Source of the DNA: Capsulimonadales bacterium
Lineage (GTDB): Bacteria > Armatimonadota > Armatimonadia > Armatimonadales > Armatimonadaceae
Assembly (NCBI GenBank): GCA_033762295.1
Contig: JANRLW010000069.1
Coordinates: 1 to 64,000 of the forward strand
Direction of reading: 5' to 3'
Length of the DNA stretch: 64,000 bases
Both the position numbers and the translations under genes were made by a program. This document shows positions 1 through 64,000 of this stretch, piece after piece (position 1 is the stretch's first letter; the number at the start of each line of letters is the position of its first letter). The notes beneath the pieces were generated by a model. It searched no databases, was not told the origin of the DNA, and saw only the letters and a list, made by a program, of their open reading frames with translations.

Positions 1-234
1 GGTGAAACCCGGACGGCGACCGTTCGTTCCGGTTCAAGTTACCTGTCAGCAAGCGACCGGCGCGTTTTTTTCGGCCTGGGAACGGCGAAACGGATCGATT
101 CCGTCGAGATCCGCTGGCCGGCGGGAACCCGTGACCGGCTGACGAACCTGGAGCCGGACCGTATCTATACGGTCACCGAAGGAAAAGGCGTCACCGGAAC
201 CGGACCGTCCGCCTCCCCCTCCACAGGTTCATAG
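1..234 (+). CDS. 3' end of a CRTAC1/ASPIC-UnbV domain protein (5'-partial)
   Basis: Frame 1 translated by hand: GETRTATVRSGSSYLSASDRRVFFGLGTAKRIDSVEIRWPAG...IYTVTEG, the ASPIC/UnbV signature (GSSYLS..D.R..FGLG....V.IRWP.G); TAG at 232-234. Confidence 0.85.
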   Translation, partial: GETRTATVRSGSSYLSASDRRVFFGLGTAKRIDSVEIRWPAGTRDRLTNLEPDRIYTVTEGKGVTGTGPSASPSTGS

Positions 235-1037
235 CTGGCAACCGCCATGCCGAAGTAGGTGGGGCATTCGTAGGAGAGCAGTTCGCCCCGCATGGGCGTG
301 TGGCCGAGGGCGCCCATCAGCATCAGTGTCTGCCAGTAGGAATCGACTTTGGCGGATTCCGTCAGTTCATCGGGCCAGGTCAGCAGGTCCGGAAGTCGAT
401 CCTGAACGATTGCCGCGCAGAAGGCGCGATCATGCTCCGCCGCCGTCTCGTCGAATCCGTATGGCCCTGACGCGTCATGGGCGTGTCCCAGGTCGCAGGA
501 GGCGATGAACGCGACCCGTTTGCCCGAGGCGGTCGATGCGCGGGCGATGGCGACACCGCAGCGGACCAGAGCTTCACGAGACAGCGATCGATCGGGACCG
601 AGAATGACGACACGGGGACGCGGGCGCATCGGGTGGGCGGTGAACCAGAGCGGCACCAGCGCGCCCCAGTCCAGCGGAAGAATCGCCTCCTGTCGCTTGC
701 TCTCGCCGACCAGTCGCAGGAAGGGCAGGCTTTGAAAGGCCATCTCCTCCTCGAGGAGCCGGGTCCATTCGAGATCGACGTCAAATGCCGCCTTGACGTA
801 CTTCGCGTTCGGATCGCCGAGGATGCCCGCCGCATGCCGGGTCGCGCTGATCGTGACCGCTCCTTCGACAATGATTCCGTGCGGGGTCGCCACCACGACC
901 GTATCCGGTCTCGCCGCCAGAAACCGTCGTCCCAGTTCCTTCATTGCCGTCCGGGTCTGTTCCATCACCGTGGGGTCGTCCGCAATCTGGGGAATGATAT
1001 CCCCGCCGTGGGGGGCAATGGCACAGAAAACCAGCAT
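165..1037 (-). CDS. LigB/MEMO1-like extradiol dioxygenase subunit B-like protein
   Basis: Motifs APHG, TPHG, LDWG, SCDLGH, PTYFGM; start moved to MLVFCAIAPHG (ATG 1037), 8 nt after TATACT. Confidence 0.8.
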   Translation of the reverse strand: MLVFCAIAPHGGDIIPQIADDPTVMEQTRTAMKELGRRFLAARPDTVVVATPHGIIVEGAVTISATRHAAGILGDPNAKYVKAAFDVDLEWTRLLEEEMAFQSLPFLRLVGESKRQEAILPLDWGALVPLWFTAHPMRPRPRVVILGPDRSLSREALVRCGVAIARASTASGKRVAFIASCDLGHAHDASGPYGFDETAAEHDRAFCAAIVQDRLPDLLTWPDELTESAKVDSYWQTLMLMGALGHTPMRGELLSYECPTYFGMAVASYEPVEGEADGPVPVTPFPSVTV

Positions 1038-1179
1038 ATACCGCCAGTATACCTGACCGTTAAACGAAGTCGTGTCGTGGATCGATAGGGATTTACGGTC
1101 CCGGGAAGAAGGCACGGTTGCCACGGTCCGCCCGGTCATGCTACGATGACGGGAAACACCCCAAGGATAACAGGGACGG

Positions 1180-2460
1180 ATGCTAGATATTCATTTGATC
1201 CGCGCCGAGACCGACGCCGTCAAGGCCGCCCTCGCCCGGCGCGGAGAAAAACCGGAAAAGATTGACGACCTGCTGGCGATCGACGCCGAACGGCGACGGT
1301 TTCAGCGGGAGATGGAACAGACCAGAGCCGAGCAGAACCGAATCGGCCCGCAGATCGCGCAGGCGAGGAGAGCCGGACAGGACGCCGCGCCGCTTCTGGC
1401 TCGCTCCACCGAACTCAAGGCGGCCTTCGCCGGGCTGGAAGAAACGGTGCGCGAACTCGATGCCCGACAGGAGGCGCTGCTGGCCCGCCTTCCCAACCTG
1501 CCGCACGAATCGGTTCAGGCGGGTGGGGAAAACGATGCCGTCGAGATCGCGCCCGCCAGCCGTCCGCTGCCCGTCTTCGATTTCGTCCCGAAACCGCACT
1601 GGGATATCGCCGCCGACCTGCGCCTGATGGATTTCGACCGTGGAGCCAAATTTGCCGGAGCCGGGTTCATCCTTTATACCGGGTGGGGGGCGCGATTGGA
1701 ACGCGCTCTGATCTCCTTCATGCTCGACTTCCATGTGCTGCGCCATGGTTACACGGAACTGGGACTCCCGTTCGTTCTCAGTCGGGAGAGCGTGACCGCG
1801 TCCGGGCATATCGTCAAGTTCGGTTCCGAAATGTACCACGACGCCGAGTCGGATGTCTTCTTCGTCCCGACTGCGGAACCGGCCCTGGTGAATGTCCATC
1901 GCGGCGAACTGATGGAACCGGGGACCTTGCCTTTGAAGTACGTCGCCTACACCCCCTGCTGGCGGCGGGAGGCAGGTGCGGCGGGCAAGGAGACCCGCGG
2001 ACTGCAACGCGTCCACCAGTTCGACAAGGTGGAGATTTTCCGGTACGTCCTCCCGGAAACCGGTGAGGAAGCGCTCGAGGAGATGACCCGGGAAGCGTGC
2101 GCGATTCTCGACGCACTGGAACTGCCCTACCGGCTTCTGCGTCTCGCGGCCGGGGACATCGCCTTTGCCGCCTCCAAGACCTATGACGTGGAGGTCTGGT
2201 CCCCCGGCCTCGACCGGTGGCTGGAGGTCTCCTCGGCGTCGAACTGCACGGATTTCCAGGCGCGTCGGGCCGATATCCGTTTCCGCCGCGAACCGGGCGC
2301 GAAACCGGAGTTCCCGCACCTGCTGAACGCCTCCGGCACCGCCCTGCCGCGCGTCGTCGCCGCCCTGCTGGAAACGCACCAGAACGCCGACGGCAGCGTG
2401 ACGATCCCGCCCGCGCTGTCTCCTTACCTGAGTGGACTGAGCCGGCTGGAACGTCCGTAG
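1180..2460 (+). CDS. serS: serine--tRNA ligase
   Basis: MLD start, coiled-coil arm, LPNLPH, PTAE, WRREAG, RVHQFDKVE, EVSSASNCTDFQARR, LNASG. Confidence 0.98.
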   Translation: MLDIHLIRAETDAVKAALARRGEKPEKIDDLLAIDAERRRFQREMEQTRAEQNRIGPQIAQARRAGQDAAPLLARSTELKAAFAGLEETVRELDARQEALLARLPNLPHESVQAGGENDAVEIAPASRPLPVFDFVPKPHWDIAADLRLMDFDRGAKFAGAGFILYTGWGARLERALISFMLDFHVLRHGYTELGLPFVLSRESVTASGHIVKFGSEMYHDAESDVFFVPTAEPALVNVHRGELMEPGTLPLKYVAYTPCWRREAGAAGKETRGLQRVHQFDKVEIFRYVLPETGEEALEEMTREACAILDALELPYRLLRLAAGDIAFAASKTYDVEVWSPGLDRWLEVSSASNCTDFQARRADIRFRREPGAKPEFPHLLNASGTALPRVVAALLETHQNADGSVTIPPALSPYLSGLSRLERP

Positions 2461-2485
2461 AGGTTTCCGAACGACCCGAGGAAGG

Positions 2486-2516
2486 AAACGCCCGGCGATA
2501 TCGCCGGGCGTTTTTT
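2486..2516. terminator. probable bidirectional intrinsic terminator between serS and icd
   Basis: Perfect palindrome AAACGCCCGGCGAT|ATCGCCGGGCGTTT followed by a T run, between convergent genes. Confidence 0.8.
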
Positions 2517-2531
2517 GACAGGTGGTCCGCG

Positions 2532-3995
2532 TTATTGGCCCTGGCCCAGAGCGTATCCCGGAACTCCGTCGAAGTTGCAGAGCGATTCGTGCTTGATGAA
2601 ATCGAGGCCGACGCCGTGTACCTTGGACAGGATACCGACGATATCTCCATGGCGAATGGTGCCGTCGGGGGTCTTCGCCTTGAACCGGCAGCGCCAGTGG
2701 TCGGTGCAAAACGTTTCCGGCAACCCGTCCGGCCAGACTTTCACGCCACGATTGGTGATCATTTCCAGTTTCACGGCGTCGCTATGGATACGGTTCAGAA
2801 GCGCTGCCAGTTCGCTCGGCGGGCCGCCGCGCCAGTGGACGAAAACATCGACGCCGACCAGTTCCTTTCGGGCGAGGGGACGTGTTTCGACCGAAATCCG
2901 GGGCGGAGCGACGGCCTCCGACGGGTAGGAAACCGGCGTCAGCTGTACGGGCTGCTTGCCAAGACGCCGGATTACTTCATCCGCGAACTCCCGCGTGCCG
3001 ACTTTCCGGGCGCTCATCCGCGTAGCGTCGTAAATGTCGGCGGTGTGGATCCCGTCCTCGATCGTCGTCAGCCACGCATTATGGATTCGTTCCGCGATAT
3101 CGCCCTGGCCGATATGGACCAGCATCATGACGGCTGCCAGCAGCAGACCGGACGGGTTGGCGATATCCTGGCCCGCTATATCCGGCGCGGACCCGTGGAT
3201 CGCCTCGAACATCGCGTCTCCCTCGCCGATATTCGCCGACGGGGCCAGACCGACCGACCCGGCCACCTGCGCCGCGATATCGCTGATAATGTCGCCGTAG
3301 AGGTTTCCGGTGACGATGACGTCGAACCGTTCCGGCGTGTCCGCCAGTTGCGCCGCCCCGATATCGATGATCCGATGCTCCTGCTCGATCTCCGGATACT
3401 CTCGACCCACCTCTTCGAACACCTGATGGAAGAGACCGTCGGTAAGTTTCATGATGTTATCCTTACTCATACAGGTCAGCTTCCGCCGGCGGTGGGTGCG
3501 GACGTACTCGAAGGCGTACCGGACGATCTTTTCGCAGCCGGGACGGGTGATCAGCTTCAGGCACTGCATCACCTCGTCGGTCTGACGATGTTCGATGCCC
3601 GCATACAGGTCCTCTTCGTTTTCGCGGAGGATGACCACATCCATTTCCGGATGGCGGGTTCGTACGAACGGGGCGTAAGCGACACAGGGGCGGATATTGG
3701 CGAACAGACCCAGCGTCTTCCGGATGGTGACGTTCAGGGATTTGTACCCGCTACCCTGCGGCGTCGTGATCGGGCCTTTCAACAGGACGTGCGTCCGACG
3801 CAGCGATTCCCAGACCTCCGGGGTCATACCCGACGTGTGACCCCGCTCGTAGACCGACTTCCCGACTTGGACGGTTTCGATCGCGAGTCGTGCATCGGCC
3901 GCCGTCAGAACGGACAGGGTGGCGTCCATGATCTCCGGGCCGATCCCGTCCCCTTTCGCGACCGTCACCGGGACGCTCCGACTTATTTCACGCAT
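2532..3995 (-). CDS. icd: NADP-dependent isocitrate dehydrogenase (type with C-terminal extension)
   Basis: GDGIGPEI, KGPITTP, SLNVTIRK, RENEEDLY, NLYGDIISD, EAIHGSAPDIAG, C-terminal MITNRGVKVWP/CTDHWRCRF; ATG 3995 with GAGGAG RBS. Confidence 0.95.
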   Translation of the reverse strand: MREISRSVPVTVAKGDGIGPEIMDATLSVLTAADARLAIETVQVGKSVYERGHTSGMTPEVWESLRRTHVLLKGPITTPQGSGYKSLNVTIRKTLGLFANIRPCVAYAPFVRTRHPEMDVVILRENEEDLYAGIEHRQTDEVMQCLKLITRPGCEKIVRYAFEYVRTHRRRKLTCMSKDNIMKLTDGLFHQVFEEVGREYPEIEQEHRIIDIGAAQLADTPERFDVIVTGNLYGDIISDIAAQVAGSVGLAPSANIGEGDAMFEAIHGSAPDIAGQDIANPSGLLLAAVMMLVHIGQGDIAERIHNAWLTTIEDGIHTADIYDATRMSARKVGTREFADEVIRRLGKQPVQLTPVSYPSEAVAPPRISVETRPLARKELVGVDVFVHWRGGPPSELAALLNRIHSDAVKLEMITNRGVKVWPDGLPETFCTDHWRCRFKAKTPDGTIRHGDIVGILSKVHGVGLDFIKHESLCNFDGVPGYALGQGQ

Positions 3996-4110
3996 AGGAA
4001 TGGTTTGCTCCTCTGTAGAAATTATTCTGCTAGCAGTCGGGCTATTGTACCGGATTCGGGCCCGACCGCAAGAGGAGCCACCCGACCGCAAGTGGGGAGA
4101 TCGTGCGGAC

Positions 4111-5712
4111 TCAGCGTTCCTGAAACGGCCGTGTCGGGTCCGGGGTCGGGGAGGTCGCCGGTCGATCGGTTCGTCGGAGCAGGCGGGGCGGGTCCGGTTT
4201 GGGTTCGGGCTTACGGATACCGCTGACCGTCAGGTACCAGAGGATCAGGCTTTCTCCGAACAGCATCACGAGAATCGCGCCGGCCGCCATGAAGGGGACG
4301 AACGGGACTCCGTAGCGGAGACTGCGGTTATGGATTCTCGTAAAGATCACGCCGACGACCGCGCCGATCAGCGTGGCGAAAAAGAGGGAGAAAAGCGACA
4401 TCCAGGGACCGAGAATCGCGCCGATGGCCGCCGCGAGTTTGACGTCGCCGAGACCCATTCCTCCATACCGACCGGATTCGGCGTCCCGGGCGAAATCGTC
4501 CGCCTCCTGCTGCATCGTCCGCGAAAGGTCCGATTCGGGGGTCACCAGTTCGGGTTCGGTCGGCAGCGGGTTGCCGCTCGCCGCCAGCGCTTCCAGGTCG
4601 GCGGCGGTCGAGATCACGGGTAGATCGACGGTCGGGGTCGGTTCGGCCTCCCGGACGGTCGGATGTTCCGGCGGCCCTTCCAGGTCGTTGGAGGAGAAGA
4701 ATCGACGCCAGACATGCCCTATCGATTCGCCGGACTGACGTGAGATCGCCAGGAAGCCCAGAAACGGAAGCAGGAAACCGATCGCTGCGCCCAAACCGAG
4801 GCTCGGAATCAGGAATCCGGTGCAGAGGATGGCGAGGAAGCCGGGCGAGAAACGGAGGCGCGGCGGGGGGCCGAGCCTGGTCATCTCCTCCTCTTCCTTT
4901 ACGGCTTCGGCGATCATCTGCTTTTCACGGTCGGTCATCTTTTCCTCGGGGAGGTCCTCCATTCGGAAAAATCGGCCGGTCACCTCCCCCAGGCTTTCCT
5001 TCTCTCCCTTGGCGTAATACACGAAACCGACGAACGCCACCAGATAAAGCAGGGCGGAGTAGACCACGGCTCCGATCAGGGCGCGCGGAAGCCAGCCGAA
5101 GTAGGCAAACCGGGCGATGTATTCCTCTCCGATCAGGGGCGCGTTCATCTGTCGTGCGATCAGATAGGCGATACCCAGGCAACTGAGGTCGCGGAGCAGG
5201 CCGACAAAGAAACCGACCAGATTGAGTTCGTCCGGGGCGATGAAATGGTCGAGGTCGATAAAGACCAGCGCGACCAGAATCGCGGCGAAGAGGGCCTGAA
5301 ATACGAGGTCGATCCAGGGGATAAGCGCGCCGGGACCCATCTGGGTCATTCCGACCTCCGGAGAGATCCGTTTATACAGGGCGGCCCAGAGGCAGGCGGT
5401 GGTCAACTCCACCATGAAGTACCGCCAGGAGATCGGCGACCGGCACTGGAAACAGCGTCCACGGAGCACCAGAAAGCCGATCAGCGGGACATTCTGCCAC
5501 CACCGGAGATAGTAGCCGCAGTGCGGACAGTATGACTTCCCGTTGATTTTTTGCAGCCAGTTTTCGCCCGGTTTCAGCAGCGGGAGTCGAAAGATGATGA
5601 CATTGAGAAAGGAACCGACCACCGCGCCATACACGAAGACGGCCAGAAAAAAGAACCAGTACAGGAATGCGGGCCAGAACGCCAGGGCAAAGTCACTGTC
5701 TTCAGAAAACAT
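4111..5712 (-). CDS. pilD: prepilin peptidase A24A with large internal insertion
   Basis: GSFLNVII.RLP, CPHC/CFQC zinc site, FIDLD and GMGLGDVKL catalytic Asp motifs, PFVPF. Confidence 0.92.
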   Translation of the reverse strand: MFSEDSDFALAFWPAFLYWFFFLAVFVYGAVVGSFLNVIIFRLPLLKPGENWLQKINGKSYCPHCGYYLRWWQNVPLIGFLVLRGRCFQCRSPISWRYFMVELTTACLWAALYKRISPEVGMTQMGPGALIPWIDLVFQALFAAILVALVFIDLDHFIAPDELNLVGFFVGLLRDLSCLGIAYLIARQMNAPLIGEEYIARFAYFGWLPRALIGAVVYSALLYLVAFVGFVYYAKGEKESLGEVTGRFFRMEDLPEEKMTDREKQMIAEAVKEEEEMTRLGPPPRLRFSPGFLAILCTGFLIPSLGLGAAIGFLLPFLGFLAISRQSGESIGHVWRRFFSSNDLEGPPEHPTVREAEPTPTVDLPVISTAADLEALAASGNPLPTEPELVTPESDLSRTMQQEADDFARDAESGRYGGMGLGDVKLAAAIGAILGPWMSLFSLFFATLIGAVVGVIFTRIHNRSLRYGVPFVPFMAAGAILVMLFGESLILWYLTVSGIRKPEPKPDPPRLLRRTDRPATSPTPDPTRPFQER

Positions 5713-5791
5713 AGGGGGTTATTTCATCCGTTATCCGGGCGAGAGGTCGCGTTCATTGTATCGGTTGTTCGTGACCGGCGCGAGAGGCTTT

Positions 5792-5827
5792 CAAACGAAA
5801 CGGCGGGCATCCGGGACGCCCGCCGTT
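5792..5827 (-). terminator. intrinsic terminator after pilC
   Basis: Minus strand AACGGCGGGCGTCC-C-GGATGCCCGCCGTT followed by TCGTTTG. Confidence 0.65.
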
Positions 5828-5849
5828 GACGACGCATCGAGTGCGCGGA

Positions 5850-7127
5850 CTATTCGCCGCCCGCTCCACCACCGTCGGAGTCGCCGCCCGACAGACCCTG
5901 CACCAGGGCGACCAGCGGCATGAACATGGCGATCACGATGAAGCCGACCGTGAACCCGAGGAAGATGATGAGCATCGGTTCGATCGCCGCGGTAAGCGAT
6001 GCGATGGCGGCATCCACTTCCTGGTCGTAGAAGTCGGCGATCTTGGAGAGCATGGTATCGAGCGCACCGGACTCCTGACCGATGGCGATCATCTGGACGA
6101 CCATCGGCGGGAACATACGCGATTTACGCAGCGGTTCGGAGATGACGTCTCCTTCGCGGACACGGGCGCGCGCATCGAGAATCGCATCGGCGATGACTTC
6201 GTTGCCGACCGTACCGGCGACGGTTTCCAGCGCCTGAAGGATCGGTACGCCCGAGGCGAGCAGAGTGGACAGCGTTCGGGAGAAGCGGGCGAGAGCGACC
6301 TTATGTTGCAACTTCCCGAAGACGGGGACTTTCAGACGGAAGCGGTCCCAGGCCCGTCGCCCGAACTTGGTCCGGGTGAACATCTTGAAGGCGACCCAGA
6401 AGATAAAGACGCCGATCGCGACCATGTAGAACTTGGTCACCATGAAGTCGGAGAAGGCCATCAGCGCGCGGGTCATCTCCGGCAGGTCCCTGACGCCAAG
6501 GTCCTTGAACATCTTGGCGAACTCGGGAACGATGCGCATCGTCAGGAAGAGAACGATACCGACCGCCGTGATCGAAACGAGGGTCGGGTAGGTGAGCGCC
6601 GATTTTACCTTGCGGCGCAGTTCGACGTCCTTTTCAAGGAACGACGAGAGTCGCTGCAGGGACTCTTCGAGAACGCCTCCGACCTCTCCGGCGCGGATCA
6701 GACCGATAAAGAGGTTGGAGAAGGTCGTCGGGTACTTCGCCATCGCCTTGGAAAGAGAGTTTCCGGACTCGACCTCGTAGCGGAGGTCGGCGATGATGCG
6801 GCGCAGTTTCGGCGACTGCGACTGCTCGGTGAGAACGTCGAGGCAGCGCACGAGGGAGACGCCGGCGTCGATCATCGTCGAGAACTGGCGGCAGAACAGC
6901 GAAAGGTCGGTCAGTTTGACCTTCTGGAAGCGGTCAAGAAAATCGGGTTTGGAGTTGGGGCCGCCGACCGGTTTCGCGGCGGCTTTCGCTTTGGCGGGCT
7001 GGATCTTCGTCACCGTCATGCCCTGTTCGGACAGACGCTGTCGCGCGGTCGCCGGCGAATCGGCATCCAGCGTATTGCTGATGGTCTTGCCATCAGTCGT
7101 TTTTGCGGTAAAGGCAAAGGTGGGCAT
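5850..7127 (-). CDS. pilC: type IV pilus platform protein (T2SS F family)
   Basis: FCRQFSTMIDAGV, AGEVGGVLEESL, KVKSALTYP, GQESGALDTML, IEP..MFMP. Confidence 0.95.
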   Translation of the reverse strand: MPTFAFTAKTTDGKTISNTLDADSPATARQRLSEQGMTVTKIQPAKAKAAAKPVGGPNSKPDFLDRFQKVKLTDLSLFCRQFSTMIDAGVSLVRCLDVLTEQSQSPKLRRIIADLRYEVESGNSLSKAMAKYPTTFSNLFIGLIRAGEVGGVLEESLQRLSSFLEKDVELRRKVKSALTYPTLVSITAVGIVLFLTMRIVPEFAKMFKDLGVRDLPEMTRALMAFSDFMVTKFYMVAIGVFIFWVAFKMFTRTKFGRRAWDRFRLKVPVFGKLQHKVALARFSRTLSTLLASGVPILQALETVAGTVGNEVIADAILDARARVREGDVISEPLRKSRMFPPMVVQMIAIGQESGALDTMLSKIADFYDQEVDAAIASLTAAIEPMLIIFLGFTVGFIVIAMFMPLVALVQGLSGGDSDGGGAGGE

Positions 7128-7228
7128 TCCGTAGTGTCCTTACTTACCGGGCGGAATCTTCTAAAGTGAAAACGGATCCGCTGACCGATCGGTTACGGCG
7201 GAAACAGCGGAATTTTCCTTACCTGAAT

Positions 7229-7257
7229 ATTATAGGCATTTGCGTCGGGAACGTCAA
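7229..7257 (-). promoter_or_regulatory. sigma70-type promoter of pilC
   Basis: Minus strand TTGACG-N17-TATAAT, near consensus. Confidence 0.75.
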
Positions 7258-7530
7258 TCCTTCTCCGTGCCTGTTGCAACGCCTGCTCCGACACCTTCTC
7301 CGGTCGTTGACCCGGTCGGGATGCCTGTGCGACGAACGAGCGGAACGGTTTGTTCCCCGACGGAAAGGCGCTTTCTGAGGTGTGGCGCCCGAACTATGCC
7401 CGCCCCATCTACCAATCAGTTGATTAAATTTGCGGAACCGCCACCTTCCTGCTCTGTATTCCCTTGTAGAACAACCATCTCCCACTCAAACCGGGAATCG
7501 AGATGTCCTTCCCGAGGAGACGAACCGGCC

Positions 7531-9369
7531 ATGCCTGAAATGATGCGTCCTTTTGCCTTTATGTACCGACCCGTCCTGGTTTCTTCGATGACCCTTTCCG
7601 CGCTGGCGGGCGGTTCCGCCGCGTTCGCTCAGGAGAACGCCCCGCAGCCGCCGCCCCCGACCGCTCCGGCAGCGGTTCAGCCGCCGTCCACGCCGCTGAC
7701 GCAACCGACCGCGACGACACCGCCGACCCCGCTCCCGAAGGACACGCCGAAAACCGAACCGTACGGCGTCAAACCCGGGGACGTCAAACCGATTCCCCTC
7801 TTTCGCAGAACCCCGCCGGGTCAGTCACAGGCAGGTGATCCCACGGTTATTCGCACGACCGAGGATGCGGTCCGGATCGCTCTGGAACGAAATCCGGCCA
7901 TTCTGACGGCGGAGGAGCGGGCGGTGCGGACGCGGCATGTGGTCCGGCAGATCGTCGGCGGAAATGGCCCGCAGTTCTCCTTGGGAGGCTCCTACAGCCG
8001 TCTGTCCGGGGCCGGTGCGGCGTTCACCAACGCGGGAGGCGGTGTCAATCCCGCACAGATTCAAAATCCGTTCGGTGTCGGACTTCAGATCAATCCGCCG
8101 GGGAGTGCGCCGGTGGCATTGTCCGGTGGCGCGGCGACCGGGGCGAATCAATCCGGGCAGACAGGGCAAACCACCGCGACCGGCGCGGCGACCGCCGGTG
8201 CGGCGGGGGCGGCCGGGCAGACCCGTGCGACGTCGACCGAACGCGATTCCCGCCAGACCGATGGCGGGAATAACGGAGGCAATAACGGAGGGAATAACGG
8301 AGGCAATAACGGCGGTAACAATGGGGGCGGCGGTGGCGGATTTTTCGGAGGTGGGCTGGACCTCAATCAGCGTTCGGTTCGCGCCAATATTACCCAGTTT
8401 ATCGATATCACCGGCATCTACCGTGTCGCGGTTCAGGTCGGCCGACTCGAGGAGGCGTTGACCCGGCTGGAGATCGCGCGTCAGCGTCAGGATGTCGCAT
8501 TCACCGTGCGGACGGCCTACTTCAATCTGTTGCGGTCCGAGGCGTTCGTTCAGGTGAACGAGGCGGCGGTCGCGCAAAGCGAGGAACTCCTCCGGGTGAC
8601 CCAGGCGCAGCAACGCGCCGGCGTCGCGTCCGAGTTCGATGTGCTTCGGGCGCGAACCCAGCTCGAGAACAATCGTCAGGCGTTGATCTCGGCCCGAAAC
8701 CAGGTCTCCATCTCCCGGAACGCCCTGGCGAACACGATCGGAATCGACCCGTCGACGCCGGTCACGCCGCAAGCGCCCGAGGTTCCTCCGGTTCCCGAAC
8801 TGGACGAACAGAATCTGGTCAATACGGCCATCCGGCAACGCCCGGAGTATGCGCAGGCGGATATCAACCTGCTGAAGGCGGACAAAAATATCCGTCTCGC
8901 CCGGCGCAGCCTGGAACCGTTTCTCAATGCCATTGCCGGAGGGCAGTATAACCCTGAGCCGGCGCTGGGAAACGAAAAGTCCACCGGGTCGATCGGATTG
9001 GTGCTGAACATCCCTGTCTGGGATAGCGGTCAGACACGGGAAGCGGTGGAAGCCGCCCGCTCGGATCAGCGCGCCGCCCTCGTTACCAAGGATCAATACG
9101 TCCGCGGGATCAAGGCGGAGGTACAGCAGGCGATCGTCGCCATTCGGGATGCCAGTGAGCGGGCGGAGGCGACCCGGTTGACCGTGACCCAGGCACGCGA
9201 GGCGCTTCGCCTGGCCAATGTCCGGTATCGCGCCGGTGTCGATACGCAGCTGGCGGTCAATGATGCGCAAACCGCGCTGACGCAGGCCGAGACCAATGCC
9301 GTCAATGCCCAGTTTGATTACCTGGCCGCGCTGGCGCGCCTTTCACGCGCGGTCGGAAACCCCGAATAA
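7531..9369 (+). CDS. TolC family outer membrane efflux protein
   Basis: Signal peptide (..SAAFA-QE), two OEP repeats (VRTAYFNLL..RAGVASEFDVLRA; RYRAGVDTQLAVNDAQ..LSRAVG); ATG 7531 with GAGGAG RBS. Confidence 0.9.
   Translation: MPEMMRPFAFMYRPVLVSSMTLSALAGGSAAFAQENAPQPPPPTAPAAVQPPSTPLTQPTATTPPTPLPKDTPKTEPYGVKPGDVKPIPLFRRTPPGQSQAGDPTVIRTTEDAVRIALERNPAILTAEERAVRTRHVVRQIVGGNGPQFSLGGSYSRLSGAGAAFTNAGGGVNPAQIQNPFGVGLQINPPGSAPVALSGGAATGANQSGQTGQTTATGAATAGAAGAAGQTRATSTERDSRQTDGGNNGGNNGGNNGGNNGGNNGGGGGGFFGGGLDLNQRSVRANITQFIDITGIYRVAVQVGRLEEALTRLEIARQRQDVAFTVRTAYFNLLRSEAFVQVNEAAVAQSEELLRVTQAQQRAGVASEFDVLRARTQLENNRQALISARNQVSISRNALANTIGIDPSTPVTPQAPEVPPVPELDEQNLVNTAIRQRPEYAQADINLLKADKNIRLARRSLEPFLNAIAGGQYNPEPALGNEKSTGSIGLVLNIPVWDSGQTREAVEAARSDQRAALVTKDQYVRGIKAEVQQAIVAIRDASERAEATRLTVTQAREALRLANVRYRAGVDTQLAVNDAQTALTQAETNAVNAQFDYLAALARLSRAVGNPE
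8263..8340 (+). repeat. coding 12-nt tandem repeat, (GGNN)x5 plus Gly6
   Basis: GGNGGNAAYAAY units inside the TolC ORF. Confidence 0.9.
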
Positions 9370-9403
9370 CCGGCCCGGAGACGAATCGAAGGAAAAGGAA
9401 AGA

Positions 9404-11044
9404 ATGAAACGAGTTCAAATCGAACGGATGGTGGCCGGGTTCGCGCTGCTTGGCCTGGTGACCGCCGGATGCGCGAAAAAAGCGGAGGAGACGGGGGCCA
9501 AGGCCCCCGGCAATACCCCGGCGCAGAATGCGGCCAATACCGCCGTGCCGGTCGATGTCGCCGCCGTCCGAACGCTGACGGTGAGTCGGAATGTGGAGGT
9601 AACGGGGTCGCTGGCCGCTCTCCAGAGCGTTGCCCTGACACCGAAGGTGAACCAGCGGGTCGTCCGCGTCGTCGGTCGGGAGGGAGCGCCGGTCCGCGCC
9701 GGGGAGATCGTCGTGCAACAGGACACCACGGACCTGCTGCGCCAACTGCAGCAGGCGGAAGCCAACCTGGCGTCGGCACGGGCCAATCTGTCGTCGGCGC
9801 AGGCGAATGCCCGCGCCGCCTCGGTTCGGGTCAGCCAGGCGCGAACCAATGCCAATGTGCAGGTGACCACGTCCTGGGCCGGTGTGCGTGACGCCGAGGA
9901 ACAACTCCGATCCGCACAGGCGAACCTGGCCCTGACTCGCAATCCGCAACGCTCCCAGGAGGTCACCGTCGCCGAGAACAACGTCAAACAGGCGCAGGCG
10001 AATTTCGATAAGGCCAGGACCGACCGGGAACGCTACGAGGCTCTGGTCAAGGAAGGGGCCGCGGCTCAGATCACCCTCGATCAGTATGTCACCCAGGAGA
10101 AGGTGGCGCGTGCCGCTCTGGATTCGGCACAGCAGCAGCTGGAAATCGCCCGGGAGGGCGGACGGGCCGAGCAGATCCGAACGGCGGAAACCCAAGTCGC
10201 CCGCGCACAGGCCAATCTTCGCCAGGCAAAAGCCAATCAGCAACAGGTCACCGTCCGGCAGGACGATGTCCGCGCGGCGCAAGCGACGCTTGCCCAGGCC
10301 AATGCCGCTGCGGAACAGGCGGCCGCGGCGGTTCGCCAGCAGGAGGCTACGGTCGCGCTGTCACGGCAGGCCGTCGACGATGCGGCCATTCGTTCGCCGA
10401 TCGACGGAGTCATTTCGGAACGGCGGATCGAACCCGGGCAGATCGCCGCGCCCGGCACGACCGTCGTGACCGTCGTTTCGCTCGATACCGTGTTCTTCGA
10501 GGCGCAGGTTCCGGAAACCGATGTGCGCTTTGTTCGGCAGGGCCAGACGGTGGAGGTGCGGCTGGACGCGTTCCCGCGAAAGGCGTTCAACGGAACCATC
10601 TCCCGTGTGTATCCGACCGGCAGCCAGACCTCGCGTATCTTCAACGCACGTGTCGAGATTCGAAACACGGAGAATCAACTGCGGCCGGGGCTGTTCGCCC
10701 GTGGTGAGATCGTCGCCGAACGGCGTGACGCGGTCACCGTGCCGGTCGAAGCGGTAGTGACCGATCCGATCGGCAGTCTGGACGCGACGGAGGCACAGGC
10801 CGCACTCGAGAACACTCGCGTGTATGTGGTAGCCAACGGCGTCGCACAGGAACGAAAGGTGACTCAGGGACTGATTTCCGGCGATGGAAAGCGGGTCGAA
10901 GTGACCGGCGTCCGGGAAGGCGAACAGGTCGTCGTCGGCGGTCAGCGTGGTTTGAAGGATGGAGCCAAGGTCACCATCCATCAGGAGGACCGGCAGGGGC
11001 AGCAACAGGCGCAGGCGGGCCGCTCGGCCCAACCCCGCCTCTGA
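9404..11044 (+). CDS. RND efflux periplasmic adaptor lipoprotein with long alpha-hairpin
   Basis: Lipobox TAGC, lipoyl halves (GAPVRAGEIV; IRSPIDGVI), LRPGLF; start MKRVQ after AAGGAA. Confidence 0.92.
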   Translation: MKRVQIERMVAGFALLGLVTAGCAKKAEETGAKAPGNTPAQNAANTAVPVDVAAVRTLTVSRNVEVTGSLAALQSVALTPKVNQRVVRVVGREGAPVRAGEIVVQQDTTDLLRQLQQAEANLASARANLSSAQANARAASVRVSQARTNANVQVTTSWAGVRDAEEQLRSAQANLALTRNPQRSQEVTVAENNVKQAQANFDKARTDRERYEALVKEGAAAQITLDQYVTQEKVARAALDSAQQQLEIAREGGRAEQIRTAETQVARAQANLRQAKANQQQVTVRQDDVRAAQATLAQANAAAEQAAAAVRQQEATVALSRQAVDDAAIRSPIDGVISERRIEPGQIAAPGTTVVTVVSLDTVFFEAQVPETDVRFVRQGQTVEVRLDAFPRKAFNGTISRVYPTGSQTSRIFNARVEIRNTENQLRPGLFARGEIVAERRDAVTVPVEAVVTDPIGSLDATEAQAALENTRVYVVANGVAQERKVTQGLISGDGKRVEVTGVREGEQVVVGGQRGLKDGAKVTIHQEDRQGQQQAQAGRSAQPRL

Positions 11045-11076
11045 TCGCCGGAAGATTGTTCTGAGAGAAGGTATCC

Positions 11077-14000
11077 ATGCAAAATCTCGCTCGTATTTCC
11101 GTCATGCGGCCCGTCTTCGCCACCGTTCTCGTGCTGGCGCTGGTCGTGGTCGGTCTGTTCGCCATACCCAATCTGCCACTCGACCGGTTTCCGAGCGTGG
11201 ACTTCCCGGCGGTAACCATCACGACCACCCTGCCCGGCGCGACGCCGGAGGAGATGGATACCGACGTCACCGAGGAGATTGAGAAGCAGGTCGGTTCCGT
11301 TTCCGGGATCGATTCCATTATCTCCTCCTCGTCGGACGGCATTTCGGTCGTTCAGATCCAGTTTGTGCTGGAACGGAACGGCGACATCGCCGCCCAGGAT
11401 GTCCGCTCCAAGATCGACCTTGCGATCCCGAACCTGCCGAGCGCGGCGGAACGGCCGATCGTCCAGAAGTTCGGCGGGGACGCCGCGCCGATCATGAACT
11501 TCGTCTTTTCGGGCGACGCGCCGATTCGCGATTTGACCGAGTATGCCGACAAGACCCTTCGACCTCAGCTGGAATCCATCAACGGGGTCGGTCAGGTGAA
11601 TATCCTGGGCGGACGCCTCCGGCAGATCAACGTTCTCCTCGACCCGTACAAACTCCGTAAGTTCGGGCTGACCGTCCTGGACGTTCGCACCGCGCTGGCG
11701 GCCCAGAACCAGCAGGTCCCCGGAGGGTCGCTTGACCAGGGGGATCGCCGTATCGCCGTCCGAACCCAGGGACGGGTGGAAACGGTCGCCCAGATGCGCG
11801 ATATCGTCGTGCGGACCGACACCGCCGGCAGGGCCATACGCGTCGGCGATGTGGCGCTCGTCGAGGACGGAGAGGCGGAACCGACCTCGGCGGCGAACGT
11901 GAATGGTCGGCCCTCGGTTCTGTTGCAGGTAAAGAAGCAGAGCGGCGCCAACTCGACCGGGGTCATCGACGCCGTAAAACAGCGGCTGGAGGAGATCAAG
12001 CCGACTCTGCCGCCGACCTACGAGTACCGGATCACCACCGACCAGTCGCGTTTCGCGAAGGCGGCCGTCCATGCCGTCCAGGAGCACCTGATTCTCGGTT
12101 CGATCCTCGCAGCTCTGGTCGTCCTGGTCTTCCTCTGGAACTGGCGTTCGACTTTGATTGCCGCGATCGCGATTCCGAGTTCGATCATCTCCTCGTTCGC
12201 GCTGATGTGGGCGCAGGGCTTTACGCTCAACGTCATCACCCTGCTTGCGCTGACCCTCGCCGTCGGTATCGTCATCGACGATGCGATCATCGTCCTCGAG
12301 AACATTTTCAAGTTTATCGAGGAAAAGGGGATGCGGCCGCGTCAGGCGGCGATCGAAGGGGCGAAGGAGATCAGTCTGGCGGTCTTCGCCACCACGCTTT
12401 CGCTGGTCGCCGTCTTCCTGCCCGTCGCCTTCATGACCGGAATCGTCGGACGCTTCCTGAACTCCTTCGGCCTGACCATGGCGTTCGCCATCGGCGTTTC
12501 GTTCCTGGTCGCCTTCACGCTGACGCCGATGCTTTCGGCGCGGTGGCTGAAAGCGCCGAAGGAGACGATGCGCGCGATCGGCCGCGGCGACGGCTTTAAG
12601 GGCGATGTCCTCCCCGAACGGGAGGCGGGAGCCGCCCATAAAAAAGAGGGCAACAGCTTCCTTACGCCGCTGGAAAACGCCTATGCGGCGGTTCTCCGGT
12701 GGTCGCTCCGGCACCGCTGGGTCGTTCTGCTTGTCACTCTGGGGGTGTTCTTCAGCACTGTCCCGCTGATCGGGATCGTCGGCAAGAACTTCCTTCCGGA
12801 TGAGGACGAAAGCCAGTTCCTGGTCTCCGTCCGCGCGACCGAGGACCGTTCCCTTCAGTACACGGAACGTCTGCTCAACCGCATGGCGGAGGAGATCCGC
12901 CAGCTTCCGGAGGTCCGCGAAACCATCGTTACGGTCGGGCAGGATATCCAGCAGACGCAGAACAAAGGCGAAATTCTGGTCCAGATGAACGAGATGGAGG
13001 ATCGCAAGACCAAACTTTCGCAGTTCGACCTGATGAACCGGGTCCGCACGGAGATCGTTCCGAAGTATCCGCGTGATCTGCGAACGCTGGTTTCTCCGCC
13101 GAACGCCTTTGGCCAGGGGGCACAGGCGGGAATGCAGTTCGTCATCAATGGGCCCGACCTGGGAGTGCTGTCCAAGGTCTCGCAAAAGATCGTCGCCGAT
13201 TTGAAGACGGTTCCGGGCGTGGCGGACGCCGACACCTCGCTCGTCATCGGTAAGCCGGAGGTCGGCGTCTATGTCGATCGAGAGCGGGCGGGCGACCTTG
13301 GTGTGACCGTCGGCGACGTGGCCGCCACGATGCGAATCATCACCGCAGGCGACAACAAAGCGTCCTCCTTTACCGAGGGGGGCAAGCGATACGATGTCAA
13401 CCTGCGCGCGCTGCCGCAGTACCGGGAACAGCAGGCGGGCCTTGCCCTGTTCACGGTGCCGACCAGCAAGGGGCAGGGGGCCCCGGCGCCGACGGACGGC
13501 CAGCCGCCGCTCCGGTCGATTCCGCTACGGCAGGTGGTCAAGTTCCGATCGGGGAACGCCCCCTCGGTCGTGGAGCGATACGGACGGACCCGTTCGGTCA
13601 CCGTCTCCGCGAACCTGTTGCCGGGCGTCTCCGAGGGAACGATTCAACAACGGGTGATGGACGCCCTGAAGGCGCAAAACCTGGGACCGCAGTACCGTGG
13701 CGAGTTCGCCGGTCGAAGCCGGGAACTGGGCAAAACGTTTACCGCGTTCGGCACCGCGTTCCTGCTGTCGATCATTTTCATGTATCTGATTCTGGCGGCG
13801 CAGTTCGAATCCTGGGTGCATCCGATCACGATTCTGCTGGCTCTGCCGCTGACCGTTCCGTTCGCGCTGGTTTCGCTGATCATTACCGGCAACTCGTTGA
13901 ATATCTACTCGATGCTCGGTTTGCTGGTTCTGTTCGGCATCGTCAAGAAAAACTCCATCCTGCAGGTGGACCACGCGAACCAGTTGCTGGCGCGCGGCCT

Positions 14001-14415
14001 GCCGACCGAGGAGGCGATCGTTCAGGCGAGCAAGGACCGACTGCGGCCGATCCTGATGACCACGGTAGCCTTCGTTGCCGGTATGCTGCCGCTCGCGCTG
14101 TCGAGCGGGGTCGGGGCGGGAACGAACCGGGCGACGTCCGGCATCATTATCGGCGGTCAGACGCTCTCGCTCGCGCTGACCCTGATTGCGACACCGGTCT
14201 TCTACTCCCTGTTCCATGATATGACCCAGGGAATCGGGAAGCTACGACGTCGGTTCCTCGGTCCCGGAGACGATCAGGACGAAAAAGACCCGGACGGGGA
14301 CGGCGAACCGGGCGATCGCGAAGGTTCTTACGAGGAGAATACCGTCTACGGCGAGCGCAAACGGGAGTTATCGGCCACCCGACGTGAAGGCCAGGTTCCC
14401 GAACCGTCGCCGTAA
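11077..14415 (+). CDS. RND efflux permease, AcrB/HAE1 family
   Basis: RPVFA, FPSVDFP, GIVIDDAIIVLEN, KKNSIL, RLRPILMTT. Confidence 0.97.
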   Translation: MQNLARISVMRPVFATVLVLALVVVGLFAIPNLPLDRFPSVDFPAVTITTTLPGATPEEMDTDVTEEIEKQVGSVSGIDSIISSSSDGISVVQIQFVLERNGDIAAQDVRSKIDLAIPNLPSAAERPIVQKFGGDAAPIMNFVFSGDAPIRDLTEYADKTLRPQLESINGVGQVNILGGRLRQINVLLDPYKLRKFGLTVLDVRTALAAQNQQVPGGSLDQGDRRIAVRTQGRVETVAQMRDIVVRTDTAGRAIRVGDVALVEDGEAEPTSAANVNGRPSVLLQVKKQSGANSTGVIDAVKQRLEEIKPTLPPTYEYRITTDQSRFAKAAVHAVQEHLILGSILAALVVLVFLWNWRSTLIAAIAIPSSIISSFALMWAQGFTLNVITLLALTLAVGIVIDDAIIVLENIFKFIEEKGMRPRQAAIEGAKEISLAVFATTLSLVAVFLPVAFMTGIVGRFLNSFGLTMAFAIGVSFLVAFTLTPMLSARWLKAPKETMRAIGRGDGFKGDVLPEREAGAAHKKEGNSFLTPLENAYAAVLRWSLRHRWVVLLVTLGVFFSTVPLIGIVGKNFLPDEDESQFLVSVRATEDRSLQYTERLLNRMAEEIRQLPEVRETIVTVGQDIQQTQNKGEILVQMNEMEDRKTKLSQFDLMNRVRTEIVPKYPRDLRTLVSPPNAFGQGAQAGMQFVINGPDLGVLSKVSQKIVADLKTVPGVADADTSLVIGKPEVGVYVDRERAGDLGVTVGDVAATMRIITAGDNKASSFTEGGKRYDVNLRALPQYREQQAGLALFTVPTSKGQGAPAPTDGQPPLRSIPLRQVVKFRSGNAPSVVERYGRTRSVTVSANLLPGVSEGTIQQRVMDALKAQNLGPQYRGEFAGRSRELGKTFTAFGTAFLLSIIFMYLILAAQFESWVHPITILLALPLTVPFALVSLIITGNSLNIYSMLGLLVLFGIVKKNSILQVDHANQLLARGLPTEEAIVQASKDRLRPILMTTVAFVAGMLPLALSSGVGAGTNRATSGIIIGGQTLSLALTLIATPVFYSLFHDMTQGIGKLRRRFLGPGDDQDEKDPDGDGEPGDREGSYEENTVYGERKRELSATRREGQVPEPSP

Positions 14416-14419
14416 CCCG

Positions 14420-14474
14420 CCGATACCCCGCTTCCCTGGACCGGTCCGCCGGTCGAAAGGAAGCGGGGTGTCGG
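14420..14474 (+). terminator. long hairpin at the end of the efflux operon
   Basis: CCGATACCCCGCTTCC...GGAAGCGGGGTGTCGG with inner GACCGG/CCGGTC stem; no clear U tract. Confidence 0.55.
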
Positions 14475-14490
14475 GTAGAATTGATTGACT

Positions 14491-15315
14491 ATGTTCCACT
14501 GGTTCCACGACCTGCGACGGAAGCAAATCCTCGCCAGACCGTTCCCCCCGGAGTGGGAAGCCTACATCGATTCGGATCTCCCGCACTGGCGTTGCCTCAG
14601 TCCGGAGGAACGCCGTCATTTGCGGGATCATATTCGTGTCTTCGTTGCCGAAAAGCACTGGGAGGGGGCGGGCGGTCTGGAGTTGACCGACCGCATCAAG
14701 GTAACGATCGCCGCCAACGCGTGCCTGTTGCTACTCGGACTGCCGCAGCACGATTTTTATCCCAACGTTCAGGTAATCATTGTCTATCCCTGGGCCTACT
14801 GGTCACGATTGGAACGGCCCGGCGAGGGCGGGGTCGTCCATGCCGGCATCAGTGGTCGGCTGGGTGAGGCATGGTCGACCGGCCAGGTCATTTTGAGCTG
14901 GAACACGGTACGCCGGAACATCCGCCGGCCCGAGGACGGACACAATGTCGTTCTGCACGAGTTCGCCCACCTGCTGGATATGCGCGACGGTCGAGCGGAC
15001 GGCGTCCCGCGTCTTGCCAACCAGGCAGAGTACGATGAATGGGCAGAGATCATGGCGGCGGAATTTCAGCGTTTGCGCCTCGGAGTGATCGAGGGCTGGG
15101 TGGACGTGCTGGACGGCTACGGAGCGACCGATCCCGCCGAGTTCTTCGCCGTCGCCACCGAGTGCTTCTTTGAGTTGCCGATCGAACTGAAGGAGCGGCA
15201 CCCCGCACTCTACGGGTTATTCACTCGCTATTACGGACAGGATACCGCCGCGCGCGCCGAGGCGTGTCGCCTCACGGACGACCGTTTCAGTGAATCAACC
15301 ATCGACGGATTGTGA
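14491..15315 (+). CDS. zinc-dependent peptidase M90 (MtfA-like)
   Basis: IAANACLLLL, GEAW..GQVILSW, NVVLHEFAH.LD, YGATDPAEFFAVATECFFE. Confidence 0.92.
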   Translation: MFHWFHDLRRKQILARPFPPEWEAYIDSDLPHWRCLSPEERRHLRDHIRVFVAEKHWEGAGGLELTDRIKVTIAANACLLLLGLPQHDFYPNVQVIIVYPWAYWSRLERPGEGGVVHAGISGRLGEAWSTGQVILSWNTVRRNIRRPEDGHNVVLHEFAHLLDMRDGRADGVPRLANQAEYDEWAEIMAAEFQRLRLGVIEGWVDVLDGYGATDPAEFFAVATECFFELPIELKERHPALYGLFTRYYGQDTAARAEACRLTDDRFSESTIDGL

Positions 15316-15423
15316 AACTATCGTCCCCGCAAGACGGTCTTGTAAAGCGATATACTGAAGGGGAATAAAGGTACACCACGGTTTTGGACGACGGTCGGGT
15401 GTTTCTCCGGAGGGAGGAGACCG

Positions 15424-17304
15424 ATGCGAGGGATCAGAAGACGGACCGGGAAGGTTCTGGCCGGAACGCTTGTCTGGGCGGCGTCCGCCGCTTCGGTCCA
15501 GGCGCAGGTGACCGAACGGCTCGGGGCGCATTTCGATATTTTCGCCGGGAGGAATAACACCGGCCCGTATACCCTTTCCTGGAAGGGGATTCGAGCCGAC
15601 CGGGACGCGCCGGTCGAAGTCGTGATCGACGGTCGGACGTTGAAAAAGGATGAGTTCACCGTCGATACGGCCCGGGGAACGATCACCTTTACCCGACTTG
15701 TCGCGGACTCCTCCGTCGTTCGGGTGCGCTACTCCTATGTTCCCGGCGCTTCTCAGCGCAATCCCAACCCGGCATCCAATCCGCTGACCCTTCCGATCGC
15801 CCGGATCGGCGACAGCACGCTGGCGCTGGTCGCGATCCCGAACGGAGGCGAACCGGGCCGGACCGGTCCGGACCCGCTTGTCTGGTCGCTGGGAGCCACG
15901 TCCCGATTCCTCGGCGGAGGGGTCCGCTCGAACTTCCATTACGCCGGGGAAAACGGGGCCGGATGGCGACTCGGTTTCCAACGGGGCAGCGAACGAAACG
16001 GGATCGATGTCGGCTTTTCCCGCGCGGACCGGCAGTTCGCATCCTCCGCCGGGAAGAGCCTCGGCATGGCGGATGCATCGGAGCGGCGGTCGCTGGCCGC
16101 GCGTTATGCGCCGTCGAAATACGTCGGGACCCGGTTTTCGTTCGATGATTCGTCGAATCTCCTGACGGACGAACGGAAGGGACAGACCGTATTCGGGCTG
16201 CGGCTCGGAGGATGGGAAGCCTTGCCGACCCTGGACTACGCACGGACGACCGACCGAACGACCGGGGCGAATCGTGCCGTGACCGACACGACGACCGACC
16301 GGTTCGGACTGACGGCGTCACTGGATCGCCGGACATCGGTCAACGCGACGACAACGGCGACCAGCGTCCATGCGACGAACCCGGACGCCACATCCACGGG
16401 ACGTACCACTTCGGTTTCGCTGAACGCGTCGGCGGACGGCGGAACGAAAAAGGCGACAGCCACGGTCAATACCTCCGATAAAACCACCGGGACCGCCGTC
16501 GAGGAGAACAAGGGCCTGTCGGTGCGACTGCAACCGGCGCCGGTTTTCGTCGTCTCCGCCGGTCAGAGCGAGCGGAAGGTTCTGCCGGTCCGCGAAAAGG
16601 GCACCTCCGGAACGCCGTCCACCGTCCTGTCCCAGAACGTCGGCGCGGAAATCGTACCGCTGCCCGGCGCACGCTTTACCGGCAGTGTCACGGAGACGCT
16701 GAATGACGGTATCAAAAATTCGACGACCGGTTTTTCCGGTCAGCTGGGAGCGGGGAAACGGATCGAGATCACCGGCGGCATCATTAACCGTTCGTCGGAC
16801 GCGAACGGCCCCGGTCCGCTCGACACGACCCGGGCCAGGGTGGCCCTCCGTCCGCTGAAGGTTCTGACGGTCACCGGCGCGTACACGTGGAACCCGGAGG
16901 AGAACGGTACGGTACGACAGGCCCTGCGTCAGGAACTGGGGCTGTCGGCCAGCCTCGGGGCCATCGAGCTGGGCAGTGCGTATTCGATGACCACTCTGAA
17001 CGGGATCGCCGGTGAGGACGTGTTCGATCCTCAGTTCGGCACCGTCTCGCTGTCGCTGGGCCTGCGGTTCAGTCGGTATACAAGTCTGTCCGGTTCGTTT
17101 AAGGATTCGCTTCGCAACAGGTCGGCGGTCGAACTGACCCCTTCGCTATTGCCGCAGTACCTGCGGACCTATGGACTCGGGCTGACGCACTCGCTGGGTT
17201 CGTCGTTCAACTTTGCTCTGGGCGGTTCCCTGACGGAGGACCGCTCCGGAGCGAACCAGCCGCGCGATGTCCGTGGCGAAGCCCGCCTCGGCTTGCGGTT
17301 TTGA
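15424..17304 (+). CDS. exported protein, probable outer-membrane beta-barrel
   Basis: Signal peptide (SVQA-Q), alternating amphipathic strands, C-terminal ..ARLGLRF. Confidence 0.7.
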   Translation: MRGIRRRTGKVLAGTLVWAASAASVQAQVTERLGAHFDIFAGRNNTGPYTLSWKGIRADRDAPVEVVIDGRTLKKDEFTVDTARGTITFTRLVADSSVVRVRYSYVPGASQRNPNPASNPLTLPIARIGDSTLALVAIPNGGEPGRTGPDPLVWSLGATSRFLGGGVRSNFHYAGENGAGWRLGFQRGSERNGIDVGFSRADRQFASSAGKSLGMADASERRSLAARYAPSKYVGTRFSFDDSSNLLTDERKGQTVFGLRLGGWEALPTLDYARTTDRTTGANRAVTDTTTDRFGLTASLDRRTSVNATTTATSVHATNPDATSTGRTTSVSLNASADGGTKKATATVNTSDKTTGTAVEENKGLSVRLQPAPVFVVSAGQSERKVLPVREKGTSGTPSTVLSQNVGAEIVPLPGARFTGSVTETLNDGIKNSTTGFSGQLGAGKRIEITGGIINRSSDANGPGPLDTTRARVALRPLKVLTVTGAYTWNPEENGTVRQALRQELGLSASLGAIELGSAYSMTTLNGIAGEDVFDPQFGTVSLSLGLRFSRYTSLSGSFKDSLRNRSAVELTPSLLPQYLRTYGLGLTHSLGSSFNFALGGSLTEDRSGANQPRDVRGEARLGLRF

Positions 17305-17322
17305 TCGGTGCGGTCGGTTTCG

Positions 17323-17682
17323 TTACGGTTTGTGCCCGGAGTGGACCGACCCGTTGTCGATATTGACAAACTTGACGTCGCCGGTCTGGGAATCGACGAG
17401 AACGATCTTTGCGCCGTTATCCCGGATTTTGGTCCATCGACCGGCCGGAACCGTCCGAACCTGAGCCGGACGGGCTTCGATCCGCGCCAGACGGCGTTCG
17501 ATCACTCCGAGCCGACGTTCGATCTCGTCAAGCCGGTTGAGAACCCGGTTGTCGTACTGCGCGGCGGCCTTTGAGAAACACCCGGCAAGAAGACCGCTCG
17601 CCGCCGGTACGACCGCCAGAGCGATCAATGCCCGAACCCTCGAAGAACGCTTCATCGTTTCCATTCGACCTGCCTTTTCCAT
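17323..17682 (-). CDS. small hypothetical lipoprotein
   Basis: Basic N-region, hydrophobic stretch, LAGC lipobox, short coiled coil; start could be a downstream Met. Confidence 0.7.
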   Translation of the reverse strand: MEKAGRMETMKRSSRVRALIALAVVPAASGLLAGCFSKAAAQYDNRVLNRLDEIERRLGVIERRLARIEARPAQVRTVPAGRWTKIRDNGAKIVLVDSQTGDVKFVNIDNGSVHSGHKP

Positions 17683-17799
17683 ATTCGGATGTCCCGTGGA
17701 GCTATCCCGCTTTCAAGACACCTTTCAAGACACGGCAGTCCGAAGTCGGGTTGCCGAACGGTAGGAGGAATTACCGGGCGTTTGTCTCTCCCGATCGAT

Positions 17800-17851
17800 G
17801 AATTTACCCTGTAAATTCGCCTTCAATCGCCGACAATCTAACTGGTAAATT
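17800..17851. promoter_or_regulatory. inverted-repeat operator candidates
   Basis: GAATTTAC-CCT-GTAAATTC and a degenerate copy AATCTAA-CTG-GTAAATT in an AT-rich divergent spacer. Confidence 0.5.
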
Positions 17852-18096
17852 TCCATAAACCATCTCGTGAAGCGGCATAGCGTGTTCCCGGAAGGGATGA
17901 CCGACCGTAAATCGTTCGGTTTTCGGATTGTCGGCGGCGCGTGGCATCGAAATTGCGATCCGTGGTCCTATCGCCGTGGAAACGGCGGACCTCAGTCACC
18001 CACTCGCCGGATCTCTGTTTCGAAATCGATCGCGTGACCGGAACGTCGGGACGAACAACCGTAACAGCGTCGTCAGGACAAAGAGGAAAATTTGTC

Positions 18097-21039
18097 ATGG
18101 ATCCTATTCTCTCCATTGGTCTGTCCATTGTCACTGCAGTTGCCGGTGGCGCCGCCGGGGCCTTTTACAAGGGCAAGGCCCAGTCGGATGAGTACAACAA
18201 AAAACTGGAACTCCTGAAACGGGAAAACGCCACCCTGGTCGACAAGGGCAGCCGGTCCGGCGCGGAGGATACCACCCGATTGCGCCAGCAGGAGGAGGAA
18301 ATCAGCCGGCTGAAACAGCGCGAGACGGAACGCGAAGCCGAGCTGAAACGGTTGTCCGCCGAAGCGGAGGAGAAGGCGAACCAGGTCCGAACGCTGACGC
18401 TGCGGGTGGACGAACTGGATGCCGCCGTACGGACCGCGGAGGAAACCGCTCGCCAGGTACGTGAGGAAGCGCAGAACCTGGAGGCCCGGACGCGCGACAT
18501 CTCCGTCGAAGCCGCTACGGCGGTCGAGCTTACCGACGCGCGAAAAGCCGCCGAGGATGCCGAACTGCGAGCGATGCAGGCCGAGGAGGAACTCGCGGCC
18601 CTGCGTACTCAACTGACCACGGCGGAGGCCACGCTGACCGAGGCCACCGCCGCCCGTAACGCCGCCGACACCGCGCTTGCCGCCGCTCAGACCGAACTGG
18701 AATCGATCCGTGCCGAACGCGCCGGGGCGCAGGCGGAACTGGCCCGCCTGCAGTCGGAACTCGCCGAAGTGCGCACCCAGCTTACCGCCGCCGAAACCGA
18801 GATCGCTCGAATCAACGCCGAACTGACCCGGGTGCAGTCCGAGCGAGAAACGCTGGAAAAGGATCAGGATGCCCGCTTCCAGCGGCTCCAGGAGTTCGCC
18901 GAACGACAGGTCGGCAAACTGCAGGAAGAAAATCGGTCCCTCAAGGAATCCGCTGGCACACGATCGACCGGCTCGGCGGCGGAGGAGAATTTCCATGCGC
19001 TGACCGCCATCGCGCCGGACGGCATCTTCGAAGCCGATACCGCCGGAAAATGGACCTTTGTCTCCGATGCGTGGACGAAATTAACCGGTCTCGCCGCCGC
19101 CAAGTGCAAGGAATCCGGCTGGCTGGAAGCCGTTTTCGAAGCGGATCGCGTCGAGGTCGCGGAAAAATGGCAGAAGGCGGTTCAGGAACGGCAGGCGTTT
19201 CACCATACCTTCCGGATTAACAACGCCGCGGGAACGCTGCGCCTGATCTCCATCAAGGCCCGTCCCGTGCGCGGCACCGGAAACTACCTCGGCCTGATCG
19301 AGGATATCACCGAACTGCGCCGTATCGAGGAAGGCCTGAAGTCGGCGAACGCCTGCCTCCAGTCGGTTGTCGAAGCCGCCACCGAGGGGATCGTCGTTCT
19401 CGATCGTAAAGGCAACATCACCTCATGGAACCGCGCCGCCTCAGATATGTTCGGTTATTCCCGGGATGAGGCGAACGGACGGAATATTACCGCCCTTCTC
19501 GTGGCCGATGACCGCCCGACGCTGAAAAAGGGACTGGATGCCGCGGCGAAGCAGGTGGCCAATAACGAACCGCAGGTGATGGAAGTGCTTGCCCTCTGCA
19601 AGGACGGACGCAGTCTTCCGATCGAGATCTCGGTCGCCGCGTGGAACTCCGGCGATATGGACGGCGGGATCTACTACACGGCCACGATGCGGGACGTCAC
19701 CGAACGCCGACAGGCGGAAGACTTCCGCCGTGCCAAGGATGCCGCCGAGGAATCCAACCGCGCCAAATCCCAGTTCCTGGCGAACATGAGCCACGAACTG
19801 CGAACGCCGTTGAACGCGATCATCGGCTTTTCCGAGATCCTCCATGACCGGACGTTCGGCGACCTTACTCCGAAGCAGGATCGGTACGTCGGCAACATCC
19901 TGCAGTCCGGGCGGCATCTCCTGCAGTTGATCAACGACATCCTGGACATTTCCAAAGTGGAAGCCGGACATATGCAACTGGAATATGTCGCCTTCCCGGT
20001 CGCGGTCGCCGTTCGAAACATCGAAAACATGGTCAAGGTTCTTCTGTCGAAGAAGAACATCACCCTGGAAGTGGATATCCCCGGCGACCTTCCGGTCATC
20101 ATCGCGGATCAGGCGAAGTTCAAGCAGATTATCTATAACCTGGTCAGCAACGCGATCAAATTCACTCCGGATGGCGGCAAGGTGACCATCACCGCTCGTG
20201 CGACCGATGAGAACCGCACTCTGCAGGTCGCGGTCAAGGATACGGGTATCGGGATCAAGCCGGAGGATCAGGAGCGTGTCTTCCGCGAGTTCGAGCAGGT
20301 AGACAACTCCTATGCTCGTCAGCAGCAGGGGACCGGTCTGGGTCTGGCGCTGGTGCGAAAATTCGTCGCCCTGCATGGCGGAAAGATCACGGTCTTCAGC
20401 GAAGGCGAGGGCAAAGGCACGACCTTTACCTTTGCGATTCCGTTCGGACCGTCCGAGGCAAAACCGTCCGCCGAACCGACCGCTCCGACGCCCGCTTCCG
20501 CTCCGGCGGCGACGGTTGTCGTCCCCACGCTTCCCGGCGGAGAAAAGCCCGTCGTGCTGGTCGTCGAGGACGATCAGAATGCGAGCGAATTGCTGACACA
20601 TCACCTGCAGATGGCCGGCTATGAGGTGCGAAGGACCGGCAGCGGACCCGAAGCGATCGCGCTGGCGAACGAAGCCCGCCCGGCGGTCATTACTCTGGAC
20701 GTTCAACTGGCGGAAGGGGACGGCTGGACCGTCCTGGAAACGCTGAAGAAAACGGATGCGACACGGAACATCCCCGTCTTCATCGTCTCCATCATCGAGG
20801 ACCGGGATCGGGCACTGGCGCTGGGCGTGGTCGATACCTTTACCAAACCGATCGTGAAGGAGCGTTTGCTCGAAGCCATCGGACGGAGCATTGAGGAGCG
20901 CTCGGGCGACCGTGCTGAAGCGGACGCCGGCACGGGGTCGGCTTCCGCTCCGGCGAAAAGCGAGACGGCGGGCAAAGTCGCCGCCGGAAACAATTCCGGA
21001 AACAACCAAGGCAAGCGGAACGGGCGTTCGCGCGGCTAA
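18097..21039 (+). CDS. hybrid histidine kinase: TM - long coiled coil - PAS - PAS - HisKA - HATPase - REC
   Basis: FLANMSHELRTPLN, NLVSNAIKFT, DTGIGI, GTGLGL, REC VVEDD/TLDV/TKP; ATG 18097 after AGAGG. Confidence 0.95.
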   Translation: MDPILSIGLSIVTAVAGGAAGAFYKGKAQSDEYNKKLELLKRENATLVDKGSRSGAEDTTRLRQQEEEISRLKQRETEREAELKRLSAEAEEKANQVRTLTLRVDELDAAVRTAEETARQVREEAQNLEARTRDISVEAATAVELTDARKAAEDAELRAMQAEEELAALRTQLTTAEATLTEATAARNAADTALAAAQTELESIRAERAGAQAELARLQSELAEVRTQLTAAETEIARINAELTRVQSERETLEKDQDARFQRLQEFAERQVGKLQEENRSLKESAGTRSTGSAAEENFHALTAIAPDGIFEADTAGKWTFVSDAWTKLTGLAAAKCKESGWLEAVFEADRVEVAEKWQKAVQERQAFHHTFRINNAAGTLRLISIKARPVRGTGNYLGLIEDITELRRIEEGLKSANACLQSVVEAATEGIVVLDRKGNITSWNRAASDMFGYSRDEANGRNITALLVADDRPTLKKGLDAAAKQVANNEPQVMEVLALCKDGRSLPIEISVAAWNSGDMDGGIYYTATMRDVTERRQAEDFRRAKDAAEESNRAKSQFLANMSHELRTPLNAIIGFSEILHDRTFGDLTPKQDRYVGNILQSGRHLLQLINDILDISKVEAGHMQLEYVAFPVAVAVRNIENMVKVLLSKKNITLEVDIPGDLPVIIADQAKFKQIIYNLVSNAIKFTPDGGKVTITARATDENRTLQVAVKDTGIGIKPEDQERVFREFEQVDNSYARQQQGTGLGLALVRKFVALHGGKITVFSEGEGKGTTFTFAIPFGPSEAKPSAEPTAPTPASAPAATVVVPTLPGGEKPVVLVVEDDQNASELLTHHLQMAGYEVRRTGSGPEAIALANEARPAVITLDVQLAEGDGWTVLETLKKTDATRNIPVFIVSIIEDRDRALALGVVDTFTKPIVKERLLEAIGRSIEERSGDRAEADAGTGSASAPAKSETAGKVAAGNNSGNNQGKRNGRSRG

Positions 21040-21068
21040 TCCCCGAGGTAACCCCGATCCCGATCGAC

Positions 21069-21098
21069 ACCGAACCGGGCGACGTCGCCCGGTTCGGT
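21069..21098. other. 30-bp perfect palindrome between kinase and response regulator
   Basis: ACCGAACCGGGCGAC|GTCGCCCGGTTCGGT, no U tract. Confidence 0.8.
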
Positions 21099-21132
21099 CC
21101 GAAAATGGGGTCCGGGGAGAGGCAAACAAGCC

Positions 21133-23214
21133 ATGGCTGCAAAAAAAATTCTTATAATCGAAGATAACCCCGTCAATATGGAGCTGGCGACCGACCTGCT
21201 CGATATGGCCGGCCATACGACCCTGCAGGCGGAGGATGCGGAAAAGGGCATTCGAATCGCCCGCGAAGAGATGCCCGACCTGATCCTGATGGATATCCAG
21301 CTTCCCGGAATGGATGGCCTTCAGGCGACGACGATCCTCAAGAACGATCCTGACACTCGCCATCTGCGAATCGTCGCCCTGACCGCTCATGCCATGAAGG
21401 GCGATGAGGAACGAGCGCTGTCTCTGGGCTGTCTGGGCTATATTACGAAACCCATCAATACCCGGTCGTTTTCGCGGCTCGTCACCGAGTTTTGCGACGT
21501 TCCGGTGGACGAACTGACGACCGCCGAGGAGTTTTCCGGATTGGTATCGACCTCGGTCCCGGAAAACACGGTCGAAACGTTGCCGACACCCATCGTCCCG
21601 GCATCGGTCGAGGGAATCGCTCCGGAGCCTCTGACGTTGGAACCGGAATCGGTCGCTCTCGAAGCGATCGCGCTCGAACCGGAGCCGCTGGCCCTGGAGC
21701 CGGAACCGCTGGCGCTCGAAGCTCTCGCGCTCGAACCCATGGCGCTCGAGGCTATCGCTCTCGACCCGGAACCGCTGGCGTTGGAACCGGAACCGGTCGC
21801 TCTCGAAGCTCTCGCTCTCGAAGCGATCGCGCTCGACCCGGAGCCGCTGGCCCTGGAGCCGGAACCGCTGGCGCTCGAAGCTCTCGCGCTCGACCCGGAA
21901 CCGGTGAAGGCGGAGACGGCACCGGAGTTTGTCGAAGGTTTCCGCAAACCCTCCGAATCCAGCACGCCCGACCGACCGTTTGGCGATATCCCGCTTCCGC
22001 CCCCGACGGAGACGCCGTTCCTTTACACGCCGCGCCGCGGCCGGGGTCGACGGCAACGTGAGTTTGTCGCGCCCACCCAGGAAACGCCGGTCGCCAAGAT
22101 ACTCGTGGTGGACGATGACATGCTCAACCGGGAGATGATCTCCGCCCAGCTGCGTACCCTTGGCTACGAGTCGATGGAGATCGCCGAGGACGGTTTCCAG
22201 GCGCTCGACATGGTCGATGAAACCTTCGATCTGGTGCTTCTGGACTACATGATGCCCGGAATGGACGGCTGCGAAGTCGTTCGCCGGATCCGCGATGAAA
22301 AGCGACTGATGGACCTTCCCGTCGTCATGGTGACCGCCCTTTCCTCAAGGGACGACCAGTTGCGGGCGGTCGACGCCGGAGCGAACGACTGGATTACGAA
22401 ACCGGTCGATCGAACCGAACTCTCCGTGCGTGTCCGGGCGCACCTGCGATTCAAAGCGGCCCAGGATGCGCTGAAAAAGCACCAGCGCGATCTGGAAACC
22501 ACCGTCAAGTCGCGGACATCCGAACTGCGACGCGCTCTGGAGCAGGTCACGGCCGAACAGGATCGCACGAACGAGGCGTACCTCGATACCATGCACCGAC
22601 TCGCTCTGGCCGCCGAGTTCCGCGATGGCTTTATGGCTGCCTCCCATATTCGCTGTGTCGGAAACTACTGCGCCGCGATCGCCCGATCGATGAACCTGCC
22701 GGACCTGGTCGCCCAGACCCTGCTGCATGCCGCGCCGATTCATGATATCGGTATTCTGTCGGTCCCGGAGAGCGTCCTGCTGAAAGGGGAACAGCGAACG
22801 CCGGAGGAGGAAGCGATCTACCGTGACCATACCGTGATGGGAGCCCGCCTTCTGTCCGGGGCGCGTTCGGAACTGCTGCGGGCCGGCGAGGTGATCGCTC
22901 TGACCCACCATGAAAAATGGGACGGTTCAGGCTTCCCCCACGGGCGGGACGGAGAGAATATTCCGCTCTTCGGACGTATCTGCGCCGTCGCCGACACCTT
23001 CGATACCATAACGGCCTACAATGGCGGCGAGTGGCAGGCGTCCAACGAGGACGCGCGGGAAGTCCTTCTGGCCGGGCGCGGCACCGACTTCGATCCGCAG
23101 GTCATCGATGCCTTCTTCCGGGCATGGGATGAGATTCTGACCCTGCAGCGACGGTTCCGCCGAACCGAAGCGCCGCCCGCCGACCTGATGCCGCGACTGC
23201 TGGCCCGCGTCTGA
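21133..23214 (+). CDS. REC - repeat linker - REC - HD-GYP-like response regulator
   Basis: DivK-like REC (IIEDN..LMDIQLP..TAHAMKGDEE..TKP), second REC (VVDDD..LLDYMMP..TKP), HDIG, HHEKWDGSGFP, AVADTFD. Confidence 0.92.
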   Translation: MAAKKILIIEDNPVNMELATDLLDMAGHTTLQAEDAEKGIRIAREEMPDLILMDIQLPGMDGLQATTILKNDPDTRHLRIVALTAHAMKGDEERALSLGCLGYITKPINTRSFSRLVTEFCDVPVDELTTAEEFSGLVSTSVPENTVETLPTPIVPASVEGIAPEPLTLEPESVALEAIALEPEPLALEPEPLALEALALEPMALEAIALDPEPLALEPEPVALEALALEAIALDPEPLALEPEPLALEALALDPEPVKAETAPEFVEGFRKPSESSTPDRPFGDIPLPPPTETPFLYTPRRGRGRRQREFVAPTQETPVAKILVVDDDMLNREMISAQLRTLGYESMEIAEDGFQALDMVDETFDLVLLDYMMPGMDGCEVVRRIRDEKRLMDLPVVMVTALSSRDDQLRAVDAGANDWITKPVDRTELSVRVRAHLRFKAAQDALKKHQRDLETTVKSRTSELRRALEQVTAEQDRTNEAYLDTMHRLALAAEFRDGFMAASHIRCVGNYCAAIARSMNLPDLVAQTLLHAAPIHDIGILSVPESVLLKGEQRTPEEEAIYRDHTVMGARLLSGARSELLRAGEVIALTHHEKWDGSGFPHGRDGENIPLFGRICAVADTFDTITAYNGGEWQASNEDAREVLLAGRGTDFDPQVIDAFFRAWDEILTLQRRFRRTEAPPADLMPRLLARV
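21637..21906 (+). repeat. coding minisatellite of 21-nt and 15-nt units (L[ED]PEP[LV]A and LEA[IL]A)
   Basis: 8 heptad-type and 7 pentad units; a 72-nt higher-order block recurs at 21658, 21745 and 21817. Confidence 0.95.
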
Positions 23215-23240
23215 CCGGCGTCCGTCAACCGTGAATATCG

Positions 23241-23280
23241 ACCGAAAACCGGGGAGCGTACCTCCCCGGTTTTTTTCGGT
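23241..23280 (+). terminator. intrinsic terminator
   Basis: AAAACCGGGGAG-CGTAC-CTCCCCGGTTTTTTT. Confidence 0.85.
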
Positions 23281-23290
23281 AGAATAGGCT

Positions 23291-24517
23291 GTGTCCGAAG
23301 ACCTGGTCATCGAGGCGGCTCGTTATTTGACGACCGAAAACGGGGCGCGTCTGCTCGATTCCCTCGCCTCCGTCCCCGGTGAGTCGGACCGGGCCCGACG
23401 GATCGAACGCGCCGTACCGGGAGATATCGCCCTGCGGCGGCTTGCTCTCTCCGTCGTCGCGACCCGGCGGAAGGCGACCGAACGGTTCGGCGCGATGCCG
23501 CCTTTCGTTGCCGGGTTGCTGTTCACCGAGGAGATGCTGGCGCAGGCCTCGTCGCCCGGCATCGCCCGCTACCATGCGCGCGGTCTTTCCTCTCTCCGTA
23601 CGGTTTCCGATCTCGGCTGCGGCGCGGGCATCGACAGCATAGCGATCGCGTCCGCCGGTGCGCGGGTCCTGGCCGTGGAGAGCCACCCCGTCCATCGGAT
23701 CTTCGCCCGATATAACGCCACCCTCTGCGGTGTCGCCGATCGGATCGAGTTCCGCGAGGGCGATGCGCTGGAAACTCCACCGGAGACCGAAGGTGTCTTC
23801 GCCGATCCGGCCCGCCGGGACCGGATCGGGAACCGCGTTTCGCGCCATGCCGACCTCTATTCCCCCTCCCCCGACCGACTGGCGGAGCGGATACGCGCGG
23901 CGCGAGGCGGATGTCTGAAACTGTCCCCTCTGCTGCCCGATGACTATCTGCTCTCGCTGGGCGGACGGGTCGCCTTCCTTTCCGAGGGGCGGGAGTGCAA
24001 GGAGGCCTGCGTCTGGTTCGGTGACGCCGGGCCGACGGCCGACCCGGTCTCGGCCCAGTTCGTCGAAACCGGGGAGGTGGTCACGCCGAACGGAGCGTTT
24101 GCCGATGTCCGTCCGGTCGGCGCATGGGTTCTGGAACCCGACCCGGCCGTGATCCGGGCGGGGACGATCGCCGGTGTGGCGGAACGTCTGAACGCGGGCC
24201 TGGTTTCCCCGGAGGACGTCTACCTGACGGCCGACCGGGAAACGAACTCTCCGCTGGCACGCGCCTACGCGGTCCTTGCGGTTCTGCCGTTTCGTCGGAA
24301 GGAAGTTGCCGCCTTCGTGCGAAAAGCAAATTACGGACGCGTCATCGTCAAAAAACGACGGGCGCGTATGGAACCGGACGCGGTGCTGGCGGAGATCAAG
24401 GCCTCGAACCGTGGGCCCGAACCGGAGGTGTTCTTGATCCTGGTTCGGGAACCCGCAGGGCATACGGCGATCTTCTGCACACGGCCGGTCCCGGAGAGTG
24501 CTGATGCCCATCTTTGA
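23291..24517 (+). CDS. class I SAM-dependent methyltransferase with THUMP-like C-terminus
   Basis: LAQASS, DLGCGAGIDS, ADPARR, KLSP, EPDPAVIRAG. Confidence 0.88.
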   Translation: MSEDLVIEAARYLTTENGARLLDSLASVPGESDRARRIERAVPGDIALRRLALSVVATRRKATERFGAMPPFVAGLLFTEEMLAQASSPGIARYHARGLSSLRTVSDLGCGAGIDSIAIASAGARVLAVESHPVHRIFARYNATLCGVADRIEFREGDALETPPETEGVFADPARRDRIGNRVSRHADLYSPSPDRLAERIRAARGGCLKLSPLLPDDYLLSLGGRVAFLSEGRECKEACVWFGDAGPTADPVSAQFVETGEVVTPNGAFADVRPVGAWVLEPDPAVIRAGTIAGVAERLNAGLVSPEDVYLTADRETNSPLARAYAVLAVLPFRRKEVAAFVRKANYGRVIVKKRRARMEPDAVLAEIKASNRGPEPEVFLILVREPAGHTAIFCTRPVPESADAHL

Positions 24518-24860
24518 GTACCGCTGTAACAACTGCACCCGTGAGAAACGGTTCTCGGCGCTGGTCGGCGTCGTCGCCGATGCCCGACCGCCGGTCTGCC
24601 CTGCTTGCGGAAGCGAAAACGTCACCAAGTTGATTTCGCGCTTCGCCCGTCTTCGTTCGGACGACGACGCGATCGATGCCCTGGCCGATGCGGCCGAGAG
24701 CGCCGATCCCGACGACCCGCGCGCGATGCGGCGTCTGGTGCGGGAGATGGCCGCGGAGATGGGCGACGACGGCGACAGCGGCGAACTGGCCGATGCGATG
24801 GAAGCGGAACTGGAAGCCGAAATGTCGTCCGGAAAGACCGACTCCAACGACGATTTTTGA
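24504..24860 (+). CDS. FmdB family zinc-ribbon protein
   Basis: MPIFEYRCNNC...CPACGS..VTKLISRF with acidic tail. Confidence 0.9.
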   Translation: MPIFEYRCNNCTREKRFSALVGVVADARPPVCPACGSENVTKLISRFARLRSDDDAIDALADAAESADPDDPRAMRRLVREMAAEMGDDGDSGELADAMEAELEAEMSSGKTDSNDDF

Positions 24861-24885
24861 GACGAAACGGAAACGGAGGATTTGG

Positions 24886-25875
24886 ATGGCAATGAATCTG
24901 GCAATTGTGGGATTGGACCACTGGTATACGGCGTTCGCGGCCATCGACGCCGCGCGGAATTCCGACGCGGTCCGTCTGGTCGGGGTCGCCGAACTCCGAC
25001 CCGATCGTACCGAAAAGGTCCGCGAACGGTTTCCGGACCTGAACGTGACCGACGACCCGACCGACCTTTTGACCGGCGCGGAGGCCGAACTGGTCGCGAT
25101 TTGCGCCACTACCGCCGAGGCCCCCGCTCTGGCCCGGACCGCGCTACAAAACGGGAAGCATGTGCTTTCGGTCAAGCCGCCCGCCCGTACCCTCGCCGAA
25201 CTCGACGAGGTGATCGACATCGCCGAGGAGAACGGCAAGTGGTACGGATCGTTCGAAGGCATGCAGCGTCTGCAACCGCGGAATGTTCTGTTGCGCGAAC
25301 TGATTGCGGGCGGAGCGATCGGGTCGCCGATTTCGTATCATCAGACGGGACATGGCGGTCTGCCGTCGCCCTGGCCCAACGAAACGGGCATGTCGTGGTG
25401 GCGGGACGCCGCCGCCGTTCCGGGCGGCGCGTGGATCGACCATGCCATTTACGCCGTGGATCTCGCCCGGTTCGTATTCGGAGGGGAAGTGACCCGCGCC
25501 GTCGGCCTGATGGAACGGCATCTCCACCGGGAGGAGGCGCTGGAGGACTACGGTGTCGCTCTGTTGCAGGTAACGCCCCCCGGCGGACAGGGCATCGCCC
25601 TGCTGATCGAGGATACCTGGGCGGCGGAACCGGGGAGCGGGTTCCATCAGCAGTTGTTCCTCGGAACCCGGGGCCATCTCAGGCCCGACGGACGAGACTG
25701 GGTGGTGGTCTCCGGTGGCAAGGAAACGCGCCATGCGATGACCGATGCGCCCTTCTTCGACTGGGCGGCCTTCCTGCCGACAATCACGGGCGAAGTCGCT
25801 CCGGTTTTCGGTCCCGAGGATGCCCGCGCCAATCTGGCCGCCTGCCTCGAGGTCTACGAAAGCGCGGCCCGGTAA
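24886..25875 (+). CDS. Gfo/Idh/MocA family oxidoreductase
   Basis: Rossmann N-terminus AIVG, GKHVLSVKP, GGAWIDHAIY.VD, EDYG; GGAGG RBS. Confidence 0.9.
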   Translation: MAMNLAIVGLDHWYTAFAAIDAARNSDAVRLVGVAELRPDRTEKVRERFPDLNVTDDPTDLLTGAEAELVAICATTAEAPALARTALQNGKHVLSVKPPARTLAELDEVIDIAEENGKWYGSFEGMQRLQPRNVLLRELIAGGAIGSPISYHQTGHGGLPSPWPNETGMSWWRDAAAVPGGAWIDHAIYAVDLARFVFGGEVTRAVGLMERHLHREEALEDYGVALLQVTPPGGQGIALLIEDTWAAEPGSGFHQQLFLGTRGHLRPDGRDWVVVSGGKETRHAMTDAPFFDWAAFLPTITGEVAPVFGPEDARANLAACLEVYESAAR

Positions 25876-25906
25876 CCGTCCGCACGGACGGACCGGAGAA
25901 TGAAGG

Positions 25907-27799
25907 ATGACGACGATGAAACACGTGGGGATTGCAATAAGCTGGCTTTGCCTGACCCTGTCGTCAGCGTGCGTCCATGGGCAGACGCAGAACCCGACGA
26001 CCAAACCGACCGATCCGTCGGAGGTACGGCAAATGCTGGATAAGGGAATCGACGTTCTGCCGAAAGACGCTCTTTTCACCGTTCCGGTCGGCGGACTGGA
26101 ACGAACCGGAGCGAAGCAGGCGGCGCTCGCCCTGACCGGAGAGGTTTTCACGCGTGCGTTGCGCGTGACGATCGGGCGGGCGTCGGCGGAGTCGAACGTC
26201 ACCCAGTTGACGGTGAACAATACCGTCCCGATTCGAAAGGGCGAGACGCTCGTGGCAAGCTTCGCTCTCCGCGGGAAACGCCCCGACGGTAAGACGCCGG
26301 CCGAAATGATGTTCCTGTTCGAACGAAGCACGGACCCCTGGACCAAGAGCATCTCGCAGAACGTCACCGCGCCACGCGATGGCGTCACCTGGCGACGGGT
26401 TTCGCTGGCCTTTGCCGCGGCGGAGGAGTACGCCCCCGGACAGGCGATGGTGTCCCTCCGGTTCGCTTTCGGGCCACAGACCCTGGAAGTGGCCGATCTC
26501 AAGGTCGTCAGCGTGGGAACCGGACGAACGGTCGACGAACTTCAACGGCTTTCCGCCGAACTCAACCCGCTCGGAAAGGCGACCGTGACCGTCAATCCGA
26601 CGGTCAGGAAGCAGGTCATGGCCGGGTTCGGCGGGAACTACTGTCAGGCGCGTTACGGTTCGACGGAGAAGATCGACGCGATCGGTCAGTACACGCTCGA
26701 TAATCTGCAGGTCGCGGTCGCACGGGTCGGCCTTCCGCTCAATTACTGGGCGCCGCAAAAGGGCGTCTACCGGGAGGAAGCGCAGGCGAAGGCGGCGTTC
26801 GAACTGCTGCAGGAACTGAAAAAGCGGAAGATTCCGGTGATCGCCTCGGTCTGGGAGGGGCCGGACTGGCTTCTGCCCGGTGAGCGGGAAGCGACCGGGA
26901 AAGTCCTGTCGCCCTACCGCTACGACGACTGTATCGAGACCATCGTCCGATTCCTGGTCACCGCGCGGGATAAATATCAGGCGCCGGTCGACTACTTCTC
27001 GTTCAACGAGGCGGATTTCGGCGTAAATTTCAAGTTCTCGGCGCAGGAGATTGTCGCGTTCCTGCGAAAAGCGGCGGTCCGTTTCAAGGCGGAAGGACTT
27101 TCGACCCGGTTCCTGATCGGTGATACCGCCAACGGGGGGAATCTTGCCGGCTACGCCGCGCCGCTGCTGGCGGATAAGGAACTCGCGCCGTACCTGGGAC
27201 CGATCGCTTTTCACTCCTGGGACGCACTGAGCGCGAACGAAAACGCCTACACCGCCATCGCCGACCTGGGGCGGAAGTACGGAAAACCGGTCTGGTGTAC
27301 CGAAGCGGGCCACGATGCCCAACTCTGGCAGCAGCCCAACCCGTGGGCGTCCCACGAAAACGCCCTGCGCCTGAGCGCCGCCTACGCACGGACCATTCAA
27401 CTCTCGGGAGCGGCGACGATGCTCTACTGGACCTACCAGGACAACTACCCGCTTCTGAACCGGGAGGCGACTCGTCCGTATCCCGCGCTGGCGGCGATTC
27501 GAATGATGGAGTCGGTGTTTCCTTCCGGAGCCACCGTGGTCGGAACGACCGCCGACCACGAGGCGCTGTCCGCCGTGGCAACGCTCGGACCGAACGGCAA
27601 GGGGACGAAACTGCTGCTCGTCAACCGGGGCGGAGCGGGACAGGTGACCGTTCGGGGCTTGCGATCGAACGCGAAGGCGACCCTGGTGACGCTTGGCGAA
27701 CCGGGAGCGAACGCGACCCTTGCTCCGGGCGGACCCGATTTCGTGCTGGCGTTGCCATCCCGTTCGGTGACGGTCCTGTCGCTGGAGTCGTCGGAATAG
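25907..27799 (+). CDS. secreted clan GH-A glycoside hydrolase (GH30-like) with N-terminal CBM-like domain
   Basis: Signal peptide; MAGFGG, FSFNEAD (acid/base), AFHSW, VWCTEAG (nucleophile), C-terminal LPSRSVTVL. Confidence 0.75.
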   Translation: MTTMKHVGIAISWLCLTLSSACVHGQTQNPTTKPTDPSEVRQMLDKGIDVLPKDALFTVPVGGLERTGAKQAALALTGEVFTRALRVTIGRASAESNVTQLTVNNTVPIRKGETLVASFALRGKRPDGKTPAEMMFLFERSTDPWTKSISQNVTAPRDGVTWRRVSLAFAAAEEYAPGQAMVSLRFAFGPQTLEVADLKVVSVGTGRTVDELQRLSAELNPLGKATVTVNPTVRKQVMAGFGGNYCQARYGSTEKIDAIGQYTLDNLQVAVARVGLPLNYWAPQKGVYREEAQAKAAFELLQELKKRKIPVIASVWEGPDWLLPGEREATGKVLSPYRYDDCIETIVRFLVTARDKYQAPVDYFSFNEADFGVNFKFSAQEIVAFLRKAAVRFKAEGLSTRFLIGDTANGGNLAGYAAPLLADKELAPYLGPIAFHSWDALSANENAYTAIADLGRKYGKPVWCTEAGHDAQLWQQPNPWASHENALRLSAAYARTIQLSGAATMLYWTYQDNYPLLNREATRPYPALAAIRMMESVFPSGATVVGTTADHEALSAVATLGPNGKGTKLLLVNRGGAGQVTVRGLRSNAKATLVTLGEPGANATLAPGGPDFVLALPSRSVTVLSLESSE

Positions 27800-27814
27800 A
27801 CGAGACGGCGGCGG

Positions 27815-28693
27815 TCAGCGGCGAACGATGAGGCGATTGTCGATCAGCCGGACCCCGCCGATCCGGAGCGCGACCGCGACCAGGGCGCGGTCCCGGATCT
27901 CATCGACTCCCATCAGCGTGTCGGGATCGACGACGGCGATATAATCGATCTCCACCGGATCGGCCCCGACACGCCGGTTGGATTCGACCAGGGTTGTCAG
28001 CCACGCCTGAATCACCGGCCCTTTGTCGGTCTGCGATTCGTAGGTGGCCGAGTCCAGCAGATCCTGCGCGGTTCCGAGAAGATAGGGGATGAGTTTCGCC
28101 TGTTCACGCGCCTCCGGGGACAGGCGAACGTTGCGGGAGGACATGGCGAGTCCGTCCGGTTCGCGCACGGTCGGGCAGGGAACGATCTCGACCGGCAGGT
28201 CCAGGTCCGTCGTCATCCGGCGGATGACCTGAAGCTGCTGCCAGTCCTTTTCTCCGAAGTAGGCGCGATCCGGTCGAACCAGTCCGAAGAGTCGGGCGAC
28301 GACGGTCGTCACTCCGTTGAAGTGGCCCGGTCGGAACTTCCCTTCCAGAGCGTCGGTCAGGTTCCCGTTCACCGTAACCGTCGTCACGAAGCCTTCCGGA
28401 TAGACCTGGTCGATCTCCGGGGCGAAGACGAGGGTCGCGCCGGCCGACTCGCACTGTTCGACGTCCCGTTGTAGCGGTCGCGGGTACTGTTCCAGATCGG
28501 AGGCATCATTGAACTGTGTCGGGTTGACGAAGATCGAAACAACAACCGTCGGGTTTTCCAGTTTCGCCCGGCGAATCAGGGCCAGATGGCCTTCGTGAAG
28601 CGCGCCCATGGTCGGCACGAAGCCGATCGTTCCCGAAGTGCGAAGGTCGCGCAGGCGAAAGCGCAGACTCTCCCGCGTCGTCAGCAGTTCCAT
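27815..28693 (-). CDS. panC: pantoate--beta-alanine ligase
   Basis: GFVPTMGALHEGH, SIFVNPTQF, RPGHFNGV, FGEKDWQQ, GLAMSSRN, RLIDN. Confidence 0.98.
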   Translation of the reverse strand: MELLTTRESLRFRLRDLRTSGTIGFVPTMGALHEGHLALIRRAKLENPTVVVSIFVNPTQFNDASDLEQYPRPLQRDVEQCESAGATLVFAPEIDQVYPEGFVTTVTVNGNLTDALEGKFRPGHFNGVTTVVARLFGLVRPDRAYFGEKDWQQLQVIRRMTTDLDLPVEIVPCPTVREPDGLAMSSRNVRLSPEAREQAKLIPYLLGTAQDLLDSATYESQTDKGPVIQAWLTTLVESNRRVGADPVEIDYIAVVDPDTLMGVDEIRDRALVAVALRIGGVRLIDNRLIVRR

Positions 28694-28755
28694 GTCCGGA
28701 TTGTACCGCAGCCGAACAAGGAAACCGGCGGGGGCAGGTGGAAGGTAATCGTATC

Positions 28756-29508
28756 ATGAATCGGATCGACCTCAATGGCCGCAAGGCTATCATTACCGGA
28801 GGCGCGCGCGGTATCGGATTCGCCATCGCCGGGCGTTTTCTGCAATCCGGCGCGTCCGTCGCCCTCTGGGACCGCGACCCCGAACGACTGCTTCAGGCAC
28901 AGGCGCAACTCTCCGACCTCGGCCCCGTACATACGGAGGCGATGGATGTCACCTCGGAGACCGACATCGAGCGCGCGTTCGTCGGCACCCTGACCGCGTT
29001 CGGGAACGTCGACCTGCTGGTGAACAATGCGGGGATCACCGGACCGAACGCGAAGACGTGGGAGTACCCGGTGGAGGATTTCCGCCGGGTGATCGAGATC
29101 GACCTGATCGCCGTTTTCCTGGTGTCCCGGATCATCGTGCCCCATCTGATCGCCAACGGCTACGGACGGATCGTCAACATCGCTTCCATGGCGGCCAAGG
29201 AGGGCAATGCCAATGCGCCGGCCTATAGCGCGGCCAAAGCCGGGGTCGTCGGACTGACGAAATCTCTGGGCAAGGAACTCGCCGATACCGGCGTTCTCTG
29301 TAACTGTGTTTGTCCGGCGGCGGCCAAAACCGAACTGTTCGCCGAGATGTCCGAACAGCATATCCAGTGGATGCTTTCCCGTATTCCGATGGGGCGGTTC
29401 GTCCACGTCGAGGAGATCGCCGCGCTGGTCACCTGGCTCTGCTCCGAGGACTGCTCGTTCTCGACCGGCGCGGTCTACGATATTTCGGGCGGGCGCGCGA
29501 CCTACTGA
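28756..29508 (+). CDS. SDR family oxidoreductase
   Basis: TGGARGIG, NNAG, NIAS, YSAAK. Confidence 0.95.
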   Translation: MNRIDLNGRKAIITGGARGIGFAIAGRFLQSGASVALWDRDPERLLQAQAQLSDLGPVHTEAMDVTSETDIERAFVGTLTAFGNVDLLVNNAGITGPNAKTWEYPVEDFRRVIEIDLIAVFLVSRIIVPHLIANGYGRIVNIASMAAKEGNANAPAYSAAKAGVVGLTKSLGKELADTGVLCNCVCPAAAKTELFAEMSEQHIQWMLSRIPMGRFVHVEEIAALVTWLCSEDCSFSTGAVYDISGGRATY

Positions 29509-29546
29509 CGCCCGTCCCCCGATCACCAGGAAGGTAGGCTCCGCCC

Positions 29547-30872
29547 ATGTCCGGAATCGTCACGTCACACGAACCGCGCCCGAAGATGAACCCGGGGCAA
29601 CTGCTGGCGCTCTCGTTTCTCTGGTTTCCGATCAACCTGTTCTGGACGGCGATGCTCCAGTTCCTTCTACCGCAACGGGTTCAGGAGATGGTCGGCGAAG
29701 CGAGCAAGGGCGAAGCGCTCGGGATCATTTCGTTCATCGGCGCGATCGCGACGACGGTGATCCAGCTGGTTATCGCGCCCGTGTCGGATAACTCCCGGAG
29801 CCGGTTCGGGCGTCGCCACCCCTTTGTCGTGATCGGAGTCGTGATCGGGATCCTCTTTATGGTGATGTTCGCGCTGGTGCGAAACTTTCCCCTGCTGATC
29901 GTTTCGTTCGTCGGCATCCAGCTTTTTCTGAACATCGCGAACGGCCCCTATCAGGCGTTGATGCCCGACAACATCGACGATTCGCAGGAGGGGATCGCAT
30001 CCGCCTACATGGGAGGGGCGTTGCTCCTCGGGCAACTGGTGGCGGCGGTTCTCTTCATCGTTTTCGGACAATCGTTGCCCGATGTCGGCAAGATGATCTT
30101 CATGTCGGCGTTGCTGGCGATCGGAACGCTGGTCACGGTCTTCGGCGTTCGGGATCGACCGGCGACCGAGGCGGAGAAGGTGCCGATGGGAGCGGCGATC
30201 CGCGACCTGTTCGACTGGCGCATCCGTGAGAATCCGGACTTCTATACGTTGCTCTCGTCCCGGTTCTGTATCAATCTGGCGTACTTTACGGTGGTCGAAT
30301 TCCTTCTGTATTACCTTCAGGATGCCATCGGCCTGGGCAAGGAAAAGGCGGCTCCGTTCATGGGCTACATTCTGCTGGCCGTGACCCTGTCCGCCCTGGT
30401 GGGAACGATCGTCGCCGGATTGGTTCTCCGATACGTGACCAAGAAGCAGGTGGTCTACGCTACCTGCGTGCTGCTGATCCTTTCCGCGCTGGTGTTTACG
30501 TTTACCGGGGATCAGCTATATGTTCTGATCATCGCCGGGGTGTTCGGATTGGGCTGGGGAGCGTTTCAGGCTGTGGACTGGGCGCTGGCGGTGAACCTGT
30601 TGCCGACGGGGGGCGCGGCCAAGTACATGGCGATCTGGCATATCTGCATGACGGTTCCCCAGATCATCGCTCCCCTGTTCGGCAAGATCGCGGATATTCT
30701 GAACGCCCAGTATGGGGCATCGATGGGCGCGGGGGTGGGTTGGCGTGCCGCGATGTTATCGACGGTCGTCTATCTGGTTCTCGGCACGGTATTGTTGCGC
30801 CCGGTCCGGGAACGGCTGACCTCGGAACTCAAAACGAACGCCGGGAGAGAGGATGCCCTCCCGGCGGAATGA
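29547..30872 (+). CDS. MFS transporter
   Basis: About 12 hydrophobic segments, SDNSRSRFGRRHPF motif A. Confidence 0.92.
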   Translation: MSGIVTSHEPRPKMNPGQLLALSFLWFPINLFWTAMLQFLLPQRVQEMVGEASKGEALGIISFIGAIATTVIQLVIAPVSDNSRSRFGRRHPFVVIGVVIGILFMVMFALVRNFPLLIVSFVGIQLFLNIANGPYQALMPDNIDDSQEGIASAYMGGALLLGQLVAAVLFIVFGQSLPDVGKMIFMSALLAIGTLVTVFGVRDRPATEAEKVPMGAAIRDLFDWRIRENPDFYTLLSSRFCINLAYFTVVEFLLYYLQDAIGLGKEKAAPFMGYILLAVTLSALVGTIVAGLVLRYVTKKQVVYATCVLLILSALVFTFTGDQLYVLIIAGVFGLGWGAFQAVDWALAVNLLPTGGAAKYMAIWHICMTVPQIIAPLFGKIADILNAQYGASMGAGVGWRAAMLSTVVYLVLGTVLLRPVRERLTSELKTNAGREDALPAE

Positions 30873-30889
30873 CGGACGGCCATCCCGTC

Positions 30890-31639
30890 CTAACGGGCCG
30901 CCATGGAACGTTCGGGGACGCCGTGCAGGTCGGCCAGAGACGGCGGCAACATCGCGGCGGACAACAGCGGGTTCTCCTTGCTTCGCATCCGGGTGACGAA
31001 CGACGGAAAGATGCCGGTCGTTGCGGAGGCTACGGGAACCGTCGACTCCTTGCGGACGGTTTCCGCGAAGCGATAATGTCGCAGACGGATCGGGAATTCG
31101 CGGGCGAGGTGACGCGCCAGGGCGTCGATCTCCGTCGGCGGCAGGAGGTACGTGGTCGTGTTGTTCGCGAGTTCGCTTTCGCGGCAAAGATAGGCCGCAA
31201 CGGACTGCCACATTCGCAATTGTCGCGACGTCGTCTCGGTCCACGGTTCGTTGTCGTCGTACTGCTTCAGGTCTTCCGCGCGGATCGGGGAGATCGGTAG
31301 ACGCAGCCACCGTGCCGAAATCCTCGAATAAAGGCCGGTTTTCGGTTTTGAGGCCGGGTTTCCTGCGATGAATTCGGTGGCAAGCACGGAAATAATCGTA
31401 TTGACGGTAGCCATCAATGCGGAATCACGAACCATTATGTTGATGGCGATCAGTAAGGAATCCGCACTGCTGTTAGGAACCAATCGGATCGGTTCACCCG
31501 TGCAAACTGATGATCTCCGCTCGATCTCATCGCTGAATTCCCAGGAAGTGAGCGGTTTTATCGCACAGGCCGAGGAAAACAGAACCCACTTTTTGCTATC
31601 GGACGCCGTTGGCGTTATCATTTCTGCCCCCTTTGACAT
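30890..31639 (-). CDS. hypothetical protein (orphan-like, AT-richer 5' half)
   Basis: Only long ORF filling the gap; no recognisable motif. Confidence 0.5.
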   Translation of the reverse strand: MSKGAEMITPTASDSKKWVLFSSACAIKPLTSWEFSDEIERRSSVCTGEPIRLVPNSSADSLLIAINIMVRDSALMATVNTIISVLATEFIAGNPASKPKTGLYSRISARWLRLPISPIRAEDLKQYDDNEPWTETTSRQLRMWQSVAAYLCRESELANNTTTYLLPPTEIDALARHLAREFPIRLRHYRFAETVRKESTVPVASATTGIFPSFVTRMRSKENPLLSAAMLPPSLADLHGVPERSMAAR

Positions 31640-31784
31640 TCGTTCCGCGAATTTTCCTATCTTACATAATCAATAACGCAGATTGGGGACAACATAGTTT
31701 CAGTTTTCGTAGGAATATTTGATTTGTTCGGCAAAACGAATCAATAATGGCGACCGATTCGGGCGGATTCCACGAATCGGACGT

Positions 31785-32681
31785 TCATCCCTGTTCGAAA
31801 GACTGGCCCAGGGCCGCCGGAGACTGAACCCGCGCGCCACGAACGGTCAGCGCCACCAGAGTAAGAACGTACGGAACCATCAGGAAGAGGGGATAGGGAA
31901 CCGAAAACCAGCCCGCGGCCTGGAGCCGCGCCTGGGCGACGTCGGCGGCGGCGAACAGGAGAGACGCGGCGAGTGCGCCGAAGGGCGTCCACCGACCGAA
32001 AACGACGACCGCCAGGGCGATAAAACCGCGACCGCTGGTCATACCCTCGGTAAAGGTGCTGGCGATACCGATGGACAGGGACGCCCCGCCGAGTCCGCAG
32101 AGCGCGCCGGTCGCCAGAGTGGTCAGCGTCCGCAGAACGTTGACCCGTGCGCCCGCCGCGGCTGCGGCCGCCGGTACCTCGCCGGTGGCTCGAATCGTCA
32201 CGCCGAACCGGGTACGAAACAGCAGCCCGTGGGCGACCGGCACCAGAAGCAACGCGAGCAGGGTCAGCGCATTGACCGCCGTGCCGCCGTTGCCGAAAAG
32301 GGCCGGAATCGTCTTCGCCGGAATTACCCTGCCTCCTCCCCCGGTCCAAGCGCGGTAAACCATCCCGGTTAACCCGAGGGCAAGGAAGTTGACGGTCGTT
32401 CCGACGATGACCTGATCGCGTTTCAGGCCGATCGCGAACAGGGCGAAAAGAGCGGAAACGACGGTAGCCGCCAGCATCGCCCAGACGACTCCGATCATGG
32501 GGTCGCCGGTGATCGCCGATCCCATAATCGCCGCCAGGGCGCCCACCAGCATCAGCCCCTCCAGACCGATGTTGATGACGCCGGATCGCTCCGAGAAGAC
32601 CTCGCCCAGAGCCGCGAACAGAAACGGTGCGCCGTAGGTGAGGCTCTGCAGGGCGAAGGCCAGAATCAGCGCCGTGTTCAT
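31785..32681 (-). CDS. ABC transporter permease (nucleoside/simple sugar family)
   Basis: SERSGVINIGLEG, IRATGE.PAAA, GRGFIALA, MVPYVLT; start MNTAL overlaps the upstream stop. Confidence 0.93.
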   Translation of the reverse strand: MNTALILAFALQSLTYGAPFLFAALGEVFSERSGVINIGLEGLMLVGALAAIMGSAITGDPMIGVVWAMLAATVVSALFALFAIGLKRDQVIVGTTVNFLALGLTGMVYRAWTGGGGRVIPAKTIPALFGNGGTAVNALTLLALLLVPVAHGLLFRTRFGVTIRATGEVPAAAAAAGARVNVLRTLTTLATGALCGLGGASLSIGIASTFTEGMTSGRGFIALAVVVFGRWTPFGALAASLLFAAADVAQARLQAAGWFSVPYPLFLMVPYVLTLVALTVRGARVQSPAALGQSFEQG

Positions 32682-33727
32682 CGGACGCCTCCGGCTGTTT
32701 GTGACTGACGCTCGCGTACGCGGGCGTAGGCCAGAAGGGAGAAGAGCGCGACCGCCTGGAGCACCTGCACCACCACCGAGGAGACGCCGGGAATGCTCTG
32801 TTGAACGGCGGGACCACCGGTGGTCAGCGCGCCGAAAAACAGGGCGGACGGAATTACGCTGAGCGGGGAAAGGTTGGCGATCAGTGCGACGGCGATCGCC
32901 GTGTAACCGTACCCCGGCGAGAAACCTTCCGACAGTCGGTACAGAACGCCGGTAACCTGAATGGCTCCCGCCAGTCCGGACAGCGCGCCGGAAAGCAGAA
33001 AGGTCTCGATCATCGTTCTCCGAACCGGGATACCGGCGGCTTCGGCCGCCGCCGGACCCGCGCCGACGACCCGAAGCGCGAATCCGCCCACCGTCCAGCG
33101 CAGGTAGGCCCAGACCACGACGGCCAGCAGCAAGGCGAGGACGGCGCCGCTGTGCAGGCGCGTGCCGGGAATCAGGAGCGACAGACGGGCCGGAATCAGC
33201 AGGGGATCGGATTGGGGAAACGCTTTCTCCGCCTCCTGTAACGGCCCACGGACCATCCAGGCCAGCATCTGGATCGCGACGAAGTTCAAAAGAAGGGAAC
33301 TGAGCACTTCCTGGACGCCGCGATACAGGCGGAGCAGACCGGCGATACCGGACCAGAGAGCGCCCGCGCCGGCACCGGCGAGAAGAGCCATCGGCAGCAG
33401 AAGGGGAGCGGGCAACGGCGACGTTCCCGCCCATGTCGCGGCCATCGCTCCGACCAGTAACTGCCCTTCCGCGCCGATATTGAACAGCTGACAGCGAAAG
33501 GAAAGGGCGACCGCCAACCCCGTCAGCAGAAGCGGCACGGTCTGGACCAGAGTGTCGGCGGCATTATACGGAGAACCGAACGCGCCCTGCCAGAGGGCCG
33601 CCGCGACCGACAGCGGCGACGCGCCGACCAGCAGGATCACCAGAGCGAGCGCGAACAACCCGCCGGACAGACACACTGCCAGCAGGCCCGCGCTGCGAAG
33701 GGTTTCGGCGGCGGAACGCGCGTTCAT
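32678..33727 (-). CDS. ABC transporter permease
   Basis: FNIGAEGQ, EVLSSLLLN, GYGYTAIAVAL. Confidence 0.93.
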   Translation of the reverse strand: MNARSAAETLRSAGLLAVCLSGGLFALALVILLVGASPLSVAAALWQGAFGSPYNAADTLVQTVPLLLTGLAVALSFRCQLFNIGAEGQLLVGAMAATWAGTSPLPAPLLLPMALLAGAGAGALWSGIAGLLRLYRGVQEVLSSLLLNFVAIQMLAWMVRGPLQEAEKAFPQSDPLLIPARLSLLIPGTRLHSGAVLALLLAVVVWAYLRWTVGGFALRVVGAGPAAAEAAGIPVRRTMIETFLLSGALSGLAGAIQVTGVLYRLSEGFSPGYGYTAIAVALIANLSPLSVIPSALFFGALTTGGPAVQQSIPGVSSVVVQVLQAVALFSLLAYARVRERQSQTAGGVR

Positions 33728-35304
33728 CCGGCAACCCCCTGTCCGCCCATCAGGAGGCCGAAGGTCTCGCGGGAGGTGGTGGGAGGTACGATACCGGTGA
33801 TGCGGCCTTCGTACAGAACGGCCACCCGGTCGGCGAGTGTCAGAATCTCCTCCAGTTCGGTGGATATCAGAACGATGGCCGCCCCTTCGTCCCGTGCGCG
33901 TCTCAACGCGTCGTAGACGAAGGCGATGGCCCCGACATCCAGGCCGCGGGTCGGATTGACCGCGATCACCGCCCGGGGCGTATCGGCCAGCGCACGAGCG
34001 ATGACGACCTTCTGCTGGTTGCCGCCGGACAGCGACCGCGTCAGGGCATCCGGTCCGGACGCCCGGATATCGAAGCGCGCGATCAGGCCCGCCGCACGCC
34101 GGGTCAGAGCGGGCCAGAGCAGGATCGGACCCCGTCGGTACTCCGCCTTATCGTACGCTCCGAGGGCCACATTCTCGGTAATGCTCATCGGCAGCGCAAG
34201 TCCGCGCCGCTGCCGGTCCGCCGGAATGATCGCGATTCCGTTGCGGCGAAACGCCGCCGGGGCGACTGGCAAGGAGACGCCATCCAGAAGAACCGCGCCG
34301 CGGTCGGGCCGCTGAAGGCCCGACAGGCAGTCGGCCAGTTCTCCCTGTCCGTTGCCATCCACCCCGGCGATACCGAAGATTTCCCCGGCAGCCACATCAA
34401 ACCGGATTTCCGTGAGGCGGTTCCGATGCTGTCCCAATTCCGGCCCGAGCGACAGATCGACGGAAAGACGCGGGGCTTCGCCGGTCGTCGTCCGTCGCCC
34501 GGACGAATCCGGCGGCGAGGCGTTCAGGAGCAGGGCCGCCTCGGAATCCTCGCCGACCATCGCCCGCGCCAGCCCGGTGGCATCGGTGGCATCGGTCGTC
34601 GTACGAAAGACCACTTTCCCCCGCCGCAGGACGGTGACCCGTCCGGCGAGGTCACGGACCTCGTTCAGCTTGTGCGAAATGAAAACGATGCCGCGCCCCT
34701 CTTCGGCAAGGCGACGAATCGTGTCGAACAACTCCGGTGTTTCGGTCGGTGTCAGGACGGCGGTGGGTTCGTCAAAGATCAGGAGACGGGTTTCGCCGCG
34801 CAACGCTTTAAGGATCTCGATGCGCTGCTGGGTGCCGACCGGAAGCCGCCCCGCCAGCGAATCCCAGGGAATGTTCCAACCCAGGCGATCGGCCACGGCG
34901 CGGGCCTGTTCCACGGTCCGCTGCAGCGGATAGGAGAGCGGTCCGCCGAAGGAGCGTTCCGCGCTGAGCAGGAGGTTTTCACGCACCGTCAGTGTCGGAA
35001 CCAGAAGGAAATGCTGATGGACCATGCCGATCCCGGCGCGTTCGGCGTCGGACGGCGAGGAGAAGCGAACCGCGGTTCCGTCGAGCAGAATCCTTCCCTC
35101 GGTCGGGCGCAGAAGCCCGGAGAGGATGTTCATCAGGGTCGATTTGCCCGCGCCGTTCTCGCCCAGAAGCGCATGGATCTCGCCGGATCGAATCTCGAAG
35201 TCGACGTGGTCCAGAGCGACGAAGGCGCCGAAACGTTTGACGATTTGTTCGGCGGCGAGAAGGGGTACGGATGGGGGCGTTTGGACGGACGGTGTCGGAT
35301 GCAT
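33724..35304 (-). CDS. ABC transporter ATP-binding protein (double domain)
   Basis: GENGAGKST, FDEPT, ISHKL, LSGGNQQK, PTRGLD; start taken as MHPTP. Confidence 0.95.
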   Translation of the reverse strand: MHPTPSVQTPPSVPLLAAEQIVKRFGAFVALDHVDFEIRSGEIHALLGENGAGKSTLMNILSGLLRPTEGRILLDGTAVRFSSPSDAERAGIGMVHQHFLLVPTLTVRENLLLSAERSFGGPLSYPLQRTVEQARAVADRLGWNIPWDSLAGRLPVGTQQRIEILKALRGETRLLIFDEPTAVLTPTETPELFDTIRRLAEEGRGIVFISHKLNEVRDLAGRVTVLRRGKVVFRTTTDATDATGLARAMVGEDSEAALLLNASPPDSSGRRTTTGEAPRLSVDLSLGPELGQHRNRLTEIRFDVAAGEIFGIAGVDGNGQGELADCLSGLQRPDRGAVLLDGVSLPVAPAAFRRNGIAIIPADRQRRGLALPMSITENVALGAYDKAEYRRGPILLWPALTRRAAGLIARFDIRASGPDALTRSLSGGNQQKVVIARALADTPRAVIAVNPTRGLDVGAIAFVYDALRRARDEGAAIVLISTELEEILTLADRVAVLYEGRITGIVPPTTSRETFGLLMGGQGVAG

Positions 35305-35370
35305 CGCTTGCTTCTGGAGTATACACTCCCTAACGCGCGGCGGCGGAAAAAGTGTCCGAAATTCGTCCCG

Positions 35371-35408
35371 AAAAACCATTCGCCCCGACCAATGAACGGT
35401 CGGGGCGA
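35371..35408 (-). terminator. hairpin after the binding-protein gene (terminator or stabiliser)
   Basis: TCGCCCCGACC-N7-GGTCGGGGCGA then ATGGTTTTT on the minus strand. Confidence 0.6.
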
Positions 35409-35425
35409 GGAGATGCCGTCCGGAT

Positions 35426-36514
35426 TCAACCGTTCGGGTTCAGTTCGCCGTTCGACATGGCGGCCTCCGCCTTCGTCATCCTGTCTTTCAGTTCGGCGGG
35501 GATCGTCCCGGCAAACCGGTCGTTGAATTTGAAGCCGACCGCCTTATCCTTCAGACCGGCCGCGTACGCCTCGCCGGGATTGGCGCCTTCCTTGATCTCG
35601 CGCGCGACGCCGACGATCGCCGAGGGAACATCGAGAATGAAGGACCCGAGATTTTTCGGCGTCGCCTTATCGCTCTGGTCCGAGTTCGCGCCGATCACCA
35701 TCGCGCCTTCCTTCGCCGAGACCGCTTCGAAGACGCCTTCGCCGGCATCGTTGGCGTTATGCATCAGGACATCCGCGCCGGCGTCCAGCAACGCCTGCGC
35801 CTGCTGCTTCGCCTTCGCGACATCCTTGCCGTCCCCGGTAAAGGTCGTCGTCACCTTGACATCCGGGCGGACCGCCTTCGCGCCGTTCTCAAAAGCCTGG
35901 AACGCTTCCTTGATGATCGGTATTTCCGGCCCCCCGACGAGACCGATCTTGCCCGTTTTGGTCATGCCGCCCGCCAGCATCCCGGCGAGATAGGTGGCCT
36001 GCCCGGAGGCGAACCGGATCGGTTTGAGGTTTTTGCCGACGGATTTGCCGCCGGTCACGACGAAGGTCGTATTCGGGAACTGGTCTGCCGCCGTTTTGGC
36101 GGCGTCATCATACTCGGAACCGTGTGCGTAAACGATCGTGCATCCCTGCCCGGCCAGATCGCGCAGGACCTTCTCCACCTGCGCCAGAGCCGGGCTTTCG
36201 ACGGCGGGAAGCACCTCGGCGGAGAGTTCCGTCTTCACCCGTTGCAGGCCATCGTTGGCCGGTCCGCTCCAGGCTCGGTCGCTGATCTGACCGGGAACGA
36301 TCATACCGGCCTTGAGCGCTCCGGTCGCCGTCGTACCGGCCGAGGCGTCCGGGGATGCCGGGGACGCGGCGGCGGTCGGCGAACCGGCGGAGGGAGAGGG
36401 CGCGGGCTCCTGCTGGGCGCAGCCGGCGGCGATCAGGGTCGCACAAACGACCCCGAGGAATCGACGACGCGGCAACGGATACCCGCCATCACGCCGAAAA
36501 GGGGAAGGGATCAA
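35426..36514 (-). CDS. BMP family ABC substrate-binding lipoprotein
   Basis: TTG start after AAGGAG, RRRFL, AAGC lipobox, YLAGMLAG.MTKTGKIGLVGG, GADV. Confidence 0.93.
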   Translation of the reverse strand: MIPSPFRRDGGYPLPRRRFLGVVCATLIAAGCAQQEPAPSPSAGSPTAAASPASPDASAGTTATGALKAGMIVPGQISDRAWSGPANDGLQRVKTELSAEVLPAVESPALAQVEKVLRDLAGQGCTIVYAHGSEYDDAAKTAADQFPNTTFVVTGGKSVGKNLKPIRFASGQATYLAGMLAGGMTKTGKIGLVGGPEIPIIKEAFQAFENGAKAVRPDVKVTTTFTGDGKDVAKAKQQAQALLDAGADVLMHNANDAGEGVFEAVSAKEGAMVIGANSDQSDKATPKNLGSFILDVPSAIVGVAREIKEGANPGEAYAAGLKDKAVGFKFNDRFAGTIPAELKDRMTKAEAAMSNGELNPNG

Positions 36515-36639
36515 CGCATCTGTCTCCTTAATGGATGAATACGGAGCACTTTACCTAAACGAGCGGGCCTTTGTCAACAATGCAGTTTTTCACTACCGAA
36601 GCGCGAAACCTGCCGCCCGTGGGCGCAATCGAAACTAGT

Positions 36640-37149
36640 ATGGATGGTAGTGCATTTAGTTCTGCAAGTCCCTGGTTCGTCGGCGGAATGGCGGCGGGAA
36701 CCGCGATGGCTACCCTGTTCGCCACCTGGATAACCGCGCACGTCCGGCGTCGATCCGTGCGTCGAAGCGATCGTGTCCGGCGAGTGGTCGGGGAGAACGG
36801 GGGCAGGACCACCGCCCGTCCGCTGCTGGATGGACACTACCGTGGACGGTCCGTCCGACTCACACAATCGGGGGATTGGACTCACGTAACGGTGACGGCA
36901 CGGAATGTGTCGGGAATCTTCGCGGAGTTCGATAACCGGAGCGACCGGTCCGTGGACTGGCTGACGCCGTCCTGCCGCAAGCGACTGAATGCCGTCGCCG
37001 CCCGCTGGTCGGTCGCCGTTCGCGGGAGAACCATCCTTCTTGGCTGTCTCGATGTGCAAGGTCCGGAACGGATCCGGTTCGCCCTCGATGTCGCCTGTGA
37101 CCTGGCCGATGTGATAGATTGGAATGAGTCCGTCACGCTTCGGGAGTAG
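36640..37149 (+). CDS. hypothetical membrane-anchored protein
   Basis: N-terminal hydrophobic helix followed by basic residues; start uncertain. Confidence 0.55.
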   Translation: MDGSAFSSASPWFVGGMAAGTAMATLFATWITAHVRRRSVRRSDRVRRVVGENGGRTTARPLLDGHYRGRSVRLTQSGDWTHVTVTARNVSGIFAEFDNRSDRSVDWLTPSCRKRLNAVAARWSVAVRGRTILLGCLDVQGPERIRFALDVACDLADVIDWNESVTLRE

Positions 37150-37194
37150 CGGTTTTTGTCCGATCTCGTCGTGTCCGACGGGCATGGCCCGTTC

Positions 37195-37737
37195 ATGAAC
37201 AAATCGAATTCCCTTCTGGCCGCACTGTTCGCGTTGCTGTTCTGCACCGCCCTTCTGATCGCCGTTCCGGTTCTGGGGCCGAGTTTCCGCGAAGTCCTGA
37301 ACCGCGCCGAGCGCGTCCGCTTTCCGTTCGAGAATCCCGATCTGCTCTACAGGGAGGCGGAGACGCGGTACTACTCCGGGGACCTGGGAATGGCGCACGA
37401 CATCGCGCGGCGGGCATTGATGGTCGAACCGGAGTTCGTTCCGGCCTACAAACTTCTGGCAGCCATCTACTTCAAGGAGAGGAAGTACGCCGCCGCCGAA
37501 GCCTCCTGCCGTAGCGCGGCGGCCCTCGCCCCCGAGGACAATACGATTCGAATCGCGCTGGGACGGACGCTGGAACAGCAAGGACGGCTGGCAGAGGCCG
37601 CCGAGACCTACCGACAGGTCGCCGACGACCGCCACGCGACGGCCGAACAGAAGGCGGAGGCGGTCACCCGTCCGGAAACGCAAGGAACCGACGCGCCGGA
37701 TACCGACACCGCTCGAGCCCTCCTTCCCACCCGTTAA
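37195..37737 (+). CDS. TPR protein with N-terminal TM/signal
   Basis: TPR-like helices ARRALMVEPEFVPAY, AAALAPEDN..ALGRTLEQQGR. Confidence 0.8.
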   Translation: MNKSNSLLAALFALLFCTALLIAVPVLGPSFREVLNRAERVRFPFENPDLLYREAETRYYSGDLGMAHDIARRALMVEPEFVPAYKLLAAIYFKERKYAAAEASCRSAAALAPEDNTIRIALGRTLEQQGRLAEAAETYRQVADDRHATAEQKAEAVTRPETQGTDAPDTDTARALLPTR

Positions 37738-37848
37738 CATAGGTCGGCCAACGAATGCTATAATGGTGCCTGACGGGCGTCGGGCGATCGATTGTCCGTC
37801 AATAATTGATGGGAACCTGCTTTCCGGTCCTCCGGACAAATAACCGTT

Positions 37849-39282
37849 ATGCCTACAATCGCTCAGGAAGTTACCTTCAAGTTCGGAACCGACGGCTGGC
37901 GCGGCATTATCGCCGATGATTTCACCGTTCGGGGAGTGGAATTTGTTACCCAGGCCGTCTGCGATCTCGTCCTGTCCGGCAGTGAAAAAACTCCTGGCAC
38001 GGGAATCGTGGTCGGTTACGATCGACGTGCGCAGTCCGAGGTGTTCGGCGCGGCTGCGGCGCGGGTGGTGGCCGCCAACGGCATCCCGGTATATCTGACG
38101 GAAACGGCCTGTACCTCTCCGATGGTATCGTTCGCCTGTGTCGACCGGAAGGCCGCCGCCGGCATCATGATCACGGCATCGCACAATCCGCCCCAGTTCA
38201 ACGGCTTCAAGATCAAGGGGTATTTCGGCGGCTCCGCGATCCCCGAAATGGTGCGGGAGATCGAAACATCGCTCGCGGAACTCCTGCGGTCGGGCCGCGA
38301 ACCGCGACGGTCCGGCGTCGCTCCGGCTCCCGTCGACCTTTCGTCCCGCTTTCTGGAACATTGTCGGGATTTCGTGGACGCGGCGGCGATTCGGAACGCC
38401 GGGTTCAAGGTGATCGTCGACCCGATGCACGGCTCCGGGGCGGGCTACCTGACCGGCATTCTGCGCGATTGGGGCGTCGATGTCACCGAAATCCGGGGCG
38501 AGCGAAACCCGTACTTTGGCGGCGTCAACCCGGAGCCGATCGACCGGAACATGGAGGCGTTGTTCGAGGCGGTGCGGGTCGCCGGGGCCGACGTCGGCAT
38601 CTGTATGGACGGCGATGCGGACCGGATCGGCGCGTGCGACAGCCAGGGACGTTACGTCGACTGTCACCGACTGATCGCGATCCTGCTTCGGCATCTGGTC
38701 GAGCGAAAACAGCAACGAGGGACCGTCATTCGGACCGTCTCCGTTTCGCGGATGATCGACAAACTCTGCGCCCATTATGATCTGGTGATGCGCGAAGTGC
38801 CGATCGGGTTTAAGAATATCGCCGACATCATGCTCAGGGAGGATGTCCTGATCGGCGGTGAGGAGAGTGGCGGCATCGGGATCAAGGGGCATATCCCGGA
38901 ACGGGACGGCATCCTGATGGGGCTGGTCATCCTCGAGGCGATGGCCGTGTCCGGAAAACGGCTGGAGGAACTTCTGGCGGAGGTTTTCGACCTCACCGGA
39001 GCCCATGAATTCGCCCGGACGGACCTGCATCTGAAGGCGGAGCGGATGCCTGCCGTTCTGTCCCTGGTCAGGGGACTGGAGGCCGGGGAGTTTGCCGGAG
39101 CGGCGGTTCGCGACGTTTTCAAACTGGACGGCTCCCGACTGGATTTCACCGACGGGTCCTGGCTTCTGCTGCGCCCGTCCGGCACCGAACCCGTGGTGCG
39201 TGTCTACGCGGAAGCGGCGACGATGGAACGGGCACGGCAACTGGTGGACGAAGGCGTTTCGCTGCTGGAAAACACCGTTTGA
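37849..39282 (+). CDS. phosphoglucomutase/phosphomannomutase family
   Basis: FGTDGWRG, TASHNP, DGDADR, GEESGG, RPSGTEP; upstream extended -10 TGCTATAAT. Confidence 0.96.
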   Translation: MPTIAQEVTFKFGTDGWRGIIADDFTVRGVEFVTQAVCDLVLSGSEKTPGTGIVVGYDRRAQSEVFGAAAARVVAANGIPVYLTETACTSPMVSFACVDRKAAAGIMITASHNPPQFNGFKIKGYFGGSAIPEMVREIETSLAELLRSGREPRRSGVAPAPVDLSSRFLEHCRDFVDAAAIRNAGFKVIVDPMHGSGAGYLTGILRDWGVDVTEIRGERNPYFGGVNPEPIDRNMEALFEAVRVAGADVGICMDGDADRIGACDSQGRYVDCHRLIAILLRHLVERKQQRGTVIRTVSVSRMIDKLCAHYDLVMREVPIGFKNIADIMLREDVLIGGEESGGIGIKGHIPERDGILMGLVILEAMAVSGKRLEELLAEVFDLTGAHEFARTDLHLKAERMPAVLSLVRGLEAGEFAGAAVRDVFKLDGSRLDFTDGSWLLLRPSGTEPVVRVYAEAATMERARQLVDEGVSLLENTV

Positions 39283-39367
39283 CGTGCGATCGATGCTGTC
39301 CGGTGCGCGCACCGGGCAGGACCGATTCCGGGCGTGAGACGCGGCCGGGAGTTATAATGGTATCGTC

Positions 39368-41755
39368 ATGGCTACCCCCGGCTTCCCCGATCGTCGGGAT
39401 TTCGACCCCGGAACGCCGATCGCCACCCTGGAATGCGTGATCGAGCGCGTCACCTTCCACAACGAGGAGAACGGCTACTCCGTCGTCAAAGTGCTCCCCG
39501 CCGAAGCGAAAGCGAAGGCCAAAGGGGACGTTATCACCGTTCTTGGCAGCTTCACGAACCCGATCGTCGGCGAGTCGCTGCGCTGCCACGGTCAGTGGAT
39601 CAAACACCCGCAGTACGGTCCGCAGTTCAAAATGGAGCGGTACGAAACGCTGCGTCCGGCGACCGCCGCCGCTATCGAGAAGTACCTGGGCTCCGGAATG
39701 GTCAAGGGCATCGGGCCGAAGATGGCCGAGCGGATCGTCAAAAAATTCGGCGAACGGGCGCTCGATATCATCGAGGAGAAGCCGGAAAAGCTGCTTGCCG
39801 TGGCCGGATTGGGCCAGAAGCGGATCGACATGATTCGCAAGGCGTGGGACGAGCAGAAGGAAGTGCGCGCGATTATGCTCTTCCTTCAGGGGCATGGCGT
39901 CAGTCCGACCTACGCCGTCAAGATTTACCGCTTTTACAAGGACCGATCGATCGAGGTCGTCGAGCGGAACCCGTTCCAGCTGGCCACCGATATCTGGGGA
40001 ATCGGCTTCAAATCCGCCGACAAAATCGCGCTCAACCTCGGGTTTGCTCCGGATGATCCGCGCCGCCTGGAGGCCGGGATCGTCTATGTCCTGAATCAGG
40101 AGATGGAGGGTGGCGGTCACTGCTTCCTGCCGCGCGAAATGCTAATTGTGAAAGCCTGCGAGATTTTGCTCCCGAAGACCGCTCCCGAAGGGGACGAGGA
40201 AGCGGAAGCCGCGCTGGCGCAGCGCGCGCGCGCAATCGAGGCGTCGGTCGATTCGCTGGTGGAGCGGGAACTGCTGGTGTCCGAGGAGATCGATGCCGAC
40301 GGCCTCCGGGAAACGGCGATCTACACACCGAGCATTTTCAAAACCGAGAAGCTGCTCGCCGAACGGATTCAGCAACTGTTGCGCCCCGCCCTCCGGACAC
40401 CGCTCAAACCGGCGGAGATCGACGCTCTGGTTCGTGACCTGCCGGGGTATGACGTTCTGTCCGACGAGCAAAAATTTGCCGTCCGATGCGCTCTGTCCGA
40501 TACCATTCTGGTGCTGACCGGTGGCCCTGGTGTAGGTAAGACGTTTACCACTAAAGTTATCGTTTCAGCGTTTGAAAAACTTGGCAAACGTCTTCAGATC
40601 GCGTCGCCGACGGGACGGGCGGCGAAGCGGGCGGCGGAGGTGACCGGACGGGAAGCGAAGACGATCCACCGCCTTCTGGTCTGGGACCCGGAGAAACGCG
40701 CCTTCAAAGCCGGGCCGGGGGAACCGCTCGAACTCGATGTCCTGATCGTCGATGAGTCGTCGATGCTCGATCTGACCCTCACGCACCACACGCTCCAGGC
40801 CGTGCCGAACGGAGCGCAGGTCATCTTCGTCGGCGATGTCGATCAGTTGCCCTCGGTCGGCCCCGGCAACGTGCTCAATGACCTGATCCGTTGCGGACGG
40901 GTGCCGGTCGCCCGCCTGACCCAGGTCTTCCGTCAGGCCGCCGCCAGCCGGATCATTACCAACGCCCATGCGATCAATCAGGGGAAGATGCCCGAACTGT
41001 TGCCGCCGTCCGCCGCGAAGGAAGGGGTCGATTGTGTCTTCCTGGAGGTCGAGGAGTCGCAGGACATCCCGGAAAAGATCGCCGCCGTGGTCGCCAAATC
41101 GCTGCCGAAACTCGGATTCTCCCCCGACGACATCACCGTGCTCGCGCCGATGCAGCGCGGCACGGTCGGCGCGAAAAACCTGAACGAGGTGCTTCAGGCC
41201 GTTCTCAACCCGCCGGACGGAACGAAGGCCGAACACCAGCGCGGTCCGATCGTCTTTCGGGTCGGCGACCGCGTGATGCAGCGGGTGAACAACTACGACA
41301 AGAACGTTTTCAACGGCGATGTCGGAAAAATTCTGGAGATCGATAAGGAAAATCAGACCGTTCTCATCGGTTACCCCGAACAGGAGGTCGAGTACGACCT
41401 GGTGGATATGGATCAGTTGAATCACGCCTTCGTATCGACGATCCATAAGAGTCAGGGCAGCGAGTACCCGGCCTGCATCATCGCGATCCATACGCAGCAC
41501 TATACGATGCTGCAGCGGAACCTGATCTACACCGGGCTGACTCGCGCCAAAAAGTTCGCCGTCTTCGTCGGGTCCAAAAGCGCGATTCAAATGGCGGTTC
41601 GCAACCGGAACGTCATTCCCCGGTTCACCCGGCTGTCGGAACGCATTCGGATGCTGGCGGAAGGACTCGGACCGGCCGGGCGATCCCGTTCGCGCGCCGA
41701 CGATCCCTCCGCCCCCTCCCTGCCGACCCCGCCGATGCCCGGACGACTTTTCTAA
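39368..41755 (+). CDS. recD2: ATP-dependent RecD2 helicase
   Basis: N-terminal OB/HhH (KGIGP, GIGFKSAD), GGPGVGKT, PTGRAAKR, DESSM, GDVDQLPSVGPG, TIHKSQGSE, YTGLTRAK. Confidence 0.97.
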   Translation: MATPGFPDRRDFDPGTPIATLECVIERVTFHNEENGYSVVKVLPAEAKAKAKGDVITVLGSFTNPIVGESLRCHGQWIKHPQYGPQFKMERYETLRPATAAAIEKYLGSGMVKGIGPKMAERIVKKFGERALDIIEEKPEKLLAVAGLGQKRIDMIRKAWDEQKEVRAIMLFLQGHGVSPTYAVKIYRFYKDRSIEVVERNPFQLATDIWGIGFKSADKIALNLGFAPDDPRRLEAGIVYVLNQEMEGGGHCFLPREMLIVKACEILLPKTAPEGDEEAEAALAQRARAIEASVDSLVERELLVSEEIDADGLRETAIYTPSIFKTEKLLAERIQQLLRPALRTPLKPAEIDALVRDLPGYDVLSDEQKFAVRCALSDTILVLTGGPGVGKTFTTKVIVSAFEKLGKRLQIASPTGRAAKRAAEVTGREAKTIHRLLVWDPEKRAFKAGPGEPLELDVLIVDESSMLDLTLTHHTLQAVPNGAQVIFVGDVDQLPSVGPGNVLNDLIRCGRVPVARLTQVFRQAAASRIITNAHAINQGKMPELLPPSAAKEGVDCVFLEVEESQDIPEKIAAVVAKSLPKLGFSPDDITVLAPMQRGTVGAKNLNEVLQAVLNPPDGTKAEHQRGPIVFRVGDRVMQRVNNYDKNVFNGDVGKILEIDKENQTVLIGYPEQEVEYDLVDMDQLNHAFVSTIHKSQGSEYPACIIAIHTQHYTMLQRNLIYTGLTRAKKFAVFVGSKSAIQMAVRNRNVIPRFTRLSERIRMLAEGLGPAGRSRSRADDPSAPSLPTPPMPGRLF

Positions 41756-41806
41756 ATTTCTCCCTGAACCGTAACTGTTCCGGGTTTCGCCCGTTCTAAT
41801 CCCTGT

Positions 41807-43909
41807 ATGAACCTGCCGGGAGGTACGGATATGGAACGGAACGACGACATCACCCAACCATCGATCACGGAAGGCGCGACGGTACGCGAACCCGATACCG
41901 CGCCGAACCGATTTCCCGATAACAAGCCGCCCGCCTGGGGTAGAACCGTTTTCCTGATCGGAATCGGGGTTTTCCTGCTGACCTTAATAGGGCAGGGTGG
42001 CAAAGGGTGGGTCACCCGATTGCAGCTTCGCCTGGTCGCCGGACAGGGACTCCCGATGGTACGGGAAGTCCTGGGACGCAACGGGCAAACCGGACCCGAA
42101 GCGCGCCGGAACGCCGAATATGCGCGGAGCGTTCCGAACGATGTCGAAGTGCAGATCGCCGAGGCAATCTCGTCCGGCGATCGAAAGCGAACGAACCAAC
42201 CGGGCGACGACGGCAAGGACGTGGCCAACTCCCAGATTGACAGTCTTCGCTCCGTCGCGGCCCGTTTCCCCGATCGACCGGAAACCCACGCGACCGTGTT
42301 GCGGATGATGTGTGGGAGCGTCCTGACCGGAGTGCCCCGTGACGAGAACTGGATGCTGGGCGGAGAGGGGTTTGACGCCGAGCGGGTCGAGAAGGCGCGT
42401 AAGGAGAATGCGGAGAAGCGGAAACGTCTCGATCCGGTGCGTCTGTCGCAGTTCGAGGCGGCGGCCCGCGCCGGGGAGCGGTGCGATCCGGACAACGCCT
42501 TCTTCCCGCAGATGCTGGCGGCTGTTCTCTTCACACAATACCGGGATGAGGAAGCGATCGCCGCCCTCCATCGCGCGGCCGCGAAGCGAACCTGGGACGA
42601 TTACACGACCGCCGAGGTGAACGGGCGCAGGCGGCAGTTGCGCGAGACCCAGGGGGAAACCGGCACCGTGCCGAATATGTCGATCGCTGCCTCCACCCTG
42701 TTCCCGCAATATGCCTCGATGCGGTCGCTGGCGCGGGTCGCGACCTATGTGGCCGCCGAGAAGGAGAAAAAAGGTGACCTCGACGGCGGGTTCGCCATCC
42801 GTCACGATATGGCGCGGATCGGGTCGAAGATGCGCGTCGAAGGACATTCCCTCATTGCCAACCTGGTCGGCATTGCCATTACGGCGATTTCCGGCTCTCA
42901 TCCCGGCGGCAACGTGATTTCGGACAAAGAGGATCGTTCGAACGACACCGAGTTGAGGGTGGCGCGTAAACTGGAAGCGTATGTTACCTATCTGAACCGG
43001 ACGGGCCATCCTGAGGAGGCGGTCTGGTTCCTGGCGGAAAACCAGAAGATGCACGCGGTCAAGCGGATCACCGCCCGTCTTGACCTCGGAGTGTTCGACA
43101 TTTCGGGTATGCTCGTTCTGACGGTGTTGTGGGGTATCACCCTGCTTCTTCTCGGTCTGGCAGGCTGGCTGATCGTTCTGGGAGGGGTCGCCACCCTTCT
43201 TTCCCGGACCCGGCATTTCCGTGAGGCCAGACCGCTGCCGCGCGGGATCGCCTCGGGCGGTATCGCGGTCGCCTCAAGTATTCCAATGGTTTTGCTTCTG
43301 ACCAATCCGTCGGAGGAAACCGTTATGGGCGTGATTGGGCCGTACTTGCTGGTGATCGGCGTCCTCGTTTCCCTGCTGAAGAACCGGGCCACTCCGAAGG
43401 AGTTCCTTCGAAATCTCGGGCGTTTCGGAGCGACCATCCTCACGATTCTCGCTCTCGGGGTGGCCGTCGGGTTCTCTCTGATGCCGGGACTGTTCAACTT
43501 TATCGGGTCCATAACCCTGATCCAGGGGATGCAGGGAAGCGGTCCGTCCGGAAACGTCATGCCTTTCTTTCTGGGTCTCGGAATCAGCGTGACGGCGTTG
43601 ATGATGGTCGCGATCACGCTTGCGGTTTCGTTCTTCGGTCGGGTGAAGCGAGAAGGGATACCGGCGTCCGTCGCCGTCGTGCGCGGTATGAGAAATTCGG
43701 CGATCGGCTGGGCCGGGGTCCTGCTGATGCTGAACGTCGTGCTGAGCATTCCGCTGGAGGCGATAGAACTCGACAGTTTGCGCGCACTGGACGAGTCGAT
43801 CCGACATGAGGGGAAGGCCCTGGCCCGGAGGGTGAACTCCGCCCACATGAACGGCGGGGACGGATGGCCGGGCTATGTGGCGTTGCCGGGAGCGGTGGCG
43901 AAGAATTAG
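41807..43909 (+). CDS. hypothetical membrane protein (N-terminal TM, helical domain, about 6 C-terminal TMs)
   Basis: 700-aa ORF with genome-like codon use and hydrophobic segments; alternative start 41831 has GGAGG. Confidence 0.8.
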   Translation: MNLPGGTDMERNDDITQPSITEGATVREPDTAPNRFPDNKPPAWGRTVFLIGIGVFLLTLIGQGGKGWVTRLQLRLVAGQGLPMVREVLGRNGQTGPEARRNAEYARSVPNDVEVQIAEAISSGDRKRTNQPGDDGKDVANSQIDSLRSVAARFPDRPETHATVLRMMCGSVLTGVPRDENWMLGGEGFDAERVEKARKENAEKRKRLDPVRLSQFEAAARAGERCDPDNAFFPQMLAAVLFTQYRDEEAIAALHRAAAKRTWDDYTTAEVNGRRRQLRETQGETGTVPNMSIAASTLFPQYASMRSLARVATYVAAEKEKKGDLDGGFAIRHDMARIGSKMRVEGHSLIANLVGIAITAISGSHPGGNVISDKEDRSNDTELRVARKLEAYVTYLNRTGHPEEAVWFLAENQKMHAVKRITARLDLGVFDISGMLVLTVLWGITLLLLGLAGWLIVLGGVATLLSRTRHFREARPLPRGIASGGIAVASSIPMVLLLTNPSEETVMGVIGPYLLVIGVLVSLLKNRATPKEFLRNLGRFGATILTILALGVAVGFSLMPGLFNFIGSITLIQGMQGSGPSGNVMPFFLGLGISVTALMMVAITLAVSFFGRVKREGIPASVAVVRGMRNSAIGWAGVLLMLNVVLSIPLEAIELDSLRALDESIRHEGKALARRVNSAHMNGGDGWPGYVALPGAVAKN

Positions 43910-43935
43910 CCGGTGGCCGCCCGATTCAGTCCGGT

Positions 43936-45006
43936 TCAGTCCAGGGCGGCGGCGACGGCATTGAGAAAGCGGCGACGGCAGGTGAGAAAACTCGCCTTTC
44001 CGTCGCCGTAGACGCTATTGGTGACCAGAGAAACGGTCAACTGGTACGTCGGATCGATCGTCAGTAAGGTCCCGGTATACCCCGAGTGACCGACCGTCTG
44101 CGGAGAAAGGAGGTCGCCCGCCGGACAGAAACCGTTGCCCTGCGCGAAGAACAGGCAGGTATGAAAGCCGACGGCCGGATCGACCTGATTGTTCAGAATA
44201 CGGTCGCGGGTCGGCGCACCGAACAACCCGTTCTTCCCGCCGACCCGCAGCATCTCGCCGAACCGGGCGACATCCAGGGCGGACCCGAATAAACCGGCGT
44301 TTCCGCTGATTCCCCCGATCGCGCGGGCGTTTCCGTCATGAACGATGCCGGTGAGAACGGTATCCTTGTTGGGACCTTCGCGGGAGATGGTCGGCGCGAT
44401 GCCGGCGGATGCCTGTTTGGAGGGGTGATAGGTCAGTGTTTTCAATCCGAGCGGTGCGAAAACATAGGCGAAGGCGAGGGCGTCAAGGCTTCGGCCCGAA
44501 GACACCTCCAGGATTTTTTTCAGCAGAATGAACCCCAGGCAGGAGTATTCGTATTTCGTTCCGGGAGCGACGACTTTCGTGCGGAAGATCGCCTGTACGG
44601 CGGCGTCACAACTCAACCCGGATTCGTAGCACGGAATCCAGGCCGGAAGGCCGGAGGTGTGCGTCAGCAACTGTTTGAGGGTAGCGCCTTTGAGCGGCTC
44701 GGGCGCGTCGGCCAGGAACTCGCCGACCGTGGCCGTCAGTGTCAACTTCCCGGCTTCGACCAGGGTAAGCAATGTGGCACCCGTCGCCAGGGGCTTGGTC
44801 AGCGACGCCAGATCGTAGAACGTCTCCCGGAAGACGGCCCGGGTGCCGTCGAGCGTTCCGAACGCTTCATGAAGGATCAGTTCGCCCCGGCGAAAGACGC
44901 AGACCACGCCTCCCGGCATCGCGCCATTTCGGACACCCTCCTGCAGAACATCGATCGCACGCACCATCGTTCTCATGGCCGTATTGAACCGCCTGTCCGG
45001 CGTCAC
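43936..45006 (-). CDS. serine hydrolase, beta-lactamase-like family
   Basis: DLASLTK (SxxK), LLTHTSGL, YEYS, VHDGNA, GNAGLF, GHSGYTG. Confidence 0.92.
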   Translation of the reverse strand: MTPDRRFNTAMRTMVRAIDVLQEGVRNGAMPGGVVCVFRRGELILHEAFGTLDGTRAVFRETFYDLASLTKPLATGATLLTLVEAGKLTLTATVGEFLADAPEPLKGATLKQLLTHTSGLPAWIPCYESGLSCDAAVQAIFRTKVVAPGTKYEYSCLGFILLKKILEVSSGRSLDALAFAYVFAPLGLKTLTYHPSKQASAGIAPTISREGPNKDTVLTGIVHDGNARAIGGISGNAGLFGSALDVARFGEMLRVGGKNGLFGAPTRDRILNNQVDPAVGFHTCLFFAQGNGFCPAGDLLSPQTVGHSGYTGTLLTIDPTYQLTVSLVTNSVYGDGKASFLTCRRRFLNAVAAALD

Positions 45007-45055
45007 TGCCAGTTACGGGCGGGAATCTCGTACTTCCCGGAGGGTGGGGCAGGGG

Positions 45056-46378
45056 CTAGCCGCCCTTGCCGTCGGTCGACCGGACCGGCGGTTTGCGCCG
45101 CCAGTTCGGGGGGACCGTGCGGCTCGAAAACAGCCCGTTTCGAACTCTTTCGAGGTAGGCTTCCGTCCGTCCCTCGCGGGTCATTCCATCGTAGGAAAAG
45201 AAGTTCAGGCCCCCCGCGCCGAGGTCGCGGCAAACCTGCCCTTTGACGATCGCGGAGGCGGCAGGCATCTGCCACGCGCCGACCCCGGCGATGATCGGTT
45301 TGCCGTAGGAGTTGGCCACGGCATCGCGGATCTGGGAGGCGACCACCGGAGTCGAACGGTTGTACGCCATCGGGCAGGCCGCGTCCAGGAGTCCGTCCCG
45401 GAGCCATTCCCGCCATGCCTGGCCTTTGTCGTGGCTGGCGACCCGGTAGTTCGGGAAGACGGCGGCGGAAATCACCAGATTCGGTTTGAGACGGTGCGCC
45501 TCCTCGGAGATGCCCCGGACGGTTTCGGTCACGGTGCCACGCCGCCATTCGCGCCACTCCGTCGGGAACAGGTAGAAATCGGCCAGACGGTTTTTCGCCC
45601 GTTTTTTCGCCGCGTAGGCGAGGTCATTGTCGGACAGGCGTTCGCTCAAATAGTCCCGAAAAGCCGCCAGCGACGTTTCCGAGAAGGAAAATCGTTCACT
45701 CGGGTAGCGTACGTAATCGAAGTGAAGACCGTCGATATCGTACCGGGAAACCACATCCATAAAGACGTTCCGCAGGTATTCGCGAACCGCCGGAATGGCC
45801 GGGTCCAGGAACGCCCCCTCGGCATCGTTGGTCGGTATCATGGCGATCCGATTCTGGCGGTCGCGGACCAGCCACTCCGGATGGAGGTTGATGACATGCC
45901 GCGACGAATAGGGAAGACGCCGTTGGTGCCATACCAGGAAGGTATTCATCCAGGCATGAACTTCGAGGCCGGCCCGATGCCCTTCCTCAATCGCCACCGC
46001 CAGGGGGTCGAAATCGGCGGGCTGTCGGCTGAGACTCTCGGACCTCGGTTCGAACCGCGACTGATAAAAAGCGTCGCCCCGTCCGCGTACCTGGACGAAG
46101 AGGGTGTTGAACCCGTACTTTTTGGCGAGGGTGACCGCGTTCCGTATTTTCGCGGGAGAGGTGAGGGTATCTCGAACGATCCAGAGCGCGCGGACTTCTC
46201 CGGTTTCGACATCGGTCGCCGTGGGAAGCGGGTCTTCGTTGGGGGCGACGGCAGGCAGGTTTTCGGGGGACGACGGAGATGATGTGGCGGACGGGGGTTG
46301 AGCAACGGCTTCCGGTATCGACGGACCCGCCATCAGCAACAGGGCGAGGACCACGGGAAGGGCCGGCGAATTGGGCAT
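45056..46378 (-). CDS. glycoside hydrolase-like GHL10/DUF187 (YddW/DigH-like), exported
   Basis: EVRALWI, NTLFVQVR, FDPL, EVHAW, YDIDGLHFDYVRYP, CPMAY; ATG 46378 with signal peptide. Confidence 0.9.
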   Translation of the reverse strand: MPNSPALPVVLALLLMAGPSIPEAVAQPPSATSSPSSPENLPAVAPNEDPLPTATDVETGEVRALWIVRDTLTSPAKIRNAVTLAKKYGFNTLFVQVRGRGDAFYQSRFEPRSESLSRQPADFDPLAVAIEEGHRAGLEVHAWMNTFLVWHQRRLPYSSRHVINLHPEWLVRDRQNRIAMIPTNDAEGAFLDPAIPAVREYLRNVFMDVVSRYDIDGLHFDYVRYPSERFSFSETSLAAFRDYLSERLSDNDLAYAAKKRAKNRLADFYLFPTEWREWRRGTVTETVRGISEEAHRLKPNLVISAAVFPNYRVASHDKGQAWREWLRDGLLDAACPMAYNRSTPVVASQIRDAVANSYGKPIIAGVGAWQMPAASAIVKGQVCRDLGAGGLNFFSYDGMTREGRTEAYLERVRNGLFSSRTVPPNWRRKPPVRSTDGKGG

Positions 46379-46548
46379 GACTTCTTCCTCTCGGCGCGTC
46401 GGACCCCCCGGAATTGGCAGAGTGGAACAGGGGCGACGCGCTACAAACGCGATGGTATCCCGCTCCGTCGTTGATGTCAAGAAAAGACGGCAAACCTGCC
46501 AACTGTACCGAAGAGACGATTTGAAGTATAATCGGACTGTGGGTTAGC

Positions 46549-46564
46549 GTTGACATATGTCAAC
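46549..46564. promoter_or_regulatory. perfect palindrome, Fnr/Crp-box-like
   Basis: G-TTGAC-ATAT-GTCAA-C, 16 nt downstream of TATAAT (46527-46532). Confidence 0.65.
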
Positions 46565-46648
46565 AAATGTCATGGAGCAAGGAACCGTGGGGCGCCGTTT
46601 CATCGGTCGTAACCGTTTCCGACCGGTTCGCTCCCAAAAAGGAACAAC

Positions 46649-48241
46649 ATGCCTTCGGAACCACACCCGAAAAAGAGAACGCCGGCAGCTTACTGGTCTC
46701 CCGCCCGGTCGATCGCGCTCGGGGTCGCCGGTCTCGCGTTGATCAGTGCGGGAATCGTCAGTCTGGTCCAGCGGCGAACCCGTGACAAATATCTGGAGGA
46801 GCAGCAGCGTCGACGCGAACAGGAGGTCATCGCTCTGGTGAACGCGGAACGGTTCCGTCTGGCGTCCGAAGCGGTCAACGGACTGATTTACGACTGGGAC
46901 CCGGAGACCGGCGCGGTGCTGCGGACACGCGGTCTGACCGAACTGCTCGGATATCTGGGCCGGGAGGATCAGGATACGATGGCCTGGTGGCGGGAACAGA
47001 TTCATCCGGAGGATCGGGAGCGTGTGGCCGCCGCGTTCGAAGCGGTCCGGGATCATCATCGTCCCTCGTTTGAGATCGAATACCGCGTTCGCCACAAATC
47101 GGGGCAATATGTCCGCCTTCAGGACCGGGGCGTGATTCTGCGCGATGCCGGCGGAAAAGCCGTCCGCGTCGTCGGTTGCAGTATCGATGTCACCGCCCGG
47201 TATGAAGCCGAAAGGGCGCTTCGCTACAGCGAGGAGCGTCTGCGTCTGGCGGTCACCGGCGCGGACCTCGGCACATGGCACTGGAACCTGCGAACCGATC
47301 GCTTCGAACTGTCGGATCGTTGTCGGCGACACTTTGGCATCGCCCCGGAGGAGGAGGTGGATTCGGAACGGTTCTTTCGCGCCGCTCCCTCCGACGATCG
47401 GGAATGGGTCCGCGCGGCCGCGTTGCTGGCGATCGAGCAGGGGCAGGATTTCGACGTGGAACATCGTGTGGTGCTGCCGGACGGATCGTTTCGGTGGCTG
47501 GCCGTTCGTGGACGCGCCCATGCCGATGAAGCCTCGGTACCGATGAGCATGGAGGGGATCGCTCTGGACGTGACGGAACGCCATCTGGCGCTCTCGGAGA
47601 TCGAAAAGCTCAACGTCCGCCTGCAGCGAGCGATGGCGGAAAGCCACCACCGGATCAAGAACAACCTGCAAACGCTGGCCGCCCTGGCCGAAATGCAATC
47701 GTTCCACCAGGACAATACGGTTCCCCGCGAGGCGTTCGAGCGGCTCTGTCAGCATATCCGGACTCTGGCCTCCCTTCATGACCTGTTGACGCTGGAAATC
47801 CGGGAGTTCCGGGAGGTGGAAACCGTGTCGGTTCGGAATGCGCTGAACCGTCTGACCGATCTGCTCTCGTCCGTGACCGGGAATCGAACCGTGCTCGTCG
47901 ACAGTGAAGAGGCGCGTCTGCCATTGAAACAGGCCGGTTCCTTCTCCCTGCTGGTGAACGAACTGGTTTCCAACGCGGTGAAGCATGGCGCGGGGGATAT
48001 TCGAATTCGTCTTCGAACGACGGCGGATCGGATCAACGGACAGCGTCCGACCGCCCTGCTCGAGGTGACCGATGAAGGGGCGGGTTTCCCCCCCGGTTTC
48101 GACCCGCGAGTGGCGGCGAATACCGGGCTGGAACTGGTGGAGAGTATCGGCTGCTGGGACCTGCAGGGCGCGGTCGCCTACGAAAATGCGCCCGGCGGCG
48201 GCGCGATGGTCCGGGTATCGTTCCCGCTTCAACCGGTCTGA
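46649..48241 (+). CDS. TM-PAS-PAS-HisKA_2 sensor histidine kinase (PdtaS/EutW class)
   Basis: N-terminal TM, IHPEDR PAS, ESHHRIKNNLQ H-box, NELVSNAVKHG, DEGAGF, TGLELV. Confidence 0.93.
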   Translation: MPSEPHPKKRTPAAYWSPARSIALGVAGLALISAGIVSLVQRRTRDKYLEEQQRRREQEVIALVNAERFRLASEAVNGLIYDWDPETGAVLRTRGLTELLGYLGREDQDTMAWWREQIHPEDRERVAAAFEAVRDHHRPSFEIEYRVRHKSGQYVRLQDRGVILRDAGGKAVRVVGCSIDVTARYEAERALRYSEERLRLAVTGADLGTWHWNLRTDRFELSDRCRRHFGIAPEEEVDSERFFRAAPSDDREWVRAAALLAIEQGQDFDVEHRVVLPDGSFRWLAVRGRAHADEASVPMSMEGIALDVTERHLALSEIEKLNVRLQRAMAESHHRIKNNLQTLAALAEMQSFHQDNTVPREAFERLCQHIRTLASLHDLLTLEIREFREVETVSVRNALNRLTDLLSSVTGNRTVLVDSEEARLPLKQAGSFSLLVNELVSNAVKHGAGDIRIRLRTTADRINGQRPTALLEVTDEGAGFPPGFDPRVAANTGLELVESIGCWDLQGAVAYENAPGGGAMVRVSFPLQPV

Positions 48242-48250
48242 GGCGGTCCG

Positions 48251-48312
48251 AAACGAGAAGGGGCATCCTCCGGTGAGGATACCCCTTCTCGTTTGTGTGT
48301 TTCTTTCTCTTT
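48251..48312. terminator. terminator between convergent kinase and sigma genes
   Basis: AAACGAGAAGGGGCATCCTC-CGGT-GAGGATACCCCTTCTCGTTT plus T-rich tail. Confidence 0.8.
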
Positions 48313-48333
48313 TCGCGTTGCCGGATCGCGTCG

Positions 48334-49002
48334 TCAGGCGACAAACGCCGTGCGATGCGCCTGAAGTTTCCGCAGAAGCGCCTGGCGGGCGCGGTTCAGC
48401 CGGGACTTGACCGTCCCGATCGGCACCTGTGTCATCTCCGAAATCTCCTCGTAGCTGCGCTCTTCCAGATAGAACTGGGAGAGAATTTCCGCATGCAGCC
48501 CCGGCAGTTTGGCCAGCGCTCTATGCAGGATGTCGCGCTGTTCCTGCTCACCGACCAGGGTCAGCGGCGATTTTTCCTTGCTGTCGATAAACGGCAGGGA
48601 GGAGGCGTCCGTGTTTTCGGTCAGCGCCTCGAGGGATACGGCCGGGCACTTTTTCGCGCTTCGGCACATATCGTAAAACGTATTCACCACGATCCGGTTC
48701 ACCCAGGCGGGAAGGGTCACTGCCGACTTGCACTTGTTGATGTTCTGGCACACGCGAAGGATCGCGGCGGCGGCCACATCACTGGCATCGTCGTAGTTCC
48801 CGGCCAACCGGTACGCCAGGGCGTAGATCGGTCGCTTGAACCGGGCGATCAGCGCGTCCATTGCGCCTTTGTCGCCCTTCTGGCACCAGGCAACGATCTC
48901 GGCGTCGCTCATACGCTCGTAGGAGCGGAATCGCGGGCGTGCCGAATCGCCATTCATGGAGGTCGTATTCTGTCCGATATTCGAGGTGGTCAGCGTTTGC
49001 AT
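48334..49002 (-). CDS. ECF sigma-70 factor
   Basis: Region 2 (IYALAYRL..DDASD..WVNRIVVN), region 4 (SYEEISE..PIGTVKSRLNRAR); AAGGA RBS. Confidence 0.95.
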   Translation of the reverse strand: MQTLTTSNIGQNTTSMNGDSARPRFRSYERMSDAEIVAWCQKGDKGAMDALIARFKRPIYALAYRLAGNYDDASDVAAAAILRVCQNINKCKSAVTLPAWVNRIVVNTFYDMCRSAKKCPAVSLEALTENTDASSLPFIDSKEKSPLTLVGEQEQRDILHRALAKLPGLHAEILSQFYLEERSYEEISEMTQVPIGTVKSRLNRARQALLRKLQAHRTAFVA

Positions 49003-49218
49003 CGTCTTTATCCTTCTAAAGGGAGGATTCCGCCGAACGGTCCCTTCGGATGCCCATTAATCGGCATTCCGTGGACACTGCGGAAAAAGGAGTCAGACTA
49101 CCTGGCCTGAAAGGGATTGCATGACGGACAGGGCCATACAAATCGAGCGGTCTCCGGTCGCCGTCCCCGGCTATTCCGGGAAACCATATATGTAATCCGC
49201 TACGGTAGCGCCGCAGCC

Positions 49219-49280
49219 AAAAACAAAAAACGCCTGAACTGCAACGAAAGGGGCAACGAGCCCCAATTGCAACTCAGACG
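49219..49280 (-). terminator. intrinsic terminator (attenuator) upstream of the ECF gene
   Basis: RNA CGUCUGAGUUGCAA pairs with UUGCAGUUCAGGCG (14 bp including GU), inner GGGGC/GCCCC stem, then UUUUUUGUUUUU. Confidence 0.85.
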
Positions 49281-49324
49281 ATCCTGGCCTGATGTACTCT
49301 GTCGGACGATCCTGGCCCGACAGA
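49274..49324 (-). promoter_or_regulatory. tandem dual-hairpin RNA element, ANTAR-target-like
   Basis: P1 UCUGUCGGGC-CAGGAUC-GUCCGACAGA, 5-nt linker, P2 UCAGGC-CAGGAUC-GUCUGA; P2 3' arm lies within the terminator 5' arm. Confidence 0.75.
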
Positions 49325-49373
49325 AGATATGTAGTTTTCAAAGATGCGGCGCGTTGAGCGTGCTGTTATAAGT

Positions 49374-49399
49374 GACGTGACCCGCGAAAGTTTTGTTCC
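49374..49399 (-). promoter_or_regulatory. ECF-type promoter
   Basis: Minus strand GGAAC-N17-CGTC directly upstream of the structured leader. Confidence 0.6.
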
Positions 49400-49672
49400 C
49401 GAAAGAGATCGACATTTTTCGTGTTCTTGTGAAATGAATCCATCCGTGTCAGTCGGCCCCGGGCGGGACACCCTGCCCGAGGCCATTGGGTGCGTACGGT
49501 CGGCGAGGACGGTGATTGCCCCGCATAAAAGGTCGTTGCCTTCCCGCATCGGGTTCCGTCCTCCGACGTCCGGGCGCAAGTTCCCTTCCGGAACCCCGGG
49601 TATTCGTTCGGGTCGATGGAACTGGTATACTAATGATCATTCGAAAATCGAAACGATGTGCAAGAGGGATGT

Positions 49673-50266
49673 ATGAGTGAAACGACTCCCCGTCTCAAGG
49701 CGTTGATCTGCGAGGATGAAGGCATGACCGTCATTCTGTTGCAGCGCGCTTTGCAGGCTGCCGGTTATGAAGTCGTGGGAAAAGCCGTGGAGGGCGCACA
49801 GGCGGTGGAACTGGCACGCTCGACGCAACCCGATTTCATTCTGATGGATATCAATATGCCGGGGATGAACGGGATCGAATCCACGCGGTTGATTACCGCC
49901 GAACGATCCGTTCCGATTATCATGCTTACGGCCTATAGCGAGGATAAGCGGGTGGATGAGGCGATCGACGCCGGCGCTTGCGCTTACCTGGTAAAGCCGA
50001 TCACCAGTACCCAGTTGATTCCGTCCTTACGTACGGCTCTTGCCCGTTTCGAGGCGCTGAACGATATCCGTAAGGAAAATCAGGATTTAAAGGACCAACT
50101 GGAGACGCGAAAACTCGTCGAACGCGCCAAAGGCATCCTGCAGCAGCGGACCGGCCTGACGGAGGCGGACGCTTTCAAGCGGATTCAAAAGGTCAGCCGG
50201 GACAAATGCCAACCGATGCGCCAGACCGCCCACGAGATTATTGAAGCGGATTCGTTGTTTTCCTAG
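49673..50266 (+). CDS. REC-ANTAR response regulator (PdtaR/EutV class)
   Basis: ICEDE, LMDINMP, LTAY, LVKP, coiled coil, RKLVERAKGIL..EADAF ANTAR; extended -10 TGGTATACT at 49623-49631. Confidence 0.97.
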   Translation: MSETTPRLKALICEDEGMTVILLQRALQAAGYEVVGKAVEGAQAVELARSTQPDFILMDINMPGMNGIESTRLITAERSVPIIMLTAYSEDKRVDEAIDAGACAYLVKPITSTQLIPSLRTALARFEALNDIRKENQDLKDQLETRKLVERAKGILQQRTGLTEADAFKRIQKVSRDKCQPMRQTAHEIIEADSLFS

Positions 50267-50374
50267 GTCGCTCCGGCTATCCTCGGGGTTTTGGCTGTGC
50301 TATAATCACGACAGTCCGCCCGCCGACGGAGTCAAGATGCCTGGCGAGAAGCGGACATCATCCCGGAGGAAACG

Positions 50375-50617
50375 ATGCCCTACATCATTACCGAGCCGTG
50401 CATCGGTGTCAAAGACAAGAGCTGTGTCGCTGTCTGCCCCGTTGACTGCATCCACGGCGGCGACGACGATAACCAGCTGTTCATTGATCCCAGCGAATGC
50501 ATCGACTGCGGTCTCTGTGAGCCGGAATGCCCGGTGGATGCCATCTTCATGGAAGATGAAGTCCCGGACAAGTGGAAAACCTATATCCAGCTCAACGCCG
50601 ATTACTACAAAAAGTAA
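50375..50617 (+). CDS. 7Fe-type ferredoxin ([3Fe-4S]/[4Fe-4S])
   Basis: C-x7-C-x3-CPVDC and CIDCGLCEPECP; GGAGG RBS; extended -10 TGCTATAAT at 50298-50306. Confidence 0.95.
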   Translation: MPYIITEPCIGVKDKSCVAVCPVDCIHGGDDDNQLFIDPSECIDCGLCEPECPVDAIFMEDEVPDKWKTYIQLNADYYKK

Positions 50618-50679
50618 AGGGTTCAGGGGCGGCCGGAACGTTCCGACGAACGCCGCCGCCCTTATTTACGGTTGCCGTC

Positions 50680-51150
50680 ATGTCTTCCCGTGAACGGACA
50701 TCCTCCTTGCCGGAGTTCCCCCTGGTGGCCCGCGTTCGAGTCCGCACATATGAACTCGATTCCTTCGGGCATGTGAATAATGCCGTTTATCTCCAGTATC
50801 TGGAGGAGGCGCGTTCGGAATACCTTCGACAGATGGGGCTTTCCTTCCGGGATTTTTCCGTTCATGGTGTGCAGATCGTCATCGCGGAGGCGACAATCCG
50901 CTATCTGTCCCCGTTGCGTTACGGAGATTCGGCCCGGATCGAAGGACGGATAACGGCGTTGCGCCCGGTCTCGGCCAATTTTGAGTATCGCCTGATCCGC
51001 GAGGACGGAGAGGAGCGGATCGCCGAGGCGAGCACGCGCGGCGTATTCGTTCGTGCCGAATCCGGACGCCCGACCCGTGCGCCGCAGCCGTTTCGCGAGG
51101 CGTTTGCCCGGTTTACCGGCGAAAGGAGCCTGACCCTCGATGCTGAATAG
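50680..51150 (+). CDS. acyl-CoA thioesterase (4HBT/YbgC family)
   Basis: VRTYELDSFGHVNNAVYLQYLEEAR, YLSPLRYGD. Confidence 0.93.
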   Translation: MSSRERTSSLPEFPLVARVRVRTYELDSFGHVNNAVYLQYLEEARSEYLRQMGLSFRDFSVHGVQIVIAEATIRYLSPLRYGDSARIEGRITALRPVSANFEYRLIREDGEERIAEASTRGVFVRAESGRPTRAPQPFREAFARFTGERSLTLDAE

Positions 51151-51802
51151 GTTATTTCGCAAGTATCGCGTTTCCGAAGTACACCTCTGCCTTCCCTTTG
51201 TCCAGATCACGATGGAAAAGATGGCCGAGGAGACCACGATCGTCCCGCCTACGGCATCGGTCCCCGCGCCCCCCGACCCGCCGTCGCCGTTGCAGGAGCG
51301 GTGCGCCGCACCGTCCGACGTCGTTCGACTGGCGGTTCGGGAGCGGCCCGCCGCCGGGGAAATCGCGGTCGTTCCGGTATCCGATGAACTGTATACCGAT
51401 CTGGCGTTTCGCGTCGCCTCCCAGGTCGACCATTTCGGGCCGGTTTTCCCTCCGGAATGGCGGCCCCTTTCGTCTGGCCCGGAACTGCGGCCCGGCGATT
51501 ACCTCTGGGTCCGGCTCTATTGTCGGAACCGGAGCGAACGGGTGCTGCACCATGTGCGCATCGCGTTCGAAGGGATGGAAATCGCCCGGAAACAGGCGGG
51601 AATGCTGGTCCGGGGGGTAAACGGATGGCCCCGTATCCCGGTGCGCGACTGTTTCGCCGGTCAGGAGGTGCGCCACCTGAACCCCGGAGACGATTACTCG
51701 CTCCATTGCGTGCTTCGGGTTCCGCCGGATATCTTCGCTCGCCCCGCCTCCGCCTTCTCCGGCGTCAGGCTCGATTTTACCATTCTGAAGCAGATGCACT
51801 AA
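51140..51802 (+). CDS. hypothetical protein (possible Ig-like C-terminus)
   Basis: Overlaps the upstream stop, AAGGAG RBS; no motif recognised. Confidence 0.65.
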   Translation: MLNRLFRKYRVSEVHLCLPFVQITMEKMAEETTIVPPTASVPAPPDPPSPLQERCAAPSDVVRLAVRERPAAGEIAVVPVSDELYTDLAFRVASQVDHFGPVFPPEWRPLSSGPELRPGDYLWVRLYCRNRSERVLHHVRIAFEGMEIARKQAGMLVRGVNGWPRIPVRDCFAGQEVRHLNPGDDYSLHCVLRVPPDIFARPASAFSGVRLDFTILKQMH

Positions 51803-51812
51803 GGGGGCGGAC

Positions 51813-52490
51813 GTGCCGCTTTTTCTCACGGTTCACACCCTGACGCCGGGAGAACTCTCCGAGGAGCGGATTCGAGAGATTGCGATCCTCGGGCAAACGG
51901 ACCCGATCGTGCGCGGTTACCGGAGTTTTCATAGTCCGCTGGAAGGACGACTCGTCTGGCTGCTGGAAGCGCCGGACAAAACGGCGGTGCTGACCTGGTG
52001 CGCTGCCGTGGGACTGCCCGTCGATGGGGTCACGCAACTGGAGATCGAAGGGCATCGGGGCAGCCTTCGACGCTACGCGATCACGATCCCGAACCGGATT
52101 GCCGGAACGGTCGTCGATATCGTCACCGACCCGACCATGCGTCTGGTGCGTATCGACGCCTCCGGACTTTCGCTCTACGCGGCGCACAGCCGAACCGGAG
52201 CGGAGGCCCCGGACCTGCGAATCGGGGACGTACTACTCGCCCTTTTCAAGGCGATCCATCTGCATATCGAACGAGGAACCGGAATGCAACTCAGTTTTCC
52301 CAATCAGATCAAGGGCCGGGTCACCAACATCGTCCGGGGACCGGCCATGACGCTGGTTTACCTGGACACGCCGGTCGGCGAACTGGTCTCGGCATTGATC
52401 GCGCCGGCAGTGGAACGCCTGAATGTCGGTGTGGGTGACGAAGTCATCGCCGTTTTCAAGGCGACCGATGTCTCTCTGGCCCGGGAGTAA
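51813..52490 (+). CDS. DUF4242/SCO4226-like domain fused to two TOBE domains
   Basis: N-terminal MPLFL.VH..GRLVWLLEAPD..AV; TOBE repeats NRIAGTVVDI..LRIGD..ALFKA and NQIKGRVTNI..VGDEVIAVFKATDV. Confidence 0.75.
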   Translation: MPLFLTVHTLTPGELSEERIREIAILGQTDPIVRGYRSFHSPLEGRLVWLLEAPDKTAVLTWCAAVGLPVDGVTQLEIEGHRGSLRRYAITIPNRIAGTVVDIVTDPTMRLVRIDASGLSLYAAHSRTGAEAPDLRIGDVLLALFKAIHLHIERGTGMQLSFPNQIKGRVTNIVRGPAMTLVYLDTPVGELVSALIAPAVERLNVGVGDEVIAVFKATDVSLARE

Positions 52491-52492
52491 CC

Positions 52493-52945
52493 ATGCCGCT
52501 GACCGATATTCGTCACTTCATCCTCTTTGCGGACGGCACAGCAACGGCGGGGCAGCCGACACGAGATCAGTTTTCCGAGATCGCCGCCGCCGGGTACGAT
52601 GTCGTGATCAATCTGGCGATGCCGACCTCCGCCGGAGCCATCCCCGATGAAGCGGAGGTGGTCACCTCGCTGGGAATGGAGTACATCGCCCTGCCGGTCG
52701 TCTGGGAAGCGCCGACCTCGGCCGACCTGGAACGCTTTTTCGAGGCGATGGCGGCGACACAGGGCCGCCGCCGGTTCGTCCACTGCGCGGCCAATATGCG
52801 CGTGTCCGCCTTCCTGTTTCTCTACCGGGTGCGGAAACTGGGGATGGTCGAAGCGGAGGCGGAGAAGGATCTTTACCGGATTTGGAGACCGACCGGCTGG
52901 TGGGAAGCATTTATCGAGGCGCATTCGGAGGAGCCGTCGCCGTAG
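52493..52945 (+). CDS. protein-tyrosine-phosphatase-like protein (DUF442 class)
   Basis: TAGQP, VINLA, HCAANMRVS (Cx5R). Confidence 0.9.
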   Translation: MPLTDIRHFILFADGTATAGQPTRDQFSEIAAAGYDVVINLAMPTSAGAIPDEAEVVTSLGMEYIALPVVWEAPTSADLERFFEAMAATQGRRRFVHCAANMRVSAFLFLYRVRKLGMVEAEAEKDLYRIWRPTGWWEAFIEAHSEEPSP

Positions 52946-54179
52946 TCCGGCGGGCGGCGAGCCAGTCGCACAGAATCTCCGCGATCCGGTGTTTGGTGGT
53001 CAGCGCCAGTGCGTGAGGGGGGCGATCGGGTTCCAGAAGAGTGACGAGGTTCGTATCGACGTCGAATCCGGCCCCTTCCTGCGTGATATCGTTGGCGACG
53101 ATCAGGTCGAGATTCTTTTCTCGCAGTTTCGCCTGAGCGTTCGCCTGCAGGTTTTCCGTTTCGGCGGCAAAGCCGACCAGAATCTGCCCGGACCGTTTGC
53201 GTTGCCCCATCGACCGGAGTATGTCGATGGTCGGAACCAGGGTGAGGACGAGCGAGTTGCCCTGTTTCTTGATTTTTTGCGGGGCGGCGGTTTCCGGGGT
53301 GAAATCCGCCACCGCCGCCGCCGCGATCGCGATGTCGCAATCCGGGAACCGCGCAAGGCATTCCGACGCCATCTCCGCGGCGGTCAGGACCCCGACCGTC
53401 GTGACGCCGGCCGGAACCGGCAGTCCGGTCGGTCCGCTCACCAGAGTCACGTCCGCCCCCCGCGCCGCCGCCGCCGCCGCGATCGCGTAGCCCATTTTTC
53501 CGGACGAGCGGTTCGAGAGAAAGCGGACCGGATCGATCGGTTCGCGGGTCGGACCGGCCGTCACCAGGACGCGTACGCCCGAAAGGTCACCTTTCCCGGT
53601 CAGGCGGTCGGCGATGTCCCGGAGGAGGTCCGCCGGCTCTTTCATCCGTCCGGTTCCCGTCGTTCCCTCCGCCAACCGTCCGATCGCCGGTTCGGCGAAA
53701 AGGTAGCCGCGACCCTCCAGCGTTCGGCGGTTCGCGCGCGTGGCGGCGTTTTCCCACATGTGAGAGTTCATCGCCGGAGCCAGCAGAACGGGTTTGCCCG
53801 GATTGGCGAGGAGCGCCGCGGTCAGCATGTCGTCGGCGAATCCGGCGGTCAGTCGGGCCAGAAAGTCGGCGGACGCCGGGGCGACCACGAACAGGTCCGC
53901 GATTTCGGCATAGCGCAGATGGGCGATCGGAGAGTTTTCCGTGGTCGCGGAAAACGGCTCCTCGAAGGTGTCCGTGGTGACCGGTTGGCCCGACAGGCCG
54001 AAGAACGTGGCCGGGGCGATGAAACGCGTCGCGCCCCGACTGAGGATCGGATGGACGGTGGCGCCCGACTGCACCAGTTTCGAACAGAGGTCCGCCGCCT
54101 TGTAAGCGGCGATCGAACCGGTGACGCCGAGAACGATTGTGACACCGGAGAGGTTCGGGAGCCGACCCGGATCAGGCAT
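52911..54179 (-). CDS. coaBC: phosphopantothenoylcysteine decarboxylase/ligase
   Basis: GVTGSIAAYK, APAMN, TAGPTREPIDPVRFLSNRSSGKMG, AAVADF, VGFAAET, IVAND. Confidence 0.97.
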   Translation of the reverse strand: MPDPGRLPNLSGVTIVLGVTGSIAAYKAADLCSKLVQSGATVHPILSRGATRFIAPATFFGLSGQPVTTDTFEEPFSATTENSPIAHLRYAEIADLFVVAPASADFLARLTAGFADDMLTAALLANPGKPVLLAPAMNSHMWENAATRANRRTLEGRGYLFAEPAIGRLAEGTTGTGRMKEPADLLRDIADRLTGKGDLSGVRVLVTAGPTREPIDPVRFLSNRSSGKMGYAIAAAAAARGADVTLVSGPTGLPVPAGVTTVGVLTAAEMASECLARFPDCDIAIAAAAVADFTPETAAPQKIKKQGNSLVLTLVPTIDILRSMGQRKRSGQILVGFAAETENLQANAQAKLREKNLDLIVANDITQEGAGFDVDTNLVTLLEPDRPPHALALTTKHRIAEILCDWLAARRTTATAPPNAPR

Positions 54180-54780
54180 GCCGATGCACCGTCGGATGAA
54201 GCCGACAGCGTTCGGCGATGATGATCGCTCGCAGATGGTCGGCGGCCTCCTCCACCTCGTAGTTGATCACGACATAGTCGTACTTTTCCACCTGTTCCAT
54301 TTCGGATCGGGCGTCCAGAAGACGGCGGGTGATCTGATCCTCCGTCTCCGTGTCACGAACCCTCAAACGGCGCTCCAACTCCTCGAGCGAGGGGGGAGCG
54401 AGAAAAATCAGAATGGCGTCCTCGGCACGGGAACGCACGGTCAGGCCCCCCTGAACGTCGATCTTCAACAGGACATCATGCCCCTGATCCCTCTGTTCCT
54501 CGACGAACTGTCGTGGCGTTCCGTAGTAGTTCCCGTTGACCAGGGCATATTCAAGAAACGCGTTCTGTTCGGCGATCCGGTTGAACTCGGACAGGGTGAC
54601 GAACCGGTAAGGGTTGCCCTGCGACTCTCCGGGGCGCATGGTCCGTGTCGAAACGGTCACCGCCTGGTGTATCCCGGAGATATGCTGATGGAAAACGCCA
54701 AGAACCGTATCCTTTCCGACACCCGAGGGGCCGGAAACGATGAAGAGACGGCCGCGCTTACGGTGCGGAAAACGATTCAT
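54172..54780 (-). CDS. gmk: guanylate kinase
   Basis: SGPSGVGKDT, TR.MRPGE, NYYGT, IDVQG, PPSLEEL; ATG 54780 six nt after TATAAT. Confidence 0.97.
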   Translation of the reverse strand: MNRFPHRKRGRLFIVSGPSGVGKDTVLGVFHQHISGIHQAVTVSTRTMRPGESQGNPYRFVTLSEFNRIAEQNAFLEYALVNGNYYGTPRQFVEEQRDQGHDVLLKIDVQGGLTVRSRAEDAILIFLAPPSLEELERRLRVRDTETEDQITRRLLDARSEMEQVEKYDYVVINYEVEEAADHLRAIIIAERCRLHPTVHRHA

Positions 54781-54812
54781 CGGTTGATTATATTCGTTAC
54801 CTGCCCGGTTCG

Positions 54813-55649
54813 CTACGGTATCGCCCCGTTTCCCATGGAGGCCGGCGGCAACGGTCCGTCCCCGTAACGGCGTAATAACTCCTCGGCGACGGGGATATCC
54901 TCCGGACGGTCGACATCCGCGCCGATCTCCGGGTACGGCACAACCACGGCGCATGCCGTCGCTCCGCCCAGAAGGCGACCGACCGCGTGTTCGAGGTAGG
55001 ACAGGGAAAGGACGCGCGGCATCACCCGCGAGAGAACCAGACGACTAACCGCCCCGAAGCCCAGCATCCGGGCCAGACCGGGGATGTTTTTCCGCTGGGC
55101 GTAGGCTTCCCGAAGCGCACTTTCGTTCCTTTTCAGGAATTCGGGATTGATTAACACCAGATTTCCGCCGGTAAACTCGCCTTCGGCAATCTGCAGAGTG
55201 GTACGGCGCATCCCCGGAAACGCCGCCTCGCAGGAATAGGCATCCACGATCGGGTAGAGAAAGTCGACATCCCGGAAATGCTCCGCGCGGTCGATCAGAT
55301 CGGCGACCGCCTCCGGAGTGAGTAGCGGAACGTCCGCGGTGGAGACCAGCAACCGGGTCTCCTCCGGGAACAAGGCGGAAACGCCCGTTAGCAGCGTATC
55401 CACCATCGAATCACCGTCCGGAACGGGCACGGCGTTCTTCGGCAAGGGCAGGTCGCGCCCCGCGACCAGCAACCGCCCGAAATTCCCTGACAGACGTCGT
55501 CCTTCGACCAGCGCCGGGAGGACGTAGTCGAGCATGGGGCGTCCGTTCAGAGGCAAAAGCGCGCGACAGGAAATTTCCGGCGCGACGGCCCGCATCTCGG
55601 CGGGCATACCGCCGCCGGCCAGCACCAGGATCGGCAGGGGGTCACTCAT
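54813..55649 (-). CDS. MobA-like nucleotidyltransferase family protein
   Basis: ILVLAGG, GRPMLDYV, TADVPLL, FTGGN, DVDRPED. Confidence 0.85.
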   Translation of the reverse strand: MSDPLPILVLAGGGMPAEMRAVAPEISCRALLPLNGRPMLDYVLPALVEGRRLSGNFGRLLVAGRDLPLPKNAVPVPDGDSMVDTLLTGVSALFPEETRLLVSTADVPLLTPEAVADLIDRAEHFRDVDFLYPIVDAYSCEAAFPGMRRTTLQIAEGEFTGGNLVLINPEFLKRNESALREAYAQRKNIPGLARMLGFGAVSRLVLSRVMPRVLSLSYLEHAVGRLLGGATACAVVVPYPEIGADVDRPEDIPVAEELLRRYGDGPLPPASMGNGAIP

Positions 55650-56589
55650 GCCATTTCCGCACGGACAGGACCACCGGAAACCGTCCGAGAAGTTGCTGAC
55701 GGAGGTCGTCCGCATGGTCGGAGTCCTCCGCAAGTCCGAAAACCGCCGACCCCGACCCGCAGAGCAGGGTTCGAAGCGCACCGGCATCCGTCACCGCGCG
55801 GTGGGCGGCGTCGACCTCCGGATAGGCAGGAAGGATCGCCGCCTCGAAATCATTAGACATCAGGTCACCTATCTCTCGGACGGACGCATGTCGTTGCAGG
55901 GCGTCCCGCAGGCGGGCCGTCGCGCGGCCGGGTTGGCGATCGGGAAGCGAGTCCAGCAGGCGGTAGGCGGGACCGGTCGGAACGCCGATTCCCGGTTGAA
56001 CCACGACACCCCGGAGCGACGTGTCGTCGGAAATCGGTGTCAACCGTTCTCCTTTTCCTTCCATTCGGACCGTTCCGGTTGTAAGGAATAACGGAACATC
56101 ACTGCCCAGGGTTGCCCCAATTGTCAGCAGGGTCTCGGGAGGGATGGGGAAGCGGTCGTTCAGGAGACGCAGGACAGCGGCCGCATCGCTGCTGCCGCCG
56201 CCCATACCGGCCTGCATCGGAATGGTCTTCTCCAGGCGGATATCGACCGAGACAGGGTGGGGAACCACGCGCAGGAACGCGTCGGCGGCCCGATAGGCCA
56301 GGTTCTCAGGCCCGGAGGGAAGGTCGGACCCCGGACACTCCAGAGTGATGCGCGGTCCGGCGACCGACTCCCGGATGGAGACGGCCAGCCGATCGACCGG
56401 CAGGATTTTCACCACCACCGAATCCAGATCGTGGAAACCGTCCGGGCGGGGCGGGAAAACGTCCAGTGTCAGGTTAATTTTGGCGGGAGCTTCGGCGAAA
56501 AATGTACCGGTCAAGGGGTCTCCTCCGAACGGCGGCGCGAAAACGTCACCGTCATGGTTCCCTGACGCAGGTTTCGTGCCCGTTTCCAT
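55642..56589 (-). CDS. ispE: 4-diphosphocytidyl-2-C-methyl-D-erythritol kinase
   Basis: APAKINL.L, DGFH, IPMQAGMGGGSSDAA, GSDVP, NDFE, GSGS; exact start uncertain. Confidence 0.96.
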   Translation of the reverse strand: METGTKPASGNHDGDVFAPPFGGDPLTGTFFAEAPAKINLTLDVFPPRPDGFHDLDSVVVKILPVDRLAVSIRESVAGPRITLECPGSDLPSGPENLAYRAADAFLRVVPHPVSVDIRLEKTIPMQAGMGGGSSDAAAVLRLLNDRFPIPPETLLTIGATLGSDVPLFLTTGTVRMEGKGERLTPISDDTSLRGVVVQPGIGVPTGPAYRLLDSLPDRQPGRATARLRDALQRHASVREIGDLMSNDFEAAILPAYPEVDAAHRAVTDAGALRTLLCGSGSAVFGLAEDSDHADDLRQQLLGRFPVVLSVRKWHE

Positions 56590-57677
56590 CCGGCAAGGCG
56601 CACCGTCAAGGGCCGGGGTCGCTCGGACACGGCGAGGGGAGGACGGTCCGCCACTCCGAGCAGGCCCGCCGGACTGCCGGTGATGTCGAAGGTTCCCGTA
56701 TCGAGCGGCACCCAGGCCGGGGTACGAACGGAAAACGTCGCCGAACTTCGAAGGACATTGCGAACGGCGTCGACCAGAGCGCGAGCGTTTTCGGAGTCCA
56801 CCGACCAGAGCGCTTTCGCCAGGATGGAGGAACCGAACGTTTCATCGAGCGCCAGAGCGGCTCCGATGTAATAGTCCATTCCGGCAACGTCGGTCTGTTT
56901 GAGTCGGGGAGACCCCGGTCCTTCCGCGAGGAACTGCTCGATCAGCGGGGCGACCTGCCGTCGATGGTAGAGATCCTGGTCGGTGTGCGTGGTAAAGTCG
57001 TCGGCTGCGCCGTCCCGATCCTCGCGCAGCCACTTGAAAAAGAGACGTTCGCCGAGATAGCCTGCGGCGTCCGGCTCCGGCGAAACGAATCCGCGCGCGG
57101 CGACGAGAGTGAGGTGGCCCCATTCGTGACAGAGGGTTCGCACCCATTCGATCGGTTTCCGCTCGGGGACCGCGAACAGATAGATCTGGTTGGTTCGTGT
57201 CTCTCCGCCCATCGCGTTGCCGCGTCCGGGGGGAGCGTTGACCCAGATGTCCGCCGAGTCGGCGGAGCGAGGGAAGGAGACCGGCCGACGGAACCGGAGA
57301 CGGTGCAGATAGATCAGTCGGGCGACCAGACGGGTGATGCGAAAGGCGGTTTCGGTATCGGTCGAACGGTAGTGTACCGTGACCAGGCGATCGAGCACAT
57401 CGCTGCGGCGCGGGCGCGGAACATAGAGGAACGCCGTTCGGTCATAAAGCGCCGGGTAGCGGGTTTCGTAATGCGGGACCGTGGGCACCGTGGCCGGATA
57501 GAAAACCGCCAGAAGGTCTCCGCGAAGGTTTTCGAGGGTCGCTCCGGCGGTCGATCGGGCGATTTCCTCATGAGAAACCCCGGTGGGGGGCAGACCCGGC
57601 GTCTCCGTCCGACCTGCGCTTCCGAAAAAAAGGGCCAGGAGGGCCGGAATCGTCGCCAGACAGCGCAGAGGACGCAT
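56511..57677 (-). CDS. exported hypothetical protein with HExxH zinc motif
   Basis: Signal-like MRPLRCLATIPALLALFFG, MGGE, RTLCHEWGH, downstream GYLGERL. Confidence 0.7.
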   Translation of the reverse strand: MRPLRCLATIPALLALFFGSAGRTETPGLPPTGVSHEEIARSTAGATLENLRGDLLAVFYPATVPTVPHYETRYPALYDRTAFLYVPRPRRSDVLDRLVTVHYRSTDTETAFRITRLVARLIYLHRLRFRRPVSFPRSADSADIWVNAPPGRGNAMGGETRTNQIYLFAVPERKPIEWVRTLCHEWGHLTLVAARGFVSPEPDAAGYLGERLFFKWLREDRDGAADDFTTHTDQDLYHRRQVAPLIEQFLAEGPGSPRLKQTDVAGMDYYIGAALALDETFGSSILAKALWSVDSENARALVDAVRNVLRSSATFSVRTPAWVPLDTGTFDITGSPAGLLGVADRPPLAVSERPRPLTVRLAGWKRARNLRQGTMTVTFSRRRSEETP

Positions 57678-57864
57678 GATGGGCGCATTATACTTTTTTT
57701 TGTTACCCTTCCGCAACTTTCCACGATCGGTTGTGTCTTTCCCATAGGCGAAATGATGTCGATTTTTCCGCATCTCGACCGCATTGCCATACCGTGCGTT
57801 CCGCCGACTGGGAGCTTCCGGTCCATTTCCAACCGACCGGAACGGCACGGATAAGGAGTTTCGT

Positions 57865-59532
57865 TTGAACAGCAAAGTCCGCCTCGCCCTGATCGCTGTG
57901 GTCATCGTCGGAATCGTCGCATTTGCCTGGTCGCGGTTGACCACCAAAACGACCGACAAACCCAAGATCGGAAGAATCGTCGAGGCAAAGACGGGTACCA
58001 TTTCCCTGACGGTCGCCGAGAACGGTACGCTGGAACCGGTGAATCAGGTGGAGGTTAAGTCCCGTGTCGCCGGACGCATTCTGAAAATCTATGTCAGGGA
58101 AGGCGACCGTGTCAAAGCCGGGGATATGATCGCTCTGGTCGATCCGACCGAAGTAGCCCGCGATGTCAACCGGATCAAAGCGCAGCTATCCGCTTCACAG
58201 GCGCGTCTGGCCCAGTCCGAGGAGAATTATTATTACGCCCAACGTCAGAGCCTGGTCGCGGTCGAGCGAGCGAAGGCGAACCTGAAGGAGGCGCAACGGC
58301 GTCTGGCGCAGACGGCGGCGCCCACCCGGATACAGGAACTGCGGCAGCAGGAGGAGTCCGTCAACCGGGCCGAACTCGCTCTCAAACGCGCCGACGCCAA
58401 CCTGGCCCGCGCCGATGCGGCGATTCAGCGCAGCGACGCCCAGATCGTCGATGCTCGCCGCAACCTCGAACGGCAGAAAATCCTGGTGGCCAAAGGTTTT
58501 GTCGCTCAATCCGCCCTTGATACCGCCGATACCAATGTCCGACTGGCGGTGGCCGATAAAGCCGCGCAGGAAGCGGATCGCAAAGCCCAGGAAGCGGATC
58601 GCCGCTCCCTGGAGGCCGATCTGGCGACGGCCCGGCAGCGATTGTCTCTGTTGCGGGAGGGACCGCGTGTGGAGGATATTCGCGCGGCTCAGGCGGCCGT
58701 CGAAACCGCCCGGGTGGGGCTCCGTGCCGAGATGGTGAACGCCCGCCAGGTCGAGGTTCGAAAGCGCGATATCGAGCAGGCGCAGGCCGAGGTCGCACAG
58801 ATCGAAAATACCCTCGCCCAGCAAAACGTCCAGTTGACCGAAACCCGAATTGTCGCGCCGGTCTCCGGCGAAATCACCGGAAAGTACCTGAACGAAGGCG
58901 AACTGGTGGCGTCGGCGACGTCCGGTTTCGCCCAGGGCGCGGTCCTGGTCCGCGTCGCGGACCTGAACAAGATGCAGGTCCGTGTCAATGTGAACGAGGT
59001 CGATGTTGCCAGACTGAAGGTCAATCTGCCCGTCGAAATCAAAGTGGACAGCATTCCGGGAGTGACGTTCAAGGGGCACGTAACCGATATCGCGCCGTCG
59101 TCGATCGGCTCCGCCGCCTCCGGAACGTCCGGGAGTTCGTCCGGACAGCAGGCGGTCGTCCGTTTCGAGGTGAAGGTTCGAGTCGACACGCCGGATCAGC
59201 GGCTGCGCCCGGGGATGACCGCGGCGGTCAATATCATTCTCGATCGGCACGAAAATGTCACCATCCTCTCCAATGAAGCCCTCCGGGAAGGCGATAAGGT
59301 GATGGTCGTGACCGGAACCGGCAAGGATATGAAGACCACCGAACGGGTCCTGAAGATCGGCATTCGCAACTACGGCGAGGCGGAAGTGCTGGAGGGACTG
59401 AAACCGGGCGAGAAGGTGGAGGTGCCGAAGATCGTCGCCAAAGATCGCCGCAAGATCAATGTCGAGGGTCCGGACGGTGAGGAGAACAGCGGGGACGGTT
59501 CGTCCGGCGAGGGAGGCGGAGAAGGAAAATAG
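57865..59532 (+). CDS. efflux periplasmic adaptor (MacA/HlyD-like)
   Basis: TTG start after TAAGGAG, TM anchor, VKSRVAGRI..VREGDRVKAG, IVAPVSG, NEVDVA, LRPGMTA. Confidence 0.92.
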   Translation: MNSKVRLALIAVVIVGIVAFAWSRLTTKTTDKPKIGRIVEAKTGTISLTVAENGTLEPVNQVEVKSRVAGRILKIYVREGDRVKAGDMIALVDPTEVARDVNRIKAQLSASQARLAQSEENYYYAQRQSLVAVERAKANLKEAQRRLAQTAAPTRIQELRQQEESVNRAELALKRADANLARADAAIQRSDAQIVDARRNLERQKILVAKGFVAQSALDTADTNVRLAVADKAAQEADRKAQEADRRSLEADLATARQRLSLLREGPRVEDIRAAQAAVETARVGLRAEMVNARQVEVRKRDIEQAQAEVAQIENTLAQQNVQLTETRIVAPVSGEITGKYLNEGELVASATSGFAQGAVLVRVADLNKMQVRVNVNEVDVARLKVNLPVEIKVDSIPGVTFKGHVTDIAPSSIGSAASGTSGSSSGQQAVVRFEVKVRVDTPDQRLRPGMTAAVNIILDRHENVTILSNEALREGDKVMVVTGTGKDMKTTERVLKIGIRNYGEAEVLEGLKPGEKVEVPKIVAKDRRKINVEGPDGEENSGDGSSGEGGGEGK

Positions 59533-59558
59533 GCGAGGATGCCGCAAAGAGGAACCCC

Positions 59559-60674
59559 ATGCCTGAGATAAAATCCGTCGAGGTGCGACGCTGGAATGTG
59601 CCGATGCGGTCTCCTTACCGCTCAGCACAGCGTATCACCCGTGTCGCCGCCAACGTACTGGTGCGGGTAACCCTGACGGACGGCGCGGTCGGCTACGGAG
59701 AATCGGCTCCTGCGGCGTATGTTACCGGCGAGACACAGGAAACGGTGCGGGCCGCCGTGCTGACCATGGCCCGGGAACTGATCGGGAAGCCGCCGGAGGC
59801 CGCTCTGGCCGCCGTGCTCCAAAGCCCGACACGGACCCCCGGGGCGCGGGGCGCTCTGGAAACGGCGATTCGGGATGCCCGGTCTCGTTCCGAAGGCCGT
59901 CCTTTCTACCGGGAGTTTCCGGCCACGGCGGAGACTCCGGTCCTTTCCATCCGTACCGATCTTTCGTTGCCGTTGCTCCCGCCCGACGAAGCGGCGGAAC
60001 GGGCCACGCGTTTTGCCGCCGTCGGCTTTCGGTCGTTCAAAATCAAAGTGGACGGAAAAACCAGGGAGGATGAGGCGCGGGTTCGCGCGGTCGCCGAAAG
60101 CGCACCCGGAACGTTCCTGCGGATCGACGGCAATCAGGCGTTCTCCGCAACGGAAGCGATTCACCTCGTCCGGCGTCTCGATGATCTCTTGCCCCGTCTG
60201 CAGATGTTCGAGCAGCCGACTCCGGCCGGGGACGATCAGGCGATGTTTCAGGTACAGGACGCGATCCCGATCCCGGTTTTTGCCGACGAGTCCGTCCGTC
60301 ACCCGACCGATGCCGCCCGTCTGCTCAATCAGGGAGCGTGCCGGGGCGTCGTTCTGAAAATCGCCAAATCGGGGATCGCCGAAACGCTGGCGATCGGCCG
60401 GGCGGTGCGCGATGCGGGCGGGGTCTGCCTGTTCGGCTGCATGATGGAGACGCGGGTCGCGATCTCCGCGGCGGTGCATCTCGCGGTCGCCCTGGGGCCG
60501 GAGATCGTTCCCTTTCTCGATCTGGACGGACCCTTTCTGGTGGACGATTCCCGTCTGGTCCGGGGCGGCATACGTATCGACGGCGACATCCTGCGCGTTT
60601 CGGAAACCGATCCCGGCCTCGGGGTCGCCCCCGACTTTGCCGCGACCGATTCCGAATCCATGGATCGGGTATAA
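59559..60674 (+). CDS. dipeptide (L-Ala-D/L-Glu) epimerase, enolase superfamily
   Basis: GYGE, FKIKV, IDGNQ, EQP, ADES, LKIAK, GCMME, DLD. Confidence 0.88.
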   Translation: MPEIKSVEVRRWNVPMRSPYRSAQRITRVAANVLVRVTLTDGAVGYGESAPAAYVTGETQETVRAAVLTMARELIGKPPEAALAAVLQSPTRTPGARGALETAIRDARSRSEGRPFYREFPATAETPVLSIRTDLSLPLLPPDEAAERATRFAAVGFRSFKIKVDGKTREDEARVRAVAESAPGTFLRIDGNQAFSATEAIHLVRRLDDLLPRLQMFEQPTPAGDDQAMFQVQDAIPIPVFADESVRHPTDAARLLNQGACRGVVLKIAKSGIAETLAIGRAVRDAGGVCLFGCMMETRVAISAAVHLAVALGPEIVPFLDLDGPFLVDDSRLVRGGIRIDGDILRVSETDPGLGVAPDFAATDSESMDRV

Positions 60675-60681
60675 TGCCGTT

Positions 60682-61803
60682 ATGCCATCTGCCAAGCCAC
60701 GCCGCATCGTCGTTCTGGGGTCCACCGGCTCGATCGGGACGCAGACGCTGGATGTTGTTCGACGGCTGGGGCCGGATCGCGCGGCGATTGTCGGACTGGC
60801 GGCGCGACGCAACGAGGCGCTGTTGCGGGAACAGGCGGCGGAGTTCGCGGTCGAACATCTCTGCCTGACGGAGCGGGATGGTGAGGACGCGATGATCTCG
60901 CTGGCCACCCTGGAATCGGCCGATACCGTGGTGGTGGCCGTGGCCGGTGCGGCCGCGCTGTCCGCCACGGTGGCGGCGGCCCGCCTCGGAAAGCGGCTCT
61001 GCCTCGCGACCAAGGAGGTCCTGGTCGCCGCCGGAGACCTGGTAATGCGGACGGTCCGCGAGTGCGGCGCGGAGATACTGCCGATCGATTCGGAGCATTC
61101 CGCCATCTTCCAGTGTCTTCAAGGTTACCCGAAGGAGTCGATCGCCTATCTCCATATCACGGCGTCCGGCGGCCCGTTTCGAACCTGGAGCGCCGAGCGT
61201 ATCCGGGCGGCGACCGTCGAGGAGGCGTTGAACCATCCGACCTGGCGAATGGGAGGGAAGATCACGATCGATTCCGCCACCCTGATGAACAAGGGACTGG
61301 AGGTCATCGAGGCGTGCCATCTTTTCGATCTGTCGATCGATCGGGTGCGCGTCGTCGTGCATCCCCAGAGCGTCGTGCATTCGTTCGTCGAACTGACCGA
61401 TGGCGCGTTGCTGGCGCAACTGGGATTGCCGGATATGCGCTTGCCCATACAGATCGCCCTCACCTATCCCGACAAAACGGATATCGGACTGCCCCGTCTG
61501 CTGCCCACGCAGATCGGTACGCTGACGTTCGAGGAGCCGGACGAGGAGCGTTTCCCGGCGCTCCGATGGGCGCGGCGCGCCTTTGAGATCGGCGGGACCG
61601 CGCCCGCCGTCCTCAACGCCGCAAATGAGGAAGCCGTCGGCGCGTTTCTTGCAGGGAGAATCGCGTTCGGAGAGATTTGCGGACTGGTCGCCGCGTCACT
61701 GGAGGCGCATACGCCGGTTCCTGCCGAGGCACTGGAGACGATTCGGACGGCCGATCAAGCCGGACGGAACTTCGTTCGGGCCTCCGTGGGTACTAATCCC
61801 TGA
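60682..61803 (+). CDS. dxr: 1-deoxy-D-xylulose 5-phosphate reductoisomerase
   Basis: LGSTGSIG, LPIDSEHSA, TASGGPF, HPTWRMGGKITIDSATLMNKGLE, PDM. Confidence 0.98.
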   Translation: MPSAKPRRIVVLGSTGSIGTQTLDVVRRLGPDRAAIVGLAARRNEALLREQAAEFAVEHLCLTERDGEDAMISLATLESADTVVVAVAGAAALSATVAAARLGKRLCLATKEVLVAAGDLVMRTVRECGAEILPIDSEHSAIFQCLQGYPKESIAYLHITASGGPFRTWSAERIRAATVEEALNHPTWRMGGKITIDSATLMNKGLEVIEACHLFDLSIDRVRVVVHPQSVVHSFVELTDGALLAQLGLPDMRLPIQIALTYPDKTDIGLPRLLPTQIGTLTFEEPDEERFPALRWARRAFEIGGTAPAVLNAANEEAVGAFLAGRIAFGEICGLVAASLEAHTPVPAEALETIRTADQAGRNFVRASVGTNP

Positions 61804-61837
61804 GACGGTTCGGAGTCGTACGGAGGAGTTAACGAAT

Positions 61838-63001
61838 TTGGGCTCGATCTATTTCGTTCTGGTCTTTCTGCTGATTCTGGGAATACTCGTGTTTTTCCAT
61901 GAACTCGGCCATTTTCTCGCCGCGAAGATGCTCGGGATGCGTGTCCTGGAGTTTGCGTTCAATATGGGACCCCGCGTCGTCCGACTCTACCACGACGGAG
62001 AGACGGAGTATACGATCCGCGCGATCCCTCTTGGCGGGTTCGTCCGTATTGCCGGAATGGAGGTAGAGGACGAAGTGAGCGAGACCGCGAAGCTCACCAA
62101 CGGTCTTGTCAATACGAACACCCGGCTCGAACGGCAGGAGGCTGTCCGGATCGACGAGACGCCGTCCGCTTCCGTTCGTGCCGACGACCCCCGTGGTTAT
62201 AACAATCGCCCGGTCTGGCAGCGTGCCATCGTCATCCTGGCAGGGCCGGTTTTCAGTTTCCTCCTGGGGTGGATCACCCTTTGCCTGATCGGCGTCGTCG
62301 CCGGAATTCCTGATAAGACCCAACTGGGCGTCGGCGAAGTCCTCAAAGGAAGCGTGGCCGAACAGGTCGGGCTGAAGAAAGGGGATACGATCACCGCTAT
62401 CAACGCCAAACCGGTGGAGAACTATACGGTGGCCCTGAAGACGATTCATGCCTCCGCCGGCCAACCCCTGACGCTCCGTCTGCGCGACAAGGAAGGAACC
62501 CTGCGGGATGTTTCGGCGACGCCGCGTACTCAGACGGACCGGGAAACGGGAAAACAGATCGGGTTGCTCGGTTTTCAACCCGAACCCATCACGCTGACCG
62601 TTCGGCGAACGTCCCTGGCCGAATCGTTCTCACAGGGGAATATGCTCACCCTCCGATGGTTCGAACTGATGGGAAGCCTGATCTCGTCCGGAGCGATCAC
62701 GAAATCGGTCGGCGGACCGGTCGCGATCTTCAAGGAGACGACATCGGCCTCGAAACGGGGCGGCCCGGAACCGATGTTCCTGCTCGGGCAACTCTCGCTG
62801 TCGCTGGGATTGTTCAACCTCTTTCCGATCCCGATTCTCGATGGCGGTCACCTGATGTTACTTGCTCTGGAATCACTACGCCGACGAAAGCTGACCCCGG
62901 CGCAAACGGCGGGGGTTCAGTATGCGGGACTTGCCATCCTGCTTACCATTTTCATCCTGGTCATGTTTAAGGATGTCAGCGGACTCCTGAAGAACGGCTA
63001 A
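61838..63001 (+). CDS. rseP: RIP metalloprotease (M50, PDZ)
   Basis: HELGH, IPLGGFV, AGP, PDZ, FNLFPIPILDGG; TTG start after GGAGGAG; follows dxr. Confidence 0.95.
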   Translation: MGSIYFVLVFLLILGILVFFHELGHFLAAKMLGMRVLEFAFNMGPRVVRLYHDGETEYTIRAIPLGGFVRIAGMEVEDEVSETAKLTNGLVNTNTRLERQEAVRIDETPSASVRADDPRGYNNRPVWQRAIVILAGPVFSFLLGWITLCLIGVVAGIPDKTQLGVGEVLKGSVAEQVGLKKGDTITAINAKPVENYTVALKTIHASAGQPLTLRLRDKEGTLRDVSATPRTQTDRETGKQIGLLGFQPEPITLTVRRTSLAESFSQGNMLTLRWFELMGSLISSGAITKSVGGPVAIFKETTSASKRGGPEPMFLLGQLSLSLGLFNLFPIPILDGGHLMLLALESLRRRKLTPAQTAGVQYAGLAILLTIFILVMFKDVSGLLKNG

Positions 63002-63963
63002 CTCGCGCGGTTCAGGGCGGCGCCTCGTCGAACGTAGAGCGCCAGACCCGCCGCGAGCAGGGCGGCGACCCCGAATTTCAAAGCGGGCGGAAGTCCGGCC
63101 GGACTGAGGAAAGCCTCGATAAAACCGGCAAGGATGAGCAGCAGAATGGTGCCGAACACCAGGCGTATCGCGTCCTTGCCGGCAAGGAGGATCGCTTCCT
63201 GACGCGGCAGTTCGCCGGGAGCGATCAACGCCTTGCCGATCAACATCCCGGACGCGCCGGAAATGAAGATCGCGGACAGTTCCGGGACACCATGAGGAGC
63301 GATAAACGACCAGAAGTCCAGGGCGTAACCATGGTCCGCCTGGTGAACGGCCAGTGAACCGATCGGTAATCCGTTCAGAAAGAGGACAAGTAACGTGGGG
63401 ACGGCGCCAAGGATGCCCCAGCCGAACGCCATGATGGCAACGCGGATATTGTTCTGCATCAGGAAGGCGGCGTCACTGGGACGTTCGGCATCGGTAATCT
63501 CGGTTGACAGGCTGCGGTAAAAGTCCGGTCGGTTCAGGATGAACTCGCTGAAGACCGCAATGTTCTCCCGGTTTTGCAGACACAGAACCGCCGCCACCAG
63601 CCCCCCCAGAACGAACAGGCCGGCAGCGATGCCGATCATTCCCAGATGCCTGTGCAGAAGACGCGGAAACCCGTCGGAGACGAAACGGCGAAACCGATCG
63701 AGACCGGGACTGCGTTCGGCGTAGAGAAGACCATGCGCCCGAGTGACCAGATCGTTCAGGTGCTGCAGCAGGACCGGATCGCCGCCGCGAAGGCGGGCGT
63801 AGGCCAGATCCGCTGCCGCCCGACGGTAGAGTGGGCCGATCGCCCGGAGGTCTTCCCGGGAGAGGCGACGGACATCGCTTTTCCCGCCCGCCCGGGTAAG
63901 GATCGCCGCCAGCTCTTCCCAGCCGGCTTTTCGTTTTTCGATAAAATCGTTCATGCCCGCCAT
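62998..63963 (-). CDS. SpoIIM/DUF95 family membrane protein
   Basis: LYRRAAADLA, NNIRVA, LFLNG, IAPHGVPEL, AGFIEAF. Confidence 0.9.
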   Translation of the reverse strand: MAGMNDFIEKRKAGWEELAAILTRAGGKSDVRRLSREDLRAIGPLYRRAAADLAYARLRGGDPVLLQHLNDLVTRAHGLLYAERSPGLDRFRRFVSDGFPRLLHRHLGMIGIAAGLFVLGGLVAAVLCLQNRENIAVFSEFILNRPDFYRSLSTEITDAERPSDAAFLMQNNIRVAIMAFGWGILGAVPTLLVLFLNGLPIGSLAVHQADHGYALDFWSFIAPHGVPELSAIFISGASGMLIGKALIAPGELPRQEAILLAGKDAIRLVFGTILLLILAGFIEAFLSPAGLPPALKFGVAALLAAGLALYVRRGAALNRAS

Positions 63964-64000
63964 GAACCGATGTTACCCGGTCTCAAAGGAACGCGCACGG

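Follow-up and report, generated by a model that had tools for sequence, protein, structure and literature searches.

In a Capsulimonadales bacterium, the leader in front of a gene for a stress-type sigma factor of the ECF kind carries two tandem hairpins with seven-nucleotide loops, the second of which competes with an intrinsic terminator, and we estimate at roughly three chances in four that this leader is controlled by regulator-dependent ANTAR-type antitermination. In this model, we infer the binding, the control by phosphorylation, the direction of regulation and the promoter. The data support the description of the element as an ANTAR-like antiterminator with a non-canonical C1/G4 heptaloop, to which the regulator is predicted to bind. 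A preliminary description of the window (the whole stretch of 64,000 nucleotides that was analysed) had already pointed to ANTAR geometry and a 7-nt C1/G4 loop; that proposal is supported by an adjacent REC-ANTAR gene, a recurrent regulator-leader-sigma linkage, covariation of the stems, invariance of the loops and a changed contact patch in the regulator.

Twin hairpins and a competing terminator

The window holds two exact copies of the 13-nt sequence GACGATCCTGGCC, located on the forward strand at 49277-49289 and 49305-49317, the two sites pointed out before. Nine further sites in the window match it with one or two mismatches (4.66 expected), and there is no other exact copy. On the minus strand, each copy forms a hairpin in what we call module A: P1 (49297..49325) has an 11-bp stem and the heptaloop CAGGAUC at 49314-49308, and P2 (49274..49292), the proposed antiterminator arm, has a 6-bp stem and the same heptaloop at 49286-49280. 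The six pairs of P2 stand as first described, while P1 has 11 pairs counting G-U instead of the 10 bp given before, and the maximal stems are 4 nt apart instead of 5. The irregularities of the stems are G-U pairs on the minus strand, as read directly from the sequence and the fold.

The twin hairpins and the terminator reported earlier are real, and P2 and the terminator are mutually exclusive. The terminator hairpin (49231..49280, minus strand, -28.1 kcal/mol alone) includes in its 5' arm all six nucleotides of the P2 3' arm, as had been proposed, and runs directly into the U-tract UUUUUUGUUUUU (U6GU5) at 49219..49230 on the same strand. The unconstrained fold of 141 nt contains P1 and the terminator without P2 (-52.9 kcal/mol, z -3.66). 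When both conformers were folded, as the preliminary description advised, the forced P1+P2 conformer reached -57.0 kcal/mol versus -65.5 kcal/mol for the terminator conformer, a cost of 8.5 kcal/mol, so that a stabilising factor would be needed to favour P2. The twin hairpin in its strong form occurs once in the 5.16-Mb source genome, where the covariance-model match for module A has a genome-wide E value of 4e-11.

Gene neighbourhood

The element lies 217 nt upstream of the proposed regulated gene, a sigma-70 family gene of the ECF type (48334..49002, minus strand) encoding 222 amino acids with the Pfam domains Sigma70_r2 and r4_2. The protein scores 81 bits against the ECF superfamily model TIGR02937 of NCBIfam (cut-off 42.9), with no equivalog model reached, and contains regions 2 and 4 only, in keeping with ECF membership. 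The proposed antiterminator is a REC-ANTAR response regulator (49658..50266, plus strand; Pfam Response_reg 1.3e-27 and ANTAR 1.1e-19, both above cut-off) of a clade that we designate A, whose gene is divergent from the leader and the sigma gene. Its closest solved relatives are Rv1626/PdtaR (1.5e-46) and EutV (2.7e-32), and it is one of three ANTAR proteins encoded in the source genome.

The proposed partner is a PAS-PAS-HisKA_2-HATPase sensor kinase (46649..48241, plus strand), which is convergent with the sigma gene. The end of the kinase gene and the stop codon of the sigma gene are 93 nt apart, leaving no room for a co-transcribed anti-sigma gene. HisKA_2 kinases convergent with the sigma gene are also found at three related loci (L097, L071 and L108). 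In the relatives L068-L072 and L097 the regulator precedes the leader and has the same orientation, and in the window the regulator gene alone is inverted, with the convergence of kinase and sigma genes kept, which points to a local inversion in the window. Elsewhere in the source genome, a 206-aa frame (contig C85, 60428-60802, minus strand) has a receiver domain 64% identical to that of the window regulator over residues 12-136 only. The frame is closely paralogous to the regulator in its receiver, and its output domain is either different or absent.

Distribution and covariation of the element

Comparison of the 655-bp intergenic DNA with 40 relatives returned no homologue besides the source genome itself, and its one weak match was a 33-base stretch in G004 (E 0.005). 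A search of genome contigs for related loci with the sigma protein gave a single unrelated match (25% identity). Five genomes of the same family (G006 with two loci, G009, G016, G017 and G010) together provide six loci at which an ANTAR regulator (60-64% identity) is encoded directly upstream of a sigma homologue. At the five loci of G006, G009, G016 and G017, the spacer between the regulator and the sigma gene contains, in this order, a promoter-like site, a small hairpin, P1, a linker of 6-7 nt, P2, a terminator, a U-tract and a Shine-Dalgarno sequence, with the P1 loop reading CAUGAYY and the P2 loop CAGGAUY or CAAGAUU. In these relatives the 5' arm of the terminator is composed of the 5' arm, loop and 3' arm of P2. 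The pairing register of the terminator differs between the window and its family, yet the overlap with P2 is kept in both, which indicates that the conserved property is the competition and not the sequence. An extra conserved hairpin (GAUCNGG...CCNGAUC) is present about 40-75 nt upstream of P1 at L068-L071 and L097 and is not evident in the window. The G010 spacer, inspected by eye, shows a diverged twin hairpin with a terminator, a P1 loop of 8 nt and the P2 loop CAUGUCC; this copy was misaligned by MAFFT and found by no model, and is left out of all counts.

Covariance models R1-R3, built on the window and family sequences, identified two more loci of the family (in G378 and G403) and eleven copies in nine genomes from a second order of the same phylum. 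The model scan for further copies that had been suggested thus brought the total to 20 copies in 16 genomes, distributed over two orders of one phylum. Eight weak model matches (L114, L116, L124, L139, L157, L158, L160 and L205) are probable false positives and stand outside the 20.

In MAFFT alignments all cells of the stems were paired, both for six copies (90/90, with four compensatory pairs) and for nine copies (135/135, with five). The model-guided alignment of the 20 copies had 285 of 296 cells paired and compensatory changes at seven pairs, with 47 double-sided changes versus 16.3 +/- 2.8 in shuffles and a covariation score of 0.542 versus 0.238, reached by none of 500 shuffles; because the model itself shaped this alignment and many of the copies are closely related, these counts overstate independence. 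Slid registers of the same copies paired 30-47% of cells. Compensatory changes affect six of the nine P1 pairs, and P2 shows mainly G-C/G-U and C-G/U-G variation, with full double-sided compensation at one of its six pairs. The stem covariation across the 20 copies upholds the earlier suggestion of RNA-level selection on the minus strand.

Two pattern searches gave no usable copies. The exact pattern CAGGATC-N14-34-CAGGATC matched in 265 of 401 genomes of the phylum, mostly in coding-like sequence, and was uninformative. A loop-anchored pattern scan of metagenomes yielded 40 stretches, none of which exceeded 24.4 bits against R2; those inspected had the appearance of coding sequence or tandem repeats, and the stretches were treated as chance matches. 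Two metagenome contigs (L131:1312-1353 and L145:1500-1541) contain at least three tandem copies of the 18-nt unit GGGCCAGGAUCGUCCGUC, the first 15 nt of which equal the top of the window P1 (stem top and CAGGAUC loop). These arrays may be coding repeats or hairpin arrays.

Conserved features of loops and terminators

The dimensions of the element are maintained in all 20 copies, with a P1 of 9-11 bp, a P2 of 5-6 bp and a linker of 4-8 nt. Loop 1 has 7 nt in every copy, and loop 2 in 18 of 20, with 6 nt in one copy and 8 nt in another. C1 is present in both loops of all copies. By alignment, G4 is found in 20/20 copies of loop 1 and 19/20 of loop 2, and the one exception, the 8-nt loop 2, likewise has G as its fourth base. 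Directly beneath the loop, three P1 pairs (G-C, G-U and C-G, giving the stem top GGC/GUC) are invariant among the 20 copies. Other loop positions vary, as in CAUGAUC, CCUGCAU, CAAGAAU and CAGGAGC, so the identical CAGGAUC loops of the window are a special case of C-N-N-G-N-N-N.

This variation bears on the alternative raised in the preliminary description, that the loops are CsrA/RsmA sites whose GGA binds CsrA and that the terminated RNA is a CsrA decoy or a CsrA-controlled attenuator. Both window loops read CAGGAUC, which we take to resemble the CsrA consensus; with its GGA in a hairpin loop, the window's own copy is like CsrA/RsmA hairpins and RsmY/RsmZ-type decoys. GGA is also found in loop 2 of 12 of the 20 copies, and the Shine-Dalgarno sequence of the sigma gene is GAAGGA. 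In loop 1, however, which typically reads CAUGAYY or CCUGNNN, GGA occurs in two of 20 copies, and both loops carry it in two of 20. A search for PF02599 found no match in the 94.5%-complete source genome and matched three control genomes; among five element-bearing relatives searched, csrA is absent in G006, G009, G016 and G017 and present in G378. In contrast to CsrA hairpins and decoys, the element is linked in cis to a terminator and a sigma gene. With csrA missing and GGA not conserved, the CsrA reading is rejected, and we give it next to no weight.

The source genome, in which CsrA was not found, holds two short tandem arrays with GUCAGGAG(A/G)G and GUGCAAGGNNU units, on contigs C83 (5160-5196, minus strand) and C32 (660-699, plus strand). 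They are rich in GGA/AGG and look like multi-site protein-binding RNAs.

The loops also allow a protein-independent switch to be considered, in which either a kissing interaction (CNNG of loop 1 with CNNG of loop 2) or a small ligand determines whether P2 or the terminator forms. C1 of each loop could pair with G4 of the other, and all four pairs are possible in five of 20 copies. The central pair is CG in five copies, AU in two and UG in one. But 12 of 20 copies, among them every member of the window's own family, cannot form the central pair, the next pair fails in six, and the two outer pairs are invariant and hence uninformative. Such a switch would also leave the strict co-occurrence with one ANTAR clade unexplained, and an Rfam scan of positions 48000-50500 at E<=10, riboswitches included, returned no match. 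We regard a protein-independent switch as very unlikely.

In 17 of 20 copies, P2 overlaps a terminator (-21.6 to -47.6 kcal/mol) that leads straight into a U-rich tail and uses four to six of the six nucleotides of the P2 3' arm. The three copies without one are a second module in the window (module B, described below), L162 and L159. These three copies, together with a module B region that folds no better than shuffles (z -0.78), are what might be expected of an ordinary terminator or small RNA that lacks a switch and has hairpins upstream merely by chance. That explanation is hard to reconcile with the covariation, the invariant loop positions, the conserved location directly upstream of one sigma family and the spread over two orders, or with a P2/terminator overlap that is kept despite differing terminator sequence and register, and we consider it highly improbable.

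A sigma-factor homologue (33-52% identity) is encoded downstream of 17 of the 20 copies, namely the window's two modules, seven others of the family and eight of the eleven second-order copies. Downstream of L162 is the clade-A ANTAR regulator itself, downstream of L166 (G340:C125:9242-9295, plus strand) a Transgly_assoc-family protein, and downstream of L159 (G086:C50:91364-91414, minus strand) a class A penicillin-binding protein. The latter two targets hint that the regulon touches the cell envelope.

Regulator clade and contact residues

In the EutV-RNA structure, according to the accessible part of PMC8934654, the flipped G4 makes the only base-specific contact and is held by R142, E160 and Y164, and binding is abolished by M172A and by the N173A/R175A/R177A triple mutation. 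Residues were mapped by a phmmer alignment to EutV chain 6wsh_A, which is ungapped over the ANTAR domain. The three residues of the G pocket correspond to R151, E169 and F173 of the window regulator, which are the same in all ANTAR clades examined, and M172, N173 and R175 correspond to R181, D182 and C184. Thus, the protein has the receiver, the C-terminal ANTAR domain and the G-binding residues of a REC-ANTAR regulator, and the M172/N173/R175 patch of EutV is replaced. The clade-A patch reads (S/A)-R-D-(K/R)-(C/S) in 20 of 20 sequences examined (nine sigma-linked family regulators and eleven from the second order and G403). The widespread clade B has S-M-N-T-R-K, that is an EutV-like M-N-x-R, and a third ANTAR clade has A-R-N-x-N-K-K. 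Judged from these sequences, the changed contact patch and the changed loop specificity may be linked, a relation that is one of correlation.

Clade A follows the element across genomes. Genome-wide tests of ten element-bearing genomes found a clade-A regulator (59-69% identity) in every one, and among the 40 relatives a regulator of at least 58% identity is encoded only in the five leader-bearing genomes. The other 35 have neither a clade-A regulator (best matches <=47%) nor a match to the leader models. A REC-ANTAR regulator is adjacent to the element or within about 3 kb of it in the window, G006 (two loci), G009, G016, G017 and G378, and further in G403, G010, G189, G426, G074 and G305. 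Separate contigs carry the regulator and the element in several genomes of the second order, so that linkage there is seen at the genome level only.

It could be that another RNA-binding protein or another ANTAR paralogue binds the hairpins and that the regulator is linked to them for another reason. The genome encodes three ANTAR proteins, the clade-A regulator and the element are not neighbours in some genomes, and of five control genomes, four of which lack clade A, G275 has a clade-A regulator and no detected element. Clade B, however, was found in all 41 genomes searched (the 40 relatives and the source), including the 35 without the element, and so does not track it, whereas clade A does in all ten tested genomes and is adjacent to it in the window's family. 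Binding by another protein is therefore unlikely, and the clade-A regulator is the preferred candidate.

A second twin hairpin in the same leader

Model R1, built without this copy, detected a second, weaker twin hairpin (module B) at 49090..49144 on the minus strand (36.1 bits, E 6e-5), which is absent from the preliminary description and lies past the terminator but ahead of the start codon of the sigma gene. It consists of P1' (49141-49117, loop CCUGUCC) and P2' (49110-49093, loop CAGGUA), and no U-tract terminator overlapping or following it was found. P1' resembles the P1 of family relatives. P2' is near-identical to the P2 of module A, with one indel and one substitution, which suggests that module B may have arisen by partial tandem duplication.

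The Shine-Dalgarno sequence GAAGGA of the sigma gene (49011..49016, minus strand) pairs in the minimum-energy fold with UCCUUU just 3' of P2'. In this fold (49150-48985) a long-range helix replaces P2', the bases of which pair around the AUG. Given the z value of the region, the pairing of the Shine-Dalgarno sequence with UCCUUU is treated as hypothetical. It is possible, though doubtful, that module B gates translation and is opened by the regulator of module A, as this predicted fold would allow.

Promoter candidates and proposed mechanism

The motif GGAAC-N17-CGT, which we take to be a common ECF promoter shape, is found at 49375..49399 on the minus strand, 73 nt upstream of P1. It is present 73-124 nt upstream of nine of the 20 elements versus 139 of 6188 background 200-nt windows. 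If this motif is an ECF promoter, the sigma gene would be self-activating and the leader would gate that loop. A housekeeping-type, promoter-like site of the form TTGAC/T-N17-nATAnT is located at -84 to -85 in five of seven copies from other genomes of the family, and a sigma-70 promoter scan of positions 48900-49750 in the window gave no site.

We propose that transcription would begin some 40 nt before P1, at a predicted start near 49367 and probably under an ECF-type promoter, and that by default the nascent RNA would fold into P1 and the terminator, so that RNA polymerase would stop at the U-tract. The PAS/HisKA_2 kinase would phosphorylate the neighbouring REC-ANTAR regulator, a dimer of which would sit on the two heptaloops, so that each loop is met by one ANTAR domain, which grips its invariant G4. 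Binding of the dimer would lock P2, and the locked P2 would withhold GUCUGA from the terminator, giving read-through into the sigma gene. The recognition code would be a 7-nt C1/G4 loop with the invariant GGC/GUC stem top, as opposed to a 6-nt A1/G4 loop, and this altered loop code would match a clade with an R-D-x-S/C patch instead of M-N-x-R.

A wider reading, which combines these elements, is tentative and falls a little short of being probable. It would comprise an orthogonal second ANTAR code, in which GGC/GUC stems with 7-nt C1/G4 loops would be the targets of the R-D-x-S/C clade, and the co-resident M-N-x-R clade would recognise others, the paralogues thereby being insulated. It would also comprise a cascade from kinase to RNA-binding regulator to ECF sigma factor, in which a self-activating sigma gene is gated by a terminator in place of an anti-sigma factor. 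Two gates in series would then be present in the window, module A acting on transcription and module B on translation.

Discussion

Some ECF sigma factors are under two-component control instead of anti-sigma control, with a response regulator that binds DNA and activates the sigma promoter. The locus described here is similar in having a kinase and a response regulator alongside the sigma gene and no co-transcribed anti-sigma gene. In contrast to those systems, its predicted output is RNA binding, and the proposed control point is the leader terminator. The PdtaS/PdtaR pair (Rv3220c/Rv1626) provides the closest solved relative of the regulator, together with a kinase of the partner type with PAS and HisKA_2 domains. 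Rv1626 reads D-R-R where clade A reads D-K-C/S, with R at the position where EutV and clade B have it.

As given in the accessible text of PMC3369931 and PMC8164766, ANTAR targets are two tandem stem-loops of at least 3 bp, with a linker of 5-12 nt in the eut RNAs and of 2-25 nt in later surveys, and in EutV targets the closing pairs and the linker length matter (PMC3369931). Compared with the EutV/eutP, NasR/nasF and AmiR/amiE targets as described in the available part of that paper (Ramesh et al. 2012, PMC3369931), the present element has the same tandem hairpins, short linker and G4, as well as conserved closing pairs, exclusivity of P2 and terminator, and an ANTAR gene beside the target. 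It differs from them, again as far as that part goes, in having loops of 7 nt instead of 6 and C1 (20/20) instead of A1 (PMC3369931), and further in the invariant G-U of its GGC/GUC stem top and in its association with an ECF-type sigma factor, not with nitrogen or ethanolamine genes. As the loops are neither hexaloops nor begin with A1, the element is not filed as a member of the defined ANTAR motif, and neither Rfam nor a published model recovers it. Actinobacterial ANTAR RNAs, in the portion of PMC8164766 available, have A1/G4 hexaloops and are mostly without terminators, in contrast to the terminator found in 17 of 20 copies here, and some of them act on translation, as module B might. Neither a heptaloop ANTAR target nor an ANTAR-gated ECF sigma factor was found in the part of the literature that was searched, which lay outside subscription journals and supplements, and the accessible part of a 2025 review (PMC12591593) mentions neither.

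Some published covariance searches require hexaloops, as in the part of the methods of PMC8164766 that is accessible. Such searches would miss a heptaloop class, which makes an undercount of the ANTAR regulons in this phylum probable. Regulators with ANTAR domains are widespread, often with several encoded in one genome, and to our knowledge the A1/G4 hexaloop is the only ANTAR RNA recognition motif defined. A loop geometry and a protein contact patch that match each other and are conserved across two orders provide a hypothesis for ANTAR specificity that can be addressed by mutation. ANTAR antitermination tied to an ECF-type sigma factor would add a post-initiation route to the gating of ECF sigma factors.
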